DNA from: Limnothrix sp. BL-A-16
GTDB taxonomy: Bacteria; Cyanobacteriota; Cyanobacteriia; CACIAM-69d
Assembly (NCBI GenBank): GCA_041937175.2
Contig: CP166615.1
Span: 1,632,001-1,696,000 of the forward strand
DNA: 64,000 bases
Direction: 5' to 3'
Both the position numbers and the translations under genes were made by a program. This document shows positions 1 to 64,000 of this stretch, in pieces (position 1 is the stretch's first letter; every line of letters begins with the position of its first letter). The notes under the pieces were generated by a model, which had not been told where the DNA came from, did no database searches, and saw only the letters and a program-made list of their open reading frames with translations.

Positions 1-32
1 GTTCTGTTTTGATCGATTTATCAGAAATCATT

Positions 33-140
33 TTGAGTTTTTAACAAGTTGACAATTTGAATGTCTGAATTCTCATAAATTTGTATTTTGAAATTCTTGA
101 GACGTTGAATTCTCATGAATTTAAATTCTTTTATTTTTGA
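33..140. repeat. AT-rich 8-bp-periodic array upstream of parA (candidate centromere/operator)
   Basis: In-register octamers from 33: ttgagttt ttaacaag ttgacaat ttgaatgt ctgaattc tcataaat ttgtattt tgaaattc ttgagacg ttgaattc tcatgaat ttaaattc ttttattt ttga; TGAATTCTCAT at 66-76 and 106-116. Confidence 0.5.
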
Positions 141-206
141 GTGGTTGAATGGTTGACCAGTGAGCAAGATGGCGAGCGAGGCGGTAGAATTCGCCTGTGG
201 TCTGGG

Positions 207-1094
207 ATGTGGGCAAAACCGGTGGCAAGCACAACGATCGCGATCGTGAATCCCAAAGGGGGTGTGGGCAAAACCACGACGGTGCTTTGCTTGGCGGAAC
301 TATTGGCGGCTCGCTTACCTATGGAATCGCCTGTGGTGATGGTGGATTTGGATCCCCAAGCACACCTAACGGCCCTGCTGGGAGCGACGGATTCACCCTC
401 GATCGCGACGACGTTGCAAGAGCAGGGGGCGATCGGCGATCGACTGGTTGCGGCGGGTGATCGAGGGTGGCTGTTGCCGGGTGGTTTGGATTTGGAGTCG
501 GCGGCGGTGGCCCTGGCGCGATCGCCCGAGGGATTGTTGCGGCTGCGTCAGACCCTGGCGCAACCTTGGCCACCTCTGGAATCATTGGGAAAACTTGATG
601 AGCAGAAAACCAAACCGTTTTTGGCAACCTCTCCCGCCCAAACCCAAAGCCCTCTGGTGTTGCTGGATTGCCCGCCGGGATTGGGGTTTTGGACGCTGAG
701 TGCGTTGGCGGCGGCGGATGGGTTGTTGATTCCGGTACAATGCCAACCCTTGGCCTTGCGCAGTTTGTTGGCTCTGATGGAAACGGTGGCCAGCGTGCGA
801 TCGCAGCTCAATCCCAATTTGCGGGTTGTGGGGGTGTTGCCGACCATGAGTGAACGACGGGCCCCTTGGTGTGATCAGGTGTTGGCGGGATTGCAAGATT
901 GGGCCCTGGCCAGCCGAGGCGCGATCGCCCTGTTTCCGCCCATTCCCCGATCGGCTTGTTTCCCCAAGCTCACGGTCGATGGAAAATTGTTGCGATCGGG
1001 ACTTGCTCGCCAGCGCCGATCGGTTGTGTTGCAGGGTTATGAGGCGATCGCGGCGGTTTTGGTCGATCGCCCCTCACCCACCAAGCCAACCTGA
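207..1094 (+). CDS. parA: ParA/Soj family Walker-A ATPase
   Basis: Deviant Walker A NPKGGVGKTT, A' DLDPQAHLT, Walker B LLDCPPGLG, AADGLLIPVQ; ATG at 207 chosen within ORF 141..1094; no N-terminal HTH. Confidence 0.88.
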   Translation: MWAKPVASTTIAIVNPKGGVGKTTTVLCLAELLAARLPMESPVVMVDLDPQAHLTALLGATDSPSIATTLQEQGAIGDRLVAAGDRGWLLPGGLDLESAAVALARSPEGLLRLRQTLAQPWPPLESLGKLDEQKTKPFLATSPAQTQSPLVLLDCPPGLGFWTLSALAAADGLLIPVQCQPLALRSLLALMETVASVRSQLNPNLRVVGVLPTMSERRAPWCDQVLAGLQDWALASRGAIALFPPIPRSACFPKLTVDGKLLRSGLARQRRSVVLQGYEAIAAVLVDRPSPTKPT

Positions 1095-1209
1095 TCGATC
1101 GTCTCTATTCATCTCCTCTACAGAGTCTTAAACCGATTGACCTATTTCCCTGCTTTTCCGGATCCATTTCCCAGTTCACCGCTTTAAATCCCCAATCCAG
1201 CAATTCACC

Positions 1210-1539
1210 ATGTCTCCAGAACCCACGGCCGGCGATCAGTTGTTAGCGCAATATCTGCAACCCACGGAATCTGAGGCGGATTCGCTGCCGCCCGCACCCA
1301 AGGGCCAGGCGGCCAGTTTGCGCCGGGCCACTTTTCAAGTGCGGGAGTCGGTGCTGGATGAACTCGATCGCTTCCATTTGGAGCTGCAATTGGCCCTGGG
1401 TAAAAGCAATGCGCCCTACAAGGAAACGATCGTGGAAGCGGCGATCGTTCATCTCCTGAACCAAGCCAAGGAAGATGGGGGGCAATGGATTGAACGATTG
1501 CAACAGTGGCAGCAAAGCCGGTTGCGATCGCGTCGCTAG
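1210..1539 (+). CDS. Small ParA-associated protein, probable ribbon-helix-helix fold
   Basis: 109 aa directly after parA; disordered N-terminus, then strand RRATFQV, helix ESVLDELDRFHLELQLALG and helix YKETIVEAAIVHLL. Confidence 0.6.
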   Translation: MSPEPTAGDQLLAQYLQPTESEADSLPPAPKGQAASLRRATFQVRESVLDELDRFHLELQLALGKSNAPYKETIVEAAIVHLLNQAKEDGGQWIERLQQWQQSRLRSRR

Positions 1540-1597
1540 CGCCGTTAAGACCGCGCCAGAATTTGCACCCAAATTGCGCCGTTAGCGCCGTTACTCG

Positions 1598-2053
1598 TCA
1601 CTCATCGATCGAGGGGCGATCGAGCGGGTTCACCTCTTCGGGTTGTTCTTGGCCCCAGCGATCGAGCCACCGCAAGCCCCCATAGCCCAACAGGGCCCCA
1701 AGGCCGTAGTGGACAAAATCCCACCAATCGAAGTAGCTGCCAAAAATAATTTGCCCTAGGAAGGTGGCGCGAATCGCCTGCAACATCGGTGGATGCCACA
1801 GTTGCAGCAGTTCGATCCCGATCGCGATCGCCATCACCCAAGCACTCAGCACCCCAGCCGATCGCCGGGGCCACAGCCAACGGGCCACCCCAATCAGAAA
1901 AATCATCACCAACACATCGCCCAGGTGATGTTGCACCCAATTTTCCAGGGGGCCGTGGTAGCGCTTGGTTCCCAACCCGAGGGCTGTGAGCACCCCCAGA
2001 ATGCCGGCCAATAGCCAACGATTTTGGGGTCTAGAAGCGGTTGGAGTCACCAT
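1598..2053 (-). CDS. DUF2809-like membrane protein
   Basis: Hydrophobic helices; GDVL, IELLQLWH and FGSYFDWWDFVHYGLG motifs; ATG at 2053. Confidence 0.75.
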   Translation of the reverse strand: MVTPTASRPQNRWLLAGILGVLTALGLGTKRYHGPLENWVQHHLGDVLVMIFLIGVARWLWPRRSAGVLSAWVMAIAIGIELLQLWHPPMLQAIRATFLGQIIFGSYFDWWDFVHYGLGALLGYGGLRWLDRWGQEQPEEVNPLDRPSIDE

Positions 2054-2102
2054 CGAAGGGTTTGGGTCACGTAATGGGGTTTCGACCCCCAATTTAGCGT
2101 TC

Positions 2103-2138
2103 TTGAATGCAAGATTAGTTTAGTAATCTTGCATTCAA
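2103..2138. repeat. Perfect 15-6-15 inverted repeat between divergent genes
   Basis: TTGAATGCAAGATTA-gtttag-TAATCTTGCATTCAA. Confidence 0.9.
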
Positions 2139-2250
2139 ATCGTCGTTCGTCGCCCATTTTTGGATTTGCTGACCGTTAACCAGGGCTTTGACCCGATCGC
2201 GCCGCTAACCGAGATGTCAAAATAGCGCGGCGGAGTTTTGGTACAGAGCC

Positions 2251-3144
2251 ATGGGTTCGGCAACGGTAATCGGGGTAGATTTGGGCGGCACAGCCATCAA
2301 GTTGGGACGGTATACGGCCACGGGTGATTGTTTGGCTTCGTTGGTGATTGATACTCCCCAGCCGGCCACACCCACAGCAGTCACGGAGGCGATCGCCACC
2401 GCCATTCAGCAACTCGACCCCGATCGCTCCTCGATCGCGATCGGGATTGGCACGCCGGGGCCCGCCGACGCGGCCGGCCGGATCGCCCGAGTCGCCATCA
2501 ACCTAGAAGGCTGGCGCGATGTGCCCTTAGCCGATTGGATGGAAGCGGCCACGGGCCGATCGACCATTTTGGCCAACGATGCCAACTGCGCTGGCTTAGG
2601 AGAAGCCTGGTTAGGAGCCGGTCGCCAATTCCAAGACCTGCTGGTGTTGACCCTGGGTACGGGCGTAGGCGGAGCCGTCATTTTGGGGGGCGAACTGTTC
2701 ACGGGCCGCACCGGAGCCGCCGGGGAATTGGGTCTGATTACCCTCAATCCCGACGGGCCCCCTTGCAACAGCGGCAATCAAGGATCGTTGGAGCAATACA
2801 CCTCCGTGCAGGCGGTGCGGCGGCGCACGGGCCTGGAACCTCACCAGGTGGCGGCCAAGGCCGCGGCAGGCGATGTTGAGGCGATCGACTTTTGGGCCGC
2901 CTACGGCCGAGACTTGGGAGCCGGATTGGCCAGCCTAATCTACATTTTCACGCCCGAAGCCGTGGTGATTGGCGGTGGCATCAGTGCCGGGGCCCAGTGG
3001 TTTTTCCCGGCCATGGAAGCGGAAGTGAACCGGCGGGTGCTGCCTTCCTCTCGGGAAGGATTGCAACTGGTGGTGGCGGAATTGGGCAATCAGGCAGGCA
3101 TGGCCGGGGCGGCCCGGTTGGCTTGGCAGCGATTGGCCTCCTAG
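2251..3144 (+). CDS. ROK family sugar kinase (glucokinase-like)
   Basis: GVDLGGTAIK, ILANDANCAGLGE, LTLGTGVGG, GAAGELG and GPPCNSGNQGSLE motifs; no N-terminal HTH. Confidence 0.9.
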   Translation: MGSATVIGVDLGGTAIKLGRYTATGDCLASLVIDTPQPATPTAVTEAIATAIQQLDPDRSSIAIGIGTPGPADAAGRIARVAINLEGWRDVPLADWMEAATGRSTILANDANCAGLGEAWLGAGRQFQDLLVLTLGTGVGGAVILGGELFTGRTGAAGELGLITLNPDGPPCNSGNQGSLEQYTSVQAVRRRTGLEPHQVAAKAAAGDVEAIDFWAAYGRDLGAGLASLIYIFTPEAVVIGGGISAGAQWFFPAMEAEVNRRVLPSSREGLQLVVAELGNQAGMAGAARLAWQRLAS

Positions 3145-3349
3145 GGTGTGACGATCGCGGCGATCGGGACGGGTGAATCAAAAGCGTCCGGATTCAACCC
3201 TGCCAGCCAGAAGAGCAAAGTGGGGATACGACCGCCGGGCCTTGGCTAGACACCGCAAGCCCAGGGTGGTTGTGCTGGCTCAGGCCAATCGCTTGGCCCC
3301 CTGATTTGCCGTTTTTTGATCGCTTGATTGACGATCCCAGGTCGTTCCT

Positions 3350-3817
3350 ATGCCGCCGCGCGTCACGCTGAACCCCCATCTCAGCCTCGATCGCCTGCGC
3401 GATCGCTACCGTCAAGCCAAGGAAGCCACCGAGGCCCGCCGATGGCACCTGCTCTATTTAATTGCCCAAGGCTGGACCATTACCCAAGCGGCCCGAGTGG
3501 TGGACTTGAGCTACGACTATGCCAAGGAGTTGGTTCGTCGCTATAACCAACTGGGCCCCAATGCGATCGACCGGCGACCCAGCCAACGCCACCGATCGGC
3601 TCGATCACTCCTGACCACAGAGCAACAACAGGAATTAGCGCAATTGCTGGATCAACCAGCTCCCGACGGGGGCCCTTGGTCAGGGCCCAAAGTAGCCCAA
3701 TGGATTGCCGAACGAACCGGGCGCGATCGGGTTTGGCCCCAGCGGGGCTGGGAATATTTGCAACGGCTCCAAGAGGGGAAACCGAGCAACCACCGCACCA
3801 ATGGGAAGCAACATTAA
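3350..3817 (+). CDS. Helix-turn-helix protein resembling the DNA-binding half of an IS630 transposase (no DDE domain)
   Basis: HLSLDRLRDRYR...RRWHLLYLIAQGWTITQAARVV...RRYNQLG...GGPWSGPKVAQWI...RGWEYLQRL resembles IS630 OrfA; no catalytic ORF follows. Confidence 0.7.
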   Translation: MPPRVTLNPHLSLDRLRDRYRQAKEATEARRWHLLYLIAQGWTITQAARVVDLSYDYAKELVRRYNQLGPNAIDRRPSQRHRSARSLLTTEQQQELAQLLDQPAPDGGPWSGPKVAQWIAERTGRDRVWPQRGWEYLQRLQEGKPSNHRTNGKQH

Positions 3818-3852
3818 CGGACAACACCAACAGAGGGGTTAATCAACGGTTG

Positions 3853-4563
3853 CTAATCGGGCTGAACCAGTGACGCTAAAAACGCTTCCCACTGGGCAAC
3901 TTCAGCAGGATCGGCCTGTGTTTGCTGTTTCCAAGCCAAGATTCCCTCCGCCCCTTGCCGGGCCGCCGTCAATCGCCCCAACGCCCGATCGGCATAGCAC
4001 CGAAACTCCAGCGCCATAATTTGCAATTGCGGATCCTGGTTTTCTAGCCCAAAACCATTCACATCGGCGCAATGCTCATCCAGCGCCGCCCAAGCGCCGT
4101 GATATTTTTCCCAATACAAAACCCAATACCAAACCTTGCGAAATCGCTCGGCATCCCGTAAATATTCCGTGGCCACATTCATGGCATGGGCAAAGCGATC
4201 GATCGCTTCCTCCAGCAAAGACAAATGCCCCAGCGTGTTGCCATAGGCCAGATAGAAATCAAAGATTTCCGCCGTTTCCAACTGCCCGGCCATGCCTCGA
4301 TCGAGTTCCTGAAAAATCACCTGAGCGGCTTCATAATTCCGCAAGCTCATCAGGCAATAGGCCTTGCGCAGTTCCACCAGCGCCAAAAATTGTCCCGTCA
4401 CCAACCCTGAAGGCGGATTACCCAGGCCAGCGAACACCGTTTCGTATTGGGCAAGGGCGCTGGCAATATCCCCTTCGCCGGCCAACCGGGCTGCCTCATT
4501 GAAGCGATCGAGACAAACCTGAGGAACAACCTGAGAACCACCAAAAGATGCGGGATCGGCCAT
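3853..4563 (-). CDS. Hypothetical TPR-like helical protein
   Basis: 236 aa; TPR-like helix pairs (KAYCLMSLRNYEAAQVIF, YGNTLGHLSLLEEAIDRFAHA). Confidence 0.6.
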   Translation of the reverse strand: MADPASFGGSQVVPQVCLDRFNEAARLAGEGDIASALAQYETVFAGLGNPPSGLVTGQFLALVELRKAYCLMSLRNYEAAQVIFQELDRGMAGQLETAEIFDFYLAYGNTLGHLSLLEEAIDRFAHAMNVATEYLRDAERFRKVWYWVLYWEKYHGAWAALDEHCADVNGFGLENQDPQLQIMALEFRCYADRALGRLTAARQGAEGILAWKQQTQADPAEVAQWEAFLASLVQPD

Positions 4564-4699
4564 GAACCAACCTCAAAAACAAGCGTCATCGCCCAGCATA
4601 ACAACGCGATCGCCTGGTAATTTCCGGTGCGATCGCGCTGTTAGGGTTCATCAATTGTTTGTCTTGCGATCTTGAGAGTTTCGCGATGGGGTTCGATGA

Positions 4700-4730
4700 C
4701 AGGGGGCGATCGATTCCCGATCGCCCCCTG
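4700..4730. terminator. 13-bp-stem hairpin downstream of phoX
   Basis: CAGGGGGCGATCG-attcc-CGATCGCCCCCTG. Confidence 0.55.
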
Positions 4731-4776
4731 CACCTAAGAATCCAATTGGAACCTAGAAACTAACGAACTCACCAGC

Positions 4777-6690
4777 CTACGAACCAATGATGCCGCCGTC
4801 CTTCTTGCGAATCACCAGCGTGCAATCGCGAGGAATCCGACCGCTACCTTGGGGCGCTGGGAAATTGGTCTTCGCCGGGTTCCCATCCCCAGGGTGCTGC
4901 AGATTCACAAACATCGTGCGGCGATCGGGCGTAACCGTAATGCCCGTCACCTCACAGTCCGTAACCCCCGTCAGCAGGCGGCGAATATCACCCGTTTCCA
5001 GGTTGGCCACCAACAACTGATCATTCAGACCCTTCTTCTGAGCACCATCGGTTTCAATGAACAGACGGCCATCGGGATCCGCCCACAGACCATCGGGGCT
5101 GCTGAACGTGCGCTCATCGCCGTTACCGTGGGTATCCTTCGCCAGGATGAAAATATCCCAAGTGAAGCTAGTTCCCGTGTAATCATCGCTGTCGCGCCAA
5201 CTGATGATGTGGCCATCGGGGTTGGGGCCCAAGGGGTTTGCCGCATTCACCTGCGTGTCTTTGCGCTGGGTGTTGTTGGTCAGGGTGCAATAAACCCGTC
5301 CATTCGCCGCCGCCGTAATCCACTCGGGGCGATCCATCGGCGTTGCGCCCAAAGCATCCGCCGCCAACCGGGCATAGGTCAACACTTCCGCCTGATCGCT
5401 GAATTTGCCGCGCAGGGCCGGGTTGCTGATGTTCATCTCCAGCCAACTGCCCGTGCCGTTGTCATTGAACTTGGCCACATAAAGCTTGCCTTCGTCCAAG
5501 GGGCTGACCCCACGGGCCCGCATCGATCGCCAGTTGTCCGCCGAAACGAACTTGTAGATATAATCAAAGCGCTCGTCGTCGCCCATGTAGACCACAATCC
5601 GGCCGCCGCGACCTTCCACCACTTCAGCCCCTTCATGCTTAATCCGACCCAGGGCGGTGCGCTTGACGGGGGTTTGGTTGGGGTTCATGGGGTCAATTTC
5701 CACCACCCAACCGAAGCGGTTTTCTTCGTTGGCATGTTCAGCACTGGCCAAGTCAAAACGCTTGTCAAACAGTTCCCAGCCATAACCAGCACCGGCCGCC
5801 GCAAAGCCGTAACGCTTTTGGGCGTTGGTCGTTTTCCAAGTGCCCGTTTTGGTTTGGGCGTTGTAGGTGCTGTCGCCAAAATAGCCGTTGAAGTTTTCTT
5901 CGCAGGTGAGGTAAGTGCCCCAAGGGGTTTTGCCGTTGGCGCAGTTGTTCAGGGTTCCCAAGGGCGGGTTACCGGCAGCGGTGCGCAGCAGGGGGCTATT
6001 GGCGGCGGGGCCGCTGAAGGTGACGGGGGTGTTCACATGGATCCGGCGCGATCGGGGACTGGGCACCGCTTGCCACTTGGCTCCCCGTATCCGCCGAATT
6101 TCTACCACCGAAACCCCATGGGCGTGCTGCGAAACCCGCACATCTTCCAGGCTGGTGGGCAAGTTTTTGCCAATGACGTGGCTGTTGGTTCCATACTCGT
6201 GGTTAATGGCCAACATCCCGTTATCGTTGCCTTGATCCAACGGGAAATACCACATCCCATCGTGGCCGATGCCGATTTGCTGGGCCTGTTCGGCCGAACT
6301 GGGGCGACGCTTCGGATCCCCGTTGTAGTTGGGGCCTTGGCCGGGGCCTTGCAAGGGGCTGCCCCAGGGAATCAGAATGTCGTACTCATAGGCAGAGGAG
6401 ATGGCCGGCACCGGGCCAGAACCGGCGGAAACGGGGACGATCGGGAAGTCCACCAATTTCCGCGCCTGGGCCAGCAGTTCCCCACCGGCCAGGCCGGCTT
6501 CGGGGTTGGCTCCCGTGGCCGCAGCGGCCCCTTGGGCCAGCAGTTTATCGCCAGCCAAGGCCGCTAAAAAGCCGCTGGCTCCCAACATGGCGCTGCGGGC
6601 CAAGAGGTTTCGGCGGGACAAGCGGGCGCGCAAAATGTCTTCAAAGGGGCGGTTGTTCGATCGATTGCTGATGCCGTTGTCGTGAATCAC
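4777..6690 (-). CDS. phoX: PhoX family alkaline phosphatase, Tat-exported
   Basis: SRRNLL twin-Arg signal; HDGM, INHEY, NNCANGKTPWGTYLTCEEN, TALGRIKHE, MDRPEW, SPDGL and NLQHPG motifs; GTG start at 6690 preceded by an AGGAGA RBS. Confidence 0.93.
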   Translation of the reverse strand: MIHDNGISNRSNNRPFEDILRARLSRRNLLARSAMLGASGFLAALAGDKLLAQGAAAATGANPEAGLAGGELLAQARKLVDFPIVPVSAGSGPVPAISSAYEYDILIPWGSPLQGPGQGPNYNGDPKRRPSSAEQAQQIGIGHDGMWYFPLDQGNDNGMLAINHEYGTNSHVIGKNLPTSLEDVRVSQHAHGVSVVEIRRIRGAKWQAVPSPRSRRIHVNTPVTFSGPAANSPLLRTAAGNPPLGTLNNCANGKTPWGTYLTCEENFNGYFGDSTYNAQTKTGTWKTTNAQKRYGFAAAGAGYGWELFDKRFDLASAEHANEENRFGWVVEIDPMNPNQTPVKRTALGRIKHEGAEVVEGRGGRIVVYMGDDERFDYIYKFVSADNWRSMRARGVSPLDEGKLYVAKFNDNGTGSWLEMNISNPALRGKFSDQAEVLTYARLAADALGATPMDRPEWITAAANGRVYCTLTNNTQRKDTQVNAANPLGPNPDGHIISWRDSDDYTGTSFTWDIFILAKDTHGNGDERTFSSPDGLWADPDGRLFIETDGAQKKGLNDQLLVANLETGDIRRLLTGVTDCEVTGITVTPDRRTMFVNLQHPGDGNPAKTNFPAPQGSGRIPRDCTLVIRKKDGGIIGS

Positions 6691-6813
6691 GGGTCTTCTC
6701 CTAGTCCTGGCGATGCAAGTGGTGGAAACAGGCTGATGAATAGGGCTGGCCCCAGGCGATCGGGGCATCAGGGCCAGGTCACCCCCCAAGAGGTTGCTGT
6801 CTTCGTCACTGTT

Positions 6814-7392
6814 TTAATCGAGGTCGCTGAGATAGTCCTGAGCTTGCGATCGCGTCATTTGACCCGTATCCCAGGCCTGATCAATGGTTGCGCCGCGACC
6901 ACCCACACCCCGAGGGCCCGTTCCCGGTTGCCCCGACTGCGTTGGGTTAGCCGGTTGTGCCGCCACCAAAGAATCGGGCGGCTCCGCTGGCTGAGGATCT
7001 GGCCGTTGCAGCAGGCGACCGGACGCATAATATTGCGTCCAGGCGTTGACCCGTGGGTTTTGTTGCCACTGCGATCGGGTAACACTCACCGTCAAAATGG
7101 GCACTAAATTTCCATGGCGATTGCCCAACACCACAACCTGAACCATCGAAAGGGCCGGTTTTTGCTGAAATTCCCGCGCGATCGCCGCTTGAGCCATCCG
7201 TTCGGCTTGAGCCACTAAATCGCGCTGTTCGGTCAGGGTATAAATCGGCAATTCGAGAGTTAGGCTGGGGGGGTTGGCCAGGGCCGGCTGATCAATTAAA
7301 ACCAGGCCGCTCCCAACGTTCCAAGGCCCGATCGCAACGGGATTCAGAACAGCCATGCAAACTGAGGCCAATGCAAACCTAACCAAGCTCAT
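6814..7392 (-). CDS. Hypothetical exported protein upstream of phoX
   Basis: Hydrophobic N-terminus; QVVVLGNRHGNLVPILTVSVTRSQWQQNP core; ATG at 7392 within ORF 6814..7464. Confidence 0.65.
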   Translation of the reverse strand: MSLVRFALASVCMAVLNPVAIGPWNVGSGLVLIDQPALANPPSLTLELPIYTLTEQRDLVAQAERMAQAAIAREFQQKPALSMVQVVVLGNRHGNLVPILTVSVTRSQWQQNPRVNAWTQYYASGRLLQRPDPQPAEPPDSLVAAQPANPTQSGQPGTGPRGVGGRGATIDQAWDTGQMTRSQAQDYLSDLD

Positions 7393-7480
7393 AAATTCAG
7401 CGACGCACGAGACCCATTTGCCAAGAAACCAACATCCACCATGTCGGCTTCCGCAAAGAGCCATAGACGCTATTTACGCT

Positions 7481-7508
7481 AGGTTTCTTCAGTAAAGATA
7501 GGGTTAAG
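7481..7508 (-). promoter_or_regulatory. Putative Pho (SphR/PhoB) box
   Basis: Minus strand CTTAACCC-tat-CTTTACTG (11-bp period) plus a weaker, out-of-phase GAAACCT; resembles the cyanobacterial PyTTAAPyPy(T/A) repeats; upstream of the hypothetical-phoX pair. Confidence 0.5.
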
Positions 7509-7687
7509 TGAAAACTGGATTTTGATTAACTTTTGAGATCCTTGACCCTTAGAAAATCTTAATTTCTTGATTTATTGCATCAAATTCAACCAGAGACAGT
7601 CTTAAATCGATCAATCTTAAAATTCTTCGCAATTTGATACAATTCAAGTTTTATAAATTTTCAACGATCTTGAGAAATACAATACAA

Positions 7688-7829
7688 GGGCCTGTCGTCA
7701 TTTCCTAGGATCGGGCGGAAACGATTGATTTTCCATGTCCCAGTCGTTGTAACAAGGGGCTTAAGCCCCTTGTCCCCCACGATCTGCCAACGGCGGAATC
7801 AAGATTTCAGGCGATTTGACGACAGGCCC
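7688..7829. mobile_element. MITE family A, copy 1 (142 bp)
   Basis: 13-bp TIRs GGGCCTGTCGTCA...TGACGACAGGCCC; internal palindrome at 7753-7772; 103/142 ungapped identity (hand count) to 17292-17433. Confidence 0.85.
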
Positions 7830-8129
7830 TAGATTTTCGAGTTTAAATTCTTAAAACCGAATCTTCCAGAATTGAATCTAGGCTCAAATTCAAAAATTTA
7901 GTCTCAAAAAATCAAGGCCAAAATTCAGAATTAGAAATTGTCAAAAAATTGTCAAAAAAATTAAAGCTAGAATCTAAAGCCAACAATTTAAACTTAGCAA
8001 CTTGAAATTAATGATTCAATAGAATCTGAAACCCCAGAAAGTCTCATCCAGAAGCCCTAAAAAAAGGATAGATTTTGACTCTATCCCTTTGGCTCAATCA
8101 CTCAAAAGCCTGTATCGGTGATGATCGGG

Positions 8130-8168
8130 AATGGGGATCGAGGATGATGATCTCCCTCGATCCCCATT
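8130..8168. terminator. 14-bp-stem hairpin downstream of glyA
   Basis: AATGGGGATCGAGG-11nt-CCTCGATCCCCATT. Confidence 0.55.
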
Positions 8169-8199
8169 TCACAGTTAGATCCTTCAGCTCAATCCCTAA

Positions 8200-8330
8200 G
8201 AGGATGTCTGAAACGCCAAAATCGATACTCTGCACGCCTCATCGATCGACGGAGACAAGATGCTCAAGCCCCTTGCCCCCACGACTATTGGTGCATTGCC
8301 CGTGCCAAAAGACACTTTTCAGACATCCCC
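8200..8330. mobile_element. MITE family B (131 bp) with TAA target duplication, inserted at the glyA stop codon
   Basis: TIRs GAGGATGTCTGAAA...TTTCAGACATCCCC (13/14); TAA at 8197-8199 and 8331-8333; internal palindrome variant at 8256-8275. Confidence 0.8.
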
Positions 8331-9613
8331 TAAGCCAGGGCTGGCAGGGCCGCCCGCAGATGGGGATAGAGCGGGAAGCGATCGCACAGGGCCGCCACCC
8401 GATCGCGGCAGGCTTCTTCCGTCGAGGCATCAGCCGCGTTGATCAACCGCTCGGCGATGATGTCGCCGATTTCGGTGAATTCCGCCTTGCCCATGCCGCG
8501 CGTGGTCATGGCCGGCGAACCCAACCGGATACCGCTGGTGACGAAGGGCGATTGGGGATCAAAGGGCACGGTGTTCTTGTTGGCGGTGATGTTGATTTCA
8601 CCCAACAGGCGATCGGCTTCCTTACCGGTCATTTCGATCGAGCGTAGATCCACCAACACCAAGTGATTGTCCGTACCACCAGACACCAGCTTTAGACCAC
8701 GCGCTTGCAACTGAGCACCCATCGCTTGGGCGTTGGCAATCACCTGGGCGGCGTAGGTCTTGAACTCCGGGCGCAGGGCTTCCCCAAAGGCCACCGCCTT
8801 GGCAGCGATCACATGCTCCAGGGGGCCGCCTTGGGTTCCGGGAAACACGGATTTATCAAACTTCTTGCCCAGTTCCTCATCGCGGCACAGAATCAAGCCG
8901 CCACGGGGGCCGCGCAGGGTCTTGTGGGTGGTGGTGGTCACCACATCGCAGTAGGGCAGGGGGCTGGGATGCAGGCCAGCGGCCACCAAACCGGCAATGT
9001 GGGCGATGTCCGCCATCAGGTATGCGCCCACTTCATCGGCGATCGCCCGGAATTGGGCAAAGTCGATCGTCCGGGGATAGGCGGAATAGCCGCAAATAAT
9101 CAGCTTGGGCTTGTGCTCGATCGCCAGCTTGCGGATCAGGTCAAAGTCCAGTTGCTCGGTTTCGGGGCTTACGCCGTACTGCACCACGTTGAACCACTTG
9201 CCGGACACGTTCACCGGGGAACCGTGGGTCAAGTGGCCACCATGGGACAAGTCCATGCCCATGATTGTGTCGCCCGGTTGCAGCAGGGTCAGGAACACGG
9301 CGAAGTTGGCTTGCGCGCCCGAGTGGGGTTGCACGTTGGCCCAAGCCGCGCCGAACAGTTCCTTCACGCGATCGATCGCCAACTGCTCTGCGCGATCGAC
9401 AAATTCACAGCCGCCGTAGTAGCGCTTGGCGGGCAGGCCTTCCGCATATTTGTTGGTCAGCACCGAGCCTTGGGCCGCCATCACCGCCGCCGAGGTGAAG
9501 TTTTCGCTGGCAATCAGTTCGAGGTGGTCGCGCTGGCGCTGTAACTCGAGACCGATAATTTCGGCCACGAGGGGATCGGATTCGGCCAAAAAATCCAGGT
9601 TCGTGCGAGTCAC
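8330..9613 (-). CDS. glyA: Serine hydroxymethyltransferase
   Basis: LIASENF, NKYAEG...RYYGG, NVQPHSG, PLP-Lys motif [14 protein letters not shown]. Confidence 0.98.
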
Positions 9614-9806
9614 GATGTCAGTTTCCTTGCTTGTTGCGTGGGGGTTGAAAGGCTGGGGCGAGTGAGGGTCGCGCGATCGATCTCAGTACCACATCGGTGC
9701 AGCGAAAACACCCCAAGCCAATCATCATACGGCCGATTGGACGGCGGGGCGATCGATCCATAATGCAATCAGCAGTTTCACCGGCCCCGACAGGGCGCGA
9801 TCGATC

Positions 9807-10046
9807 ATGGTGACGTGGAAATCTTTAAGTGAGCAAGCCGAACAACTGTCCTGGCGTGATCGGCTGCTGTTGATCTGGCAACTGGTGCGATCGTTGGGCA
9901 GGCGATCGGCTCCAGTTCAGCCACCGAAAACGCGATCAGTGTTGGATGTTCTCCAGCCATTTGTGGGTGTGGGTGATGGGCCTGAAGACCTATCAACAAA
10001 TCCTAAGTATCTTGATGGATTGGGAGACAAAGAAATGTGGTGTTGA
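9807..10046 (+). CDS. Antitoxin-like small protein (orphaned)
   Basis: 79 aa; C-terminal GPEDLSTNPKYLDGLG resembles tails of antitoxins that precede PIN toxins. Confidence 0.6.
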   Translation: MVTWKSLSEQAEQLSWRDRLLLIWQLVRSLGRRSAPVQPPKTRSVLDVLQPFVGVGDGPEDLSTNPKYLDGLGDKEMWC

Positions 10047-10123
10047 CATTGGATAGCGATTTTTTGGTTTATCGAAGATTCGATCGCGAGCCAATTCCAA
10101 CGATTATGCCTCCACAGTCATGA
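10025..10123 (+). pseudogene. Remnant of a PIN/VapC toxin (C-terminal tail only)
   Basis: The frame reads RQRNVVLTLDSDFLVYRRFDREPIPTIMPPQS*; TLDxDFxxYR...IP is a typical PIN C-terminus; the rest of the domain is absent. Confidence 0.65.
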
Positions 10124-10147
10124 CTGATTGGGTTGTGATGATCAGCC

Positions 10148-12901
10148 CTACTTCGTATCCCCGATCGCCACGAAAGCCGCCCAGTTTTGGGGCCCCGGAT
10201 ATTGTGCCCGTACCTGCAACATGGCCGATCGCAAAGCCGTTGCCGCATCTTTCCCGGTGGCTCGTTCCGCATAGAAGATTTGCATCATCAGAGCCGTGGG
10301 TTCATCGGGCACTTTCCAAAGGCTGGCCACCACCGTCGGCACACCGGCCTTGAAAAATGCCCGTGCCAAACCGATCACCCCTTCACCGCTGACCGTTCCG
10401 CGGCCCGTGTCGCAAGCACTCAGCACCGCCAGCCGTGCTTGCAGGTTGCGATCGAAAATTTCCGCGATCGTGAGCCGTCCGTCCTCATTGCCGCCGGGAA
10501 CCAGGGCCAGCCAACTCTCCAACCCGCCATCGGCCGTTCTGGGCACAACACCATGGGTCGCAAAGTGCAGCAGACCCGCCCGATCGATCTGTTCTTTCAC
10601 CTTCGATTCGGTGGCTTGGGATCCAATTAACGGCTGGGCATTCAGGGTTTGGGCGATCGCCCGGGCCTCCGTTTCTGCGCCCTGCAAAGGGTTCAGGTTA
10701 TCCGGCATCGGATCGGGATTACCCACAATCAGCGCCGGGCCGTTGCTGGTTTGGGGACGGCGGGCCGCTGCTGCCAACACCGACACCGAAGGCGCAAAGG
10801 CCAGAGTGTGGCGATCGATTAAAAATTTGCCCGACTCATCCCGCAGGGCCGCAAAGGGAACCACCGCCAATTCCCGATGGGGAATGATGATCAATTTGCT
10901 GCCCGTTTCTGAAGGCAATAGGTCAGCGATCGGCTTGATCAACAGGTCATAGCCTTGCCGTAAATCCGTGGAATTAGCCGCGATCGGGTCGTTGCCCGTT
11001 CCTCGTAATTGATTCGCAAAATCATTCAGACCTTGATCATTGCCCCGCAGGCTCATTAACCGCAAAGTGACCGCACTGTTTCGCAAAGCCTCAGCCGTTT
11101 GACCCAAGCCTTTTGTGGAGTCGGGTAAGGGAACCTTCCGAAAGGCGATCGCCCCCTGAGGTGGAATCACCCAAATATATAGCTCTCCCCAAACGGCGGA
11201 ATAGTGAATAATTGTGCCGTTTTGCTGTTGGGCGATCGCCTGAATTTCAGCAGCCGTCAGAGATGAACTGGGGGATGTGGAATTGGACTGCAAAAAAGAC
11301 AGCAAAGAGCGGGCCCGGCCGCGATCGGCAACGACAACCCCTTCAGCCGTTTGATTCATGGCGATCAAGGTTCGTTGCAAGGATTGATAAACACTTTGTT
11401 GGGTTTCCAGTAGCGAAGTGCGATCGCGATCGTTCTGGCCCAAATCAGTTTGAATGGCTTCTAAGCTGTCTAAGCCAGACTGCAACATCTGGGCAGATTT
11501 TGCCAATTGATTGGTATAGAAATAAGCAAGGCCGAGGTTGCTAAGTGTCATGGCTGCTACCTCGCGATCGCCAATGGATCGGGCGATCGACAAGGACTGT
11601 TCGTAATAGTCAATAGCACGCTGATATTGTTTGAGAGCGTAGTGAGCCATTCCCAAAACACTCAGGGAGTAAGCTTCTCCCGCTCGATCGCCAATTTTGC
11701 GTTTAATTGCTAGGGACTGTTCATGATAGGCGATGGCGCGTTGATAGTCTCCGAGGTCATGGTAACTATTACCCAAGCTACTCAAAACCACGGATTCACC
11801 CGCTTGATCACCGATCGCCCGCTGAATTACTAAAGCTTGTTCATAATAAGTAATCGCCTGCTGATGCTGACCTAGATCGTTATAGGCATTGCCCAAACTA
11901 TTCAGAGAAGTAGCTTCTCCATTGCGATCGCCAATTTCGCGCTTAATCGCCAGGGATTGTTCTTGATATTCAATTGCCCGCTGAGACTGACCAAGGGAAT
12001 TGTAGATCCCGCCAAGATTACCGAGTGAAATGGCCTCCCCATTGCGATCGCCAATTTCGCGCTTAATCGCCAGGGCTTGTTCTTGATAATTAATCGCTCG
12101 TTGATATTGACCCAATGAGCTGTAAATAGTACCAAGATTGCCCAGAGAAATTGCTTCTCCCTGGCGATCGCCCAATTGGCGATCGAGGGCTAAAGATTGC
12201 TCATGATAGTCAAGGGCACGCTGATAGTTGCCCAAGGCTTGGTAGGCTAATCCCAAATTACCTAAAGAAGCAGAAATTCCTCGTTGATTGCCGATCGCTC
12301 GGTCAATTTCCAGAGATTGTTCGTAATAGGTAATGGCGCGTTGATATTGTCCAAGTTGGTTATAAGCAATGCCCAGACTGCCAAGGGAATCGGCCAGGCC
12401 TGCTTGGTTACCTAATTGACGTTTGATCGCCAGGGATTGCTCATAATAGGTAATCGCACGTTGATAGTCTCCGAGGGATTGATAAGCATTGCCCAGGTTA
12501 TGAAGAGACCGGGCAGCTCCCTGGAAATTTCCCCGTTGGCGATCGAGGGCTAAGGCCTGTTCGTGATATTCAACGGCGCGTTGGTATTGACCCAAAGCAT
12601 CATAGGCATTGCCCAAATTTCCGAGGGCCGCTGCTTCCCCGCTCTGAGATCGAAGGGCGCGATAAATTTCCAGTGCTGCTTCCCAGGACTGAAGGGCCGC
12701 CCGAAACTGACTGGTTTGGTATTGTTGAATTCCCTGTTGCAACAGTCGATCGGCCGTTGGCTTTTGGGGCGAGTTGGGGCCAGACTGGGCGAGGTGCAAG
12801 GGCGAATTGACCGGCAGCGGTAGGGCGATCGCCCCCGTTGTGCCCAGAACCCACAGCAACCCACTAACCCATAGTCCTCGCATAACCCATTCCCCCGACA
12901 T
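10148..12901 (-). CDS. TPR-CHAT (caspase-like peptidase) protein
   Basis: Hydrophobic N-terminus, about 11 40-aa TPR repeats (SLGNLG.AY..LGQYQRAI.Y.EQSL), CHAT dyad LHFATHG / VLSACDTG, VASLWKV; start uncertain (12919/12901/12883). Confidence 0.92.
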   Translation of the reverse strand: MSGEWVMRGLWVSGLLWVLGTTGAIALPLPVNSPLHLAQSGPNSPQKPTADRLLQQGIQQYQTSQFRAALQSWEAALEIYRALRSQSGEAAALGNLGNAYDALGQYQRAVEYHEQALALDRQRGNFQGAARSLHNLGNAYQSLGDYQRAITYYEQSLAIKRQLGNQAGLADSLGSLGIAYNQLGQYQRAITYYEQSLEIDRAIGNQRGISASLGNLGLAYQALGNYQRALDYHEQSLALDRQLGDRQGEAISLGNLGTIYSSLGQYQRAINYQEQALAIKREIGDRNGEAISLGNLGGIYNSLGQSQRAIEYQEQSLAIKREIGDRNGEATSLNSLGNAYNDLGQHQQAITYYEQALVIQRAIGDQAGESVVLSSLGNSYHDLGDYQRAIAYHEQSLAIKRKIGDRAGEAYSLSVLGMAHYALKQYQRAIDYYEQSLSIARSIGDREVAAMTLSNLGLAYFYTNQLAKSAQMLQSGLDSLEAIQTDLGQNDRDRTSLLETQQSVYQSLQRTLIAMNQTAEGVVVADRGRARSLLSFLQSNSTSPSSSLTAAEIQAIAQQQNGTIIHYSAVWGELYIWVIPPQGAIAFRKVPLPDSTKGLGQTAEALRNSAVTLRLMSLRGNDQGLNDFANQLRGTGNDPIAANSTDLRQGYDLLIKPIADLLPSETGSKLIIIPHRELAVVPFAALRDESGKFLIDRHTLAFAPSVSVLAAAARRPQTSNGPALIVGNPDPMPDNLNPLQGAETEARAIAQTLNAQPLIGSQATESKVKEQIDRAGLLHFATHGVVPRTADGGLESWLALVPGGNEDGRLTIAEIFDRNLQARLAVLSACDTGRGTVSGEGVIGLARAFFKAGVPTVVASLWKVPDEPTALMMQIFYAERATGKDAATALRSAMLQVRAQYPGPQNWAAFVAIGDTK

Positions 12902-13044
12902 GAGCGATCGCCTCGCCACCCACCATAGCCCCGCAATTTTTCAAGCGTCACCCGTGGGTACTGAGTCAGGCGTGATCGCCCCGGCAGACCATGGCAGAAT
13001 GAGAACCGGTTTTCCGTCCCAAATCGCAACCCGGTAACTGTCCT

Positions 13045-13284
13045 ATGCCTCCCCGTTGGCCCCGTGAACCCGATCGCGCCGACCCTGAATATCGCAAACT
13101 CGACGATCGGATGACCTTTGCTACCCATGTGGCGATTTTTGCCGCCAGCAACTCTGGCCTGTGGTTTTTTGAAACCCTGAACCGGGCGAGTGATCCTTGG
13201 GCCGTTTGGGTCACCCTGGGCTGGTTGGGAGCCTTGACCCTCCATGGGGTTTATATCTTCGCGATCGCGGACTATTCCGCCTAG
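13045..13284 (+). CDS. 2TM-domain small membrane protein
   Basis: MPPRWPR..DR.DPEYRKLDDRMTFATHVAIFAASNSGLWFF; two hydrophobic segments. Confidence 0.8.
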   Translation: MPPRWPREPDRADPEYRKLDDRMTFATHVAIFAASNSGLWFFETLNRASDPWAVWVTLGWLGALTLHGVYIFAIADYSA

Positions 13285-13295
13285 ATGGGTTGCCC

Positions 13296-15119
13296 ATGAC
13301 TGCGTTGCTAGAGGCGATCGAACAAGCCCTGGATCATTGGGATCGTCAGCCCTTTGCGCCGGAACCCCTGGCCCAATTGCGGAATCTGCGTCGTCAATTG
13401 GCGGAACAGTGGCTGGCCACGCCGGACGCAGCCATGGCGACCCAATGGGAAACCGGACGCGCCGCCCAAGCGGCCCTTTGGGATTGCAACTTGCGCTATG
13501 AAGCCTTGACCCCCGAGGAACGCCAGTGGCTGGAGCCGATCGAGCGGGAATTGGCCGCCACTTGGCCGGCTCCCCGCCTCCAATCGGTTTGGGCGATCGC
13601 CCTCTACCAACGGGCCGAAACCTGGCTGTCCGATCTGCATGGGTTGCAACTGCCGCCTTGGGCGATCGAACCTTTTTTTGACTATTGCTTGGCCTTTCCC
13701 TGCTTTTTTCGGGAATTGGGCGAGGTCGATCGCTATGCCAACTTCACCATCGCCCTGGTGGACTATTTGCATGAACAAATTTTCCGCTATCCGCAATCGG
13801 CACAATGGCAAAAAATCGCCCTGACCTTTAGTAACTTGGCGAACCTGGTTCCGCTTTATTTTTGCGATCGGAACTTGCGATCGACCTTTGCCAAACGGGC
13901 CGCGATTTTGGAATTTTCCCTGCGGTTAGCGGGCCATCAGTTGGAATATGACTTTGCACCCCGATCGCCCGATCACCCCAAAATTCGGCTCGGAATCCTG
14001 AAAACCAATTATTTATCTCACCCGGAAACTTTTACAACGTTTCCGGTGTTTGAGTGGCTCGATCGCGATCGGTTTGAAGTGATTTTGTATGTCATTGATC
14101 GCGATCCAGATTTGCTGAATGCCTATCAACAACGCCGATCGGGAGATGCGATCGTGCCGCTGGTGGGTGATTTAAAACAACAGGTGGCCCGAATTCGGCA
14201 AGATGATTTGGATTTGCTGTTGGTGGCCACGATCGTCACCAATTCCCTGCATCGGGTGTTGATGATTGGGGCCCATCGGTTGGCGCGGGTGCAAATCCAT
14301 TCCGTTTCTTCCCCCGTCACCAGCGGCATGACCCATATGGATTACTACCTGTCGGGTCAGCTCACGGAAATCGCCACCGCCGCCGCCCATTATCAAGAAA
14401 AGTTGCTCTGTGTGTCAGGGCCGGCCCACTGTTTTGACTATTCCTTGGAAGCCGCCGAACCGCGATTAGTGATCGATCGGGCCAGTGTGGGGATTCCTGA
14501 GGGGGCGATCGCCTTTGTTTCGGGAGCCAATTTATATAAAACCATCCCCGAACAGCGGGAAACTTGGGCGAAATTGCTGGCGGCGATTCCTGATAGTTAC
14601 CTATTGCTTTGTCCCTTTGGAGCCAGTTGGAAACGCAACTATCCCAAGGTGCAATTTTGGCAGCGCTTACGGGAAACCTTGGCCGCCCATGGAGTCAATC
14701 CCGATCGAGCCATTGTGTTTGACCAACTGCCCAGCCGCGCCGATGTGAAAGCGGTGTTGCAATTGGCTGATATCTATCTCGACTCGTTTCCCTTTGGTGG
14801 GGCGAATTCCATTGTGGATGCGATCGAGGTGGGGTTGCCGGTGGTGGCCCGCGAAAGTGACTGGTTTCGATCGCGCCAAGGAGCCGCCATTTTGCGCGAT
14901 GTGGACTTGGGAGATTGGGTCGCCCGCTCAGAGGCAGATTACCTGGCTCTGGCGGGGCGTTTGGCGGCGGATCCAACCCTACGGCAATCGATTCGCCATC
15001 ACCTGACCCGAGCCTTGGCCCAGCCACCGCGCTGCCTGGACAGCCGAGCCTACGCGGCCGAGGTGAGCCAGCAGTTGATGCGGGCGTTGGAACAGTGGCA
15101 GGGCGATCGGGTTGAGTGA
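13296..15119 (+). CDS. GT41 (OGT/SPINDLY/HMW1C-like) glycosyltransferase
   Basis: KIRLGIL, RIRQDDLDLL, HRLARVQ...SPVTSGMTHMDYYLS, FVSGANLYK, DIYLDSFPFGGANSIVDAIEVGLPVV; ATG at 13296. Confidence 0.85.
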   Translation: MTALLEAIEQALDHWDRQPFAPEPLAQLRNLRRQLAEQWLATPDAAMATQWETGRAAQAALWDCNLRYEALTPEERQWLEPIERELAATWPAPRLQSVWAIALYQRAETWLSDLHGLQLPPWAIEPFFDYCLAFPCFFRELGEVDRYANFTIALVDYLHEQIFRYPQSAQWQKIALTFSNLANLVPLYFCDRNLRSTFAKRAAILEFSLRLAGHQLEYDFAPRSPDHPKIRLGILKTNYLSHPETFTTFPVFEWLDRDRFEVILYVIDRDPDLLNAYQQRRSGDAIVPLVGDLKQQVARIRQDDLDLLLVATIVTNSLHRVLMIGAHRLARVQIHSVSSPVTSGMTHMDYYLSGQLTEIATAAAHYQEKLLCVSGPAHCFDYSLEAAEPRLVIDRASVGIPEGAIAFVSGANLYKTIPEQRETWAKLLAAIPDSYLLLCPFGASWKRNYPKVQFWQRLRETLAAHGVNPDRAIVFDQLPSRADVKAVLQLADIYLDSFPFGGANSIVDAIEVGLPVVARESDWFRSRQGAAILRDVDLGDWVARSEADYLALAGRLAADPTLRQSIRHHLTRALAQPPRCLDSRAYAAEVSQQLMRALEQWQGDRVE

Positions 15120-15154
15120 TCGAACCTAGTAGCGCGACAGGCTTAATACATTGG

Positions 15155-15222
15155 GTCAAAGTTGCGGAGCCAGTCAAAGTTGCGGAGCCAGTCGTGTTAA
15201 CAAGGGGCTTGAGCATCTTGTT
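15155..15222. repeat. 18-bp tandem duplication plus REP-like palindrome variant
   Basis: GTCAAAGTTGCGGAGCCA x2 (15155-15190); CAAGGGGCTTGAGCATCTTG at 15201-15220. Confidence 0.8.
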
Positions 15223-15287
15223 GCTTAACGATCAGGTGACGGTAACAGCCATATCATTTGACCCAGCGAATTAAGGCAGCCACGCTA

Positions 15288-15761
15288 CTAGGGCGCAGTT
15301 TGACCGTCGCCGGTCGATCGTTGCATTTGCAGCAGCGACCCGTTGTAAGGGTTCGGTAAGTCCTGTGTCCGAATCCAAGGATCAGACAGGCTTTGGCGCT
15401 GAAGCACCTCGTAATACAGGCGGCTGATGTTGCGGCTGTCGGCGTTTGTGCCCTTTTCGGGGAACGGCAGCCCTAGGATGACCTGCAACTGTCCCCAAAT
15501 CGTTTGATCGGTGTGGGTTGGGGGGTTGTGGCGATAAAACGTTGCGTCAAAGGCTTGGGGAATGGTGGTGATCGGAATGGCGGCCGAGGAACGGCTGCCG
15601 GGAGTACCGGTTTGCGCCGGGCCGCTGCCCAAGGGGTCGTTTGGCCCCGGCACAATGACCCGATCGCCATAGTCAGCCGACTGGGCCAAGGCGGGGCCCA
15701 CGCTCAAAACCGTGGCGGCGATCGCCGAGCCGATCACAGTAGCCCAAGTGGTGGTCTTCAT
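15288..15761 (-). CDS. Hypothetical secreted protein
   Basis: Signal peptide (MKTTTWATVIGSAIAATVLSVGPALA); FPE...Y..VLQRQ..SDP.IRTQDLPNPYNGSL C-terminal block. Confidence 0.7.
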   Translation of the reverse strand: MKTTTWATVIGSAIAATVLSVGPALAQSADYGDRVIVPGPNDPLGSGPAQTGTPGSRSSAAIPITTIPQAFDATFYRHNPPTHTDQTIWGQLQVILGLPFPEKGTNADSRNISRLYYEVLQRQSLSDPWIRTQDLPNPYNGSLLQMQRSTGDGQTAP

Positions 15762-15926
15762 TTACTTTGCTCCTAATCGATCGCAGTCTTGCATCGTGCT
15801 CGATCGCTTCTCAGACGACCGCCAACGAGTCACGGGCCAATGGCTCCAAAGATCAGCCCCATCTTGCCACGGGTTCCCGAAAGGATGCAATGGACGAAGA
15901 GTTTGCAGAGTCCTGATTCCCAATCC

Positions 15927-16850
15927 TTAAAGATCCAAATAACGCCCAGAACTGTCCTGGGGTCGGGCATGGAGATAGCGGCCTGTGGTGGCAATGCTGG
16001 CATGGCCCAGGGTGGCTTGCACCAGGTGAATCGGCGCACCCCGATCGAGGCTGTGGCTGGCGTGGGCGTGGCGCAACCAGTGGGGCGAAACATTGGCCTC
16101 AATGCCCACTCGCTGGGCTGCCGATCGCACAATTCGCATCAGTTGCGAGGGATCCAGGTGGCCCCCCTTGCGGCTCCGAAAAATCGGATCTTGGCGATGG
16201 GGCAACGGCTCGATCGACTCGCGATAGGCCTGGAGTTCTTGCCAGAGCGTTGGCGGCAGCAACACCGCGCGGGTTTTGTTGCCCTTGCCATAGACCGTCA
16301 CTTGGCCCCCATCCCCTCGGGGTTGCAAATCTCGCCAACAAAGTCCACAAAGCTCACTAGCTCGCACCCCGGCCGCATAGAGCAATCGCAACATTAATCG
16401 ATTGCGCAGTTGTGGTTCTGCCGCCAGCATTTCTTGTACTTGAGTCTCACTTAAAATTCGCTCCGAAAGAGTGTCTTTCGTACTGGGGACTTTAAAAGCC
16501 ACTGCCGGATTGTCGGGAGCCAGGCCCATTTGATGCGCAAACCGCAGCAGGGATTTAATGGCCGCGATCGAACGGCCCATGCTGCTCGGAGCCAGTCGAT
16601 CGCGCTCCAACTCATCCAAAAACCCCTGCACATCAATGGCGCTCACCTGCTCGATCGGGCAATCCACAAAAGCCAGAAACCGCAAGGCCTCCCGCTGGTA
16701 ATAGCGACGGGTGTGGCGACTTTTGCCATGGAGCCACAGGGCCAAGAGTCGTTCATGGGCTGGCGAAAGGGGCAAATCTGGGCGATCGACCCGATCGGGT
16801 TCAGGCCGTGAGCCGATCGATTTTCGAGAAGCGCCGCCCAATTTCGCCAT
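15927..16850 (-). CDS. Tyrosine recombinase (XerC/XerD-like, stand-alone)
   Basis: SAM-like N-terminus (KSRHTRRYY), catalytic R (GVRASEL), K (GKGNKTR), HWLRH, LGHAS and nucleophile Y (TGRYLH) all intact. Confidence 0.93.
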   Translation of the reverse strand: MAKLGGASRKSIGSRPEPDRVDRPDLPLSPAHERLLALWLHGKSRHTRRYYQREALRFLAFVDCPIEQVSAIDVQGFLDELERDRLAPSSMGRSIAAIKSLLRFAHQMGLAPDNPAVAFKVPSTKDTLSERILSETQVQEMLAAEPQLRNRLMLRLLYAAGVRASELCGLCWRDLQPRGDGGQVTVYGKGNKTRAVLLPPTLWQELQAYRESIEPLPHRQDPIFRSRKGGHLDPSQLMRIVRSAAQRVGIEANVSPHWLRHAHASHSLDRGAPIHLVQATLGHASIATTGRYLHARPQDSSGRYLDL

Positions 16851-16983
16851 GAAACCTTTCCCCCAGAACCTATTCCATAATCATCATAATTGTTTAAACA
16901 GAAGTTTAAAGTCTCAAAGCCTGTCACAACCGAGTTTTAAGCGAATGTTTAGGATATTAAAAAAGCCCAAATTAATCTGCTGT

Positions 16984-17010
16984 TGATCTGATTGATAATC
17001 ACTCAGATCA
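16984..17010. repeat. 13-1-13 inverted repeat upstream of the recombinase
   Basis: TGATCTGATTGAT-a-ATCACTCAGATCA (one mismatch). Confidence 0.7.
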
Positions 17011-17044
17011 TTCGATTGATCGATGAAAATAAAGGCTACCGATC

Positions 17045-17476
17045 AATCAAGACAAGGGGCTTAAGCCCCTTGCTCCCAGGTGATGGAAACTATGATCGAA
17101 AAATCAAGATAAAGGTTACCAATCAAGACAAGGGGCTTAAGCCCCTTGCTCCCAGGTGATGGAAACTATGATCGAAAAATCAAGATAAAGGTTACCAATC
17201 AAGACAAGGGGCTTAAGCCCCTTGCTCCCAGGTGATGGAAACTATGATCGAAAAATCAAGATAAAGGTTACCAATCAAGACAAGGGGCTTAGGGGGTGTC
17301 GTCATTTTTCAAGGTGATGCTAGAACGGTTGATCTTCTGTGTCCTAACCGTCGTAACAAGATGCTCAAGCCCCTTGTCCCTCACGATCCGCTAACGGCAG
17401 ATCTAGGGTTTCGGGTTAAACGACGACAGGCCCTAAGCCCCTTGCTCCCAGGTGATGAAAACTATGATCGAAAAAT
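17045..17476. repeat. 76-bp tandem array (3 identical units plus a partial 4th interrupted by a MITE)
   Basis: Units at 17045, 17121, 17197 and 17273; each has the 20-bp palindrome and the reverse complement of the last codons (IFRS*) of the adjacent lysE-family gene. Confidence 0.95.
17292..17433. mobile_element. MITE family A, copy 2 (142 bp), inserted in the centre of the palindrome with TA duplication
   Basis: CAAGGGGCTTA|GGGGGTGTCGTCA...CGACGACAGGCCC|TAAGCCCCTTG; removing the element and one TA restores the array unit. Confidence 0.9.
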
Positions 17477-18121
17477 GACCACCAAGCCCACCATAATCAT
17501 CATCACCGCCGCCACCCGATTCATCATCACCCCTAGCCGTTGGCCAAAACGCAACCTAGCACGACTCGCCAAATAGACATATCCCAATTTAACGCCACCC
17601 ACCGCCAAAGCCGCAATCGCCATCAGCAACAGAATATCCAAAGTTGTCAACCGCTTCAAATCGACAAAAGCTGGCAAAAATCCTAAATAAAACAAAACAG
17701 CCTTTTGATCACCCAAAGTAATCGCTAAACCGGTGATGAAGTGCCCCCAACTCGATGTCCGCATAGAAATAGTTTCGGTTGGCTCCAGTTCCTCCGTAGC
17801 GCTCAGGGAGTCATGGTTAATGCGCGATCGCTCCGTTGAACGCCACAACAAATAGCCGATCGTTATCAAATAAGCACCGCCCAAATACTGAACAACAGCA
17901 AAAGCATTCCCCAGCGATTCAACCAGCAGGGTTAGACCAAACACCGCCAGCAAAATCAACAGTAAATCCCCCAGAACAATGCCCAGCGTTGTCCAAGCGC
18001 CTGACCGGAACCCTCCTTGAGCTGCGGCCGCCACCACCGTGAAAACACTGACACTGGGTAATGTGGCCAGGACTGTCATTGCTCCAAAAAGTGCAATTAT
18101 GCTAGAAAATTCAAAGCTCAT
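17462..18121 (-). CDS. LysE/RhtB family translocator
   Basis: LPSVSVFTVV, GIVLGD, QYLGGAYL, GLAITLGDQKAVLFYLGFLPAFVD motifs; multiple TM segments. Confidence 0.88.
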   Translation of the reverse strand: MSFEFSSIIALFGAMTVLATLPSVSVFTVVAAAAQGGFRSGAWTTLGIVLGDLLLILLAVFGLTLLVESLGNAFAVVQYLGGAYLITIGYLLWRSTERSRINHDSLSATEELEPTETISMRTSSWGHFITGLAITLGDQKAVLFYLGFLPAFVDLKRLTTLDILLLMAIAALAVGGVKLGYVYLASRARLRFGQRLGVMMNRVAAVMMIMVGLVVIFRS

Positions 18122-18596
18122 TTGAGTTTTTATTTTTAAGTGATCTATTTAAGTAAATTGTTCGGATATTTATAAATTTGTTTTGTAAGGCAAATTTAAA
18201 TTTTTTAGTGAATTTTATGTAATACATAAAGTCTATTATAAAAACTTGCTTTAAAGATTTTTTAAGTACCCTTAAAGCGCTTTTATTGCACCCACTGTAA
18301 CGCAAACAGACGCGATCGCCCCTCAAAGCCAGCCTATCAGCCGCCATGATCATGATTGCGGCCTATAAATTGCGATACAAAACCACAAAGCTAAAAAACC
18401 AGCTCGGCCGCGCCGATCGCGCCGTTTCGCCCAACCGAGGCCAGTCCTCGATCGCCAACTAAGACCCCATGGGCGATTCAGAACTTGGAACAGTCCACAA
18501 GACCAGCGAAATGAGTCGTCTATGATATGCACAATCGTGCAGCGGGGCTGATGGCTAGCTCGCACGGGGTGAGGAGTTGCACCGGGTTTCAGAGCT

Positions 18597-21500
18597 ATGC
18601 AGTCGCCAGGAAATTTGCCCGATCGGGAGCCGGATCAGCCCTCCGAGCTTGAGCCATCCCCACCCAGATCGCGCCGCCCCCAAAGGAATCGAAGATCCCT
18701 GTGGCGTTGGGTGGGACGGGCGGCCGTTTTGGGGTCGATCGGGCTGGTGGCCGGGGGCCTGGGGTTTGGTTGGTACTGGCTGCACTATCGATTTTCAGAT
18801 TTTTTGTCCGCGGCCCTCAGCGATGCCCTGATGCGGCCGGTGAAGGTGGGGCCCCTGACGGGGGTGTCTCTGGGCGGGCTGACCTTTGGGGAATCGGCCC
18901 TGTTGCCCACTGACCAGGATCCTGACCAGGCGAAGGCCGGTGCGGTTGAGGCCAGGTTTGATTTTTGGTCGATCGCCCAGTTGCCCAACTTGCTAGGCGA
19001 TCGCGTCATCCCGATCACGATTACCTTTCGGGAGCCGTCGGTGTATGTGGAGCAAACCAACGACGGCAATTTATTTGAAGTGCGCTTGAAGTCGGGCCCT
19101 AAGCCACCCTTTGAGCTGCGGCCCAGTCGGTTTGAGTTCCAAAATGCCCAGGTAACCTTGGTGCCTGCGCCGGCCTTGGTCAATCGACCCCGGCGATCGG
19201 CCCCGCCATTGCCCGTGAAGATCGTGGCTTCCGGTTCGGCGGATTTGGAGCAGTGGCGTGCTGGTCAGCCGGAATTGGCGAGGTTTTCGGTGTTGGGAAC
19301 CGTGGGGCAAGGGCGGCCCGGACAGTTTGACCTCAAAGGAGAGTTCAAAATTCCGACCCAGGAGTTGGCGGTGCGATCGCGCCTGCAAAACCTGGATGTG
19401 ACTGGATTAGCCCAGGCCATGCCCGCCCCGATGACGATCGAGCGGGGACGGGTGGATGGGGTGACCGATGGGCGATATCAATTGGGAACGGGCATTCCGG
19501 CACTTCAGGGCACGCTGCAACTGCGAGATTGGCGAATCACTAGCCCCCTCGTGCCCAAGCCCATGGCCCTGGCCACAGGGCGGTTGCGGTTGCGGGGGCC
19601 TGTTGTGACGCTGGATCAGGCCCAAGGTCAATATGGATCCTTGCAGGCGATCGCGAATGGGCCGGTGGATTTTTCAGGAACAGTGTTGAATCTGCAAAAT
19701 CCCCTAAAAACCACCCTGGAAGCTGAATATGATCTGACGTTGCGGGCGGAGGCATTGCGGCCGGCGGATGTGGCAACCACGCTCGATCAGACCTTGCCGC
19801 TCCCGATCGTGGGGCCAATGGAGGTGAATGCAAGGCTACGGGGAACGCTCGATCGCCCGCAAATTACCGGCAATTTCGTCTCGGTGGGCGGCTTACGGGT
19901 CGATCGCCTGGCCCTTCGGCGCGTTCAGGGCAATTTCTCCGCGATCGGCCAAGGATCGGAACCGCCCCAAAATTCTCCCCTGCGCCTGTTTGAAAATTGG
20001 CAAAGTCGGTTAGTGCGGGCCTTTCCCCTGGCGGCTCGGCTCGATCGGCTGCGCGTTGAACCAACGGCCGGGGGCACAATCACCGCCGATGGCTCGGCTC
20101 GTTTGTTGGCGAATGGGGCCTTGGATCGGTTGGGGATCGATCGGCTGTCGGCCGATTGGCGGGTTCAGAATCTGCCCCTGGCCCCGATCGCTCAAACCTA
20201 TGGCCTGAATTTACCCCAGGATCCGGGGCCGGTCTCCGTCACGGGGCGATCGCGCGGCAACCTAACCGCGCTGGACACAGAAGCCCGCACGGAACTGCTG
20301 GGCGGGCAAATCACAACGGCGGTGCAACTGCGCGATCGGGCTTGGGCTGGTTCAGCCCGGCTGCAAAATCTGCAAGTGGGGCAGGTGATTCCGCAACTCT
20401 CGGGCCAATTGACCGCCACGGCCCAAGCCCGGGGCACGTTGGATCGTCCCTTGGCCGGTTTGGCTGTGCAGGCGGCGGGCAACTTCCAGAATTTGGCCGG
20501 CGGCAAGCTGGATTGGGCCGCCCGGGCCACGGGCGATCGCTGGCAATTACAAACCCAGTTGGCGGGCATTCAGTTGGCGCGGATTGTACCCCAAGCCACC
20601 GGCCAACTCAGCAGCCAAGTCACGGCCCAAGGAACCGTGGCCGGCCTGTTGGCCCGCAATCCTGCTTCGATCGCGGCCCAAGTCACGGGGCAACTGCGGC
20701 CGGGCGATCGCTCCAGTTTGTTGACCGTTGCCCAGGCCAATTACCTCAACCAACGGCTGCCGATCGACTTTGCGGCCCGTTGGGATGGGCAAGCGATTCG
20801 GCTCGATCGGGCCGTGGGGCCCGGATTGCGGGCCGAAGGCTCCTTGTTTCCCTCCATTCCCCCACAACTGGCCGGCTTGCCCACCCTCCGCCATTTGGAT
20901 TTGCAAGTGGCGGTGCAAAACGTCAACTTGGAACCCTTACCCGGCTTGGTTCCCGATCTGATCCCGGCTGGGGTGCGGGATGCGTTTCGCGATCGGCCCC
21001 TGCTGGCGGGGCGGGCGAATTTTACCGGCCAGATCAATGGCCCCCTGGCCGGCTTACGGGCGATCGGGACGGCCAACCTGGTGGGCTTGGAAGCGGCGGG
21101 CGCAAATTTTAATCTGCTGATGAGCGGGCCCGTGGACGTGAGCTTGAATCGGGGATTGTCGATCGACCTGCGGGGCGAGTCCGATCGCCTGGCTCTGCGA
21201 CTCGATCGACAATTTCTACCCACCAGCCTTGATTTGCAATGGCAAGGGGCCACCGCCACCGGCCGCCGTCAAGGGCGAGATTTCTTGGCCGAGCTGGCAA
21301 ATTTGCAATTGGAGCGATTGCGTTGGCCCGCGGCCCTCACGGAACCGGCCGGCATTCCCCGAGGGACGATCGCCGCCCAAGCACGCTTGAACCTCGATCG
21401 CTTCACCGCCCAGGGTCAAATCAGCGCCGAACAACCGGGCGTGGGGGTGGCCTTTGGCGATCGATTCACTGGCCTGTTTGGGTATGCCAACAACCGCGCC

Positions 21501-23867
21501 GTGCTGACCGATGGCAAATTAATTCAAGGGGACAGTGAATATCTCGTGGGCGCGGAATTGGTGGTGGCCGCTGATCCGCGCTTCAAGGGCCAGGTACAAG
21601 CTCGCAACGGCAAGCTGGAAACCCTGATTCGGATCCTGCAACTAACGGATTTTGAATCCGCGGCCCAATGGGCCAAAAACCTGCGGCCGCCCACCTATGC
21701 CGCCGCTGCCCAGGTGGTTCCCTTGGCGGTGGAGGTGGCAGATCAACCCCTTGCCCAACAGTTGCGGAAGTTGGCGGAAATCAAGGCCCTGCTGAACCAG
21801 TCGATCGCCGATCGCTGCAATGCCAGCCCGATCGCCAATCTCGATCGCATCCGGGGCGGGTTTGGGGCCAATCTCACCTTCAACGGCAGCGTGCAAACGG
21901 GCATTGCCGCCAAGTTCAATCTCTCGGGTCGCGACTGGAGTTGGTTACCAGAAGAGGCCTGTAGCTTGGCTCAAGTGGCCCTGAATGCGGATCAGGTGGA
22001 TATTCGCGGCGACTTCCAAGACAACACCCTCACCCTGGCTCCCCTGGAATTTCGCCGCAACGATATCCTGCTGGCCTTTGCGGGGCAAATTGGCAAAACC
22101 CAATCGGGTCAATTTCAGCTCACCAACTTTCCCGCCGAATCCCTGGAAAGTATTCCCCAAGTGCGCGAACTTTACGGCCGCACCGGTTTGCCCCGCCTCA
22201 GTGGCCGGGTGAATATCACGGCGGCTCTGGCCGGCACGATCGACGATCCAAGGGCCGTGGGGCAAGTGGTGCTCAACAGCGGCAAACTGAACAACACCCC
22301 GATCGAAACGGCCACCAGCAACTTTAACTATGCCCAAGCGCGGCTAAATTTCAGCAGCGCCGTGGCGGTTCAAGGCAGCCAAGACAAGGATCCGATTGCG
22401 ATCACCGGCAGCATTCCCCAAAAGCTTCCCTTCGCCAAGGTGGAACCGGACAACAACAGCCTGCGCCTGAATGCCGAACTGGAAGATAAGGAACTGGGGT
22501 TGGCGAGCTTGCTCATTCCACAGTTCCAATGGCTGGGCGGTCAGGGGCGTGTGCGGCTGAGTGTGGGCGGAACCTTGGCCCAACCGCAGGCCACCGGAGA
22601 AGCCCAGTTTGCCAACGCGGCGATCGGGCTGCAGGGTCTCTCCCAAACCGTCACCAACATCAACGGCCAAGCCACTTTCACGGGCGATCGACTGGTGGTG
22701 AACGGCATCAACGGAGCCTTTGGCCAGGGGCAAATTCGGATGGGGGGCATCTTGCCCATTGCCGATACCAAGGCCCTCGGGCCCAATGATTCCCCCCTGA
22801 ACGTAGCGTTGGATCAATTGCAGCTTAATGTGCGGGATCTCTACGAAGGAGGCGTGAACGGCCAAATCAGCATCACGGGCACGGCCCTCAAGCCGATCGT
22901 GGGCGGCAGCCTGGGTCTGGTCAATGGTCGGGTGATCTTGCCCACGGATCCGGCGGCCCTGATGGCCAGCGCACCCAATGCCGCCACCGTGGGGATTACG
23001 CCTCGCTTCCAAAACCTGCAAGTGAACTTGGGCCGGGGTCTGCAAATTTTGAAATTGCCCGTGTTGAATTTTCTGGCGGAGGGGGGCTTGGAGCTGAACG
23101 GAACCTTGGCCGATCCGCGCCCCAGCGGCCGCATTCGACTGCAACGGGGCTTAATTAACCTGTTCACCACGCAATTCACCCTGGAGCGCGGCGAACCTCA
23201 ATTTGCGGAATTTCGTCCCCGATCGGGTCTGGATCCCTACCTGGATGTGAAGATGGTGGCCTTTGTGCCCGACTCCAGCCGCAACCCCCTGCAAACGGAC
23301 AACACCAGCGGCTTCAACCCCGCCGAAATTCGAGAAAGTGTGGTTGGATCCATGGGTTCCGCTCGCACCGTTCGGATTAAGGCCACCGTCCAAGGTCGCG
23401 CCAGCCAACTGCTCGATCAAATTCGCCTCACCAGTCGGCCCGCCCGCAGCGAGGCGCAAATTTTGGCCCTGATTGGTGGCAGCTTAATTAATACCTTTGA
23501 CGATCGCAGCGGTGGGGCCGTGGTGCTGGCTAACTTGGCCGGCGCTGGGTTGCTCAACAACATTCAAACCAACATTGCCACCGCGATCGGGCTGACGGAT
23601 TTTCGGATTTATCCCACCACCGTCACTGCTCGGCCCCGGGGCGATAATAACCGGAACGATCGAGCCACCGCCCTGGGTCTCGGCATTGAAGCGGGCGTTG
23701 ATTTGAATAACAATCTCTCCGTTTCGATCGCTCAGATCATCTCGGAGATTAACAACACCACCCGTCTCAATCTGGACTATCGCCTCAACGACGACACCGT
23801 AATTCGCGGCTCCACAGACTTTGCGGGCGAGTCGCGTCTTTCGGTGCAATTCGAGCGCCGCTTTTAG
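18597..23867 (+). CDS. tamB: Translocation/assembly module TamB (DUF490 C-terminus)
   Basis: 1756 aa; single N-terminal TM; long beta-rich repeats; C-terminal GLINLFTTQF...DPYLDV...LTSRPARSEAQILALIGG...FERRF. Confidence 0.88.
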   Translation: MQSPGNLPDREPDQPSELEPSPPRSRRPQRNRRSLWRWVGRAAVLGSIGLVAGGLGFGWYWLHYRFSDFLSAALSDALMRPVKVGPLTGVSLGGLTFGESALLPTDQDPDQAKAGAVEARFDFWSIAQLPNLLGDRVIPITITFREPSVYVEQTNDGNLFEVRLKSGPKPPFELRPSRFEFQNAQVTLVPAPALVNRPRRSAPPLPVKIVASGSADLEQWRAGQPELARFSVLGTVGQGRPGQFDLKGEFKIPTQELAVRSRLQNLDVTGLAQAMPAPMTIERGRVDGVTDGRYQLGTGIPALQGTLQLRDWRITSPLVPKPMALATGRLRLRGPVVTLDQAQGQYGSLQAIANGPVDFSGTVLNLQNPLKTTLEAEYDLTLRAEALRPADVATTLDQTLPLPIVGPMEVNARLRGTLDRPQITGNFVSVGGLRVDRLALRRVQGNFSAIGQGSEPPQNSPLRLFENWQSRLVRAFPLAARLDRLRVEPTAGGTITADGSARLLANGALDRLGIDRLSADWRVQNLPLAPIAQTYGLNLPQDPGPVSVTGRSRGNLTALDTEARTELLGGQITTAVQLRDRAWAGSARLQNLQVGQVIPQLSGQLTATAQARGTLDRPLAGLAVQAAGNFQNLAGGKLDWAARATGDRWQLQTQLAGIQLARIVPQATGQLSSQVTAQGTVAGLLARNPASIAAQVTGQLRPGDRSSLLTVAQANYLNQRLPIDFAARWDGQAIRLDRAVGPGLRAEGSLFPSIPPQLAGLPTLRHLDLQVAVQNVNLEPLPGLVPDLIPAGVRDAFRDRPLLAGRANFTGQINGPLAGLRAIGTANLVGLEAAGANFNLLMSGPVDVSLNRGLSIDLRGESDRLALRLDRQFLPTSLDLQWQGATATGRRQGRDFLAELANLQLERLRWPAALTEPAGIPRGTIAAQARLNLDRFTAQGQISAEQPGVGVAFGDRFTGLFGYANNRAVLTDGKLIQGDSEYLVGAELVVAADPRFKGQVQARNGKLETLIRILQLTDFESAAQWAKNLRPPTYAAAAQVVPLAVEVADQPLAQQLRKLAEIKALLNQSIADRCNASPIANLDRIRGGFGANLTFNGSVQTGIAAKFNLSGRDWSWLPEEACSLAQVALNADQVDIRGDFQDNTLTLAPLEFRRNDILLAFAGQIGKTQSGQFQLTNFPAESLESIPQVRELYGRTGLPRLSGRVNITAALAGTIDDPRAVGQVVLNSGKLNNTPIETATSNFNYAQARLNFSSAVAVQGSQDKDPIAITGSIPQKLPFAKVEPDNNSLRLNAELEDKELGLASLLIPQFQWLGGQGRVRLSVGGTLAQPQATGEAQFANAAIGLQGLSQTVTNINGQATFTGDRLVVNGINGAFGQGQIRMGGILPIADTKALGPNDSPLNVALDQLQLNVRDLYEGGVNGQISITGTALKPIVGGSLGLVNGRVILPTDPAALMASAPNAATVGITPRFQNLQVNLGRGLQILKLPVLNFLAEGGLELNGTLADPRPSGRIRLQRGLINLFTTQFTLERGEPQFAEFRPRSGLDPYLDVKMVAFVPDSSRNPLQTDNTSGFNPAEIRESVVGSMGSARTVRIKATVQGRASQLLDQIRLTSRPARSEAQILALIGGSLINTFDDRSGGAVVLANLAGAGLLNNIQTNIATAIGLTDFRIYPTTVTARPRGDNNRNDRATALGLGIEAGVDLNNNLSVSIAQIISEINNTTRLNLDYRLNDDTVIRGSTDFAGESRLSVQFERRF

Positions 23868-23959
23868 GGGGCTAGTCCAGTCCCTAGCAATCAGCCATAG
23901 CCGATTTGTCTGCGCATTTATCTATCGAACTCTTGCCCAACCCCTGCCAAACTCTCACC

Positions 23960-24067
23960 AGACAAGGGGCTTAAGCCCCTTGTCTCCACCATTTCAGCCC
24001 TTTGTCTCCACCATTTCAGCCCCTTGTCTCCGCCATCTCAGACCTTTGTCTCCGCCATCTCAGACCT
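23960..24067. repeat. 26-bp palindrome followed by a 22-bp tandem repeat x4
   Basis: AGACAAGGGGCTTAAGCCCCTTGTCT at 23960-23985; units AGCCCCTTGTCTCCACCATTTC at 23974, 23996, 24018 and 24040, progressively diverging. Confidence 0.92.
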
Positions 24068-24101
24068 CTCAGGCCTTTGTTCCCAGAATCTTGCAGCGCA
24101 C

Positions 24102-25130
24102 CTAGCGAGCTGCCGCCGCCAGATAGCGGGCAATTTCCATCAGTTGATCCTTGGGAAACGTGGAAATCAGAATCCGAGCAGCACCCTTGGGATCCCGGGG
24201 AATGCTGACTTGTCCATTGGCCGGGGCTGGGGCCGGAGTAGCGGCCGGAGCGGCTGGGGTCGCGGCGGGAGCGGCCGCAGCGGCTGCGGCGGCCGGTGGA
24301 GCAAATTTTTGGAGTTCTGGGCCCAGGGTGATGCTGTGGCCTTTGCCCCCGGCCATTAACTCAGTGGCCTGTTTCAGCTCCCGCACCACGATCGGGGCGA
24401 TCGCATTGAAGGGCACTTTGGGATGGGCGATCGCCCGGCGGGTGGCTTGGATCAGGGTTTGCCAAGTGGCATAGCCATCACCCAATTGCAGCAGCTTTTG
24501 ACAGAGGCGATCGAGCTGTGCGCGCAACTCCGGCGTGGCCGGCTGCCTAAACAGCACCACCATTTGCTTCAGCGCTTCCATCACCAACGGGCCAAAATTG
24601 GCCGGCAGTGGCTTAGCCGCCGTCGCAGGCGCTGGGGCAGGTGTTTCCGGTTCGCCCGCTGCCCGCTTCTTAATTCGCGCGTACAAAGCTTCCAGAGATG
24701 GGCGCAGACTGTCCACGGCCGGAACCGCTTGATCATCGCTGTAGTTGCCGCTCTCCAGGGCCCGGGTCAATTTCTCCAAAAGGGCAATGCCATTTGTGAA
24801 ATCTCCGTGATCCTTAGCATCTAACTTGATAGGGTTCTCGCGCAGGAATTTAAAACAGTTTTCAAGCAACAAAGCCAGGTGGCGCATTCCCTCAAAGCCA
24901 AGCATGGCCGCACTGCCCTTAATGGTGTGGGCGGCTCGGTAGATGGTGTTGCACTCCTCATATTCTTCGATGACTGCTTGCAAGTTCCCCAGGGCCGCCT
25001 GCATCGCCTCCAGATGCTCATTGGCTTCCATGATGAAGTACTTGACAACTTGTTCGTTACCACTCACGGGCGGCACTCCTCGCGACGACAGGACGGAAGC
25101 AGCGGCCGGACTAGGATCTGAGGCAATCAA
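24102..25130 (-). CDS. Stand-alone Hpt-domain protein
   Basis: YFIMEANEHL...IYRAAHTIKGSAAMLGF phosphoacceptor motif; Pro/Ala linkers; start uncertain. Confidence 0.85.
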   Translation of the reverse strand: MIASDPSPAAASVLSSRGVPPVSGNEQVVKYFIMEANEHLEAMQAALGNLQAVIEEYEECNTIYRAAHTIKGSAAMLGFEGMRHLALLLENCFKFLRENPIKLDAKDHGDFTNGIALLEKLTRALESGNYSDDQAVPAVDSLRPSLEALYARIKKRAAGEPETPAPAPATAAKPLPANFGPLVMEALKQMVVLFRQPATPELRAQLDRLCQKLLQLGDGYATWQTLIQATRRAIAHPKVPFNAIAPIVVRELKQATELMAGGKGHSITLGPELQKFAPPAAAAAAAAPAATPAAPAATPAPAPANGQVSIPRDPKGAARILISTFPKDQLMEIARYLAAAAR

Positions 25131-25169
25131 AAGGGGGGCAAAACCCCTGGAAGATGTGATGCCACTGAA

Positions 25170-26396
25170 CTAGCCCGCGTTGGTTGGCACGGCTGGGGAA
25201 TAGCTACGCCCGCGCCACTGCGTCGGCGTTTGCACCGATGATAGCCCAATTCTCAGGGCGGCCAAGGGATCCGCCAAGGGCGACAAGAAGAAAAGCCAGG
25301 GAAGCTTTGCGCCGCTGAGGTTATAGGACGGTGCGATCGCCCAATTTAAGGCAAATCGGATGAGCAACAGCGCCAGATTCAGGCCCCAGGCGGCGGTTAC
25401 CAACCAGGAAGCACTGGCACAGGCCGGCTCGAATAATAACAATACCAAGGGTAAGGGCAAGCCCTGCACTGCTAACAAAAAGAGACAATCCCCCAGGGTT
25501 TGGGCCCGAGGGCTGGCATCCTTAAGATCGAGCGATCGGCCCCACTCTCTCCAGGTTTCGGCGGCCCCTTCATACATGCGCACCTCGATCAGCTTGCCCC
25601 CATCCAAAAAGCCCACCTTCATCCCTTGGACCGCCGCCGCCCGCGCCAGGGTCACATCATCACAAAAAGACCCCCGAGCGCTGCTATAGCCGCCCAAGTC
25701 CACGAGCCGATCGCGCCGCACCAAAAAGCATTGACCATTGGCCATGGTGCGAGTGGGCCCCCCGATCGAGCTGCCCGCCGGCCCAAACCGATACACCAGC
25801 GTCATCAACAGGGCCGGTTGCAAAATCAGCTCACCGGGGGTTTGCAGCAAAAAGCGCGGCGAAAAAGAAACCAGGTCATAGCCCCCCGCTTCGGCCGCCG
25901 CGATCGCCGCCGACACCAAGCCTGCCTTGGGCCTCGTATCCGCATCAATCCCTAAAATCCAACGACTTTGTTCGTTGCTGTGGCGAAATCCTGTGTGCAA
26001 CGCCCAGGGCCGCCCCACCCAATCCCCCGGCAAGGGATCATCCGGCAACAATCGCAGGCGGGGATCTTGGCGGCCGGCGGCCTTCACCAGTTCCGGCGTG
26101 CCATCGGTGGAGTCGCTGTCAATCACCAAAATTTCCCGCACCTCGTAGCCCTGAAGCCCCAAGCCCGTTAGGCAGGGCCCCAGCCTGGCCGCCTCGTTCA
26201 GGGTGGGCACCAGGATGCTGACGGAACCAAGCTGGTCGTGGGTGGTGTCCCTGGGTTGCAGGGGCTGTTGGCGACCGGGGCCTTGCATTAACCGAGCCAA
26301 CAAAATGGCAACGGCCGGAAGCTGCACCAATAACAACCCAAGGGCGATCGCCCCCCAAACTACCGCTCCGGTCTCAGTTTCCGCTCCGGTCACCAT
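25170..26396 (-). CDS. cruG: Myxoxanthophyll 2'-O-glycosyltransferase (GT2)
   Basis: LVPTLNEA, DSDSTDGT, WVGRPWAL, GIDADT, ANGQC, FCDDVTLAR, EWGRSLDLKD motifs; adjacent to cruF. Confidence 0.85.
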   Translation of the reverse strand: MVTGAETETGAVVWGAIALGLLLVQLPAVAILLARLMQGPGRQQPLQPRDTTHDQLGSVSILVPTLNEAARLGPCLTGLGLQGYEVREILVIDSDSTDGTPELVKAAGRQDPRLRLLPDDPLPGDWVGRPWALHTGFRHSNEQSRWILGIDADTRPKAGLVSAAIAAAEAGGYDLVSFSPRFLLQTPGELILQPALLMTLVYRFGPAGSSIGGPTRTMANGQCFLVRRDRLVDLGGYSSARGSFCDDVTLARAAAVQGMKVGFLDGGKLIEVRMYEGAAETWREWGRSLDLKDASPRAQTLGDCLFLLAVQGLPLPLVLLLFEPACASASWLVTAAWGLNLALLLIRFALNWAIAPSYNLSGAKLPWLFFLSPLADPLAALRIGLSSVQTPTQWRGRSYSPAVPTNAG

Positions 26397-26720
26397 GCTG
26401 CTGTTCTCCAGTGGGATTGATCGCAAAGGGCGATCGAAACAAGGCGCAATATCAAGCGCAATATAAGGCGAAATTCGTCAGCCCAAGGCATTCGTGAACA
26501 CCCGTCAGGCTCTCAACGTGAATTTTACAGGGGGCTTGCGGCCAATTGGAGCTTGCATCCCTGGCTGAATGGTTTGCTGAACCTCTGGTTGGATTTCTGG
26601 CTGAATGCTTCGCTGAACAACAACCCCCCGCACCCGCTCAGAGGGGATTGGGGGGAAAGATTGGAGTTATGGTGCGATCGGCCAAAAGCGGCCAAGCTCC
26701 CGTTCGTTACTGAGCAACCA

Positions 26721-27650
26721 CTACTTAGCAACCACTTCCAGCGGGGGAGCATTCAGGGGCGCAGTCTCCGCCGATTCCGCATTGGGAGCCTCCGTCGGCG
26801 CGATCGCCCACAACAGCACCGCCGGCAACACCCCGATCGCCACACTCATCATCGTGGGCACCAGGAAGCCCGGATCCAGCGAAAACACCGTAATTGCTGC
26901 CCCAAAGGCAAAATTCACCAGATAGACAATCACCGGAACCGTCAGTTGCGATCGGGTCAAATTCAACCGCTGACCACGCCACAACAGCGCCGCCACCGAC
27001 ATAAACACCATCCCCGTCGCCACCCAACCCGACAGGTTGCGATAGGGCATTCCAAAGAACTCGCCAATTTCCTCAAATTCCCAGAAGGGCAGCGACGTTT
27101 GGCTCATGGCCGGATCCAACACCAGATCCCAAGCCATCAGCAACACCGCACCACCCACCACGGCCCCCGCCTGGCGCAGCAGTCCCGGCAAATTCAAACG
27201 CTCCAGCCCGACCATCACCAGCAGGTAGCAAACCGCACCCATATAAAACCAAGACAGCGGAATCGTGAACGGCACTAAACCCGCAACCTTATATCCCAAC
27301 CCCGACAGGTAGTGATAGTGGCCAAAGGGGAAGCCTGTGCTGGTTCCAAGCAGTTCGCTACCCAAGGACAAGCCCACCGAGGGCAAGAAAAACAGCAACA
27401 TCCGTTGCCAACCCAAAACGCGGGCCAGGTACAGGGCCACGGCCGCTGCACCCAGGATGATGTAGCCAACACCCCCCTGACCCATACTCCATTGAAAAAA
27501 TTGGATCCCAATGGGCGGCAAGCTGGCGATCAGGTCAGGACGAGGCAAGACGTACAGCAACCCAGCCAGGCCAAACGCCATGGCAATAATGTGACCTATC
27601 AGGCAAGCGCGCTCAATCAACGAGAGCGGCTGTTGGGGCAGTGACTTCAT
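26721..27650 (-). CDS. cruF: Carotenoid 1',2'-hydratase (gamma-carotene 1'-hydroxylase)
   Basis: SELLGTSTGFPFGHYHYLSGLGYK, VPFTIPLSWFY, WDLVLDPAMSQ, FFGMPYRNLSGW motifs; paired with cruG. Confidence 0.88.
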   Translation of the reverse strand: MKSLPQQPLSLIERACLIGHIIAMAFGLAGLLYVLPRPDLIASLPPIGIQFFQWSMGQGGVGYIILGAAAVALYLARVLGWQRMLLFFLPSVGLSLGSELLGTSTGFPFGHYHYLSGLGYKVAGLVPFTIPLSWFYMGAVCYLLVMVGLERLNLPGLLRQAGAVVGGAVLLMAWDLVLDPAMSQTSLPFWEFEEIGEFFGMPYRNLSGWVATGMVFMSVAALLWRGQRLNLTRSQLTVPVIVYLVNFAFGAAITVFSLDPGFLVPTMMSVAIGVLPAVLLWAIAPTEAPNAESAETAPLNAPPLEVVAK

Positions 27651-27828
27651 GACACTCCTCAAAGTTTCGAGACACCGATCGCATCCGGCCAGTCGGGCCC
27701 GGATGGTGTCTAACTAGTTTACGAATCTTTAAGAGGATTTTTTAAAAAAGATGAGATTTTGCCAATCCAAGGCCGATCATTCCCCTGGATTGCTGCCAGC
27801 TCAGCCGAATCATGACCAACGCCTGGAG

Positions 27829-27923
27829 TGATGCCAATTTCGAGCGTCAATGCTACAAATCCTCCGCTGAAACCCTTATCAGACAAGAATCTTGAGTAGC
27901 GTCAATTCACGAAATTGGTATTA
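27829..27923. mobile_element. Degenerate MITE family C (95 bp)
   Basis: TIR TGATGCCAATTTCG...CGAAATTGGTATTA (12/14, extending to 20/28); flanks ACGCCTGGAG / GCCCCAGGAG match 7/10, a possible decayed 10-bp TSD. Confidence 0.6.
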
Positions 27924-27992
27924 GCCCCAGGAGTTGCCCTCAGGGATTGACCGCAAGGGGGTGACCTTAAGGGCTTCATTGGATGCCAGCCC

Positions 27993-30900
27993 CTAGGTTG
28001 CGGGATGGGAAGTCGAGGCCATGGGGCCCGTTTGGTGATGTGGAATTTCAATGACGAAGGTGGCTCCCTGACCGGGCGCAGATTCGCAAATCAAGCGGCC
28101 CCCATGGCGCTCTGTCACGATTTGATAGCTGATCGACATGCCCAGACCCGTACCCTTGCCCACGGGCTTGGTGGTAAAGAAGGGATCGAAGAGTCGTTGT
28201 TGAATGTCTGGGGCGATGCCTGGCCCATTGTCTGACAGTTGAACTTGCACCCAATGCGGGCCGATCGCCCGGGTCGTGATTGTGATTTGGCTGGGGTGGT
28301 TTTTGATGGCTTCGGTGTCGCGGAGGCGATCGCGCTCCTCAAGGGCATCGATCGCATTCACCAAAATATTCATAAACACCTGATTGAGCTGCCCCGCATA
28401 GCACTCCACCCTGGGCAAAACGCCGTATTGCTTCACCACCTCAATTCCCGGATGTTCCGGCTTGGGTTTCAGGCGATTTTGCAAAATCAGCAGGGTGCTA
28501 TCAATTCCCTCGTGCAAATCCACCTCCTTCACGTCCGCCTCATCCAACCGGGAGAAGTTCCGCAAGGAGGAGACAATTTCCCGAATTCGATCGGTGCCCA
28601 CCCGCATGGACTGCAACAGCTTGGGCAAATCTTCCGCCACAAATTCCAAATCCACTGCCTCAATCAGGTCGTTGAGATCAGGGTCTGGATTGGGAATGCG
28701 TTCTTGATAGGCTTGCACAATTTCCAGCAGGTCTTCCGCGTAGCGATGGGCATGGCTGAGGTTGCCGTGGATGAAGTTCACGGGGTTGTTGATTTCATGG
28801 GCCACGCCCGCCACCAATTGCCCCAGGCTGGACATTTTTTCGCTTTGGATCAGTTGATTTTGCGTATGTTGTAGATCCAGCAATGCCGCTTCGAGGTCGG
28901 CGGCCTTTTGTTGGAGGGCATCTTCGGCTTGGCGACGCTTGGTGATGTCGATCGAGGTGGCCACAATTCGATAAACACGCCCCTTCTTGTCAAACAGCGG
29001 ATTCAGGGTGGTCAGCAGCCACAAACGTCCCCGCTGGGTAGTGACGTATTCATCCTGAACAATGGTTTGGCGTTGGTCTACGCAGCTCCAATAATGAGCT
29101 TCCATGATGGTTCCGTATTCTTCGCCAAACACTTCGGTGGGGGTGTGGTGATAGACCCGGGATTCATGCAAGCCGGTCACGCGGGCGCTGGCCGCATTCC
29201 AACCGATATATTCCAACCGGTGATCGGGCAGGACGGCCAAAACGAAGATGGGATATTCCACCCCGTCAAAGATGGTGCGCAGGAAGGCTTCGCGATCGAA
29301 CAGTTCCAGTTCCGCCAACTTGCGATCGGTAATATCCGTGTGAACCCCCACCCACTCATAGACATTGGCCACATCATCCAGAATCGGCACGGCCCGCACA
29401 CTCATGTAGCGATATTGCCCGTCATAGCGCCGCAGCCGGTGCTCCAGGGTGAAGGGCTGTTTGCTGATGATGGAACGAGACCAGGCGGCCTCCGTGGTGG
29501 CGCGATCGTTGGGGTGAATGGCCTTCAGCCAACCCCAGCCCAACAAATCCTGGCGCGATTGGCCCGTAAAGGCCCGCCACTTGGGTTGATCAGCCGCAAA
29601 CTCTCCCAGGCGGCTGGTGACCCAAACAATTTGCGAGGTGGCTTCAATCAGGGTGCGGAACCGCACTTCGCTCCGGCGACGGATGGCCTCCGCCTGTTTG
29701 AGATCGCTGATATCCATCAAAATGCCGTAGACCCGCACGATTTGACCGTTGGTATCTCGCTCCGGCAGTCCCTTGACGCGGAAGTAGCGCGGTAACCCGT
29801 TGATGTGCTCCAGGCTCTCGAGTTCCAGATCGTAGGGTTGGCCGTCGCTGAGGCATTCTTCAAACGCCATCCGCAAGCGTTGCTGGGAGGAGGGGCTGTA
29901 GATGGCAATCGATTGATCAAACTCCGGCACGCCTCCCTCGATCGGGTAGTTAAACAGCCGAAAAATTTCCTCTGACCAACTGACTTGACCGGTTGCCACG
30001 TGATATTCCCAGGAACCCAAATGGGCCACCCGTTGGGCCTCTTGCAGGCTTTCGGTGAGGCGACGGAGCCGCTCTTGGGCTTCGTAATACTCCGTCACGT
30101 CATACATCACGACCATGGCCCCGATTTGGTAGCCATCGCTTTCTCGCAGGGGTTCTGCGTGGCAAACGATCCGGTGGGGGTCTTCGTTGGGCACATGAAC
30201 CACCATCTCGAAATCATGCACCGATTCCCCTAGGATTGCCCGGCTTAAGGGCATTTGGGATGGGGCGATCGGGGTGATGCCATCCGACTCCAGGACGGTG
30301 TAGAGGCTCATCCACTCTTCGGGCAAGAGTCCTTGCAGGTTGCAGTTGTACCACTGTCGGGCCGTGTGGTTGGCGAGGGTGATGCGCCCGGCCATGTCAC
30401 AGGCCATCACTCCGTCGGAAACGTTATCCAACACCAACTGCATGAGCGATCGCTCCTGTTGCAGGGCCACTTCCGCAGCCTTGCGATCAGTTACATCCAA
30501 AATCAACCCATCCCAGATCGATCGCCCGTCATTTAGAAACCGTCCTCGAGCGGCGGACTGGAGCCACTTCACTTCCCCTTGGGGGGTAATGATTCGATAC
30601 TCATACTGCCAATTGGTGCGGGCTGCAATGGCAACCTGAATCGATGCTTGGACGCTGAGCAAGTCATCGGGGTGGGTCAGCGTCCAGAGACTGAGGGGAT
30701 CGTTTTGGCCGCGGATGGGGTCAATGCCATAGACCTCCTGGCAACCGGGGCTGAGATACAGAAAACGCCCGACGGGATCATTGCCGGACGTTTCGTACTG
30801 ATAAATCACGCCGGGTATGCTGTCCGCCAGTCGCTGGAACCGATCGCGCATTTGCTCCAGGTTTTGCAGCGCCAATTGGCGATCGGTAATGTCCAGCAGC

Positions 30901-32474
30901 AAACCATCGGCATGTAGCGTACCTTCTTCACCCATCACCATCCGCGAAATACCTTGAATCCAGCGCAATTCACCCGAGGGCAACAGAATTCGATATTTAT
31001 GTCGCCATTCCAGTCCATGGTTCACGGCCCGCTCCATGGATTCCACAAAAGCAGTCACATCATCGGGATGCACACAACCCCACATCACCGCCGAATCCGC
31101 CAGGATCGCATCCGGCTCCACATGGAAGATCTCGCGCACCCGGGAACTGATATAGATAAATTCCCCGAGGGGGTCGCCGGCTCTGCGTCGGTACTGAAAG
31201 ACGATGCCCGGCAAATTATCGGCGATTTGTTGGAACCGGCTATTGGCCTGGCGCAGGGCCGTTTCGATCCGCCGCTGTTCGGTGATTTCAACCACGATCG
31301 TCCCGATCGCGCTGATGGTTCCTTCTCGATCCCAAATGGGGAAATAGGACAGGTTCCAAACCCGATCGGGGTCGGGGTGATGCAGTTGGGCCCCGGTCAC
31401 TTCTAGGTTCGAGATGGCTTGGCCCGTTTGCCACACTTCCTCATAAAGACGCTCCAACTGAGGGGCCAAGTTGGGCGCGGTGGTCTGCATCGTTTGTCCG
31501 AGGTGGTCTGCCACCGTGAGGCCGTTCAACTCGGACAAGCGATGATTGGCTTCCAGAATGCGATAGTGGCGATCGGTGATGGCAATTCCGATCGGGGCCG
31601 CCGCAATCAGGGACTTCAGCAACGCCTGTTGCCGCAACAGCTCCTGTTCAGACTGGTAGCGCTCCGTCACATCCTCGTAAATCACCATCAGATACTGCGG
31701 GCGATCGCCGTTCCAAATGGCAATGCGGCGGCTTTGTAACCAACGCTGCTCACCACCAATCCGCATGGGCATTGGCGGCTGATCCAAAATTTGTCGCTGG
31801 GCCAAGGCCGCCCGATCGTCCGATCGCAACTCCGCCGCCTGTTCCGGCGCAAACAGTTCATCCATGGGCTGGCCCAACAGATCCGCCGCCGCCACCCCAA
31901 ACAACCGTTCTGCGGCCGGGTTCAAGGTGCTGACTCGCAACTCCGCCGCCTCCTTCACCACCACCGGCATCGGCAAAGCATCCAACACCGCCGACAGGAA
32001 TCGTTGAGTGCGCCGCAGCTCCTCCTCCGCCTGTCGCTGCTGCGTCACATCAATCACCAAGCCATCCCAAAGCGTCCTCCCATCGGCCAACCGTTCCGGC
32101 CGGGACACCAAGCGCAACCAACGCTCTTTCCCCGAGGGCAACATGAACGGCCCTTCCCAGTGAAAATCCGACAGGCTTTGCCGCGATCGCTCCGTGGCCT
32201 GCTTCATCGCTTCCTGATCAGCCGGTGACAACATTCCAAACACCTGCGCCATGGCCGCCGGTTCCACCTCGAATAGCTCACGACAGCCGATCGAGGCGTA
32301 GGGAAACGTCATCTCACCCGCCGCGTCTACTTGGAATTGGTAGACCACGCCCGGTAAGTTTTGCGTTAGACGATCAAACTGAGTTTGCTGCTGATGAACC
32401 TTCAGGCGCAGGGTTTCCAGCTCTTGCTGAAGAGCATTGAACACTTCAGGTTCCAGAACAATCGAAGCAGTCAT
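27993..32474 (-). CDS. Cytoplasmic multi-PAS (about 9 PAS/PAC) sensor histidine kinase
   Basis: Repeated PAS/PAC units ending in DIT/DVT; H-box AGVAHEINNP, QVFMNILVNAIDA, DNGPGI, FDPFFTTK and GTGLG; no TM. Confidence 0.93.
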   Translation of the reverse strand: MTASIVLEPEVFNALQQELETLRLKVHQQQTQFDRLTQNLPGVVYQFQVDAAGEMTFPYASIGCRELFEVEPAAMAQVFGMLSPADQEAMKQATERSRQSLSDFHWEGPFMLPSGKERWLRLVSRPERLADGRTLWDGLVIDVTQQRQAEEELRRTQRFLSAVLDALPMPVVVKEAAELRVSTLNPAAERLFGVAAADLLGQPMDELFAPEQAAELRSDDRAALAQRQILDQPPMPMRIGGEQRWLQSRRIAIWNGDRPQYLMVIYEDVTERYQSEQELLRQQALLKSLIAAAPIGIAITDRHYRILEANHRLSELNGLTVADHLGQTMQTTAPNLAPQLERLYEEVWQTGQAISNLEVTGAQLHHPDPDRVWNLSYFPIWDREGTISAIGTIVVEITEQRRIETALRQANSRFQQIADNLPGIVFQYRRRAGDPLGEFIYISSRVREIFHVEPDAILADSAVMWGCVHPDDVTAFVESMERAVNHGLEWRHKYRILLPSGELRWIQGISRMVMGEEGTLHADGLLLDITDRQLALQNLEQMRDRFQRLADSIPGVIYQYETSGNDPVGRFLYLSPGCQEVYGIDPIRGQNDPLSLWTLTHPDDLLSVQASIQVAIAARTNWQYEYRIITPQGEVKWLQSAARGRFLNDGRSIWDGLILDVTDRKAAEVALQQERSLMQLVLDNVSDGVMACDMAGRITLANHTARQWYNCNLQGLLPEEWMSLYTVLESDGITPIAPSQMPLSRAILGESVHDFEMVVHVPNEDPHRIVCHAEPLRESDGYQIGAMVVMYDVTEYYEAQERLRRLTESLQEAQRVAHLGSWEYHVATGQVSWSEEIFRLFNYPIEGGVPEFDQSIAIYSPSSQQRLRMAFEECLSDGQPYDLELESLEHINGLPRYFRVKGLPERDTNGQIVRVYGILMDISDLKQAEAIRRRSEVRFRTLIEATSQIVWVTSRLGEFAADQPKWRAFTGQSRQDLLGWGWLKAIHPNDRATTEAAWSRSIISKQPFTLEHRLRRYDGQYRYMSVRAVPILDDVANVYEWVGVHTDITDRKLAELELFDREAFLRTIFDGVEYPIFVLAVLPDHRLEYIGWNAASARVTGLHESRVYHHTPTEVFGEEYGTIMEAHYWSCVDQRQTIVQDEYVTTQRGRLWLLTTLNPLFDKKGRVYRIVATSIDITKRRQAEDALQQKAADLEAALLDLQHTQNQLIQSEKMSSLGQLVAGVAHEINNPVNFIHGNLSHAHRYAEDLLEIVQAYQERIPNPDPDLNDLIEAVDLEFVAEDLPKLLQSMRVGTDRIREIVSSLRNFSRLDEADVKEVDLHEGIDSTLLILQNRLKPKPEHPGIEVVKQYGVLPRVECYAGQLNQVFMNILVNAIDALEERDRLRDTEAIKNHPSQITITTRAIGPHWVQVQLSDNGPGIAPDIQQRLFDPFFTTKPVGKGTGLGMSISYQIVTERHGGRLICESAPGQGATFVIEIPHHQTGPMASTSHPAT

Positions 32475-33583
32475 GGCAGGCGCAGGATGGGGAGAAGGAG
32501 CAACTAGGAAGCAATTAGAGATGAACTAGAGCCAATTGGTCAGCCTTGGTGAGTAAATCTGAAGGGCAACTAGAGCCAATTGGTCAACCTCAATTGATTC
32601 AAATTAATCACTTTAAAATGGTGAAATATGAGCGAAACATGATGAAAATTCAGCAAAAACACAATATTTTACGGCCCTGCTTTATGTCATGGCTCGTACC
32701 TCAGTTGCAAAAAGAAATTCATGAGTTTGCTGGTGGAAATTGGCAGAAACTGACAGTAATTAATCACCGTTGATTCATGACTCAATCACAATCATCTGTA
32801 AAAGCATCCACGATTACCATGCACGATCGATCTTTACGATTAATGATTACCATTCATCATGGTCACTAGCGATAGTCACTGATTATTGCATCCATAGCAA
32901 TTGATCATTTCCCCCGAAACTAATCAACCATAGGAGTACAAAATCTGTGAATGCTGATTAATGATCTAGAAATGGTCGATCGGGGCAGGATTTCGGAATT
33001 GCAGATGAAATGCAACCTCAACTTGTGAAATTGCGCCCCAAGATTGCTCCAAAAGATCACCAATCTCCCAAACCCATGCCCAAAGTCAAGGCAGAACGTA
33101 GACGTTAGCAACTGAGCTGGCAAAAACGAAGAACCCAGCAGGGCTGACTCAAGGCGCTGCTGCCCAAAGGTTGGCTAGCATTTGTTTCGTTTTTGTGAAT
33201 GAATTTTCGAGAACCCGGATGATTTGACCCGATCGACCTGAGTTCAGCCTATTGACGCAAATCCGGGAGTGATGCATTTGCTGATAGTCTAAGTCTATTC
33301 ATCCAAGATCCCCAAGCATGAGGATGCCAAAGTTTTTTGAGGCTTGGAGATTGCAACTCAAAAATGTGCATCGGGATCGTGCCTCGGAAATGCGCAATCG
33401 AATCTTCAAATTGCAGTATTGGGTAGAGCAGTGACGGGTTTAGCTGCGATCGAGAGAGCATTAAGGCGGTGGTCATCCCTCGGACTCTCAACAAGACTGA
33501 AGAAGCACCCAAAACCGGATGATTACCCATGCATCACCCGTGAATCATTATCACTCTTTGCAGCAGAAGGGAGCGTAAGTAGA

Positions 33584-34015
33584 ATGGCTCAGCGGGCGAT
33601 CGCCCAATGGTGGCCTTTGGCTCAGTTGCCGGGGCTAAGTGCGAAGGATTTGTTGCAACTTCAGGAATTGGGATTGGTCGATACCCGATCGCTCCTGCGA
33701 TCGGCCGCGAGTCGCGATCAACAACGGGAGATCGCCGCCCAATTGCAGCTCCACGAGCACCATGTGCGTAAATGGGTTGCCTTGGCGGATTTGGCCCGGG
33801 TTCCCAGTGTTGGCCTAGATTACTGTGGTTTGCTGTTGCATTCAGGCATCATTAGCACCGTTCAACTGGCCCAGCAACCAACCCACAAACTCCATCAGCA
33901 GGTGTTGCGGTTGCATGTGCGAGAGTTGCAGCGGCGCAATCTTTGTCCCGGCCCGGGTGAGGTGACGCGCTGGATTTTGCAGGCCCGAGAGTTGGTGGGG
34001 CGATCGTCGTCCTGA
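33584..34015 (+). CDS. DUF4332 (helix-hairpin-helix) domain protein
   Basis: QLPGLS, KWVALADLARVPSVGLDYCGLLLHSGI and WILQA motifs; ATG at 33584. Confidence 0.8.
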   Translation: MAQRAIAQWWPLAQLPGLSAKDLLQLQELGLVDTRSLLRSAASRDQQREIAAQLQLHEHHVRKWVALADLARVPSVGLDYCGLLLHSGIISTVQLAQQPTHKLHQQVLRLHVRELQRRNLCPGPGEVTRWILQARELVGRSSS

Positions 34016-34086
34016 TCGCCTCCCCCGATTGCTTGAGTCCCCAGTGGATTCCCAGTTAATTCCAGAGCGAATTCCAGCGGCGATGG

Positions 34087-35391
34087 CTAAATCACGCGCA
34101 GGACGCTAGCTACCGATCGAATGGCATCACTGGCGTGGATGTCGGCCAGGGCGGCGCGGAAGTCCCCTTCTCGCACCGCATGGGTGACCACCACCACTTG
34201 GGCTTCATCGCCGTTCACCTCCGTTTGCACCAGCGATTCCAAGCTGACCAGACGGTTCCCAAAGCAACTGCCGATATGGCCGATCGTGCCGGGGCGATCG
34301 CTCGTCAGGAAGCGAACATAGAACCGGGTTTCCAGGTCATCCAGCGAGGCGATGGGGCAAAAATCGCTGTGGCTACAAGCCAGCATGGGATTAATGACCG
34401 GTGTAGCCCGATCGCCCATGGCTTGCATGGCCGCCGCCACATTCAACACGTCGGAAACCACGGCGCTGGCGGTGGGGCCAGACCCGGCCCCGGGGCCAAA
34501 GAACATCACCTGCCCGATCGGCTGGCCTTCCACAAAAATTGCGTTGAATGCGCCATCCACGCGGGCTAGGGGGTGGCTGTGGGGCACAAGGGTGGGATGC
34601 ACCCGCAGAGATACGGCAGGCCCCTGGCGACGGGCGATCGCCAGCAATTTGATCGCAAAGCCCAACTTATCTGCGTAGGTGATATCCGTGGCGGTGATGT
34701 TGCGAATGCCTTCCGTATGCACCGCGTCCCGCTTGATGCGGCCTCCAAAGGCCAAAGATGCCAGGATTGCGATTTTGTCGGCTGCGTCCAGGCCATCCAC
34801 GTCGGCGGTGGGGTCGGCTTCCGCATAGCCCAACCGCTGGGCATCGGCGAGCACATCGCCAAAGTCGGCTCCTTCGGCGGTCATCCGCGACAGGATGTAG
34901 TTGGTGGTGCCGTTGATGATGCCGGTGATGCCATTGAGGCGATCGCCCCCCAGGGATTGCTTCAGGGGTTGAATAATCGGGATGCCGCCGCCCACGGCCG
35001 CTTCCAGCATCAAATAAACCCCCGCTTGCTTGGCCGCATCAAATAGCTCTGGGCCAAAGCGGGCGATCGCGGCTTTGTTGGCGGTCACCACATGTTTTCC
35101 GTGGCGAATGGCTTCCAACATCAGCGATCGCGCCGGTTCTAGTCCGCCAATCACCTCCACCACAATATCCACATTGGGATCGGTGACGATCGATTGCAAA
35201 TCGGTTGTGAGCTGTTCGCGGGGAATTTCCACCGGCCGGGGCTTATCAAGCGATCGGGCCCCCACCCGATAGAGTTCCAACGATTGCAGGAGCGGGCTGC
35301 GGCCGGTCGCGTCCAGCAAAATCTGCGCCACACCCGCTCCAACGGTTCCGAGACCCAACAGACCGACTTTGAAACCCACGACTTTTCCCAA
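34087..35391 (-). CDS. hom: Homoserine dehydrogenase with C-terminal ACT domain
   Basis: GLGTVG, HVVTANK, EAAVGGGIP, GIINGTTNYIL, GYAEADPTADVDG and GPGAG motifs. Confidence 0.95.
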   Translation of the reverse strand: MGKVVGFKVGLLGLGTVGAGVAQILLDATGRSPLLQSLELYRVGARSLDKPRPVEIPREQLTTDLQSIVTDPNVDIVVEVIGGLEPARSLMLEAIRHGKHVVTANKAAIARFGPELFDAAKQAGVYLMLEAAVGGGIPIIQPLKQSLGGDRLNGITGIINGTTNYILSRMTAEGADFGDVLADAQRLGYAEADPTADVDGLDAADKIAILASLAFGGRIKRDAVHTEGIRNITATDITYADKLGFAIKLLAIARRQGPAVSLRVHPTLVPHSHPLARVDGAFNAIFVEGQPIGQVMFFGPGAGSGPTASAVVSDVLNVAAAMQAMGDRATPVINPMLACSHSDFCPIASLDDLETRFYVRFLTSDRPGTIGHIGSCFGNRLVSLESLVQTEVNGDEAQVVVVTHAVREGDFRAALADIHASDAIRSVASVLRVI

Positions 35392-35695
35392 CTTTCTCTA
35401 AACAATTCGTCCTGGGCCAGGGTGGCCACCCACGGGAGCCACTGACGGAGGAAACGCCCGATCGCAATTGGGATCGCTTGCTCAACGAGCCTGCTCAGCA
35501 AACCACCCAAACCAGTTTTCGGAGTTTCGCGATCGATCAAAGTCCCAATCGTCAAATTCCTGACCATGGATATTCTGACATTGGGCGGCCCGCTCAAACG
35601 GGCCGGTTCCCCGGGTTCACCCATCACCAAACGATCGCCAGGCAATCACCAGACAACGGCTGGGCGATCGCTAGACAACGGCTGGGCGATCGTCC

Positions 35696-35947
35696 CTAGG
35701 ATTCCGAATCCATTTGCTCTAGGTCGATTTGATTCAGGTCGATCGGTTGCAGTTGCGATTCAAAGGGCTTGGTGAATCGGGCGGCCGCAATTTCGTTTAG
35801 CTTGTCCAGCGGCGTATCCCAAATAAATTGGGTTGCAGCCTTGGCAAATTCCTGATTTGGGCATTGGTCACCCAAAGCACAACCATTGACACAGGCGGTT
35901 TTACAGTCGATCGACTGGGGATCCAGGGAATTCGTGATTTGGCTCAT
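35696..35947 (-). CDS. Small Cys-motif hypothetical protein
   Basis: IDCKTACVNGCALGDQCPN (Cx3Cx3Cx5C); ATG at 35947. Confidence 0.7.
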   Translation of the reverse strand: MSQITNSLDPQSIDCKTACVNGCALGDQCPNQEFAKAATQFIWDTPLDKLNEIAAARFTKPFESQLQPIDLNQIDLEQMDSES

Positions 35948-36030
35948 GGTGATGATTCCGGCTCTTCTCTGGCCCCTTAACATAGCTGATTTTCCCGTTC
36001 AAGCCATCGTAGGTAAGGTGACCTTGCGGG

Positions 36031-36124
36031 TCTCATCAACCGACACAGACAAGGGGCTTAAGCCCCTTGCCCCCACGACTGCTAATGATTGCCCTCTACC
36101 ACAAGACACGCTTCAGATATCCTC
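36031..36124. mobile_element. Truncated MITE family B copy
   Basis: Colinear with the right part of 8200-8330 (CTCATC...GACAAG-palindrome-CCCCCACGACT...GACAC...TTCAGATATCCTC); left TIR not recognisable; perfect palindrome at 36050-36069. Confidence 0.75.
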
Positions 36125-36201
36125 TCAAAATCAGGGTTTCAAGGATTTTTGGTCGATCGCAAGTCGATCGCAGGTCGATCGCAGGGATCTAAAAACTCGC
36201 C

Positions 36202-36825
36202 TTAGCTGTGAACCCGTGCTTGGGGATGCAGCGTCGCCAAAACATTGCTTTCGATCGCCGCTAACTCCGCCAGCCGTTCCATCACCACCGGGCGATCGTA
36301 GTAGGTATCCGCCAAAACCCAATAAATCCCGTAATGTCGCGCTTCGGAAGCCATTAGGCTGCGATAGAAGGCCGCCAACTTCGGGTTAGGGCAATGTTGC
36401 GCCAACAGGCCTAGTCGTTCATGGCTACGGGCTTCGATTAGCCCCGCCACCAGCAGGGAATCCAGCAGGCGACCGGGTTCTTGGCGGCGAATTTGCGATC
36501 GCAGGGTGGCCCCATAGGGCGGAGCTGCCAAGGCCCGAGGGGCAATTTCCAGGCGATCGAGCCATTGGTTCACCTGTTCAAAATGCTCCAGCTCTTCCTG
36601 GGCGATCGCGGTGAGCTTGCGCACCAGCAGCGTTTTTGTGGGGTATTGGCCCATCAGTTGCAAGGCCACCCCGGCCGCCTTTCGCTCGCAGTTGGCATGA
36701 TCAATCAGCACCTCATCCAAATGGGCGATCGCCTGGTTCACCCAAGCTTGGGAGGTGGGCTGCTGCAAAAAACGCACCGAGGGCAACTCAGAAACGGCCG
36801 GCTGCGGCAGGGAAGGGGAAGACAT
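36202..36825 (-). CDS. miaE: tRNA-(ms2io6A) hydroxylase
   Basis: Di-iron motifs DHANCERKAA, EELEHF, LIEARSHER and SEARHY. Confidence 0.92.
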   Translation of the reverse strand: MSSPSLPQPAVSELPSVRFLQQPTSQAWVNQAIAHLDEVLIDHANCERKAAGVALQLMGQYPTKTLLVRKLTAIAQEELEHFEQVNQWLDRLEIAPRALAAPPYGATLRSQIRRQEPGRLLDSLLVAGLIEARSHERLGLLAQHCPNPKLAAFYRSLMASEARHYGIYWVLADTYYDRPVVMERLAELAAIESNVLATLHPQARVHS

Positions 36826-37143
36826 GGCGATCGGGAGGAAATTGCAAAGAACTTGAATTGTCGATGAAGTAATCGATCGGGCAAGTTCACCAACCTGGCG
36901 ATCGATCGGGCGATCGATTGGGCGATCGACTCAATGCGAACAAATCCAGTGAACCAGGCCATTGAACAACTGGGCAACCCAAGAGACCAAAACACCTCAA
37001 ACCGGCCGCGGGCGATCGGGACTGCCTCGAAACCATCCCGGAATTCGCGAAATACAATGGCAAACGTTTCCTAGCCGATCGGGCCAGTTCGCCGCCCCGT
37101 CCGCAACCTACGCCGCCGCCCCTCACTCTCCCCACCCCCGTCT

Positions 37144-38889
37144 ATGGCCGTCGCTCGCAAAGCCAAAGCCCGCCCCACGAAAGCCAAAAAACGCAACACC
37201 AAAACCAAGAAAAAACGCAATCAGAAACGCAAAAATGCCAAGGTCAAAGTTGATCCCAAGGAGCTGAAAAAGCGCCAGCGGGAACAAGCCAAAGCTCGCC
37301 AAGCCTTTATTCAATCCCTCACACCGTCCCTCATTGTGGGTGTGATTTTAGGGGCAATCGCCGCCGTTACTGTTGATCCCAAAATGGGCGTAGTGGCCGG
37401 TGCGGCCATTCCGGTTTTGTCCCTGTCCTTGAAATATCCGCGTCAGGCCTTTTGGGGCTTTTTAATGTATTTGCCCCTCAGCGGCACGGTTACCTACGCC
37501 TTGGGTGGCAGCGTGGTGTTGCAATTGGCCAAAGACGGGATTTATTTACCTGCTTTGATTGGCATTTGGCGATCGTGTCGGCAAATGAGGATCCCGTTTT
37601 GGGCCTCGAAAGCCCTGAAACCCACGCTTCTGATTTTGTTGACTTGCTCCGTAATTACGCTGCTGTCCGTGAATGGAATGCAGCAGCTTAAAAAGCCCTT
37701 CCCCGACGACAAATCGCCCCTTGCTTTGGGGATTTTGGGCTTCAAGGTTTTCATGGGCTATATTCCCATTATCTTCTGTACCTATCACCTAATTCGCAGC
37801 AAAAAAGAACTGCTCTTTGCCACGCGAATCACATCGGTTTTGGCCATTATTTGTTGTGCATTAGCCTATGTGCAATATTACTTTCTACTGACGGGGCGCT
37901 GTGCGGGCACTGACCACTTGGAAGGATCGGGATTGTTTAAGGCCTCGATCGATGCTCGTTGTTTTGTGGGTGGCTCCTTGGTGTGGAGTCCATCGCAAAA
38001 CATGGTGCGATTACCGGGAACCTTTGTGGCCCCTTGGCAGTGGGCTTGGTTCCTAATTTCCAATGCCTTTTTTACCTATACGACGGCTTTTAATGACCCA
38101 TCTCCCCTGTGGCGGCTGATTGGCTTGGGAGCCATGGGTGGCATCTTCATGAATGCGGTGATTTCAGGCCAGCGAATTGCCTTGGCGCTCGTGCCAGTGG
38201 TGACGGTGATTCTGTTGGTTTTAACGGGACAAGTCACCAACTTAAAACGCTTTTTGCCGATCGCCCTCGGTTTGGTGTTGCTGTTGGGTGGCGCTGCGGT
38301 TTTATTCCCTGATGTGTTGCAAGAGCGGATCGATAGTTTCACCAGTCGTTGGGCTGCTTCTCCGGCCGATGAATTCATTGGGGAACAGTTTGGATTTGTG
38401 CTTAAAAAAGCCCAAAACAATCCGTTTGGAGCGGGCTTAGGCCGAGCCACCAACTCAGCGCGGGTTTTTGGTCGCACAACCTTGATTGAAACCTGGTTTC
38501 CCAAGGTGATGTGGGAGGTGGGTTTTCCGGGCATTGCGGCGTTTTTGGCCTTCGTAACGGTGATTACCGTAACCACGTTTAAGGCCTATCGATCGGTCAA
38601 GGAAAAAAATCTGCGCGGCATCGGAGCCAGCTATTGGGTGTTTGTGCTGTTCATCAGTTATCAAACCTATTACTACCCGTTGGATGTGGATCCAGTGGCG
38701 GTTTATTACTGGTATGCAGTCGGGGTGCTGTTGCGATTGCCCGAGATCGATCGCGCCGATCGCAAGCAACGACTCCTAAACTCTGAGGACGATTCAGAAG
38801 ACTTAGAGGCAGATTTAACCGATGATTTAGAGGAATCAGCCAATAATGGAACCAGCCGCCGGGGAACCGCCAAGGCCGCTCCCGGTTAG
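37144..38889 (+). CDS. hpsL: Hormogonium polysaccharide protein HpsL-like (O-antigen ligase/polymerase-like membrane protein)
   Basis: Lys-rich N-terminus, many TMs; RLPGTFVAPWQWAWFLIS, ISGQR, GLGRATNSAR, LIETW and YYYPLDVDPVAVYYW motifs. Confidence 0.75.
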   Translation: MAVARKAKARPTKAKKRNTKTKKKRNQKRKNAKVKVDPKELKKRQREQAKARQAFIQSLTPSLIVGVILGAIAAVTVDPKMGVVAGAAIPVLSLSLKYPRQAFWGFLMYLPLSGTVTYALGGSVVLQLAKDGIYLPALIGIWRSCRQMRIPFWASKALKPTLLILLTCSVITLLSVNGMQQLKKPFPDDKSPLALGILGFKVFMGYIPIIFCTYHLIRSKKELLFATRITSVLAIICCALAYVQYYFLLTGRCAGTDHLEGSGLFKASIDARCFVGGSLVWSPSQNMVRLPGTFVAPWQWAWFLISNAFFTYTTAFNDPSPLWRLIGLGAMGGIFMNAVISGQRIALALVPVVTVILLVLTGQVTNLKRFLPIALGLVLLLGGAAVLFPDVLQERIDSFTSRWAASPADEFIGEQFGFVLKKAQNNPFGAGLGRATNSARVFGRTTLIETWFPKVMWEVGFPGIAAFLAFVTVITVTTFKAYRSVKEKNLRGIGASYWVFVLFISYQTYYYPLDVDPVAVYYWYAVGVLLRLPEIDRADRKQRLLNSEDDSEDLEADLTDDLEESANNGTSRRGTAKAAPG

Positions 38890-38975
38890 TATCTGGTTTT
38901 AGCATCTCGCTATTTTTGTGCCAGTCTTGTGGGATTGAATCAACGAATCGTCAGGAGCGTCAGGGAGCTTTGTGG

Positions 38976-39893
38976 ATGAGACTGACACCCAACACCAAGG
39001 TTTTGATTTGTGGGATTGCCGAACCGCTGGCGATCGCCCATGTGCCGCTGATGAGGGACTACGGCACACAGGTGCTGGCGGGTGTCAGCCCCGGCGAAGG
39101 GGGCCGATCGATCAATGAAATTCCCGTTTTTGATTTGGTAGAAGAGGCGATCGCCACGGTGGGGCCGATCGATGTGGTGATTGTTTTTTCGCCAGCCTAT
39201 GCGGCGGTGGATGCGGCTTTGGAGGCGATCGCGGCCGGCATTCGCCAGGTGGTGATGGTGTCGGCCGGTGTGCCGCCGTTGGATATGGTGCGCCTGGTGC
39301 GGCGGGCAGAGGCCACCGATACGTTGGTGCTGGGCCCCAATTGCCCGGGAATTATTGTGCCGGGACAGGTGTTGTTGGGAATGCACCCGGCCGAATGCTA
39401 TCAACCGGGGTCGATCGGGATTGTCAGCCGATGCAGCACCCTGGCCTATGAGGTGGCGCTGCAACTGACGCGGGCTGGGTTTGGTCAATCGATCGCCGCT
39501 TGCATTGGGGCCGATCGCGTGGTGGGATCGTCGTTGCTGCAGTGGCTGCAAATGCTGGATGAGGACGATCGCACCGAGGCCATTGTGCTGATTGGCGAAG
39601 TCAGCGGCGATGGGGAACTGCGGGCCGCGCGTTACATTGCCGAAACGATCGATAAACCCGTAATTGCCTACATTGCCGGACACTTTGCCCCCGTGAACCG
39701 CTCGATCGGCCATGCCAACCAGATCGTGGCCTCGCGCACGGAGTTGGGCAAACGGGGCAAAACCGATGTGGCTACCAAGGTCGCCGCCCTCAAGGCCGCC
39801 AAGGTGAGAGTGGCCGATCGGCCCTCCAAAATTCCCGAGCTATTGCAAAGGGCCCTGAACACCAAAGCCAAGGCCCCTAGTGCTAAGTCGTAA
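38976..39893 (+). CDS. sucD: Succinyl-CoA synthetase alpha subunit-like
   Basis: CoA-binding N-terminus, GPNCPGIIVPG, IVSRCSTLAYE, GQS, IVLIGEVSG, and phospho-His in IGHAN. Confidence 0.85.
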   Translation: MRLTPNTKVLICGIAEPLAIAHVPLMRDYGTQVLAGVSPGEGGRSINEIPVFDLVEEAIATVGPIDVVIVFSPAYAAVDAALEAIAAGIRQVVMVSAGVPPLDMVRLVRRAEATDTLVLGPNCPGIIVPGQVLLGMHPAECYQPGSIGIVSRCSTLAYEVALQLTRAGFGQSIAACIGADRVVGSSLLQWLQMLDEDDRTEAIVLIGEVSGDGELRAARYIAETIDKPVIAYIAGHFAPVNRSIGHANQIVASRTELGKRGKTDVATKVAALKAAKVRVADRPSKIPELLQRALNTKAKAPSAKS

Positions 39894-39924
39894 TCGGTTG
39901 AGCTAGATCTGCTCTGCGGCGAAC

Positions 39925-40188
39925 CTAAGAAGCAGCCAGCAACTCATCTAGCTTGCCTTCCTGTTCCAGGGCGTGGATATCATCACAGCCGCCCACATGC
40001 TGGTTATTGATAAAAATTTGGGGAACCGATCGCCGACCATTGGCCCGTTCCGCCATCTTGGCCCGCCCTGGCTCATCGCCGTCTAGGACATATTCCGTAT
40101 AGTTCACCCCTTTGCGGTCGAGCAATCGCTTGGCCCGAATGCAAAAGGGGCAAGTTGTCCAGAGATAAATTTCAACGTTGGCAGCCAT
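39925..40188 (-). CDS. grxC: Glutaredoxin 3
   Basis: CPFC active site, SVPQIFI and GGCDD motifs. Confidence 0.95.
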   Translation of the reverse strand: MAANVEIYLWTTCPFCIRAKRLLDRKGVNYTEYVLDGDEPGRAKMAERANGRRSVPQIFINNQHVGGCDDIHALEQEGKLDELLAAS

Positions 40189-40287
40189 AGGACGCGATCG
40201 CAGTGGTGTTCAAGATTTATGAAGGATTGTATCTAGTTTCTCGATCGCTTGTGGCCTAGCCCAGGTGCCAGCCCGCCTTCAGACACC

Positions 40288-40323
40288 AGAAGGGCGATCG
40301 CCCCGTCGGTCGATCGCCCTTCT
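40288..40323. terminator. 13-bp-stem hairpin between ppc and grxC
   Basis: AGAAGGGCGATCG-10nt-CGATCGCCCTTCT. Confidence 0.55.
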
Positions 40324-40381
40324 ATTCAGACCCAGTTGAGCCAAGACGCATTGGGATCAGCACCCCAGCGAGCCACCGCGA

Positions 40382-43300
40382 TCAACCGGTGTTCCGCATT
40401 CCGGCCGCAATTCCGTTAATGGTCAGCAGGGCCCCGCGCAACAGCTCGCTGCGGCTATAGCGCGATCGCGCCATGCCGGTGGCTGACTGTTGTTTGTGTT
40501 GGCGTAACCGCTTGAGCAACGACGCTTGCAGGAAGCCCAGGGGCACGATCGTGCCGTTGCGCAACTGCACCGATCGCTGCAACGCCGGGTCTCCATCCAA
40601 CAGGCGATCGTGGCCCGTAATTTTCAGCACCAGATCCCGAGTCGTCATGTACTCATGGGCAATTTGCTCAAACAGCGCCTCAAACCGATCTCGGTTGGCC
40701 GGCTGCGTCAACTCATTGGTGTAGTGGCGGGCAATTTGCAGATCCACCTTCGCCAGGGTCATTTCCACCTTCGAGATTGCCATCTTGAAGAACGGCCACT
40801 TGAAGTAGAAATATTGCAGTAGCTTCAGGTGTTCTTCCGGCTCCTGATCCACAAAGTCTTGCAGGGCCGTGCCCACCCCATACCAAGCGGGCAACAGGAA
40901 GCGGCTTTGGGTCCAGCTAAACACCCAGGGAATGGCCCGCAGGCTGCTGAGATCCTTCTTGCCACCCCGGCGGGCCGGCCGCGAAGAGATTTGCAATTGA
41001 CTAATTTCCTCGATCGGGGTGACCTCATGGAAAAAGTCAATGAAATCCGGTTGTTCGTAAATCAGCGATCGGTAATGTTCCCGCGATCGCGCCGACAGGG
41101 ACTCCACAATCTCATTCCAAGCCTCGATGTCATCAAACCCCGTGCCCAGCAGGCTTGATTGAATCGTGGCGGCGGCCACCTTCTCCAGGTTATAGAGCGC
41201 CAACTCGGGCAAGGAATATTTGGAAGCCAGCACTTCCCCTTGCTCCGTGATTTTGATCCGGCCTTGGATACTGCGGCCCGGTTGGGCCAAGATGGCTTCG
41301 TAAGCTGGGCCGCCGCCACGCCCCACGGATCCACCGCGCCCGTGGAAAATCTTGAGGGCCACCCCAAAGCGATCGGCCACCCCTTGCAGCGCCTTTTGGG
41401 CCTTGTGAATTTCCCAATTACTGCTGAGGAAGCCCGAATCCTTGTTACTGTCCGAATAACCGAGCATCACCTCTTGCTGATTGCTGGTGGGGGTGTGGGG
41501 GCGCATTTTGGCAAATTCTGCGCCCGTTTGCCCTTCGGTGGCCGCTTCCAAAACGGCATCGAGGCGATCGTAGCCACCCGCCAACAATGCGCGGTAAAGC
41601 CGCATGGAGAACAGCCCCTCCATCACCGACGGCGCACATTTCAAATCTTCCACCGTCTCAAACAGCGGCACAACGCGCAGGGTTCCTGACCCGGTGGCGG
41701 GGTCATAGAGGCCCGCTTCCTTAGCCAGCAACAACACCTCCAGCAGATCGCTGGCGTTGTGGCTCATGCTGATGATGTAGGTTTGGCAGACTCCGGGGCC
41801 AAACTCGTGCTGTAGCTGCCGCACCACCCGCAGGGTTTCGATCGCCTCGCGGGTTTTGTCGGAAAAGGGCAACTCCGCCGGAATCAGAGGACGACGGGTG
41901 CTTAATTCCTGCACCAGCCAGGCCGTTCGTTCTGCCTCGTCCATGTCCCGATAGGGCTTGGGCAACAGTTGCAGATATTCCGTGATCTCATCGATCGCAG
42001 CCGAGTGACGGCTGCTCTCTTGGCGAATATCCAAATGGGCCAAACTAAACCCAAAAATTTCCACCCGACAGATCAGATCTTCCAAATCCGAGCAAACTAA
42101 GCCCGTTTGTTGCAAACTGCGCCGAATGAGGTTCAATTCTGCCAAAAATTCCGTGCCCGATCGATAGATGCTGACCGGATTGTTTTCCAACATATCCGAG
42201 TGCAATTCATCTCCTTCATAGAGCCGGTTCGATCGAGCCAGGGTGTTAATCAACCGCTGTTCAATGTAAGCCAGCTTCAGGCGATAGGGTTCTTGGCGGA
42301 AACGCACCGCATATTTTTCGTAAATATCCGGTAGTCGAGCCTGCTCCTGCTCCAAGGATTCCAGCAGCTCCGGCAGCACATCGCTCCAGTGCAAAGAAAG
42401 GCTCAACAAACTGCTGAGACTTTTCACCGATTGCAGATATTTCTTCAGCACCAAGTTGCGCTGATAGCAAGCGGTTTTCCAGGTCACTTCTGGAGTCACG
42501 GAAGGGTTGCCATCGCGATCGGAACCCACCCAAGATCCAAACCGACAAAAATCGAAACGGGGCGGAGTCAGGCCCGGAAATGATGATTTCAAGGCCCGAT
42601 CGAACCGGTGATAGAGCTGGGGAATCACCTCAAACAGCACTTCTTCAAAATAGTGCAAGGCGTAGTCCACCTCATCGAGCACCGTTGGCTTGAATTGGTG
42701 TAATTCATCAGTGCGCCACCAAAGGCGAATTTCCTCCGTGAGTTTTTGGCGCAGGGTTTGGGCCTCGATCGAGGTGCTTAATCCCCGATCGCGCAAATCT
42801 TCCTCCACCAAATCCAGCTCCCGTAAAATTTTCACCAACCGCCGCTGTTTGTCGCGAATCGTGTGGCGCACAATTTCCGTCGGGTGAGCCGTAAAGACCA
42901 ACTGAATATCCAATTGATCAATCAGCTTTTGAATTTGCCGAGGCGGCACATTCAATTGTTGCAAATAGGGAAATAGCCAATAGAACGTCCCGCAATTATC
43001 CGGAATTTGATCTGGCTTCGGAATGCTCCGCTCCAGCACCTTTGCTTCAATTCCGCCCTTCGATTCAGGATTGTCAAAGGGACTATGGTTGCTAAAAAGC
43101 TTCGTCGAAATGGGTTGGCTACTGGCGGTTTCGTATTGCCGTTGTTGATCGCGTTGTTCGTAATGTTGCTCAACGATATTAATCAGTTGAAAATAAAGGG
43201 CAAAGGCACGCGCAGCCCGAATTGCCGAATTAAGGTCTAGGTTTTCAACCAGCTTCAAAACATCAGCTTCGCAAAAATCAGCGGCTTGGCCGTCCGGTGC

Positions 43301-43501
43301 GCAGAGATCCAACAGTCGATCTAGCAGGGATACCAATTCCTGACCGCACTCCTGTTGCAACACCTGCCGCCACAGGTCTTCCATCACCTTGAGACGATGC
43401 CGCAAAAACAAGTCTGATGCCGAGGCTGCGGCAACTTCTCGATCGAGCGAATGGATGGTCGAACTCATAGAGCGATCGGCTGGCTCGGTAAGGTTGGTCA
43501 T
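40382..43501 (-). CDS. ppc: Phosphoenolpyruvate carboxylase
   Basis: [50 protein letters not shown] and C-terminal RNTG. Confidence 0.98.
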
Positions 43502-43676
43502 GCTCCCTAGATTATAGGAAGGCGGGGCTTTAGAAACCCATCCGCATCCCGCCAGCTCGCCAGCGGGTGGGTTGTTGATGAGGGAAGGGAAACCTGAATC
43601 CTGTTTGGGTTTGGGGGTGGGCAGTTCCCCCCCAAGGAGGCCACATGGTGCATGAAATCCCGGATGGATTGTGCGT

Positions 43677-44198
43677 TTAAACGGCCCCAGAATCGGTATA
43701 GCCCTGTACGGTTTCCGGGTTTTGCAGCCGAATTAAATCATTTGCTTGGCGGGTTTGCATCGGATCAAGATTTTTGATCACCAACAGGTATTGATCTTGG
43801 TCAAGTCGATTGCGATAGGCCAGCACATCGCCGTTACCTCCCGTCAGGCCCAGGCCGCCCCCAACGGTCACGCTGCCCATGGCTCCCCCGATCGCCCCCA
43901 ACAGGCCACCCACCAGGTGATTGCCCACCGGGCCGGCCCATTCCGTGAAGGTTTGCAACCCCGTTGCCAAGCTGAATCCCACACCGGCCAAAAAGCCAAA
44001 GGGAATCGTCCAAAAAGCCATCATCTTAATTTGGCGACGAGCCTGCTGGCTGGGGTCAATGAATCCAAATTCATCGGCGGTTTTGTAGCCCTTGCCCAAA
44101 ATGGCCATTTGCTTGAGGTCAAAGCCTGCCGCTTCCAGGGCCGTGTAAGCCGCTTCCACGCCCATGCGATCGGCAAAGACAGCAATTAGGTAGTTCAT
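43677..44198 (-). CDS. Conserved hypothetical membrane protein (Gly-zipper hairpin)
   Basis: [10 protein letters not shown]...[18 protein letters not shown]; Gly-rich hydrophobic hairpin. Confidence 0.75.
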
Positions 44199-44223
44199 AA
44201 ACCAGTTCCAAGAAACAAGCCCT

Positions 44224-44264
44224 AAAAACCAAAATCAGGATTGAGCTTACACTCCATCCTGATT
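44224..44264 (-). terminator. Rho-independent terminator-like hairpin after the DUF928 gene
   Basis: Minus strand AATCAGGATGGAG-tgtaag-CTCAATCCTGATT followed by TTGGTTTTT. Confidence 0.55.
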
Positions 44265-44348
44265 CTGACTCGACAGGCATCATAGCCTACGCACTGTCTT
44301 GAGGATTGCCACCGGGCAATCTGACGAGTTGCGGGGCCGGTTGCTGGT

Positions 44349-45119
44349 CTAGTTGCTGGGCAGGTTAATGGCCATCAGCGATCGATCCAAACCCGCCGAA
44401 GTGGCCAGCGCTTGCCAAGCGGCTGCCCGATCGCCCGAGCGATCGGCTTCAATCACGCTGCTCACCGCGTCGTACCAAATGCCCGCACGAGCATAGGCCG
44501 CCGCCGCCGCCAGCCGATCGGGAGCTGCCGTTGCTTCCGCCACCGCAGAGCTGGCTTCCACCCGTTGAATCCAGCCGCTAGCGAAGGTGTTGCGCGGTTC
44601 TTCACCGTTGGCCGTTTCGCAAGCTACCGAAACGTACCATTGATAGGCTTTGCCAGCGGTCAGGCCTTGGCCCTTATCCCGCAGCTTCACCTGCACCAAG
44701 CCACCTTCCTGGGGAAGAGCAATGGTTTGCTCGTCCAGGTCGGCTTCCGTTTCGTCCGTCAACCGGAAACGAGCCGTGCTGCCCATCCCGGCGGGCACAT
44801 AGACCCACAGCGAAGGATGAGCACTGGCCGTCAGCGCACCCTGTTGGCCTGGAACTAAGGGCATGAGGGCCAAGGCCGAGGAACCACAAGCACCGCGCCG
44901 GCCTCCACTGACCGTGTGGCGAAGGGTGCGGTTACCCCGGGGAGCGAACCCAGCTTCTTGGCTCGGGAGCGAATTAAAGCTAACGGCGGGCCCTTCTGAG
45001 CCAGCTTGACCGTTAACCAAAGGCATTCCTGCCGAAGCGGTGAAACTTGAAAGGGCGATCGCCCCGGCCGTCAAAACCGAGGAAACAAAGAATCGGGAGA
45101 GCATGCGATTGGGCACCAT
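44349..45119 (-). CDS. DUF928 domain protein
   Basis: Signal peptide; GGRRGAC, LMPLVP, HPSLWVYVP, YQWYVSVAC, GWIQRV and YARAGIWYDA motifs. Confidence 0.88.
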   Translation of the reverse strand: MVPNRMLSRFFVSSVLTAGAIALSSFTASAGMPLVNGQAGSEGPAVSFNSLPSQEAGFAPRGNRTLRHTVSGGRRGACGSSALALMPLVPGQQGALTASAHPSLWVYVPAGMGSTARFRLTDETEADLDEQTIALPQEGGLVQVKLRDKGQGLTAGKAYQWYVSVACETANGEEPRNTFASGWIQRVEASSAVAEATAAPDRLAAAAAYARAGIWYDAVSSVIEADRSGDRAAAWQALATSAGLDRSLMAINLPSN

Positions 45120-45789
45120 AAGAACTACCCCTCATGAGACTGATACAAGCAAAAGCAGTAGCGACCTACAAGGGCTGGATGTCATCTGTCCTCGCGGCTG
45201 CTGTTCCCTACCCCTGAGACTCTATTGAAAACGATACTCGGGAAAAAGTAGTGAACCATGTTCCGATCGCGGCTTCGGTCGGGCCATAGTCTTGACTGAT
45301 CGTGACCATAGCTGTGCCCTGCGAACCGCAAACTCAACACCAGGCGAGGACGGAAGCGAATTCCCCTTCAGTCAATAGATGCCCCTGGAAGCCGAGTCCG
45401 TCTAGACAGTTAACAAACTGTCTCCCAGTGTATGGCATTCCCCCAAACCAGCTATGTACCGATCAACACTCAGTTCACGGTGAGCTGACTGATCTTACCG
45501 GCGGGATGACGCGAAACAGGAACCAGATCGATCGCGCTAAATCCTACGCTGAGCAGGATTCAGAAGGCAAATTTGGGGGAAGCTTGGCGAAAGCAACCCC
45601 CTATTCAGGGTTTTGAAGAAATGTAAAGAATCGCAAACAATCGAAAGCTTGAATTGGGCTTCCTCAAGCTGGATCGAAAAGCTAGATCGAATTTGATTCA
45701 ACTGAATTTTCGGAAGCAGGGCAACACCTCGCCGGCCGGTTCTGAAATCTGAAAACCGCGCTTTTGCCGTTGATTAACCCATTGGCTCC

Positions 45790-46191
45790 CTAACCCATCA
45801 GAATTACCCGATCGAGCACATGGATCACGCCATTGGCCGCTTCGATGTCGGCCGCCACCACCGTGGCATTTTTCACCTCGAAGCTTTTACCAATCCGCAC
45901 CGGGATCGGAGCACCTTCGAGCGATTCCAATTGGGTCATCTGGGCCAAATCCGCTTGGGTGTATTTACCAGCCACCACGTGATATTTCAGGATGCGAGCC
46001 AGTTGTGGGGGGTTTTGCACCAGGGTTTGCACCGTGCCGGGTGGGAGCTGAGCAAAGGCCTGGTCGTTGGGCGCAAACACGGTGAAGGGGCCTGGACTTT
46101 TCAGGGCTTCGACCAATCCAGCCACCTTGACGGCGGTTACGAGGGTTTCAAAGGAACCGGCATTAATGGCAATGTCAACAATGTCGGGCAT
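45790..46191 (-). CDS. Fasciclin (FAS1) domain protein
   Basis: [26 protein letters not shown] and [11 protein letters not shown] motifs; ATG at 46191. Confidence 0.93.
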
Positions 46192-46499
46192 GGTCAAGGA
46201 TGGGGGTGAAGTCCAGGTACAGGGCAATGCAGAGCCGCTGGGGCCCAAGGTCGCCGCTAAATCCCAATCATCCTACCGCCGATCGCCCGATCGATTGGGG
46301 ATGGGCAATTTTGGAGTTTTAATACCTTCGATTGGACATGGTTGGCCCGCCCCGCTGTCCTGGGTGTAATGATTGCCAACCCAAAACAGCGGAGCAGGAC
46401 TCAACCTAGCGACTGGGAGCTACATCGATCGACCTTGAGCGATCGACCTTGATTGATCAACCTTGAGCGCGATCGATTCGGCAACGAGTCACCGCCTCG

Positions 46500-47474
46500 T
46501 TACCAGCCCAACACGTAGGCAAACACCAACGGAGCCACGATCGTTGCATCACTTTCAATCACAAACCGGGGCGTGTCGATCGACAGTTTGCCCCAAGTAA
46601 TTTTCTCGTTGGGCACGGCTCCCGAATAGGAACCATAGCTGGTGGTGGAATCGCTGATTTGGCAGAAATAGCCCCACAGCGGCGTTTCCCGCAGCAGGTC
46701 TTGCTGCAACATGGGCACAACACAAATGGGGAAGTCGCCCGCAATGCCGCCCGCAATTTGGAAGAACCCGATCGACTGGCCGCTTTCGATCGAAACCTTC
46801 GTGTAGTAGTCCGCCAGGGCCATCATGTATTCAATGCCCGTGCGTACCGTGTGGACATTTTTGATGTCGCCCTCAATGCAGCGAGCCGCAAAAATGTTCC
46901 CCAGGGTCGAATCTTCCCAGCCGGGCACAAAGATCGGCAAATTCCGTTCAGCCGCCGCCAACATCCAGGAATTCTTCGGATCGATTTGGTAATACTCCTT
47001 CAAGGAGCCATTCAGCAGCACTTCATAAAAGAATTCGTGGGGGAACTTCCGTTGCCCAGCCGCATCGGCCGCTTTCCACACATCCAGCACGGCCTTTTCC
47101 ATGCGGCGAATGGCTTCCTCTTCCGGAATACAGGTATCGGTGACCCGGTTCAGATGCTTGTCCAGCAGTTTTTGTTCATCTTCTGGGGTCAAGTCCCGAT
47201 AGTTCGGAATCCGCACATAGTAATCGTGGGCCACCAGGTTAAAGATGTCTTCTTCCAGGTTGGCCCCCGTGCAAGAAATCGCGTTGATTTTGCCTTGGCG
47301 AATCATTTCCGCCAGCGACAGGCCCAATTCTGCCGTGCTCATGGCTCCGGCCATGGCCAGCAACATCGGATTTCCGGCTTCCACATGCACCTTAAATGCT
47401 TCAGCGGCATCCACCAAGGCCGCTGCGTTGAAGTGGCGGTAGTGGTGTTTGATGAACTGACTGACGGGGCCCAT
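46500..47474 (-). CDS. Deoxyhypusine synthase-like protein (polyamine/homospermidine synthesis)
   Basis: HFNAA, AGAMSTAELG, CTGANLEED, PGWEDSTLG, GSYSGAVPNEKITWGK (catalytic Lys) and ESDATIVAPL motifs. Confidence 0.88.
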   Translation of the reverse strand: MGPVSQFIKHHYRHFNAAALVDAAEAFKVHVEAGNPMLLAMAGAMSTAELGLSLAEMIRQGKINAISCTGANLEEDIFNLVAHDYYVRIPNYRDLTPEDEQKLLDKHLNRVTDTCIPEEEAIRRMEKAVLDVWKAADAAGQRKFPHEFFYEVLLNGSLKEYYQIDPKNSWMLAAAERNLPIFVPGWEDSTLGNIFAARCIEGDIKNVHTVRTGIEYMMALADYYTKVSIESGQSIGFFQIAGGIAGDFPICVVPMLQQDLLRETPLWGYFCQISDSTTSYGSYSGAVPNEKITWGKLSIDTPRFVIESDATIVAPLVFAYVLGW

Positions 47475-47677
47475 AGGTTACTTGCCTTTCAACAAAAGAG
47501 TGCGACACAACCAGCAGCCCCGGAATTTGCGTTCAAGGGTCGATCGCGCTGCCCCAGCGTTGACCGAGGATGATTCAAACCCAGCATCCTTCGGCCCAGG
47601 GGGGCGATCGCGCGCGATCGAAAAAACGGGGCTGCAATCCAAAACGATCATCCTACCGCCTTGGCCTCAACGAAACA

Positions 47678-48697
47678 TTAAGAAGCGGCACAAACCCGGT
47701 TCCGTCCTCCATGTTTGGCGGCATAGAGATAGCGATCGGCCTCTGCGATCATCGCCTCATAATCTCCCAAGGCTAAGTGGTCAGAAACACCAATGCTGAG
47801 GGTGACGCTGAGTTCTGGGTGAATTTTGGGCCAAGGCGCTTGCTCGATCGCCTGGCGAACTTTGTTGCAAGCCGCCACCGCATCCGCTAAGCCTATGCCC
47901 GGCAGTGCAATCACAAATTCTTCGCCCCCATAGCGGGCACAAAGATCACTCGATCGCAGATTTTTTTGCAGAATTTGCGCCACACCTTTCAAGACCCGAT
48001 CGCCCACCGCGTGCGAAAACCGATCGTTGATTCGCTTAAAGAAATCCACATCCCCGATCGCCACGCTCAAGGAAGAACGATAGCGCTGAGCCTGCTCAAA
48101 TAATTGGCTCATTTGCCCATTAAAGTGGCGGCGATTAAACAGTCCCGTCAGCTCATCTCGAATGCTCAATTCTGTGATCTTGGCGTTCGCCTTTTCCAAA
48201 TCCAAGATCTTTTGATTCAGGGCCTGTTGCAGTCGATAAATCTGTAAATGGGTGTTGACCCTTGCCAACACTTCCAACTCTTGAAACGGCTTGGCGATAT
48301 AGTCCACACCGCCGACCTCAAACCCCTTAACCTTGTCGTGAACGGCGTTGGCCGCGCTGATAAAAATGATCGGAATAGATTGCGATTGGCGATCGGCCTT
48401 CAAGCGTTGACAAACTTCATAACCATCTAGATTCGGCATCCGAATATCCAACAGGATCAGGTCTGGGCGATGGGCCGCGATCGCCTTCAGTGCCTGTTCT
48501 CCGCTGTTGACCGGCCGCACCTTGTGCCCCTCCCGCACCAGCAACTGGCTCAAGACTCGCAGGTTCACCAAATTATCATCCACCAACAGGATGTTGCCCT
48601 GCACTGTGGGGATTGTGCAGGGCGGTTGCGCCAGCTCATGGATGGCTTCATGCTGGCCATCTTCTGGGGGGACACGATCGATCATTGAATAGTTCAT
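47678..48697 (-). CDS. Response-regulator diguanylate cyclase (REC-GGEEF)
   Basis: ILLVDD, LLDIRMP, DYIAKPF; RDELTGLFNRR, DVDFFKRIND; I-site RSSD five residues before GGEEF. Confidence 0.95.
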   Translation of the reverse strand: MNYSMIDRVPPEDGQHEAIHELAQPPCTIPTVQGNILLVDDNLVNLRVLSQLLVREGHKVRPVNSGEQALKAIAAHRPDLILLDIRMPNLDGYEVCQRLKADRQSQSIPIIFISAANAVHDKVKGFEVGGVDYIAKPFQELEVLARVNTHLQIYRLQQALNQKILDLEKANAKITELSIRDELTGLFNRRHFNGQMSQLFEQAQRYRSSLSVAIGDVDFFKRINDRFSHAVGDRVLKGVAQILQKNLRSSDLCARYGGEEFVIALPGIGLADAVAACNKVRQAIEQAPWPKIHPELSVTLSIGVSDHLALGDYEAMIAEADRYLYAAKHGGRNRVCAAS

Positions 48698-48905
48698 CGG
48701 CTCTGCATCCTGAAGATTGTGGTCTTGAGTTTTTGAGAATTTGCAAATTTAATTCACAAATTATGAAACTCGAATCATGAAATTCGTGAATTTATACTAA
48801 TTGCTAATGCAGCGAAGGAGCAAAATACAAGCACAATACTTAAAAAAATTCACTAAGCGCTAATTGTAAATACCAATCAAATATCAATCAAATATCATGA
48901 CAGTT

Positions 48906-51368
48906 TCATAGCAAATTCATACTCAATAATGACTGTAGTTGCTCATAATCATAATCATGCAAAATACGATTCAGTTGAGCAATGATTAATGCCTCTTCTG
49001 GGGGCAGCTTATGAATCAAATATTCCAGTTCAAAAAAGTCCGCTTCTTGGGCTGCTTTCAGCATTTGCTTACGCCAAAGTTCTGGCAAATTTCGTAATTT
49101 TTGACTCACACGATCCGTTAGTTCAGGGCTGCCCACGGGCGATCGCCCGCTGAAACTGCTGCTGATCTCGCTTTCCAGACCGGTGGATAAGTTGGCATAT
49201 AGATAGCGAACCTGGAGATGATGGGCGATCGCATCTAGAATCGTTTGTTCTCGGAAGGGCTTGCGTACAAATCCATCAAAGCCTGCAGACAAAACCCGTT
49301 GCTCATCTTCCTGGAACGCACTGGCTGTCAGGGCCAAAATCGCTACAAACTGTTGTTTTGACTGGGCTAGCTGCTTAATCTGTCTCATGGCCGAAATGCC
49401 ATCAAGCTGAGGCATTCGTAAATCCATCCAAATCAGGTGAGGCTGCCATTTAGACCACTCCTCGATCGCCTGGTAGCCATCATGAACCTCCCGTACTTCA
49501 AACCCTATGCGCTTGAGCAATTGACTCAAAAGGGTGCAATTTTCCGGGCGATCGTCAGCAATCAAAATGCGGGGAATTGGGGAATCGGGCGCTAACCCAA
49601 TAATTTGCCGGGGATCGGGGTTGGTGCTGTTGGGTTCTCCGATAGGCGCACGGATCCAAAAATGAAAAGCAGTTCCCTGATTGGGCTGGCTTCTGACCGT
49701 AATTTCGCCCCCCATGAGTTGTATAAAAGAGCGACTGAGGGCTAAGCCCAATCCGGTTCCCACGCGGCTCGATCGCCCCGATGCAGTTTGCTCAAAAGAC
49801 TGAAATAACTTGGGTAACTCAGCCGGTTCAATGCCCACCCCGGAATCAATAACCTCCACCATCAGGCGATCGGGCGGGGCATATCGCACTTGCACCGAAA
49901 TGCCCCCTTCCGGCGTGAACTTAATAGCATTGCCTAATAGATTGACCAACACTTGACGCAATTTTCCATCATCCATCACCAGATAGGCAGGCAAGGCTGA
50001 ATCCAGTTCAAAATCGAGGCGCAAGCCCTTTTGATGGGCAGCTAACTCGAACATAGCCACGATTTCTTTAAAGAGCGATCGCACCTCGATCGACTGTGTA
50101 ATTAACTCCGCCTTGCCCGCCTCAATTTTGGCCATCGATAGAAAATTATCAATGAGCCTTAATAGATGCTCACCGCTCATTTGAATTACGGCTAGATTCG
50201 TTTTTTGTTCCTCAGTTAAGCCCACATCACGCTTCATCAGTTGCGAAAATCCAATGACAGCATTCAGCGGCGTTCGCAACTCGTGACTCATATTCGATAA
50301 AAACTCACTCTTAGCCTGATTAGCTAATTCCGCCTGGTGCTTGGCTACTTCGGCCTGCTGTTTTTGGCGGGCTAATTTTTGCTCTGCCAATTGCCGTTGG
50401 GATCGCATGGCCACAAACTCAGTTGCCAGTTGGCCAATTTCACCATTCGCCCTAACCTTGATCGCGCGGTCTAAATTACCTTGCTTCATCAAACGAACGG
50501 CTTCTGTTAATTGCTCCAAAGGCTGAGCGATCGTATTTCCCAAAAAATAACCCATCATGCCAATGGGAAGCGTTGTGACCAAAAAAGCCAACAGAAAACT
50601 AACTCGCACACTTTGTTCATAGGCCAGGAAGCTATCATCTACTTCCGAGTCATTTTCAAATACAATGAAGCCAATGGTTTGATCCTTCAATTGCAGCTCA
50701 GAAATGCGCTGCGACCATGCCTGAGACCACCAACGTTGCAGGCCAAAAAACGGGACACGATCGCCCCGTGCGGCCCGCTCAGGGGGCAGGATATAGTTGC
50801 CTTCTGAGTCCACCACGGAAAACAGCGGTCGGCCGGGGAGCCAGGCTCGCTGATTGGTTCTGGGTTGTCCTGGTTTGGGGGGCAAGAACAGGCCAGGAAT
50901 CGTTGCTGAATCTTCTGGCAACTCCGGGAAATTCGGCGGCAAAGCGGCTTCCGAATTGCACGATGATGCATTCAAGCTGCCCTGAGCCATGGGAGGCGGG
51001 GAAGGCCGCCCAAACATCACCAGGGGGCCTAACCAGGCTTTGAGCCGCTGAAGCCAGCTTTCAACAGGACAATCGATCGGGCGGGGATCCCTAGGCAGGT
51101 CAGCGCTGTGACTACGGGCTAGTTCTGCCCGCCGGCGCTGGATGAAGTGGCCTAAATCTTCCCGCTGCTTGGCCGCATCCCAAGATCCAGCCGATTGGTA
51201 ATAGGCCAACACATGCGATCGATACTTTTCCTGGTGTCCCTGCACGGTGGCCGGCGAAAAGGAAGCCCGCATCATTTCCAGGGTTAAGTGACCGACCAGC
51301 GCCGCCCCCAGCCAGCCACTAGCCATCACAGCCAGGACAATTTTGGTGCGCAGGGGCAAAAACTTCAT
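48906..51368 (-). CDS. Membrane hybrid histidine kinase (TM-sensor-TM-HAMP-HisKA-HATPase-REC)
   Basis: HAMP PLEQL...[48 protein letters not shown] / WMDLRMP / KPF. Confidence 0.93.
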
Positions 51369-51488
51369 GGGCAAATTAGGGGCTGAAGACCCTTGCTTCT
51401 CACTAGTTCAGTCCAGGATCAAAGTCCACGATCGCACGCCACGATCGTCAGAGGGTAGGCTTGGGGATCAAGAGATCAACTGCACAAC

Positions 51489-52157
51489 CTATCCCTTGGC
51501 GCGGCGGCGATGCTTGCGGGCAGCCCGCTCCACCTGATCTTGCTCGTAGTCAATTAGTCGGCCAAAGTAGGGATGTTGTCCCAAGTCGAGCGACATGTAA
51601 ACGTGGCGGCGCACATTGTCAAAGCCCTTGCGGGTAAAGAACTTCACCGCCGGTTCATTGGCGGGATCCGTGTCAATGAATAGGCTGCGGGCCCCTTGGT
51701 GGATCGTGCGCTCCACGAATCGATCGACCAAGGAGTCGGCCACGCCCCGGCGCTGGAATCGGTGATCAACCCCTAGCCAATTGATGTAGCCGTAGGTCAC
51801 CTGCTTCTCAATCACCGTCCCCAACACAAACCCCGCAAACTCGCCCTCCACTTCCGCAATCAGGCAATATTCCGGATCCGTGTTGTAGAGGCCCGTGACC
51901 TCCCACTCATCCCAAGTGCGGTAAAGCGTGGGATACAACTCATTTTGGAAAAGCTGCTCGCCCAGGTGAAAGACCGGAGCGAGATCATCGATCGTCATGT
52001 CGCGAGTAACCACCGCATTGGCCGGGGCCGGCTTGGCGGCCGCAGATTCCGCAGGGGGTGAAGACTCAGACCCGAGACCAGCGTTAGCCCCAGCCTGCAA
52101 TTCGGACGGCTGAGAAGATAGATGAGGCGGATGAGAAGGTGATGCGTCAGTGGTCAC
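51489..52157 (-). CDS. GNAT family N-acetyltransferase
   Basis: WLGVDHRFQRRGVA acetyl-CoA motif, DTDPANEPAVKFFTRKGF; start uncertain. Confidence 0.88.
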   Translation of the reverse strand: MTTDASPSHPPHLSSQPSELQAGANAGLGSESSPPAESAAAKPAPANAVVTRDMTIDDLAPVFHLGEQLFQNELYPTLYRTWDEWEVTGLYNTDPEYCLIAEVEGEFAGFVLGTVIEKQVTYGYINWLGVDHRFQRRGVADSLVDRFVERTIHQGARSLFIDTDPANEPAVKFFTRKGFDNVRRHVYMSLDLGQHPYFGRLIDYEQDQVERAARKHRRRAKG

Positions 52158-52245
52158 AGTAAACCTTAGGGCTGGTTGAACAACACCAAAACCAGCCCGC
52201 GATCGCCATTTTATGCGATCGTCATTTGTCCAGGATCAATGGGAA

Positions 52246-52319
52246 CGGATGCGGAGGGACTCGAACCCCCGACCCTCAGAACCGGAATCTGATGCTCTAT
52301 CCAACTGAGCTACGCATCC
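52246..52319 (-). tRNA. trnR: tRNA-Arg(CCG)
   Basis: Minus strand GGATGCG-TAGCTCAGTTGGATAGAGC-A-TCAGA-TT-CCG-GT-TCTGA...GGTTCGAGTCC...CGCATCC-G; 74 nt. Confidence 0.97.
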
Positions 52320-52492
52320 AGGGTCGGCTACGCCAGCGGCCGCACAAGCGCCACTCAACATCGCTTGGCTATATTACCACTTCTGCCAGCGATCGCCCCT
52401 CTCATTTTAAAATTTTAGGGTTGTAAAAATGGTTTGATATTCGCCAACCCCATCACAACCAACCATTACACCCAACTAAGGAGAAGCTCGCT

Positions 52493-53791
52493 GTGGTTGC
52501 CACTGCCCTTAACACCACCCGTTCAGAAGAAATTTTTGCCGCTGCCCAAGCGCTGATGCCCGGCGGCGTGAACTCGCCCGTGCGCGCCTTCAAGTCCGTA
52601 GGTGGTCAGCCGATCGTGTTCGATCGCGTCCAAGGAGCCTATGCCTGGGATGTGGACAACAACCGCTACATCGACTACGTGGGCACTTGGGGCCCTGCCA
52701 TTTGTGGCCATGCCCATCCCGAAGTGTTGGAAGCCCTGAAAGCCGCGATCGACAAAGGAACCAGCTTCGGCGCGCCCTGCTACCTAGAAAACGTGCTGGC
52801 CCAGATGGTGATCGATGCCGTCCCCAGCATTGAAATGGTGCGCTTCGTCAACTCCGGCACCGAAGCCTGCATCGCCGTCCAGCGCCTGATGCGCGCCTAC
52901 ACCGGCCGCACCAAACTGCTGAAGTTTGAAGGCTGCTACCACGGCCACGGCGATATGTTCTTGGTCAAGGCCGGCTCTGGCGTGGCTACCCTCGGCTTGC
53001 CCGACTCCCCCGGCGTGCCGAAAACCGTCACCGCCGACACCCTGACCGCCCCCTACAACGACCTGGAAGCGGTCAAGGCCCTGTTCGCGGAATATCCCGG
53101 TGAAATCGCGGGTGTGATCCTGGAGCCGATCGTGGGTAACGCGGGCTTCATCGTCCCCGAACCCGGCTTCCTGGCGGGCCTGCGCGAAATCACCAAGGAA
53201 GACGGGGCGTTGTTGGTGTTCGACGAAGTGATGACCGGCTTCCGGATTGCCTACGGTGGCGTGCAAGAAAAATTCGGCATTACCCCCGACCTGACCACCC
53301 TCGGCAAGGTGATCGGTGGCGGGTTGCCCGTGGGTGCTTACGGTGGCCGCCGCGAAATCATGCAAATGGTCGCACCCGCTGGCCCCATGTACCAAGCGGG
53401 AACCCTGTCGGGCAACCCCCTGGCCATGACCGCCGGGATCAAAACCCTGGAGCTGTTGCGTCGTCCCGGCAGCTACGAATATCTCGATCAAATCACCGGC
53501 AAGCTGATTAACGGTTTGCTGGAAATTGCCCGAGAAGCGGGTCACGAAGTCTGCGGTGGCCACATCAGCGGCATGTTCGGCATGTTCTTCACGGCGGGCC
53601 CCGTGCGCAACTACGAAGAAGCCAAGGCCGCTGACCTGACCAAGTTCAGCCGTTTCCACCGGGGCATGTTGGAGCGGGGCGTGTACCTGGCTCCCTCGCA
53701 GTTTGAGGCGGGCTTCACGTCGTTGGCCCACACCGACGAGGACATTGAGGCGACTTTGGCCGCGGCCCGCGAGGTACTGTCGAGCCTGTAA
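52493..53791 (+). CDS. hemL: Glutamate-1-semialdehyde 2,1-aminomutase
   Basis: [46 protein letters not shown] and [10 protein letters not shown] motifs. Confidence 0.98.
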
Positions 53792-53876
53792 TCGCCAACT
53801 GCGCTGAATGACTCAGTTTATGAACGGGGACAGGTTTTGGATCTGTTCCCTCGCTGAGTTTCATCAAACAGCAACC

Positions 53877-53910
53877 CAAGTCCGACAAGCCAGCAACTGT
53901 AACTCCGACA
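53877..53910 (+). promoter_or_regulatory. Two direct-repeat boxes (YAASTCCRACA) upstream of the small membrane ORF
   Basis: CAAGTCCGACA at 53877-53887 and TAACTCCGACA at 53900-53910. Confidence 0.65.
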
Positions 53911-53952
53911 AGGGCCGAGTTTGATAGAGATATCGAGTTCGGAGGACAGCCC

Positions 53953-54120
53953 ATGGAAACCCTCGAAGACATCAAGTTGTTGTTGGAGGTGACGGCGGCT
54001 TTGGCGGCGTTGTCGCAAACCTTTCCGGTGGCGGCAATGTTGGCTGGTTCGGCGGCGATCGCCTGGTTGGTGTTTCCTGGCTTGAAGCGATCGCGTGACA
54101 AGAAGTGTGACAAGAAGTAG
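53953..54120 (+). CDS. 55-aa hydrophobic membrane peptide (not in the ORF track)
   Basis: GGAGG RBS 7 nt before ATG; METLEDIKLLLEVTAALAALSQTFPVAAMLAGSAAIAWLVFPGLKRSRDKKCDKK*. Confidence 0.65.
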   Translation: METLEDIKLLLEVTAALAALSQTFPVAAMLAGSAAIAWLVFPGLKRSRDKKCDKK

Positions 54121-54158
54121 GGGCGATCGAGGGCGTGGAGGCTCACCACTCTGCGCCC

Positions 54159-54578
54159 TCAATTCGTTTGGCGCAACAGGGCAACAAAACCGGCTTGTTC
54201 AAAGTGGCGATCGTGGGCGAGGGCTTCGCGAATTTGCCGATCGCCCATCACGCAAAAGGAGATGCAGTCGGTGTGGCTCCAATTGGAATCGGGGCGATCT
54301 CGATAGAGCTTCAGGGCGCGATCTAGCAACCTCAGTTCAGGTAAAACAATTTCAACTCTGGATGAATTTTGAAGGGTTTCGATTGTTTGTAGGGCAAGCT
54401 GTCTTGTGAATTGACCTCGTTTGGCAGCGCCATTGAGTAATTCATTCAGAACAAAGTGTGTCGTAATCAACTTGTGGTTTGCAGTTTTTGTGGCCCAAGC
54501 GATCGCTTGCCCGTGTAGTGCATCATTGGGACTGATCAAGGCGACTAAATAGCCTGTGTCAATGAATAGGAGATTCAT
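54159..54578 (-). CDS. vapC: PIN-domain (VapC) toxin
   Basis: Acidic tetrad FIDTG / LNELL / HTDCIS / AHDRHFEQAGF; ATGA overlap with the upstream antitoxin. Confidence 0.9.
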   Translation of the reverse strand: MNLLFIDTGYLVALISPNDALHGQAIAWATKTANHKLITTHFVLNELLNGAAKRGQFTRQLALQTIETLQNSSRVEIVLPELRLLDRALKLYRDRPDSNWSHTDCISFCVMGDRQIREALAHDRHFEQAGFVALLRQTN

Positions 54579-54856
54579 TCTTCAACCTTGGGAGCACCGT
54601 AGAGATAGTGATCCAGGTTGATGGAAAAGTCGGGTGGTAAATCTTTCCAGGCTTCTTCGGGTATGTCTTGGGTCGCCATTTCTGCGAGCTTGAGCAAAAC
54701 ATTAGACTCATCAGCAGTGGCATCGCTGGTTGTGAGCGATCGACCAGTAATGTTTAGGAAGCGATTTTTCAGGAATAGGGCAAAGTCAAGAAGTTGTTTA
54801 ATGATCGCGTCAGGCAGTTGATCAATGACGAGAAGAAGTTGCTCTTTATCAGTCAT
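54575..54856 (-). CDS. Cognate antitoxin
   Basis: MTDKEQLLLVIDQLPD..IKQLLDFALFLK...WKDLPPDFSINLDHYLYGAPK; translationally coupled to vapC. Confidence 0.8.
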   Translation of the reverse strand: MTDKEQLLLVIDQLPDAIIKQLLDFALFLKNRFLNITGRSLTTSDATADESNVLLKLAEMATQDIPEEAWKDLPPDFSINLDHYLYGAPKVEE

Positions 54857-54869
54857 GGTGGTTGGCCTG

Positions 54870-57230
54870 CTAGGGTTGGTAGAAGGCTTTGTTGGTGCGA
54901 TCGATCTGGCGTGGGGCATCGAACGATCGATAGAGTTCTTGGGCGCGATCAAGAGATTCTTGAGCCTTGACCGAGTTGCCCATATCCCGATAGGTCAATG
55001 CTTGGAAAAAGTAAGCTTCCGCTAAATCACAGATGGCAGAAATCTTATCAAGGGTCTGAATTGCAGTTTGTTGATAATCCAGGGAGTGATCATAATCTTT
55101 ATCTCGATACAGTTCTCCCAAAATAGATTGAGCTTTAGCTTGCCCTTGAAAGAACGATGACTCTGATGCAAAAAACAAAGCTTCTTCTAATAAGGTGAGA
55201 CTCTGGGATTTGTCTTTTAAATTCAGCATGGCTCGACCCGAAAAGATCAAAAAATATACTCTTCCCCATACAGTTGAATCAGATTTATGTAAATCAAATA
55301 ATTTTCTGGAATCATCTAGTAGATATTTTATTTCTTTGATTTCTGCCTTTGCTATTGATTTGGAAATTTCTTCTTCCGATCTTATCATTGCCTCCATTGC
55401 TTGAAGAAGAGGCTGATAAACATCAGTTGAGGGTGGTTGTGATTCTTCTATGGCTAAGTCAAGGTTTTGAAGACATTTTCTCAAGTCCCACAAATCAAAA
55501 TAGCAATTTACCAAGTTGATATAAGCACAGATTTTGAGTCGAACTTGATTGGGGGTTAACAAACTAGATTCACAAGAAGTGATACAAGCAAGAGATTTAG
55601 AGTGAAATTGAATACCCTTTATAGGGTCGCCAGACATCCAAAAAGAGTCACCAATCAAGTTGTAGAGGTGATATATCATGGGGTGATCTGGGAGAATCGC
55701 TGCCAGATTCTGGCATGTCTCGCAAACTTCCGTAAATAAACCTAGCCTCCATAGATCAGAGCCGAGACTCTGATCCTTACCCCAAATATTTTTTCGTTTT
55801 TTGATTATTGTTTCTAATGCCAACTCATATTCACTGGCAATGTAGTAGTGATAATAAGCTTCAAGGGCAGATCTGGCATCGACAATATCTAGAATTTGTC
55901 CAACGAATTGATCCCAATATTCAGCTGCCTTCGTATGGACTTGATGCCATTGACTAGTATCTACTTCTAAGCGATTTCTGGCTTCAGCTTGAATGACAGG
56001 ATGCAACCAAAATTCCTGAGAAGATGATTCGATCAGTTTTCTTTGTTTCAGGAAGATAATTAGTTTATACTTATGGGAGTCTTCAACATCCCACATCATA
56101 ACAAGCAAAGCTTCGGCGGGAACTTTAGGTACGTCCTGATAGCGATAGCATCCCATTCGACAGAGCAATTTGTAAGCTAGAGAATTGACCTTTTCTAGCC
56201 GATCAAATTGCCCAGCGATTAGAGATTTTAATTCTGGGTTTGCCAACAAATCATTGCGGTAAATTTCCCAGAAACCTGTTAGATTCCCAGAAAAATCAGT
56301 AATAATCTCACCGCATAAACTGCTCATGGCTTTGGCATTTCCACCGTAGGCTTTGTGCATTTCTGCTAAGACAGTTTCATCGATCGCCACTTGCTGCCCC
56401 AAGAAATAAGCCCGCCAAGTTTCCAGATCCAAACCTGAGAGCGAATATTCGGTGATGCCACATTCATAAACCCGGCTACGACTGGTCAGAACCGTAAACG
56501 ATCGCACCGAAGGCTCTGTTAAAACCTCCAACAGATCCACATAGTTACGATGCTCAGGAATGAGCTTGCCAACTTCATCCAAAGCCGGTTCTAGATTGTC
56601 AATTAAAATCCCCACTTGCTTGTCTTGGAGCTGGCGGCGCAATCGCAACAAAGACGTGCCAAAATCGCGTCCCGCGTTTTGTTGAAACTCATTCACCAGC
56701 CAATCTTCAACCACACTCTCAGCAGGCGTAATATTCTTGGTTTCCTTCGCCATCGACAACTCAAGCACCTGCTCAAACCGCGATCGCAAAAAATTCCGCG
56801 CCAGCGTGGTTTTGCCCACACCGCCCACACCCTGAATCACGATCGCCCGATGTTGCGCCGCCAACCGATCGAGATCCGCTAGCGCCTGCTCCCGCCCCAA
56901 AAAATTGAGATTCAACCGATCGCCCGACATTGCCAATAACCGTCCCGCACCAACAAGCTCCGTTGATGCCACTGAGATTGAATTTGTGTTGGCTGGCGGC
57001 TGGGGATCAGCTCCCGTGTCAATCAGCTCGCGCCAGTCCAAGGCCAGTCGATCGCAAATTTCGCTAAATATTGATCGATCAACCGACCCACCATTGAAAA
57101 ATTTTGAGATCGTACTGCGGTGAATCAACAGATCTTCCGACAACGCCTGGTGACTGGGATAGCCACTGCGCGTAAAAGCTCGCTTGACCAATTCCCGCTT
57201 ATTTTCCGCAACGCAGAGCGATCGACCCAT
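54870..57230 (-). CDS. STAND NTPase: XRE-like HTH + NB-ARC/NACHT-like ATPase + TPR
   Basis: N-terminal HTH (SHQALSEDLLIHRSTISKFFNGGSVD...EICDRLALDW), FLGRE, Walker A GVGGVGKTT, Walker B ILIDNLE, LTSR, GGNAKA, LHPVI and C-terminal TPR helices. Confidence 0.88.
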   Translation of the reverse strand: MGRSLCVAENKRELVKRAFTRSGYPSHQALSEDLLIHRSTISKFFNGGSVDRSIFSEICDRLALDWRELIDTGADPQPPANTNSISVASTELVGAGRLLAMSGDRLNLNFLGREQALADLDRLAAQHRAIVIQGVGGVGKTTLARNFLRSRFEQVLELSMAKETKNITPAESVVEDWLVNEFQQNAGRDFGTSLLRLRRQLQDKQVGILIDNLEPALDEVGKLIPEHRNYVDLLEVLTEPSVRSFTVLTSRSRVYECGITEYSLSGLDLETWRAYFLGQQVAIDETVLAEMHKAYGGNAKAMSSLCGEIITDFSGNLTGFWEIYRNDLLANPELKSLIAGQFDRLEKVNSLAYKLLCRMGCYRYQDVPKVPAEALLVMMWDVEDSHKYKLIIFLKQRKLIESSSQEFWLHPVIQAEARNRLEVDTSQWHQVHTKAAEYWDQFVGQILDIVDARSALEAYYHYYIASEYELALETIIKKRKNIWGKDQSLGSDLWRLGLFTEVCETCQNLAAILPDHPMIYHLYNLIGDSFWMSGDPIKGIQFHSKSLACITSCESSLLTPNQVRLKICAYINLVNCYFDLWDLRKCLQNLDLAIEESQPPSTDVYQPLLQAMEAMIRSEEEISKSIAKAEIKEIKYLLDDSRKLFDLHKSDSTVWGRVYFLIFSGRAMLNLKDKSQSLTLLEEALFFASESSFFQGQAKAQSILGELYRDKDYDHSLDYQQTAIQTLDKISAICDLAEAYFFQALTYRDMGNSVKAQESLDRAQELYRSFDAPRQIDRTNKAFYQP

Positions 57231-57345
57231 AGGACGCAGCACAGTAGGGAGAGCAGTTGCCTCATTATAAAAGGCGAAACCTTAGCCCTTCTCAGTGTTG
57301 GCGGCGATCGCTGGGTGACGAGTCACGCCACCCAGCGCCCCAGTC

Positions 57346-57606
57346 CTAGCCCACACGCACCACCAACTGATTACCGTTGTCGTAGCCCACAACCTCCAGG
57401 CGATCGCCCTCTTTGAGCTGCAACCCGTCCCCATTGGCGATCGACCAATAGGACGACTGAAACCACACCCGCCAACCCCCAGTCACCGAGCTGCGATATT
57501 TGACGATCGCCGTCCCGATCGCCGCCGCCTTGCGATCGCCATAGCGCCGCACTTGTTGACTGGCTTGCACACCCACCGCAGACGACCACAACAGTCCCAT
57601 CGACAT
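57346..57606 (-). CDS. Short NfeD-like OB-fold protein
   Basis: WRVWFQSSYWS...LKEGDRLEVVGYDNGNQLVV resembles the NfeD C-terminal beta-barrel; no long TM region. Confidence 0.7.
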   Translation of the reverse strand: MSMGLLWSSAVGVQASQQVRRYGDRKAAAIGTAIVKYRSSVTGGWRVWFQSSYWSIANGDGLQLKEGDRLEVVGYDNGNQLVVRVG

Positions 57607-57673
57607 GACCTTGACCTCTCACAACTCTCTAAACAGCGGTGTTTGAACCGATGAATTTAGTTTGAGCGACGGC

Positions 57674-57750
57674 TGTTGGAGTTACGGATGGTACTGCGTG
57701 GGTGGCTGTCGGACTTGCTGAGGCAATTTGTCGGACTTGTGTTGAAGTTG
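57674..57750 (-). promoter_or_regulatory. Four 11-bp-phased boxes (YAASTYCRACA) upstream of nfeD-like/STAND genes
   Basis: Plus strand TGTTGGAGTTA at 57674, TGTCGGACTTG at 57707 and 57729, TGTTGAAGTTG at 57740 (offsets 33, 22, 11). Confidence 0.7.
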
Positions 57751-57891
57751 TGGGCGATCGCCCGCAGAAACATTTTGGCAGTGACCCTCGAAGATTATCG
57801 TACTAAAATCAAGTGACGGTTGCTGTAACCGTCGTTGTTACAGCCGCTGTTGCGGCCGTTCAAATAGTCTCTGATGGAGGAGGCGCGATCG

Positions 57892-58323
57892 ATGAAAGGT
57901 CACTGTCTGTGTGGGGCGATCGCCATTGAAGTTCCCGACAGAACCACCGTGGAGGCTTGTCACTGTGGGATGTGTCGTCGATGGAGTGGTGGCCCAGCGT
58001 TGGGGATTGCTTGCGGTTCCGATGTGCAAATCGAAGGAAGCGAGAAACTGAAGGTTTACCGATCGTCAGACTGGGCCGAGCGAGCATTTTGCGGTGAATG
58101 CGGCACTCATTTGTTTTATCGGCTGGTTCCTACTCAGGACTATTTTGTGCCAGCGGGATTATTTGCCGATGACCAGCCTTTTGAATTCACTGAGCAAATC
58201 TTTGTCGATCGCAAGCCCCATTACTATGACTTTGCGAATCAGACGGTGAACCTGACGGAGGCGGAAGTGTTTGCTAAGTTTGCCGCGATCGCCCCTGACT
58301 CCTCGGAAGGGGAACCCGCATAG
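57892..58323 (+). CDS. GFA/CENP-V family Zn protein
   Basis: GHCLCGAI, CHCGMCRRW and RAFCGECGTHL motifs; GGAGGAGG RBS. Confidence 0.92.
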   Translation: MKGHCLCGAIAIEVPDRTTVEACHCGMCRRWSGGPALGIACGSDVQIEGSEKLKVYRSSDWAERAFCGECGTHLFYRLVPTQDYFVPAGLFADDQPFEFTEQIFVDRKPHYYDFANQTVNLTEAEVFAKFAAIAPDSSEGEPA

Positions 58324-58534
58324 TTCCGAATTAATTTGCTGAGTTGAAATGCCCCATGATTTTGAGTTTCCAACTCGATCAGGGCATTGCAGTTTTGACT
58401 GTGAATCATGAAAAACACTGGCAGGGCGATCGATTATTTTCGATCAACTTGCCAGTGTTTTTGATGGACTGGTTGTCTATGGATTGCCCCAAAAGCCCAT
58501 CAACGTTGATTTCTGGGTTGCAAAAATGCAGTTC

Positions 58535-59443
58535 CTAGATTTGCTCGGGAACCCCAATTTTCATCACCTTCATGGGAGTGGTGATCCGTCTGGATTGCAA
58601 GGCTGCGGCGAACTGTTCCGGTGTACCCGGCAACGAGAACAAGCCGTAGTGCATGGGCACCACTAATTTGGGGCGCACCAATTCCACCGCTTCAGCGGCG
58701 CGATCGGGGCCCATGGTGAATTTGCCGCCAATGCAGGTCAACATCAAATCCACGGGGCCAAATTTAGGAATTAGGGCCATATCTCCGAACAGGTCTGTAT
58801 CGCCAGTGTGGTAAAGGGTGGGGCCGTTTTTCACCTTGATCCAAAAGCCACCTGGGTTTCCTGCATAAAAGGGTTGCGGGTTGCCATCGGTGCTGACGGT
58901 GGAACTATGAACCGCTGGCACGAAGGCCACTTCCACATCCCCGTCCAGCAAGGAAATTTGACCGCCAAAGTTACCGAGGGCCGGAAATTGCATTTGTTCT
59001 TGGGGGTAGCCCAACACGGAAACCAGGGCCTTGGCTAGGTCAAAGGTGGCCACCAGTTGGGCTCCGGTTTTTTTGCCGATCGCCACGGCATCTCCCACAT
59101 GGTCGTTGTGTCCATGGGTGATGAGCACCAAATCAGCGCGATCGAGCTGGTTCAGGACTGCTTTGCCTTCGGGGTTGGCCGGATTTTGCAGCCAGGGATC
59201 GAGCCACAGCACTTTGCCCGAAGGGGTGGTGAGCTTGAAGGCCGATTGGCCATACCAAACCAGTTCCGTGCCGCCGGGGGTTGCGGCCTGGCTGGGCTGG
59301 GTGGCTCCCCAACTGACGATGCCCCCGATCGCGGCCAGGCCAATGACCAACATGGTTAAGAGTCCCCATTTCAGACTGCCCAAGGGGGGCCAGTGGGGTC
59401 GCCAACGGGGCGATCGCGCCGCCAAATTACGCATACTGATCAA
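58535..59443 (-). CDS. Exported metallo-beta-lactamase-fold hydrolase (UPF0173-like)
   Basis: WYGQSAF, DPWL, THGHNDH, AVHSS, YHTGDT and VPMHY motifs; N-terminal hydrophobic segment; start uncertain. Confidence 0.88.
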   Translation of the reverse strand: MISMRNLAARSPRWRPHWPPLGSLKWGLLTMLVIGLAAIGGIVSWGATQPSQAATPGGTELVWYGQSAFKLTTPSGKVLWLDPWLQNPANPEGKAVLNQLDRADLVLITHGHNDHVGDAVAIGKKTGAQLVATFDLAKALVSVLGYPQEQMQFPALGNFGGQISLLDGDVEVAFVPAVHSSTVSTDGNPQPFYAGNPGGFWIKVKNGPTLYHTGDTDLFGDMALIPKFGPVDLMLTCIGGKFTMGPDRAAEAVELVRPKLVVPMHYGLFSLPGTPEQFAAALQSRRITTPMKVMKIGVPEQI

Positions 59444-59745
59444 CCTCTTAATCTCTGAATTTCTGCAACCAAGGTTCTACGCAGGCTTGACGAAGGCTCG
59501 ACGGTCGAGTTTTCTCGAAGTTTTGCGATCGAATCACCGTCCCATCACCCCCTCATCACCGCTCCAAACGGCATGAGGCGATCGATCCTCTGCGGAGATA
59601 ATGACTACCCCATTTAGAATTCCCTGGGGTAGATCAAGCCAATGGTAAAGTAGACGGCGTTTGGTGTGCGGGTGCTAACGGCATTCTTGGGCCCCGCTCC
59701 CTTAATTTCCCGTCACTTTCCTGTTTTTTGAGGCGATTATTTCGC

Positions 59746-60690
59746 ATGAGTAGCAATCCCCCAAGCATCGCTAACCATCCCGCTCTGGTGGATCAAAATG
59801 AGCCAGGCGATCGCTCTGGGGAAATAGCCTATCCTGCTTTTTCTTTGGTGTTGCCGGTTTTTAATGAAGAATTGGGCGTTGCCCCCACCATTGAACATTT
59901 GCAAGCCACCCTCAGGGCCTATCCGGGTGTCTATGAAATCATTGCGGTGAACGATGGTTCCAGCGATCGAACCGGTGAAATTTTGCATCAACTGCCCGGT
60001 CTTCGGGTCATTGATCACAACATCAATCGGGGCTATGGTGCGGCCTTAAAAACCGGAATTCGTCACGCCAAATATTCTTTGATTGTGATTACCGATGCGG
60101 ATGGAACCTATCCCAATGAACGGATTCCAGCCTTGGTGAATTTAATTCAACTGGCGGAAGCGGACATGGTTGTGGGGTCGCGAACTGGGGAGAATGTGCA
60201 ATATTCCAATTTGCGGAAAATTCCCAAGTGGTTTCTCGTTCGCTTTGCGGAGTGGATTACCAAAACCAAGATTCCTGATTTGAACAGTGGCTTGCGGATT
60301 TTTCGGAAGGAAATTGTCGATCAATTTTTGAATATTTTGCCCAATACCTTTAGCTTCACCACCACCATTACGGTGGCCATGCTCACCAATGGCTATACGG
60401 TGCATTACGAGCCGATCGACTATCACCCGCGCCAAGGCCGCAGCAAAATTAAACCGATTCGGGATACTTTGCGATTTGTGCAAATTATTCTGCGCACGGG
60501 GCTTTATTTTGCGCCGATGCGAATTTTGATGCCCGTTTCAGCGGCCTTTGCGATCGGGTTTTGTGTTTCGTTGGCGCAAGATATCTTTGTGCGCAATGAC
60601 TTGACGGAAACCACCCTAATTCTGCTGTTGGCTGCCACCCAAACGGCCATTTTGGCCTTGCTGGCCGACATGATTGATAAACGGCTTTGA
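59746..60690 (+). CDS. GT2 glycosyltransferase (DPM1-like)
   Basis: LPVFNEE, VNDGSSD, NRGYGAA, TDADGTY and DLNSGLR motifs; two C-terminal TMs. Confidence 0.9.
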   Translation: MSSNPPSIANHPALVDQNEPGDRSGEIAYPAFSLVLPVFNEELGVAPTIEHLQATLRAYPGVYEIIAVNDGSSDRTGEILHQLPGLRVIDHNINRGYGAALKTGIRHAKYSLIVITDADGTYPNERIPALVNLIQLAEADMVVGSRTGENVQYSNLRKIPKWFLVRFAEWITKTKIPDLNSGLRIFRKEIVDQFLNILPNTFSFTTTITVAMLTNGYTVHYEPIDYHPRQGRSKIKPIRDTLRFVQIILRTGLYFAPMRILMPVSAAFAIGFCVSLAQDIFVRNDLTETTLILLLAATQTAILALLADMIDKRL

Positions 60691-60769
60691 GGGCTGTTTC
60701 GTGGGTTTTACGTGGCGTTTGCGTGGGCTTGGCGAGTCAGCGCGAATCAACCGATCGCCCCGTGGCCCC

Positions 60770-61378
60770 TTAAAACTTATTGGGTTCGGGCTTGGGGGCT
60801 TCGCAGGGTTGCCGCACCAACGTGCCATTGGGCAGGGTTGCCCCACATAACTCGGCTCCGTCGCTCCGAATATTCACCAGGTGAGCATCTCTGAGGTTGG
60901 CATTGGCCAAGCTGGCTCCCCGCAAGTCCGCGAACATCAAATTAGAACGAGCAAAGTTCACTCGATCGAGCTGGGCTGCACTGAAATTGGTGGCCCGTAA
61001 ATTCGCCCGTTCTAAGTTGGCTCCCCGAAAATCGGCCCTGGTGCAGTCGGCTGCGCCTAAGTTGGCCTCTGCCAAGTTTGCCCGCTGGAGATTGACGTTT
61101 CGCAGGTTGGCTCCGTAGAGGTTCGCCGATCGCAGATCCGCGTCTTGCAGGTTCAAACTGGTGAGGTCTCGATAGCGCAAATCGCAGCCTTGGCAACGGT
61201 TGAAAGCCCGCAGTTGCGCCAGCGGATCCAAATTGGGACGGGCGGCAGAAACTTGGGCCACAGGGGCCAACGGCAACCCGATCGCCAGGCCGACCCCCAA
61301 AGCCATGCCCCTGATCGGCCCTAAACGGGCCAGTCGATCAAGATTGCGCCAAGACTGGTGAGCGGTAATTTTGGCCAC
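60770..61378 (-). CDS. Pentapeptide repeat protein (exported/lumenal)
   Basis: Signal peptide, CQGCDL, A(N/D)Lxx repeats and ATLPNG end. Confidence 0.9.
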   Translation of the reverse strand: MAKITAHQSWRNLDRLARLGPIRGMALGVGLAIGLPLAPVAQVSAARPNLDPLAQLRAFNRCQGCDLRYRDLTSLNLQDADLRSANLYGANLRNVNLQRANLAEANLGAADCTRADFRGANLERANLRATNFSAAQLDRVNFARSNLMFADLRGASLANANLRDAHLVNIRSDGAELCGATLPNGTLVRQPCEAPKPEPNKF

Positions 61379-61605
61379 GAATCCAAATCCTCAGGGGAAA
61401 TTGCCAATGATGACGGGGTTAGGGTGCAACGTTCGGCAGCAACGCTTGGGAAAGCGCCTCTATCCTAGCCAGACCCGGGGGCAACTGGCAGCCACTGAAG
61501 ACCGCCTGATCGCCCCCAACGCACTGCTCGCGAAAAAACCTTGAAAAACCTTGGTCAAAGCTTTGCGTTTTTTCAAGAGATCATGGTATGGTGATAACCC
61601 GTTGC

Positions 61606-61679
61606 GGACGTATAGCTCAGTTGGTTAGAGCACCACGTTGACATCGTGGGGGTCACTGGTTCGAGTCCAGTTACGTCCA
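61606..61679 (+). tRNA. trnV: tRNA-Val(GAC)
   Basis: GGACGTA-TAGCTCAGTTGGTTAGAGC-A-CCACG-TT-GAC-AT-CGTGG...GGTTCGAGTCC...TACGTCC-A; TTGCGT-18-TATGGT promoter-like sequence upstream. Confidence 0.97.
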
Positions 61680-61740
61680 TTCAGGCTCCGCAAATTCTTC
61701 TACAACACCTGGTAAAAGAATCTGGCAAAAATTAGCCGAA

Positions 61741-62181
61741 TCATTTGCTCGATCGCAATTGGGTGACCAACGCCCGCAGCCCCAACCGGTAGCTTTCGGG
61801 GCCAAAACCGGAAATTTGCCCGATCGCCACGGGAGCAATATAGGAATGGTGGCGGAAGCTCTCCCGTTTGTGGATATTGCTGAGATGTACTTCCACGGTG
61901 GGAATCGCAACCCCGGCGATCGCGTCGCGGATGGCCACGCTGGTGTGGGTGTAGCCACCGGGATTCATCACCAAACCGTCAAATTGCCCCAGAGCTTCAT
62001 GGATCCAGTCAATTAAGGTTCCTTCGTGGTTGGACTGGCGACAGTCGATCGCCACTTGCAGCTCTGCCGCATCCTGTTCCAAACGTTCGTTAATGGCCGC
62101 CAGGGTCAGGGTTCCATAGACTCCCGGTTCCCGTTGCCCCAGCAAATTCAGATTAGGGCCATGCAAAATCAAGATTTTCAC
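61741..62181 (-). CDS. aroQ: Type II 3-dehydroquinate dehydratase
   Basis: [38 protein letters not shown] and [15 protein letters not shown] motifs. Confidence 0.97.
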
Positions 62182-62299
62182 GCGGATTTCGGCGCTCTTT
62201 CGCGGTCTAATTCAAGGGATTGAGTAGCCCATTCTCGCAAAATTTCAGCCCCAGTTTTTCTGAGGGTTACGCCAACCTCAGCTCGGAATTCGCTACCCC

Positions 62300-62433
62300 A
62301 ATCTCCTAACTCCACCGTGGCGAGATCGTGGGGGGCAAGGGGCTTAAGCCCCTTGTCTGCCATGGTTGGGTCTGCCGTGGTTGGGACTGCCGTGGTTGGG
62401 ACTGCCGTACTTGGGACTGCCGTACTTGGGACT
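62300..62433. repeat. Degenerate inverted MITE-A core with palindrome and a 15-bp tandem repeat x5
   Basis: AGATCGTGGGGG-palindrome (62336-62355) matches the reverse complement of the MITE-A core; units (T/A)CTGCCRTRSTTGGG at 62356, 62371, 62386, 62401 and 62416. Confidence 0.85.
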
Positions 62434-63065
62434 ATGGTTTGGATCAGAAAATCAGCATTTCCATGGGGTTAACTGACCGTGCCCAACCCCTTCTTAAAGC
62501 ACAAGCAAGAGGATAGTCCCCTTGCTTGGCGAATCGTCGGTTTAAATCGGTTGTTGAAAGATACGAACGCTTGACGCTAACTTCTCAGGACAAATATCCA
62601 ATTAGCGGCGGCGATAGGCGCGATCATCCACAGGCACGGGGATCGGTTCCGCCTCCGGCTGGGCCTGTGGGCCAAGCAGCGCTTCGATCACCTTCTGTGC
62701 CCACTGTTTCAGCTTTTCTATCACCTGTTCGATATAGTCCATTAATCGAAGGCTCCTTGACGGCGGTTCGATCGACTGTTGAGGGATCGCTCAGAGTCGC
62801 ATGTCTTTAGATTAACCCAATCCTCTGTTGAGATGGTGCAAATTTGGTTGCAGTTTGCCCATTGATTTTGCCCTGAATCCCGATCGAAGGACGGGGTGGC
62901 CGCTCTGGGGCGTTAGGTATGGATCCGTTAAATTTGCTAAATTTGCGAAGTTAAGTGTAAAGCCGAGCGCAATGTTGTGCCCTTGGCGCGGGGCTGACCG
63001 ATGCTTTGGCTCTCCTGCGCTCTGGTTAGGGAACGAGCGATCGCGCAACGAGCAAGGACGAAACT

Positions 63066-63740
63066 GTGAGTGTAAGTGATCTGTTTACCAAGGGCGGCCC
63101 GGCCATGTGGCCGTTGTTAACGCTGTCGGTGCTGTCAGTGGGGACGGTCTTTGAGCGCTGTTGGTTTTGGGGGCGCATTTTGCTGCGGGAACGGGAAGTG
63201 GCCGATCGAATTTTGGAGTCGGCCCGCAATGACTGGAGCAGCGCCGGCCCGATCGCCAGCAAGGCCCGCGACCAACCGATCGGGCGGTTTTTGGCAGCTC
63301 CCCTAAAGCTGGAAGACCCAGACCCAGAACTCTTTCGCCTGGCCCTGGAGTCGGCCGCCGAAGAAGAACTCAGCGCCATGCGCAAGGGCGACAAACTGCT
63401 AGAGGCGGTGATTGCCCTCTCTCCCCTGTTGGGCCTGTTGGGTACGGTGTTGGGGCTGATTGGCTCCTTGGGATCCATCCGAATTGGGCAGTTGGGAACC
63501 GATGCCACGGCGGGGGTCACCCTGGGCATTGGGGAAGCACTGATCAGCACGGCGACGGGGTTGGTGGTGGCGATCGGGTCGTTGGCGTTTTATCGCCTCT
63601 TTCAAGGTTTAGTGTTTACCCAAGCCAAGCTGTTTCGGCGGGCGGGCAACGATTTGGAATTGCTCTATCGACAACTGTGGGCCCAGCGGCGCGATCGCCC
63701 CGTTCCCCATGGAGAAACGGAGCCAATCCCGGAAGCCTAG
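63066..63740 (+). CDS. exbB: MotA/TolQ/ExbB proton-channel family protein
   Basis: [26 protein letters not shown] and [17 protein letters not shown] motifs. Confidence 0.88.
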
Positions 63741-64000
63741 GATTTTTAATCCATTGCGATTGATTCTGTATTGATCTGCATTGACCTGTGCCGATCTGTC
63801 CCGATCTGTACTGATCCATTTCATATTGATACTGATCGCTATTGATCGATATTGATCGCGGCGATCAGCCACAGCCGATCGACCCTTGTTATCTCGACTT
63901 ATCATCGACCGTAGCGATTATGGCGCTGTTAAATTCTGATTCCATGCGGCAAGCGTTAACCTGCGATCGCCTACCGCTGGCGGTTTACCGTGAACTGGCG

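Follow-up and report, generated by a model that had tools for sequence, protein, structure and literature searches.

Evidence for a STAND-controlled mini-regulon with two small target genes in the cyanobacterium Limnothrix

Described STAND regulators and the Limnothrix protein

In Synechocystis sp. PCC 6803, the synechan (xss) genes are described as activated by the STAND protein XssQ (Slr5058), which acts downstream of the two-component pair XssS/XssR and regulates polysaccharide genes; XssQ is an N-terminal HTH-STAND protein, and its binding to single or tandem AAGTTXXAC (AAGTTNNAC) was validated by EMSA (PMC8205485). AfsR of Streptomyces coelicolor, a large SARP with the order DBD-NOD-TPR, is described as binding 11-bp direct repeats at 11/22 bp spacing over a poor -35 element, with the afsS promoter as its characterised target (PMC10936776). 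MalT of E. coli and GutR of B. subtilis are cited as non-immune STAND regulators (PMC13581612). The regulator type is already known from XssQ, AfsR, GutR and MalT as these sources present them, and the statement in the original prediction that no characterised system has such an architecture is unsupported or overstated. The afsS gene adjoins afsR and encodes a small protein, GutR has the order N-terminal HTH, NTPase, TPR, and the LuxR HTH of MalT lies at the C-terminus.

In the window (the whole stretch of Limnothrix sp. BL-A-16 DNA that was analysed, 64,000 nucleotides), a 786-aa HTH-NOD-TPR STAND is encoded at 54870..57230 on the minus strand, from an ATG at 57230, as assigned by Pfam, AF2, Foldseek and alignments. 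It lies in a cassette between two small genes, orf55 and an nfeD-like gene (nfeD), each with a cluster of repeat boxes upstream. An XRE/XssQ-type HTH (about residues 9-69) is followed by a disordered linker (73-105), the switch residues (Walker A G137-T141, Walker B D211, sensor-1 R251 and the WH histidine H410), a helical region after H410 and TPR to the end; the switch residues are unchanged across 45 sequences. The predicted STAND with an XRE-like HTH between the two clusters was confirmed, with Pfam nSTAND1 just over its cut-off (27.2 bits against 27.1) and HTH_3 below threshold (E = 0.0077); NB-ARC scored 23.1 bits, under the cut-off of 23.5, and TPR_12 gave E = 5.5e-8. The AF2 model (pLDDT 87.5) has STAND/NLR structures as its best Foldseek matches, with NLR-type matches to 5juy, 7xe0, 4m9s and 8dgc, and MalT (8bob, E = 1.5e-6) also among the matches.

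The HTH aligned with that of XssQ at 35% identity over 74 aa (E = 2e-9), and no alignment of the two proteins was found beyond the HTH. Both are cyanobacterial STAND NTPases of about 785 aa with a same-family HTH at the N-terminus; the site AAGTTXXAC reported for XssQ (PMC8205485) has a core near-identical to the AAGTCCGAC/AACTCCRAC of the cassette, and a spacing of 23 bp is common to the orf55 boxes and to the xss-cluster pair on pSYSM, the single tandem pair of XssQ-type sites in the 45 kb scanned. However, the XssQ NTPase is annotated as NACHT, whereas the window STAND is NB-ARC-like/nSTAND1 with a TPR sensor, and the cassette has no kinase or regulator neighbour and would target two mini-proteins. 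AfsR shares the order of DNA-binding head, NOD and TPR and the phased direct repeats, but it is actinobacterial, its head is described as an OmpR-type winged helix plus BTAD rather than an XRE-type HTH, and the gap between its 3' repeat and the -10 is 8 bp (PMC10936776), compared with 14 nt in the cassette; no Trans_reg_C or BTAD match is listed by Pfam for the window STAND. MalT and GutR resemble the STAND as read here in being ligand- and ATP-dependent STAND transcription activators, but they govern sugar catabolism and lack an NfeD-like partner. The NOD-WH-repeat architecture is also that of Avs, bNACHT and Apaf-1/CED-4/plant NLRs, and the patchy distribution of the STAND family and its rapid divergence between same-genus strains are shared with bacterial NLR-like immune STANDs. 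The N-terminal module of immune STANDs is a nuclease, protease or TIR domain, in contrast to the DNA-binding HTH here, and PADLOC matches were weak (E = 2e-4 or weaker) and confined to the P-loop stretch.

Boxes, small genes and promoters

The cassette has the order boxes-orf55, VapBC, HTH-STAND-TPR, nfeD-boxes, with the small genes at its edges facing inward. YAASTCCRACA occurs exactly five times in the window (53877+, 53900+, 57674-, 57707- and 57729-) against 0.17 expected, a count attained in 0 of 100 window shuffles; the chance expectation for same-strand box pairs at most 70 nt apart is about 0.016. With one mismatch permitted there are 16 matches against 4.6 expected, 10 of them scattered singles outside the two clusters. 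The proposed genome scan (4,555,668 bp, both strands) gave 46 exact matches, which cluster only upstream of orf55 and nfeD.

Upstream of orf55, two direct-repeat boxes (53877..53910, plus strand), CAAGTCCGACA at 53877-53887 and TAACTCCGACA at 53900-53910, are spaced 23 bp apart, which is no exact multiple of 11, and a degenerate third copy lies directly 5' of the pair (53866-53876). Upstream of nfeD, four boxes (57674..57750, minus strand) at 57750-57740, 57739-57729, 57717-57707 and 57684-57674 are spaced successively by 11, 22 and 33 bp. In either cluster the boxes are oriented towards the gene that follows them. The original prediction was accurate for the orf55 pair, both exact and same-sense; for the four nfeD boxes the spacing and three exact copies were upheld, but the box at 57740-57750, CAACTTCAACA, has one mismatch to YAASTCCRACA.

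The orf55 gene (53953..54120, plus strand; Shine-Dalgarno GGAGGA at 53941-53946) encodes a small hydrophobic protein of 55 aa, with relatives of 51 aa. Eight of its ten variable codon columns among three sequences are synonymous-only; it matched only three protein clusters in 5.8 billion and nothing in Pfam or NCBIfam. The nfeD gene (57346..57606, minus strand) encodes an 86-aa OB-fold mini-protein without a TM segment. Its NfeD-like label is weak by the Pfam score of the window copy (PF01957, E = 9.8e-4, 19.7 bits, cut-off 29.1), but is supported by relatives that pass with 38-44 bits and by the AF2 model, in which residues 31-85 form a five-strand barrel; for this, Foldseek ranks C-terminal OB domains of NfeD proteins highest (probability 0.99-1.0, E = 0.025-0.095), namely P. 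horikoshii PH0471/1510-C (PDB 2exd, 3wwv) and 3cp0. Unlike NfeD, the protein has no membrane segment, ClpP-like protease part or adjacent SPFH gene. The suggested NfeD-SPFH partnership found no support: all five SPFH genes of the genome lie more than 800 kb from the cassette, and the canonical NfeD-SPFH operon sits elsewhere.

Candidate -10 elements, assigned by eye, are TAGAGA (53925-53930), 14 nt past the end of the proximal orf55 box, and TAAATT (57659-57654), 14 nt from the proximal nfeD box; on these assignments the promoter-proximal box covers the -35 position at both genes. No sigma-70 consensus promoter and no recognisable -35 was found at either box site. The STAND has a candidate promoter of its own, with a TATAAT -10 hexamer (57264..57269, minus strand) 34 nt upstream of its start, for which the counterpart in the same-genus genome G001 is TGTATAAT. 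The box-bearing units are bracketed by predicted terminator-like hairpins, one after orf55 (54129..54160, plus strand), of which a similar one is retained by eye in a second same-genus genome, G002, and one upstream of the nfeD boxes (57815..57833, minus strand), which would insulate the cassette.

Conservation and family-wide occurrence of the boxes

Close relatives, with STANDs 73-75% identical, retain the order boxes-nfeD-STAND-orf55-boxes. The orf55 boxes are invariant in the relatives L150 and L152 while the spacer differs, and the nfeD boxes are kept in L150, L152 and G001; in L150 exactly 11 nt are deleted between the central nfeD boxes, which preserves their phase. G001 encodes a STAND only 48% identical beside an nfeD leader of roughly 90% identity. 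In G002 the cassette flanks are 92-93% identical, but orf55 with its boxes, and the STAND and nfeD with theirs, are missing; the DNA between the two lost units is kept, the deletions are two separate ones with a STAND remnant, and the box-pair pattern has no match in that genome. The boxes accompany the STAND in relatives and are gone with it in G002.

The NB-ARC-like/TPR STAND family was found in 163 of the 401 sampled cyanobacterial genomes; related genomes among these do not count as independent samples. The family has at least four swapped HTH types, and a different repeat motif goes with each. Among ten XRE-type loci, eight carry AASTCNRNCA at least twice next to the STAND or nfeD, one has a single copy and one has an 11-nt-spaced TGTAAGTCA repeat. 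The LuxR-like type (89 loci) has TTYCCGAC 56 times in 37.7 kb upstream against 41 times in 896 kb elsewhere, the ASxQGL type (2 loci) has TGAGCTA 7 times upstream against 2 elsewhere, and the RxRVL type (9 loci) has CCGATYTTAAG 6 times upstream against 4 elsewhere. In the 200 nt preceding 78 STAND ORFs, TCCGAC was matched 41 times, whereas bins of 100 nt elsewhere had 0-3 matches each. Boxes in other genomes are one-sided, between STAND and partner gene. In Nostocales-type loci they immediately precede the STAND gene, and since most of these have no conserved small gene after the boxes, the boxes there may serve autoregulation only.

An unbiased scan of the 401 genomes for the pair pattern matched 88, many matches being tandem repeats, and a reversed-pattern control also matched many genomes, so that the pattern is not specific; only 4 of 30 fetched loci lay beside a STAND, two of them in the window's own genus.

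Proposed regulation and alternatives

A STAND-controlled mini-regulon is well supported, and the boxes are most likely the predicted binding sites of the STAND HTH before two small target genes. This assignment draws on the conservation of the boxes in relatives while spacers drift, the loss of the STAND with both box-bearing units in G002, the tracking of HTH type by box type across the family, and the EMSA-validated binding of the homologous XssQ HTH. The original prediction is upheld in part, in its regulon reading but not in its architectural novelty and SPFH tie, and the effector role in stress, infection or cell death that it proposed for the small proteins stays a conjecture. With a probability of about 0.7, we hypothesize that 53793-57769 is a self-contained accessory cassette in which a transcription-factor STAND switches on the box-preceded nfeD and orf55. 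In the scheme that we infer, which extends to binding by the STAND, activation over repression, the -10/TSS positions, the signal and the roles of the small proteins, the STAND, with its XssQ-type XRE-like HTH, flexible linker (about 33 aa), NB-ARC-like NOD (nSTAND1) and C-terminal TPR sensor, would be transcribed from its own TATAAT promoter. Ligand on the TPR would relieve autoinhibition, ADP would be exchanged for ATP and the NOD would oligomerise; several tethered HTH heads could then fill the phased boxes, the same-orientation AAST(C)CRACA repeats near multiples of 11 bp. The proximal box over the -35 of promoters without a -35 consensus would turn on nfeD and orf55, whose transcription probably reads through into the STAND.

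The same boxes could be operators at which the STAND HTH, resting or activated, keeps nfeD and orf55 repressed and controls its own gene. XRE-family HTHs are often repressors, a protein on the proximal box could occlude RNA polymerase, and the Nostocales-type boxes just before the STAND, with no conserved divergent gene, would fit autoregulation. We nevertheless regard repression as unlikely: the want of a recognisable -35 at both promoters is typical of activator-dependent promoters, the homologous XssQ is reported as an activator whose targets go down in an xssQ deletion (PMC8205485), and AfsR-type direct repeats over the -35 are described as activating (PMC10936776).

It is improbable that a different regulator acts at the boxes, with STAND adjacency incidental. 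One candidate is a second HTH-STAND of the same genome, an XssQ-like NACHT-type paralogue (C1:941096-943432). Its HTH shares 39% identity over 72 aa (E = 6e-8) with that of the window STAND and might recognise these boxes as well, although none are evident upstream of the paralogue. OmpR/PhoB-family sites are typically 11-bp phased direct repeats, so a response regulator of that family would also fit. Against either stand the exclusive clustering of exact boxes at this cassette, their co-occurrence with the STAND in relatives and disappearance with it in G002, and the change of box type with the HTH type of the adjacent STAND in distant lineages.

A role of the repeats as RNA, in 5' leaders forming anti-SD hairpins with the Shine-Dalgarno region, appears very improbable. 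RNAalifold does predict pairing between the SD region and that of the proximal nfeD box, and CTCCGA of orf55 box 2 could pair with TCGGAG at the SD. However, none of the 38 predicted pairs has a compensatory change, with an unfavourable covariation term (+1.92), three pairs are disrupted in L152, no Rfam family matches, nothing pairs with the upstream boxes, and the terminator-like hairpins and -10-like hexamers place the likely TSS downstream of the boxes. That the clusters, mutually inverted and at both edges of the 4-kb segment missing in G002, are transposase-binding ends of a mobile cassette comparable to Tn7/Mu subterminal sites is scarcely credible, given that neither a transposase nor an integrase is encoded in the cassette, that G002 has lost two segments separately and keeps a STAND remnant instead of a clean empty site, that boxes are one-sided in other genomes, and that those here lie 20-85 nt inside the indel borders.

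Returning to activation by the STAND, NfeD-like sequence occurs at 25 of 123 STAND loci, as 15 separate genes and 10 fusions. In the fused cases (about 10 relatives) the OB domain lies at the STAND N-terminus, an arrangement that separates it from NfeD and argues for the OB protein acting together with the STAND. This suggests, at the level of gene and domain arrangement, that the NfeD-OB protein is a physical partner of the STAND, more than an output, and probably also works with it as an adaptor, feedback partner or effector. Such a partnership appears undescribed so far, and the small OB-fold partner would be a new element in a known regulator type.

A VapBC pair, unmentioned in the original prediction, lies between orf55 and the STAND. 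The PIN (VapC-like) toxin gene (54159..54578, minus strand; Pfam PIN, E = 6e-8) was not found at this locus in L150, L152 or G002 and is a passenger outside the cassette core. The VapB-like antitoxin gene (54575..54856, minus strand), an ORF whose likely start is the methionine of MTDKEQ, has homologues in L150 and G002.

Repeated boxes around the STAND gene

The cassette lies in a cyanobacterial genome of 4.56 Mb (G000), of which the window covers C1:1632001-1696000, with hemL (52493-53791, plus strand) as its left neighbour and a GFA-family gene (57874-58323, plus strand) as its right. Its left end carries two boxes on the plus strand, at 53877 and 53900, followed by orf55, a 55-aa ORF (53953-54120, plus strand) with the SD sequence GGAGGA 6 nt before its ATG, and by a terminator-like hairpin (54129-54160). 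The minus strand carries a PIN/VapC gene (54159-54578), a VapB-like gene (54575-54856), the 786-aa STAND gene (54870-57230, with TATAAT 34 nt 5' of its ATG), the 86-aa NfeD-like gene nfeD (57346-57606), four boxes 5' of nfeD (57674-57750) and a second terminator-like hairpin (57833-57815). An Rfam search of 52000-59000 in E-value mode returned one tRNA and two chance-level matches, none of them at the boxes; a tRNA gene (52246-52319, minus strand, Rfam 65.6 bits) lies between an acetyltransferase-like ORF and hemL.

The original prediction of repeated YAASTCCRACA boxes at two sites was borne out: the window contains five exact matches against 0.17 expected, and none of 100 shuffles reached five. 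Of the four boxes described 5' of nfeD, the spacing of 11, 22 and 33 bp held, and one copy (CAACTTCAACA, 57740-57750, the sixth of the window) carries one mismatch. The two orf55 boxes are 23 bp apart, and the first is abutted by a further degenerate copy that is better conserved in relatives. The genome-wide scan proposed with the prediction found 46 exact matches, all of them single except for the clusters at nfeD and orf55; about 0.016 same-strand pairs within 70 nt would be expected by chance.

Aligned leaders of nfeD (five sequences) and orf55 (three) have boxes that are invariant or nearly so, with variable spacers and flanks. Three close relatives from metagenome contigs encode a STAND with 73-75% identity, and in two of these loci, L150 and L152, the order boxes-nfeD-STAND-orf55-boxes is kept, in L152 together with the adjoining hemL. 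In L150 the interval between the two central boxes of nfeD is shorter by exactly 11 nt, so the phase of the boxes is kept. Within the genus, the genome G002 is 92-93% identical over window positions 50000-53792 and 57770-61000 and lacks orf55 with its boxes; in a second, separate gap it also lacks nfeD, the STAND gene except for the last 26 codons, and their boxes. Between the two gaps it retains the hairpin and the VapB-like gene, the latter as an orphan. A box-pair pattern, AAGTCNGNCA-N(1-24)-AAGTCNGNCA, has no match in G002 and one each in the window's own genome and in G001, of the same genus. These gaps and counts indicate that both box-bearing units and the STAND gene are present or absent together within the genus. 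Since no vapC was found in L150, L152 or G002, the VapC(PIN)/VapB-like pair directly 3' of the STAND gene (54159-54856, minus strand) is best regarded as a passenger.

In G001 the module is present twice, in diverged form and on small contigs, and the STAND gene of one copy has an internal TAG. Just 5' of the second nfeD-STAND copy (L038, on G001:C45), at ~1600-1700, is a 12-nt tandem repeat resembling GGGACAGATTCA in at least six copies. In an unbiased scan of 401 genomes the pair pattern matched in 88, and 4 of the 30 loci retrieved adjoin a STAND gene. Many of the matches are tandem repeats, and a reversed-pattern control also matches many genomes; the scan is too noisy as a stand-alone test.

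A STAND protein with an XssQ-like head

The protein has these features of STAND NTPases of the AP-ATPase/NB-ARC-like kind: Walker A GxxGxGK[ST], Walker B hhhhD, a sensor-1 Arg and the order NOD-winged helix-repeat sensor. Pfam matches comprise nSTAND1 (PF20703, 27.2 bits against a cut-off of 27.1), NB-ARC (23.1 against 23.5), AAA_16 and TPR_12 (E 5.5e-8). Residues G137, G139, K140 and T141 of Walker A, D211 of Walker B and the sensor-1 R251 do not vary in alignments of 13 and of 45 family members, nor does the winged-helix His H410 (in an MHD-like LHP) in the 45. In an AF2 model (pLDDT 87.5), a five-helix head (9-69) is joined by a disordered linker (73-105) to the NOD, after which come a winged helix and a TPR solenoid. 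Foldseek ranks 6mfv, a STAND that has a TPR sensor, first (E 3e-13), ahead of Apaf-1, plant NLRs/resistosomes, CED-4, Avs3 and MalT. The head is weakly XRE-type (HTH_3 E 0.0077; 1.7e-5 for the orthologue in genome G021). Searches of PADLOC-DB 2.0 gave only matches of P-loop length, at E 2e-4 or weaker, and PADLOC and NCBIfam contain no family for the protein beyond P-loop or TPR pieces.

It had been supposed that no characterised system has this architecture. That view has to be given up, because the HTH-STAND transcription activators XssQ, AfsR, GutR and MalT are known, and the locus is therefore not a new kind of system. XssQ (Slr5058) of Synechocystis sp. PCC 6803 is described as a new STAND type for its N-terminal HTH and as the activator of the xss genes, with homologues said to be widespread in cyanobacteria; its site is given as 'single or tandem' AAGTTXXAC, and in EMSA the shift of an xssE upstream fragment was competed by native but not by consensus-mutated DNA (PMC8205485). 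The N-terminal HTH of the window STAND is homologous to that of XssQ (BLASTP, residues 3-76 against 4-77, 35% identity, E 2e-9). Unlike the head, the body is not that of XssQ, which is annotated on plasmid pSYSM as a NACHT-domain NTPase: beyond the HTH only a P-loop stretch aligns (E 0.028), and pSYSM is absent from the 15 plasmid records matched by the whole protein. For these two reasons, the window STAND is not an XssQ orthologue, the head alone being common to both.

Of the 7 positions specified in AAGTTNNAC, 1-2 are changed in the boxes AAGTCCGAC, AACTCCGAC and AACTCCAAC. The scanned part of pSYSM (45 kb) has a single tandem AAGTTNNAC pair, ~96 nt 5' of a CDS within the xss cluster, and its spacing of 23 bp is the same as that at orf55. 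As at XssQ targets, the locus thus has candidate AAGTTNNAC-type sites, in tandem, 5' of small genes. The strongest single reason to think that the STAND probably reads the boxes is that a head homologous to that of XssQ is encoded beside clusters of the core defined experimentally for the XssQ site.

The distance from the end of the proximal box to a -10-like hexamer is 14 nt in both promoters (TAAATT for nfeD, TAGAGA for orf55), so the proximal box covers the -35 position; a consensus scan found no sigma-70 promoter at either box site. Such a geometry is that of activator-dependent promoters, and it matches the AfsR sites as described (PMC10936776), where a poor -35 is overlapped by 11-bp direct repeats at spacings of 11 or 22 bp. 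Unlike the large SARP AfsR, which has an OmpR-type winged-helix DBD and BTAD at its N-terminus, the window STAND has no Trans_reg_C or BTAD match, its head being a five-helix XRE-like domain. In MalT/LAL proteins a LuxR-type HTH follows the NOD and sensor at the C-terminus; the window STAND has its HTH at the N-terminus and a TPR region at the C-terminus. We infer that ligand binding at the TPR region and nucleotide exchange would cause the NOD to oligomerise, and that the heads, on their 33-aa linkers, would next occupy the phased boxes and turn on transcription of nfeD and orf55. Expression of the STAND gene would come from the TATAAT promoter in front of it, with a possible contribution of read-through from nfeD.

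With a box at the -35 position, repression or autoregulation only is the first alternative to this activator; set beside the activator-like geometry, we regard it as improbable. It is less likely still that another protein reads the boxes. The example to consider is a paralogue outside the window (G000:C1:941096-943432, minus strand), a 778-aa HTH-NACHT STAND of XssQ-like architecture, whose head is 39% identical to that of the window STAND over 72 aa; no obvious repeats or boxes lie 5' of its own gene. An anti-SD hairpin acting at the RNA level in the nfeD leader is highly unlikely, as the leader RNA structure is without covariation and three of its pairs are broken in L152. The two box clusters are inverted, and their interpretation as transposon ends, the least credible of all, was rejected.

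The two small genes and their linkage to STANDs

Both orf55 and nfeD are real genes. The orf55 product, hydrophobic with a basic tail, is 51 aa long in relatives, and 8 of its 10 variable codon columns are synonymous-only. It is lineage-restricted, its relatives forming only three protein clusters among 5.8 billion. In the window, a 12-nt terminal tandem duplication (GTGACAAGAAGT twice, 54098-54120) adds CDKK compared to the 51-aa relatives.

The 86-aa protein scores below the cut-off of Pfam NfeD PF01957 (19.7 bits against 29.1; 19.5 bits in the genome search). NfeD-like relatives adjoining homologous STANDs score above it (38.6-44.2 bits), and a single profile aligns all of these sequences. 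AF2 models residues 31-85 of the 86-aa protein as a five-strand barrel (pLDDT ~90), and the top Foldseek matches are the NfeD C-terminal OB domains 2exd, 3wwv and 3cp0, with probability of at least 0.99 and weak E-values (0.025-0.095). The relatives passing the cut-off, the barrel model and the PDB matches support the assignment to NfeD. The original prediction had invoked NfeD OB folds as partners of membrane SPFH proteins, which finds no counterpart here: the genome has five Band_7 (SPFH) genes (at 72 kb, 163 kb, 294 kb, 2.56 Mb and 4.53 Mb), all distant from the locus at 1.689 Mb. A canonical NfeD is encoded at C1:72299, adjoining the SPFH gene at 72566. With no TM segment in the 86-aa protein and no SPFH gene nearby, a canonical membrane-anchored NfeD-SPFH pair was ruled out.

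NfeD-like sequences were found at 25 of the 123 STAND loci examined. At 15 of these the NfeD-like gene is a separate neighbour, usually divergent with boxes in between; at the other 10 it is fused in frame at the STAND N-terminus, before a retained XssQ-like head, giving proteins of ~850-920 aa. These natural fusions argue that the OB protein may also work physically with the STAND. In L183 (G214:C168:5000-12500), at least six tandem NfeD-like mini-genes are divergent from one STAND orthologue. A conserved ~75-aa 2-TM protein ending in ESxR occurs at seven loci, and in L169 and L170 its gene is the one following the boxes; orf55 was considered as a member of this family and rejected, with no detectable homology (hhalign probability 0.2%). 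At three loci, L171-L173, the HTH-NOD protein is shorter (460-480 aa) and its neighbour is a conserved ~430-aa protein. An NfeD-like match lies beside the HTH-NOD gene in all three (in L171 by coordinates, not flagged by the scan), accompanied by the 75-aa 2-TM gene in L171 and L173 and by a different single-TM ORF in L172. These 'split' relatives may be a version of this system in which the sensor has a gene of its own.

NfeD-like mini-genes are common: they are present in 210 of the 401 genomes, and a protein-cluster search gave 412 clusters, mostly annotated as 'NfeD family protein'. Many are not beside a STAND gene; 6 of the 14 contexts retrieved have an adjoining STAND relative. As a rough lower bound, a by-eye cross-match of 150 NfeD-like and 150 STAND rows, among the matches listed, placed at least ~36 NfeD-like rows, in 25 genomes, within ~3 kb of, or fused to, a family STAND. 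The recurrent linkage and fusion suggest that an 'NfeD family protein' may function without stomatin or flotillin partners. PADLOC-DB 2.0 defence models gave no match for nfeD or orf55, and PADLOC and NCBIfam contain no family for nfeD, orf55, the 75-aa TM proteins or the ~330-aa Nostocales neighbour.

We tentatively propose, at a probability of roughly one in four, that the NfeD-like OB mini-proteins and the small membrane proteins (orf55 and the ~75-aa 2-TM family) serve a large cyanobacterial NLR-like family, so far undescribed, as its dedicated arm of effectors or adaptors. The OB module would be either induced by the HTH head from phased boxes or fused to the STAND N-terminus and acted on directly by oligomerisation; the cassette would act as an inducible switch, directed at the membrane, for stress or anti-phage (abortive-infection-like) responses, and the NfeD-type OB folds would have a non-SPFH partner. 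Should the small proteins turn out to act as membrane effectors, this NLR-like system would have the transcription of a toxic or protective peptide as its output.

Exchanged heads across the family

Relatives of the NOD/TPR body, with 35-41% identity, occur in many cyanobacterial families. At E<=1e-30 the family matches in 163 of the 401 sampled genomes of the cyanobacterial class (~40%), and in a species-representative collection a relative is encoded in at least 566 of 600 candidate stretches, among the matches listed. The locus offers a compact, testable pair of cis-element and regulator for a family of this breadth, of which no member appears to have been studied so far. Among the papers searched, none treats NfeD together with 'STAND NTPase', and the nSTAND search produced nothing relevant; HTH heads on conflict-system NTPases are mentioned in the 'nSTAND1' papers and in Kaur et al. 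2020 (PMC7159879), NfeD in neither. Neither an NB-ARC-like/TPR family with swapped heads nor any STAND-NfeD link was found in print within that scope, and the supplementary XssQ homologues of PMC8205485 may include members.

The first ~100 residues of the STANDs are of at least four kinds: XRE/XssQ-like, LuxR/sigma-r4-like (in L119, GerE E 3.5e-9), 'RxRxRVL' and 'ASxQGL'. A different repeat accompanies the gene in each kind. For the LuxR type, TTYCCGAC has 56 matches in 37.7 kb 5' of 89 genes against 41 in the remaining 896 kb; for the ASxQGL type, TGAGCTA has 7 against 2 elsewhere (2 loci); and for the RxRVL type, CCGATYTTAAG has 6 against 4 elsewhere (9 loci). The core TCCGAC has 41 matches within 200 nt 5' of 78 STAND ORFs against 0-3 per 100-nt bin elsewhere, nearly always reading away from the STAND. 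The XRE type is represented by 10 loci from about six independent lineages: AASTCNRNCA is present twice or more next to the STAND gene or nfeD in eight of them and once in a ninth, and the tenth carries a TGTAAGTCA repeat at 11-nt spacing. The AAGTC half does not change, and the lineages differ in the 3' half. Since many of the loci are Nostocales kin, all of these counts overstate independence. One apparent cross-type enrichment was discarded as a single conserved Nostoc sequence with no repeat. The locus extends the XssQ precedent in two respects. The same DNA-binding head is here combined with another kind of NOD and sensor, and the NOD/TPR family as a whole has exchanged its head at least four times, each head type with a repeat motif of its own; nature has in effect tried out several ways of connecting an NLR-like switch to DNA.

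At most Nostocales-type loci the boxes have no conserved small neighbour, and no divergent gene is conserved among them, the largest neighbour cluster comprising 13 of 78. Toxin-antitoxin genes adjoin several orthologous STANDs (L023, L032, L035, L013, L041 and L042, from the ORF listing and sequence reading). In some LuxR-type loci (L025, L040, L049 and L089) the divergent gene encodes a ~320-365-aa protein, the L025 copy of which matches nothing in Pfam or NCBIfam; in L025, L040 and L089 the gene after it is uppS-like. Several Nostoc loci (L043, L046, L061, L062, L070, L072, L114 and others) contain a conserved single element, TCCGAAAACTCCAGCAATATAA, ~77 nt 5' of the STAND ORF, which reads in the direction of the STAND and is distinct from the CCGAC repeats.
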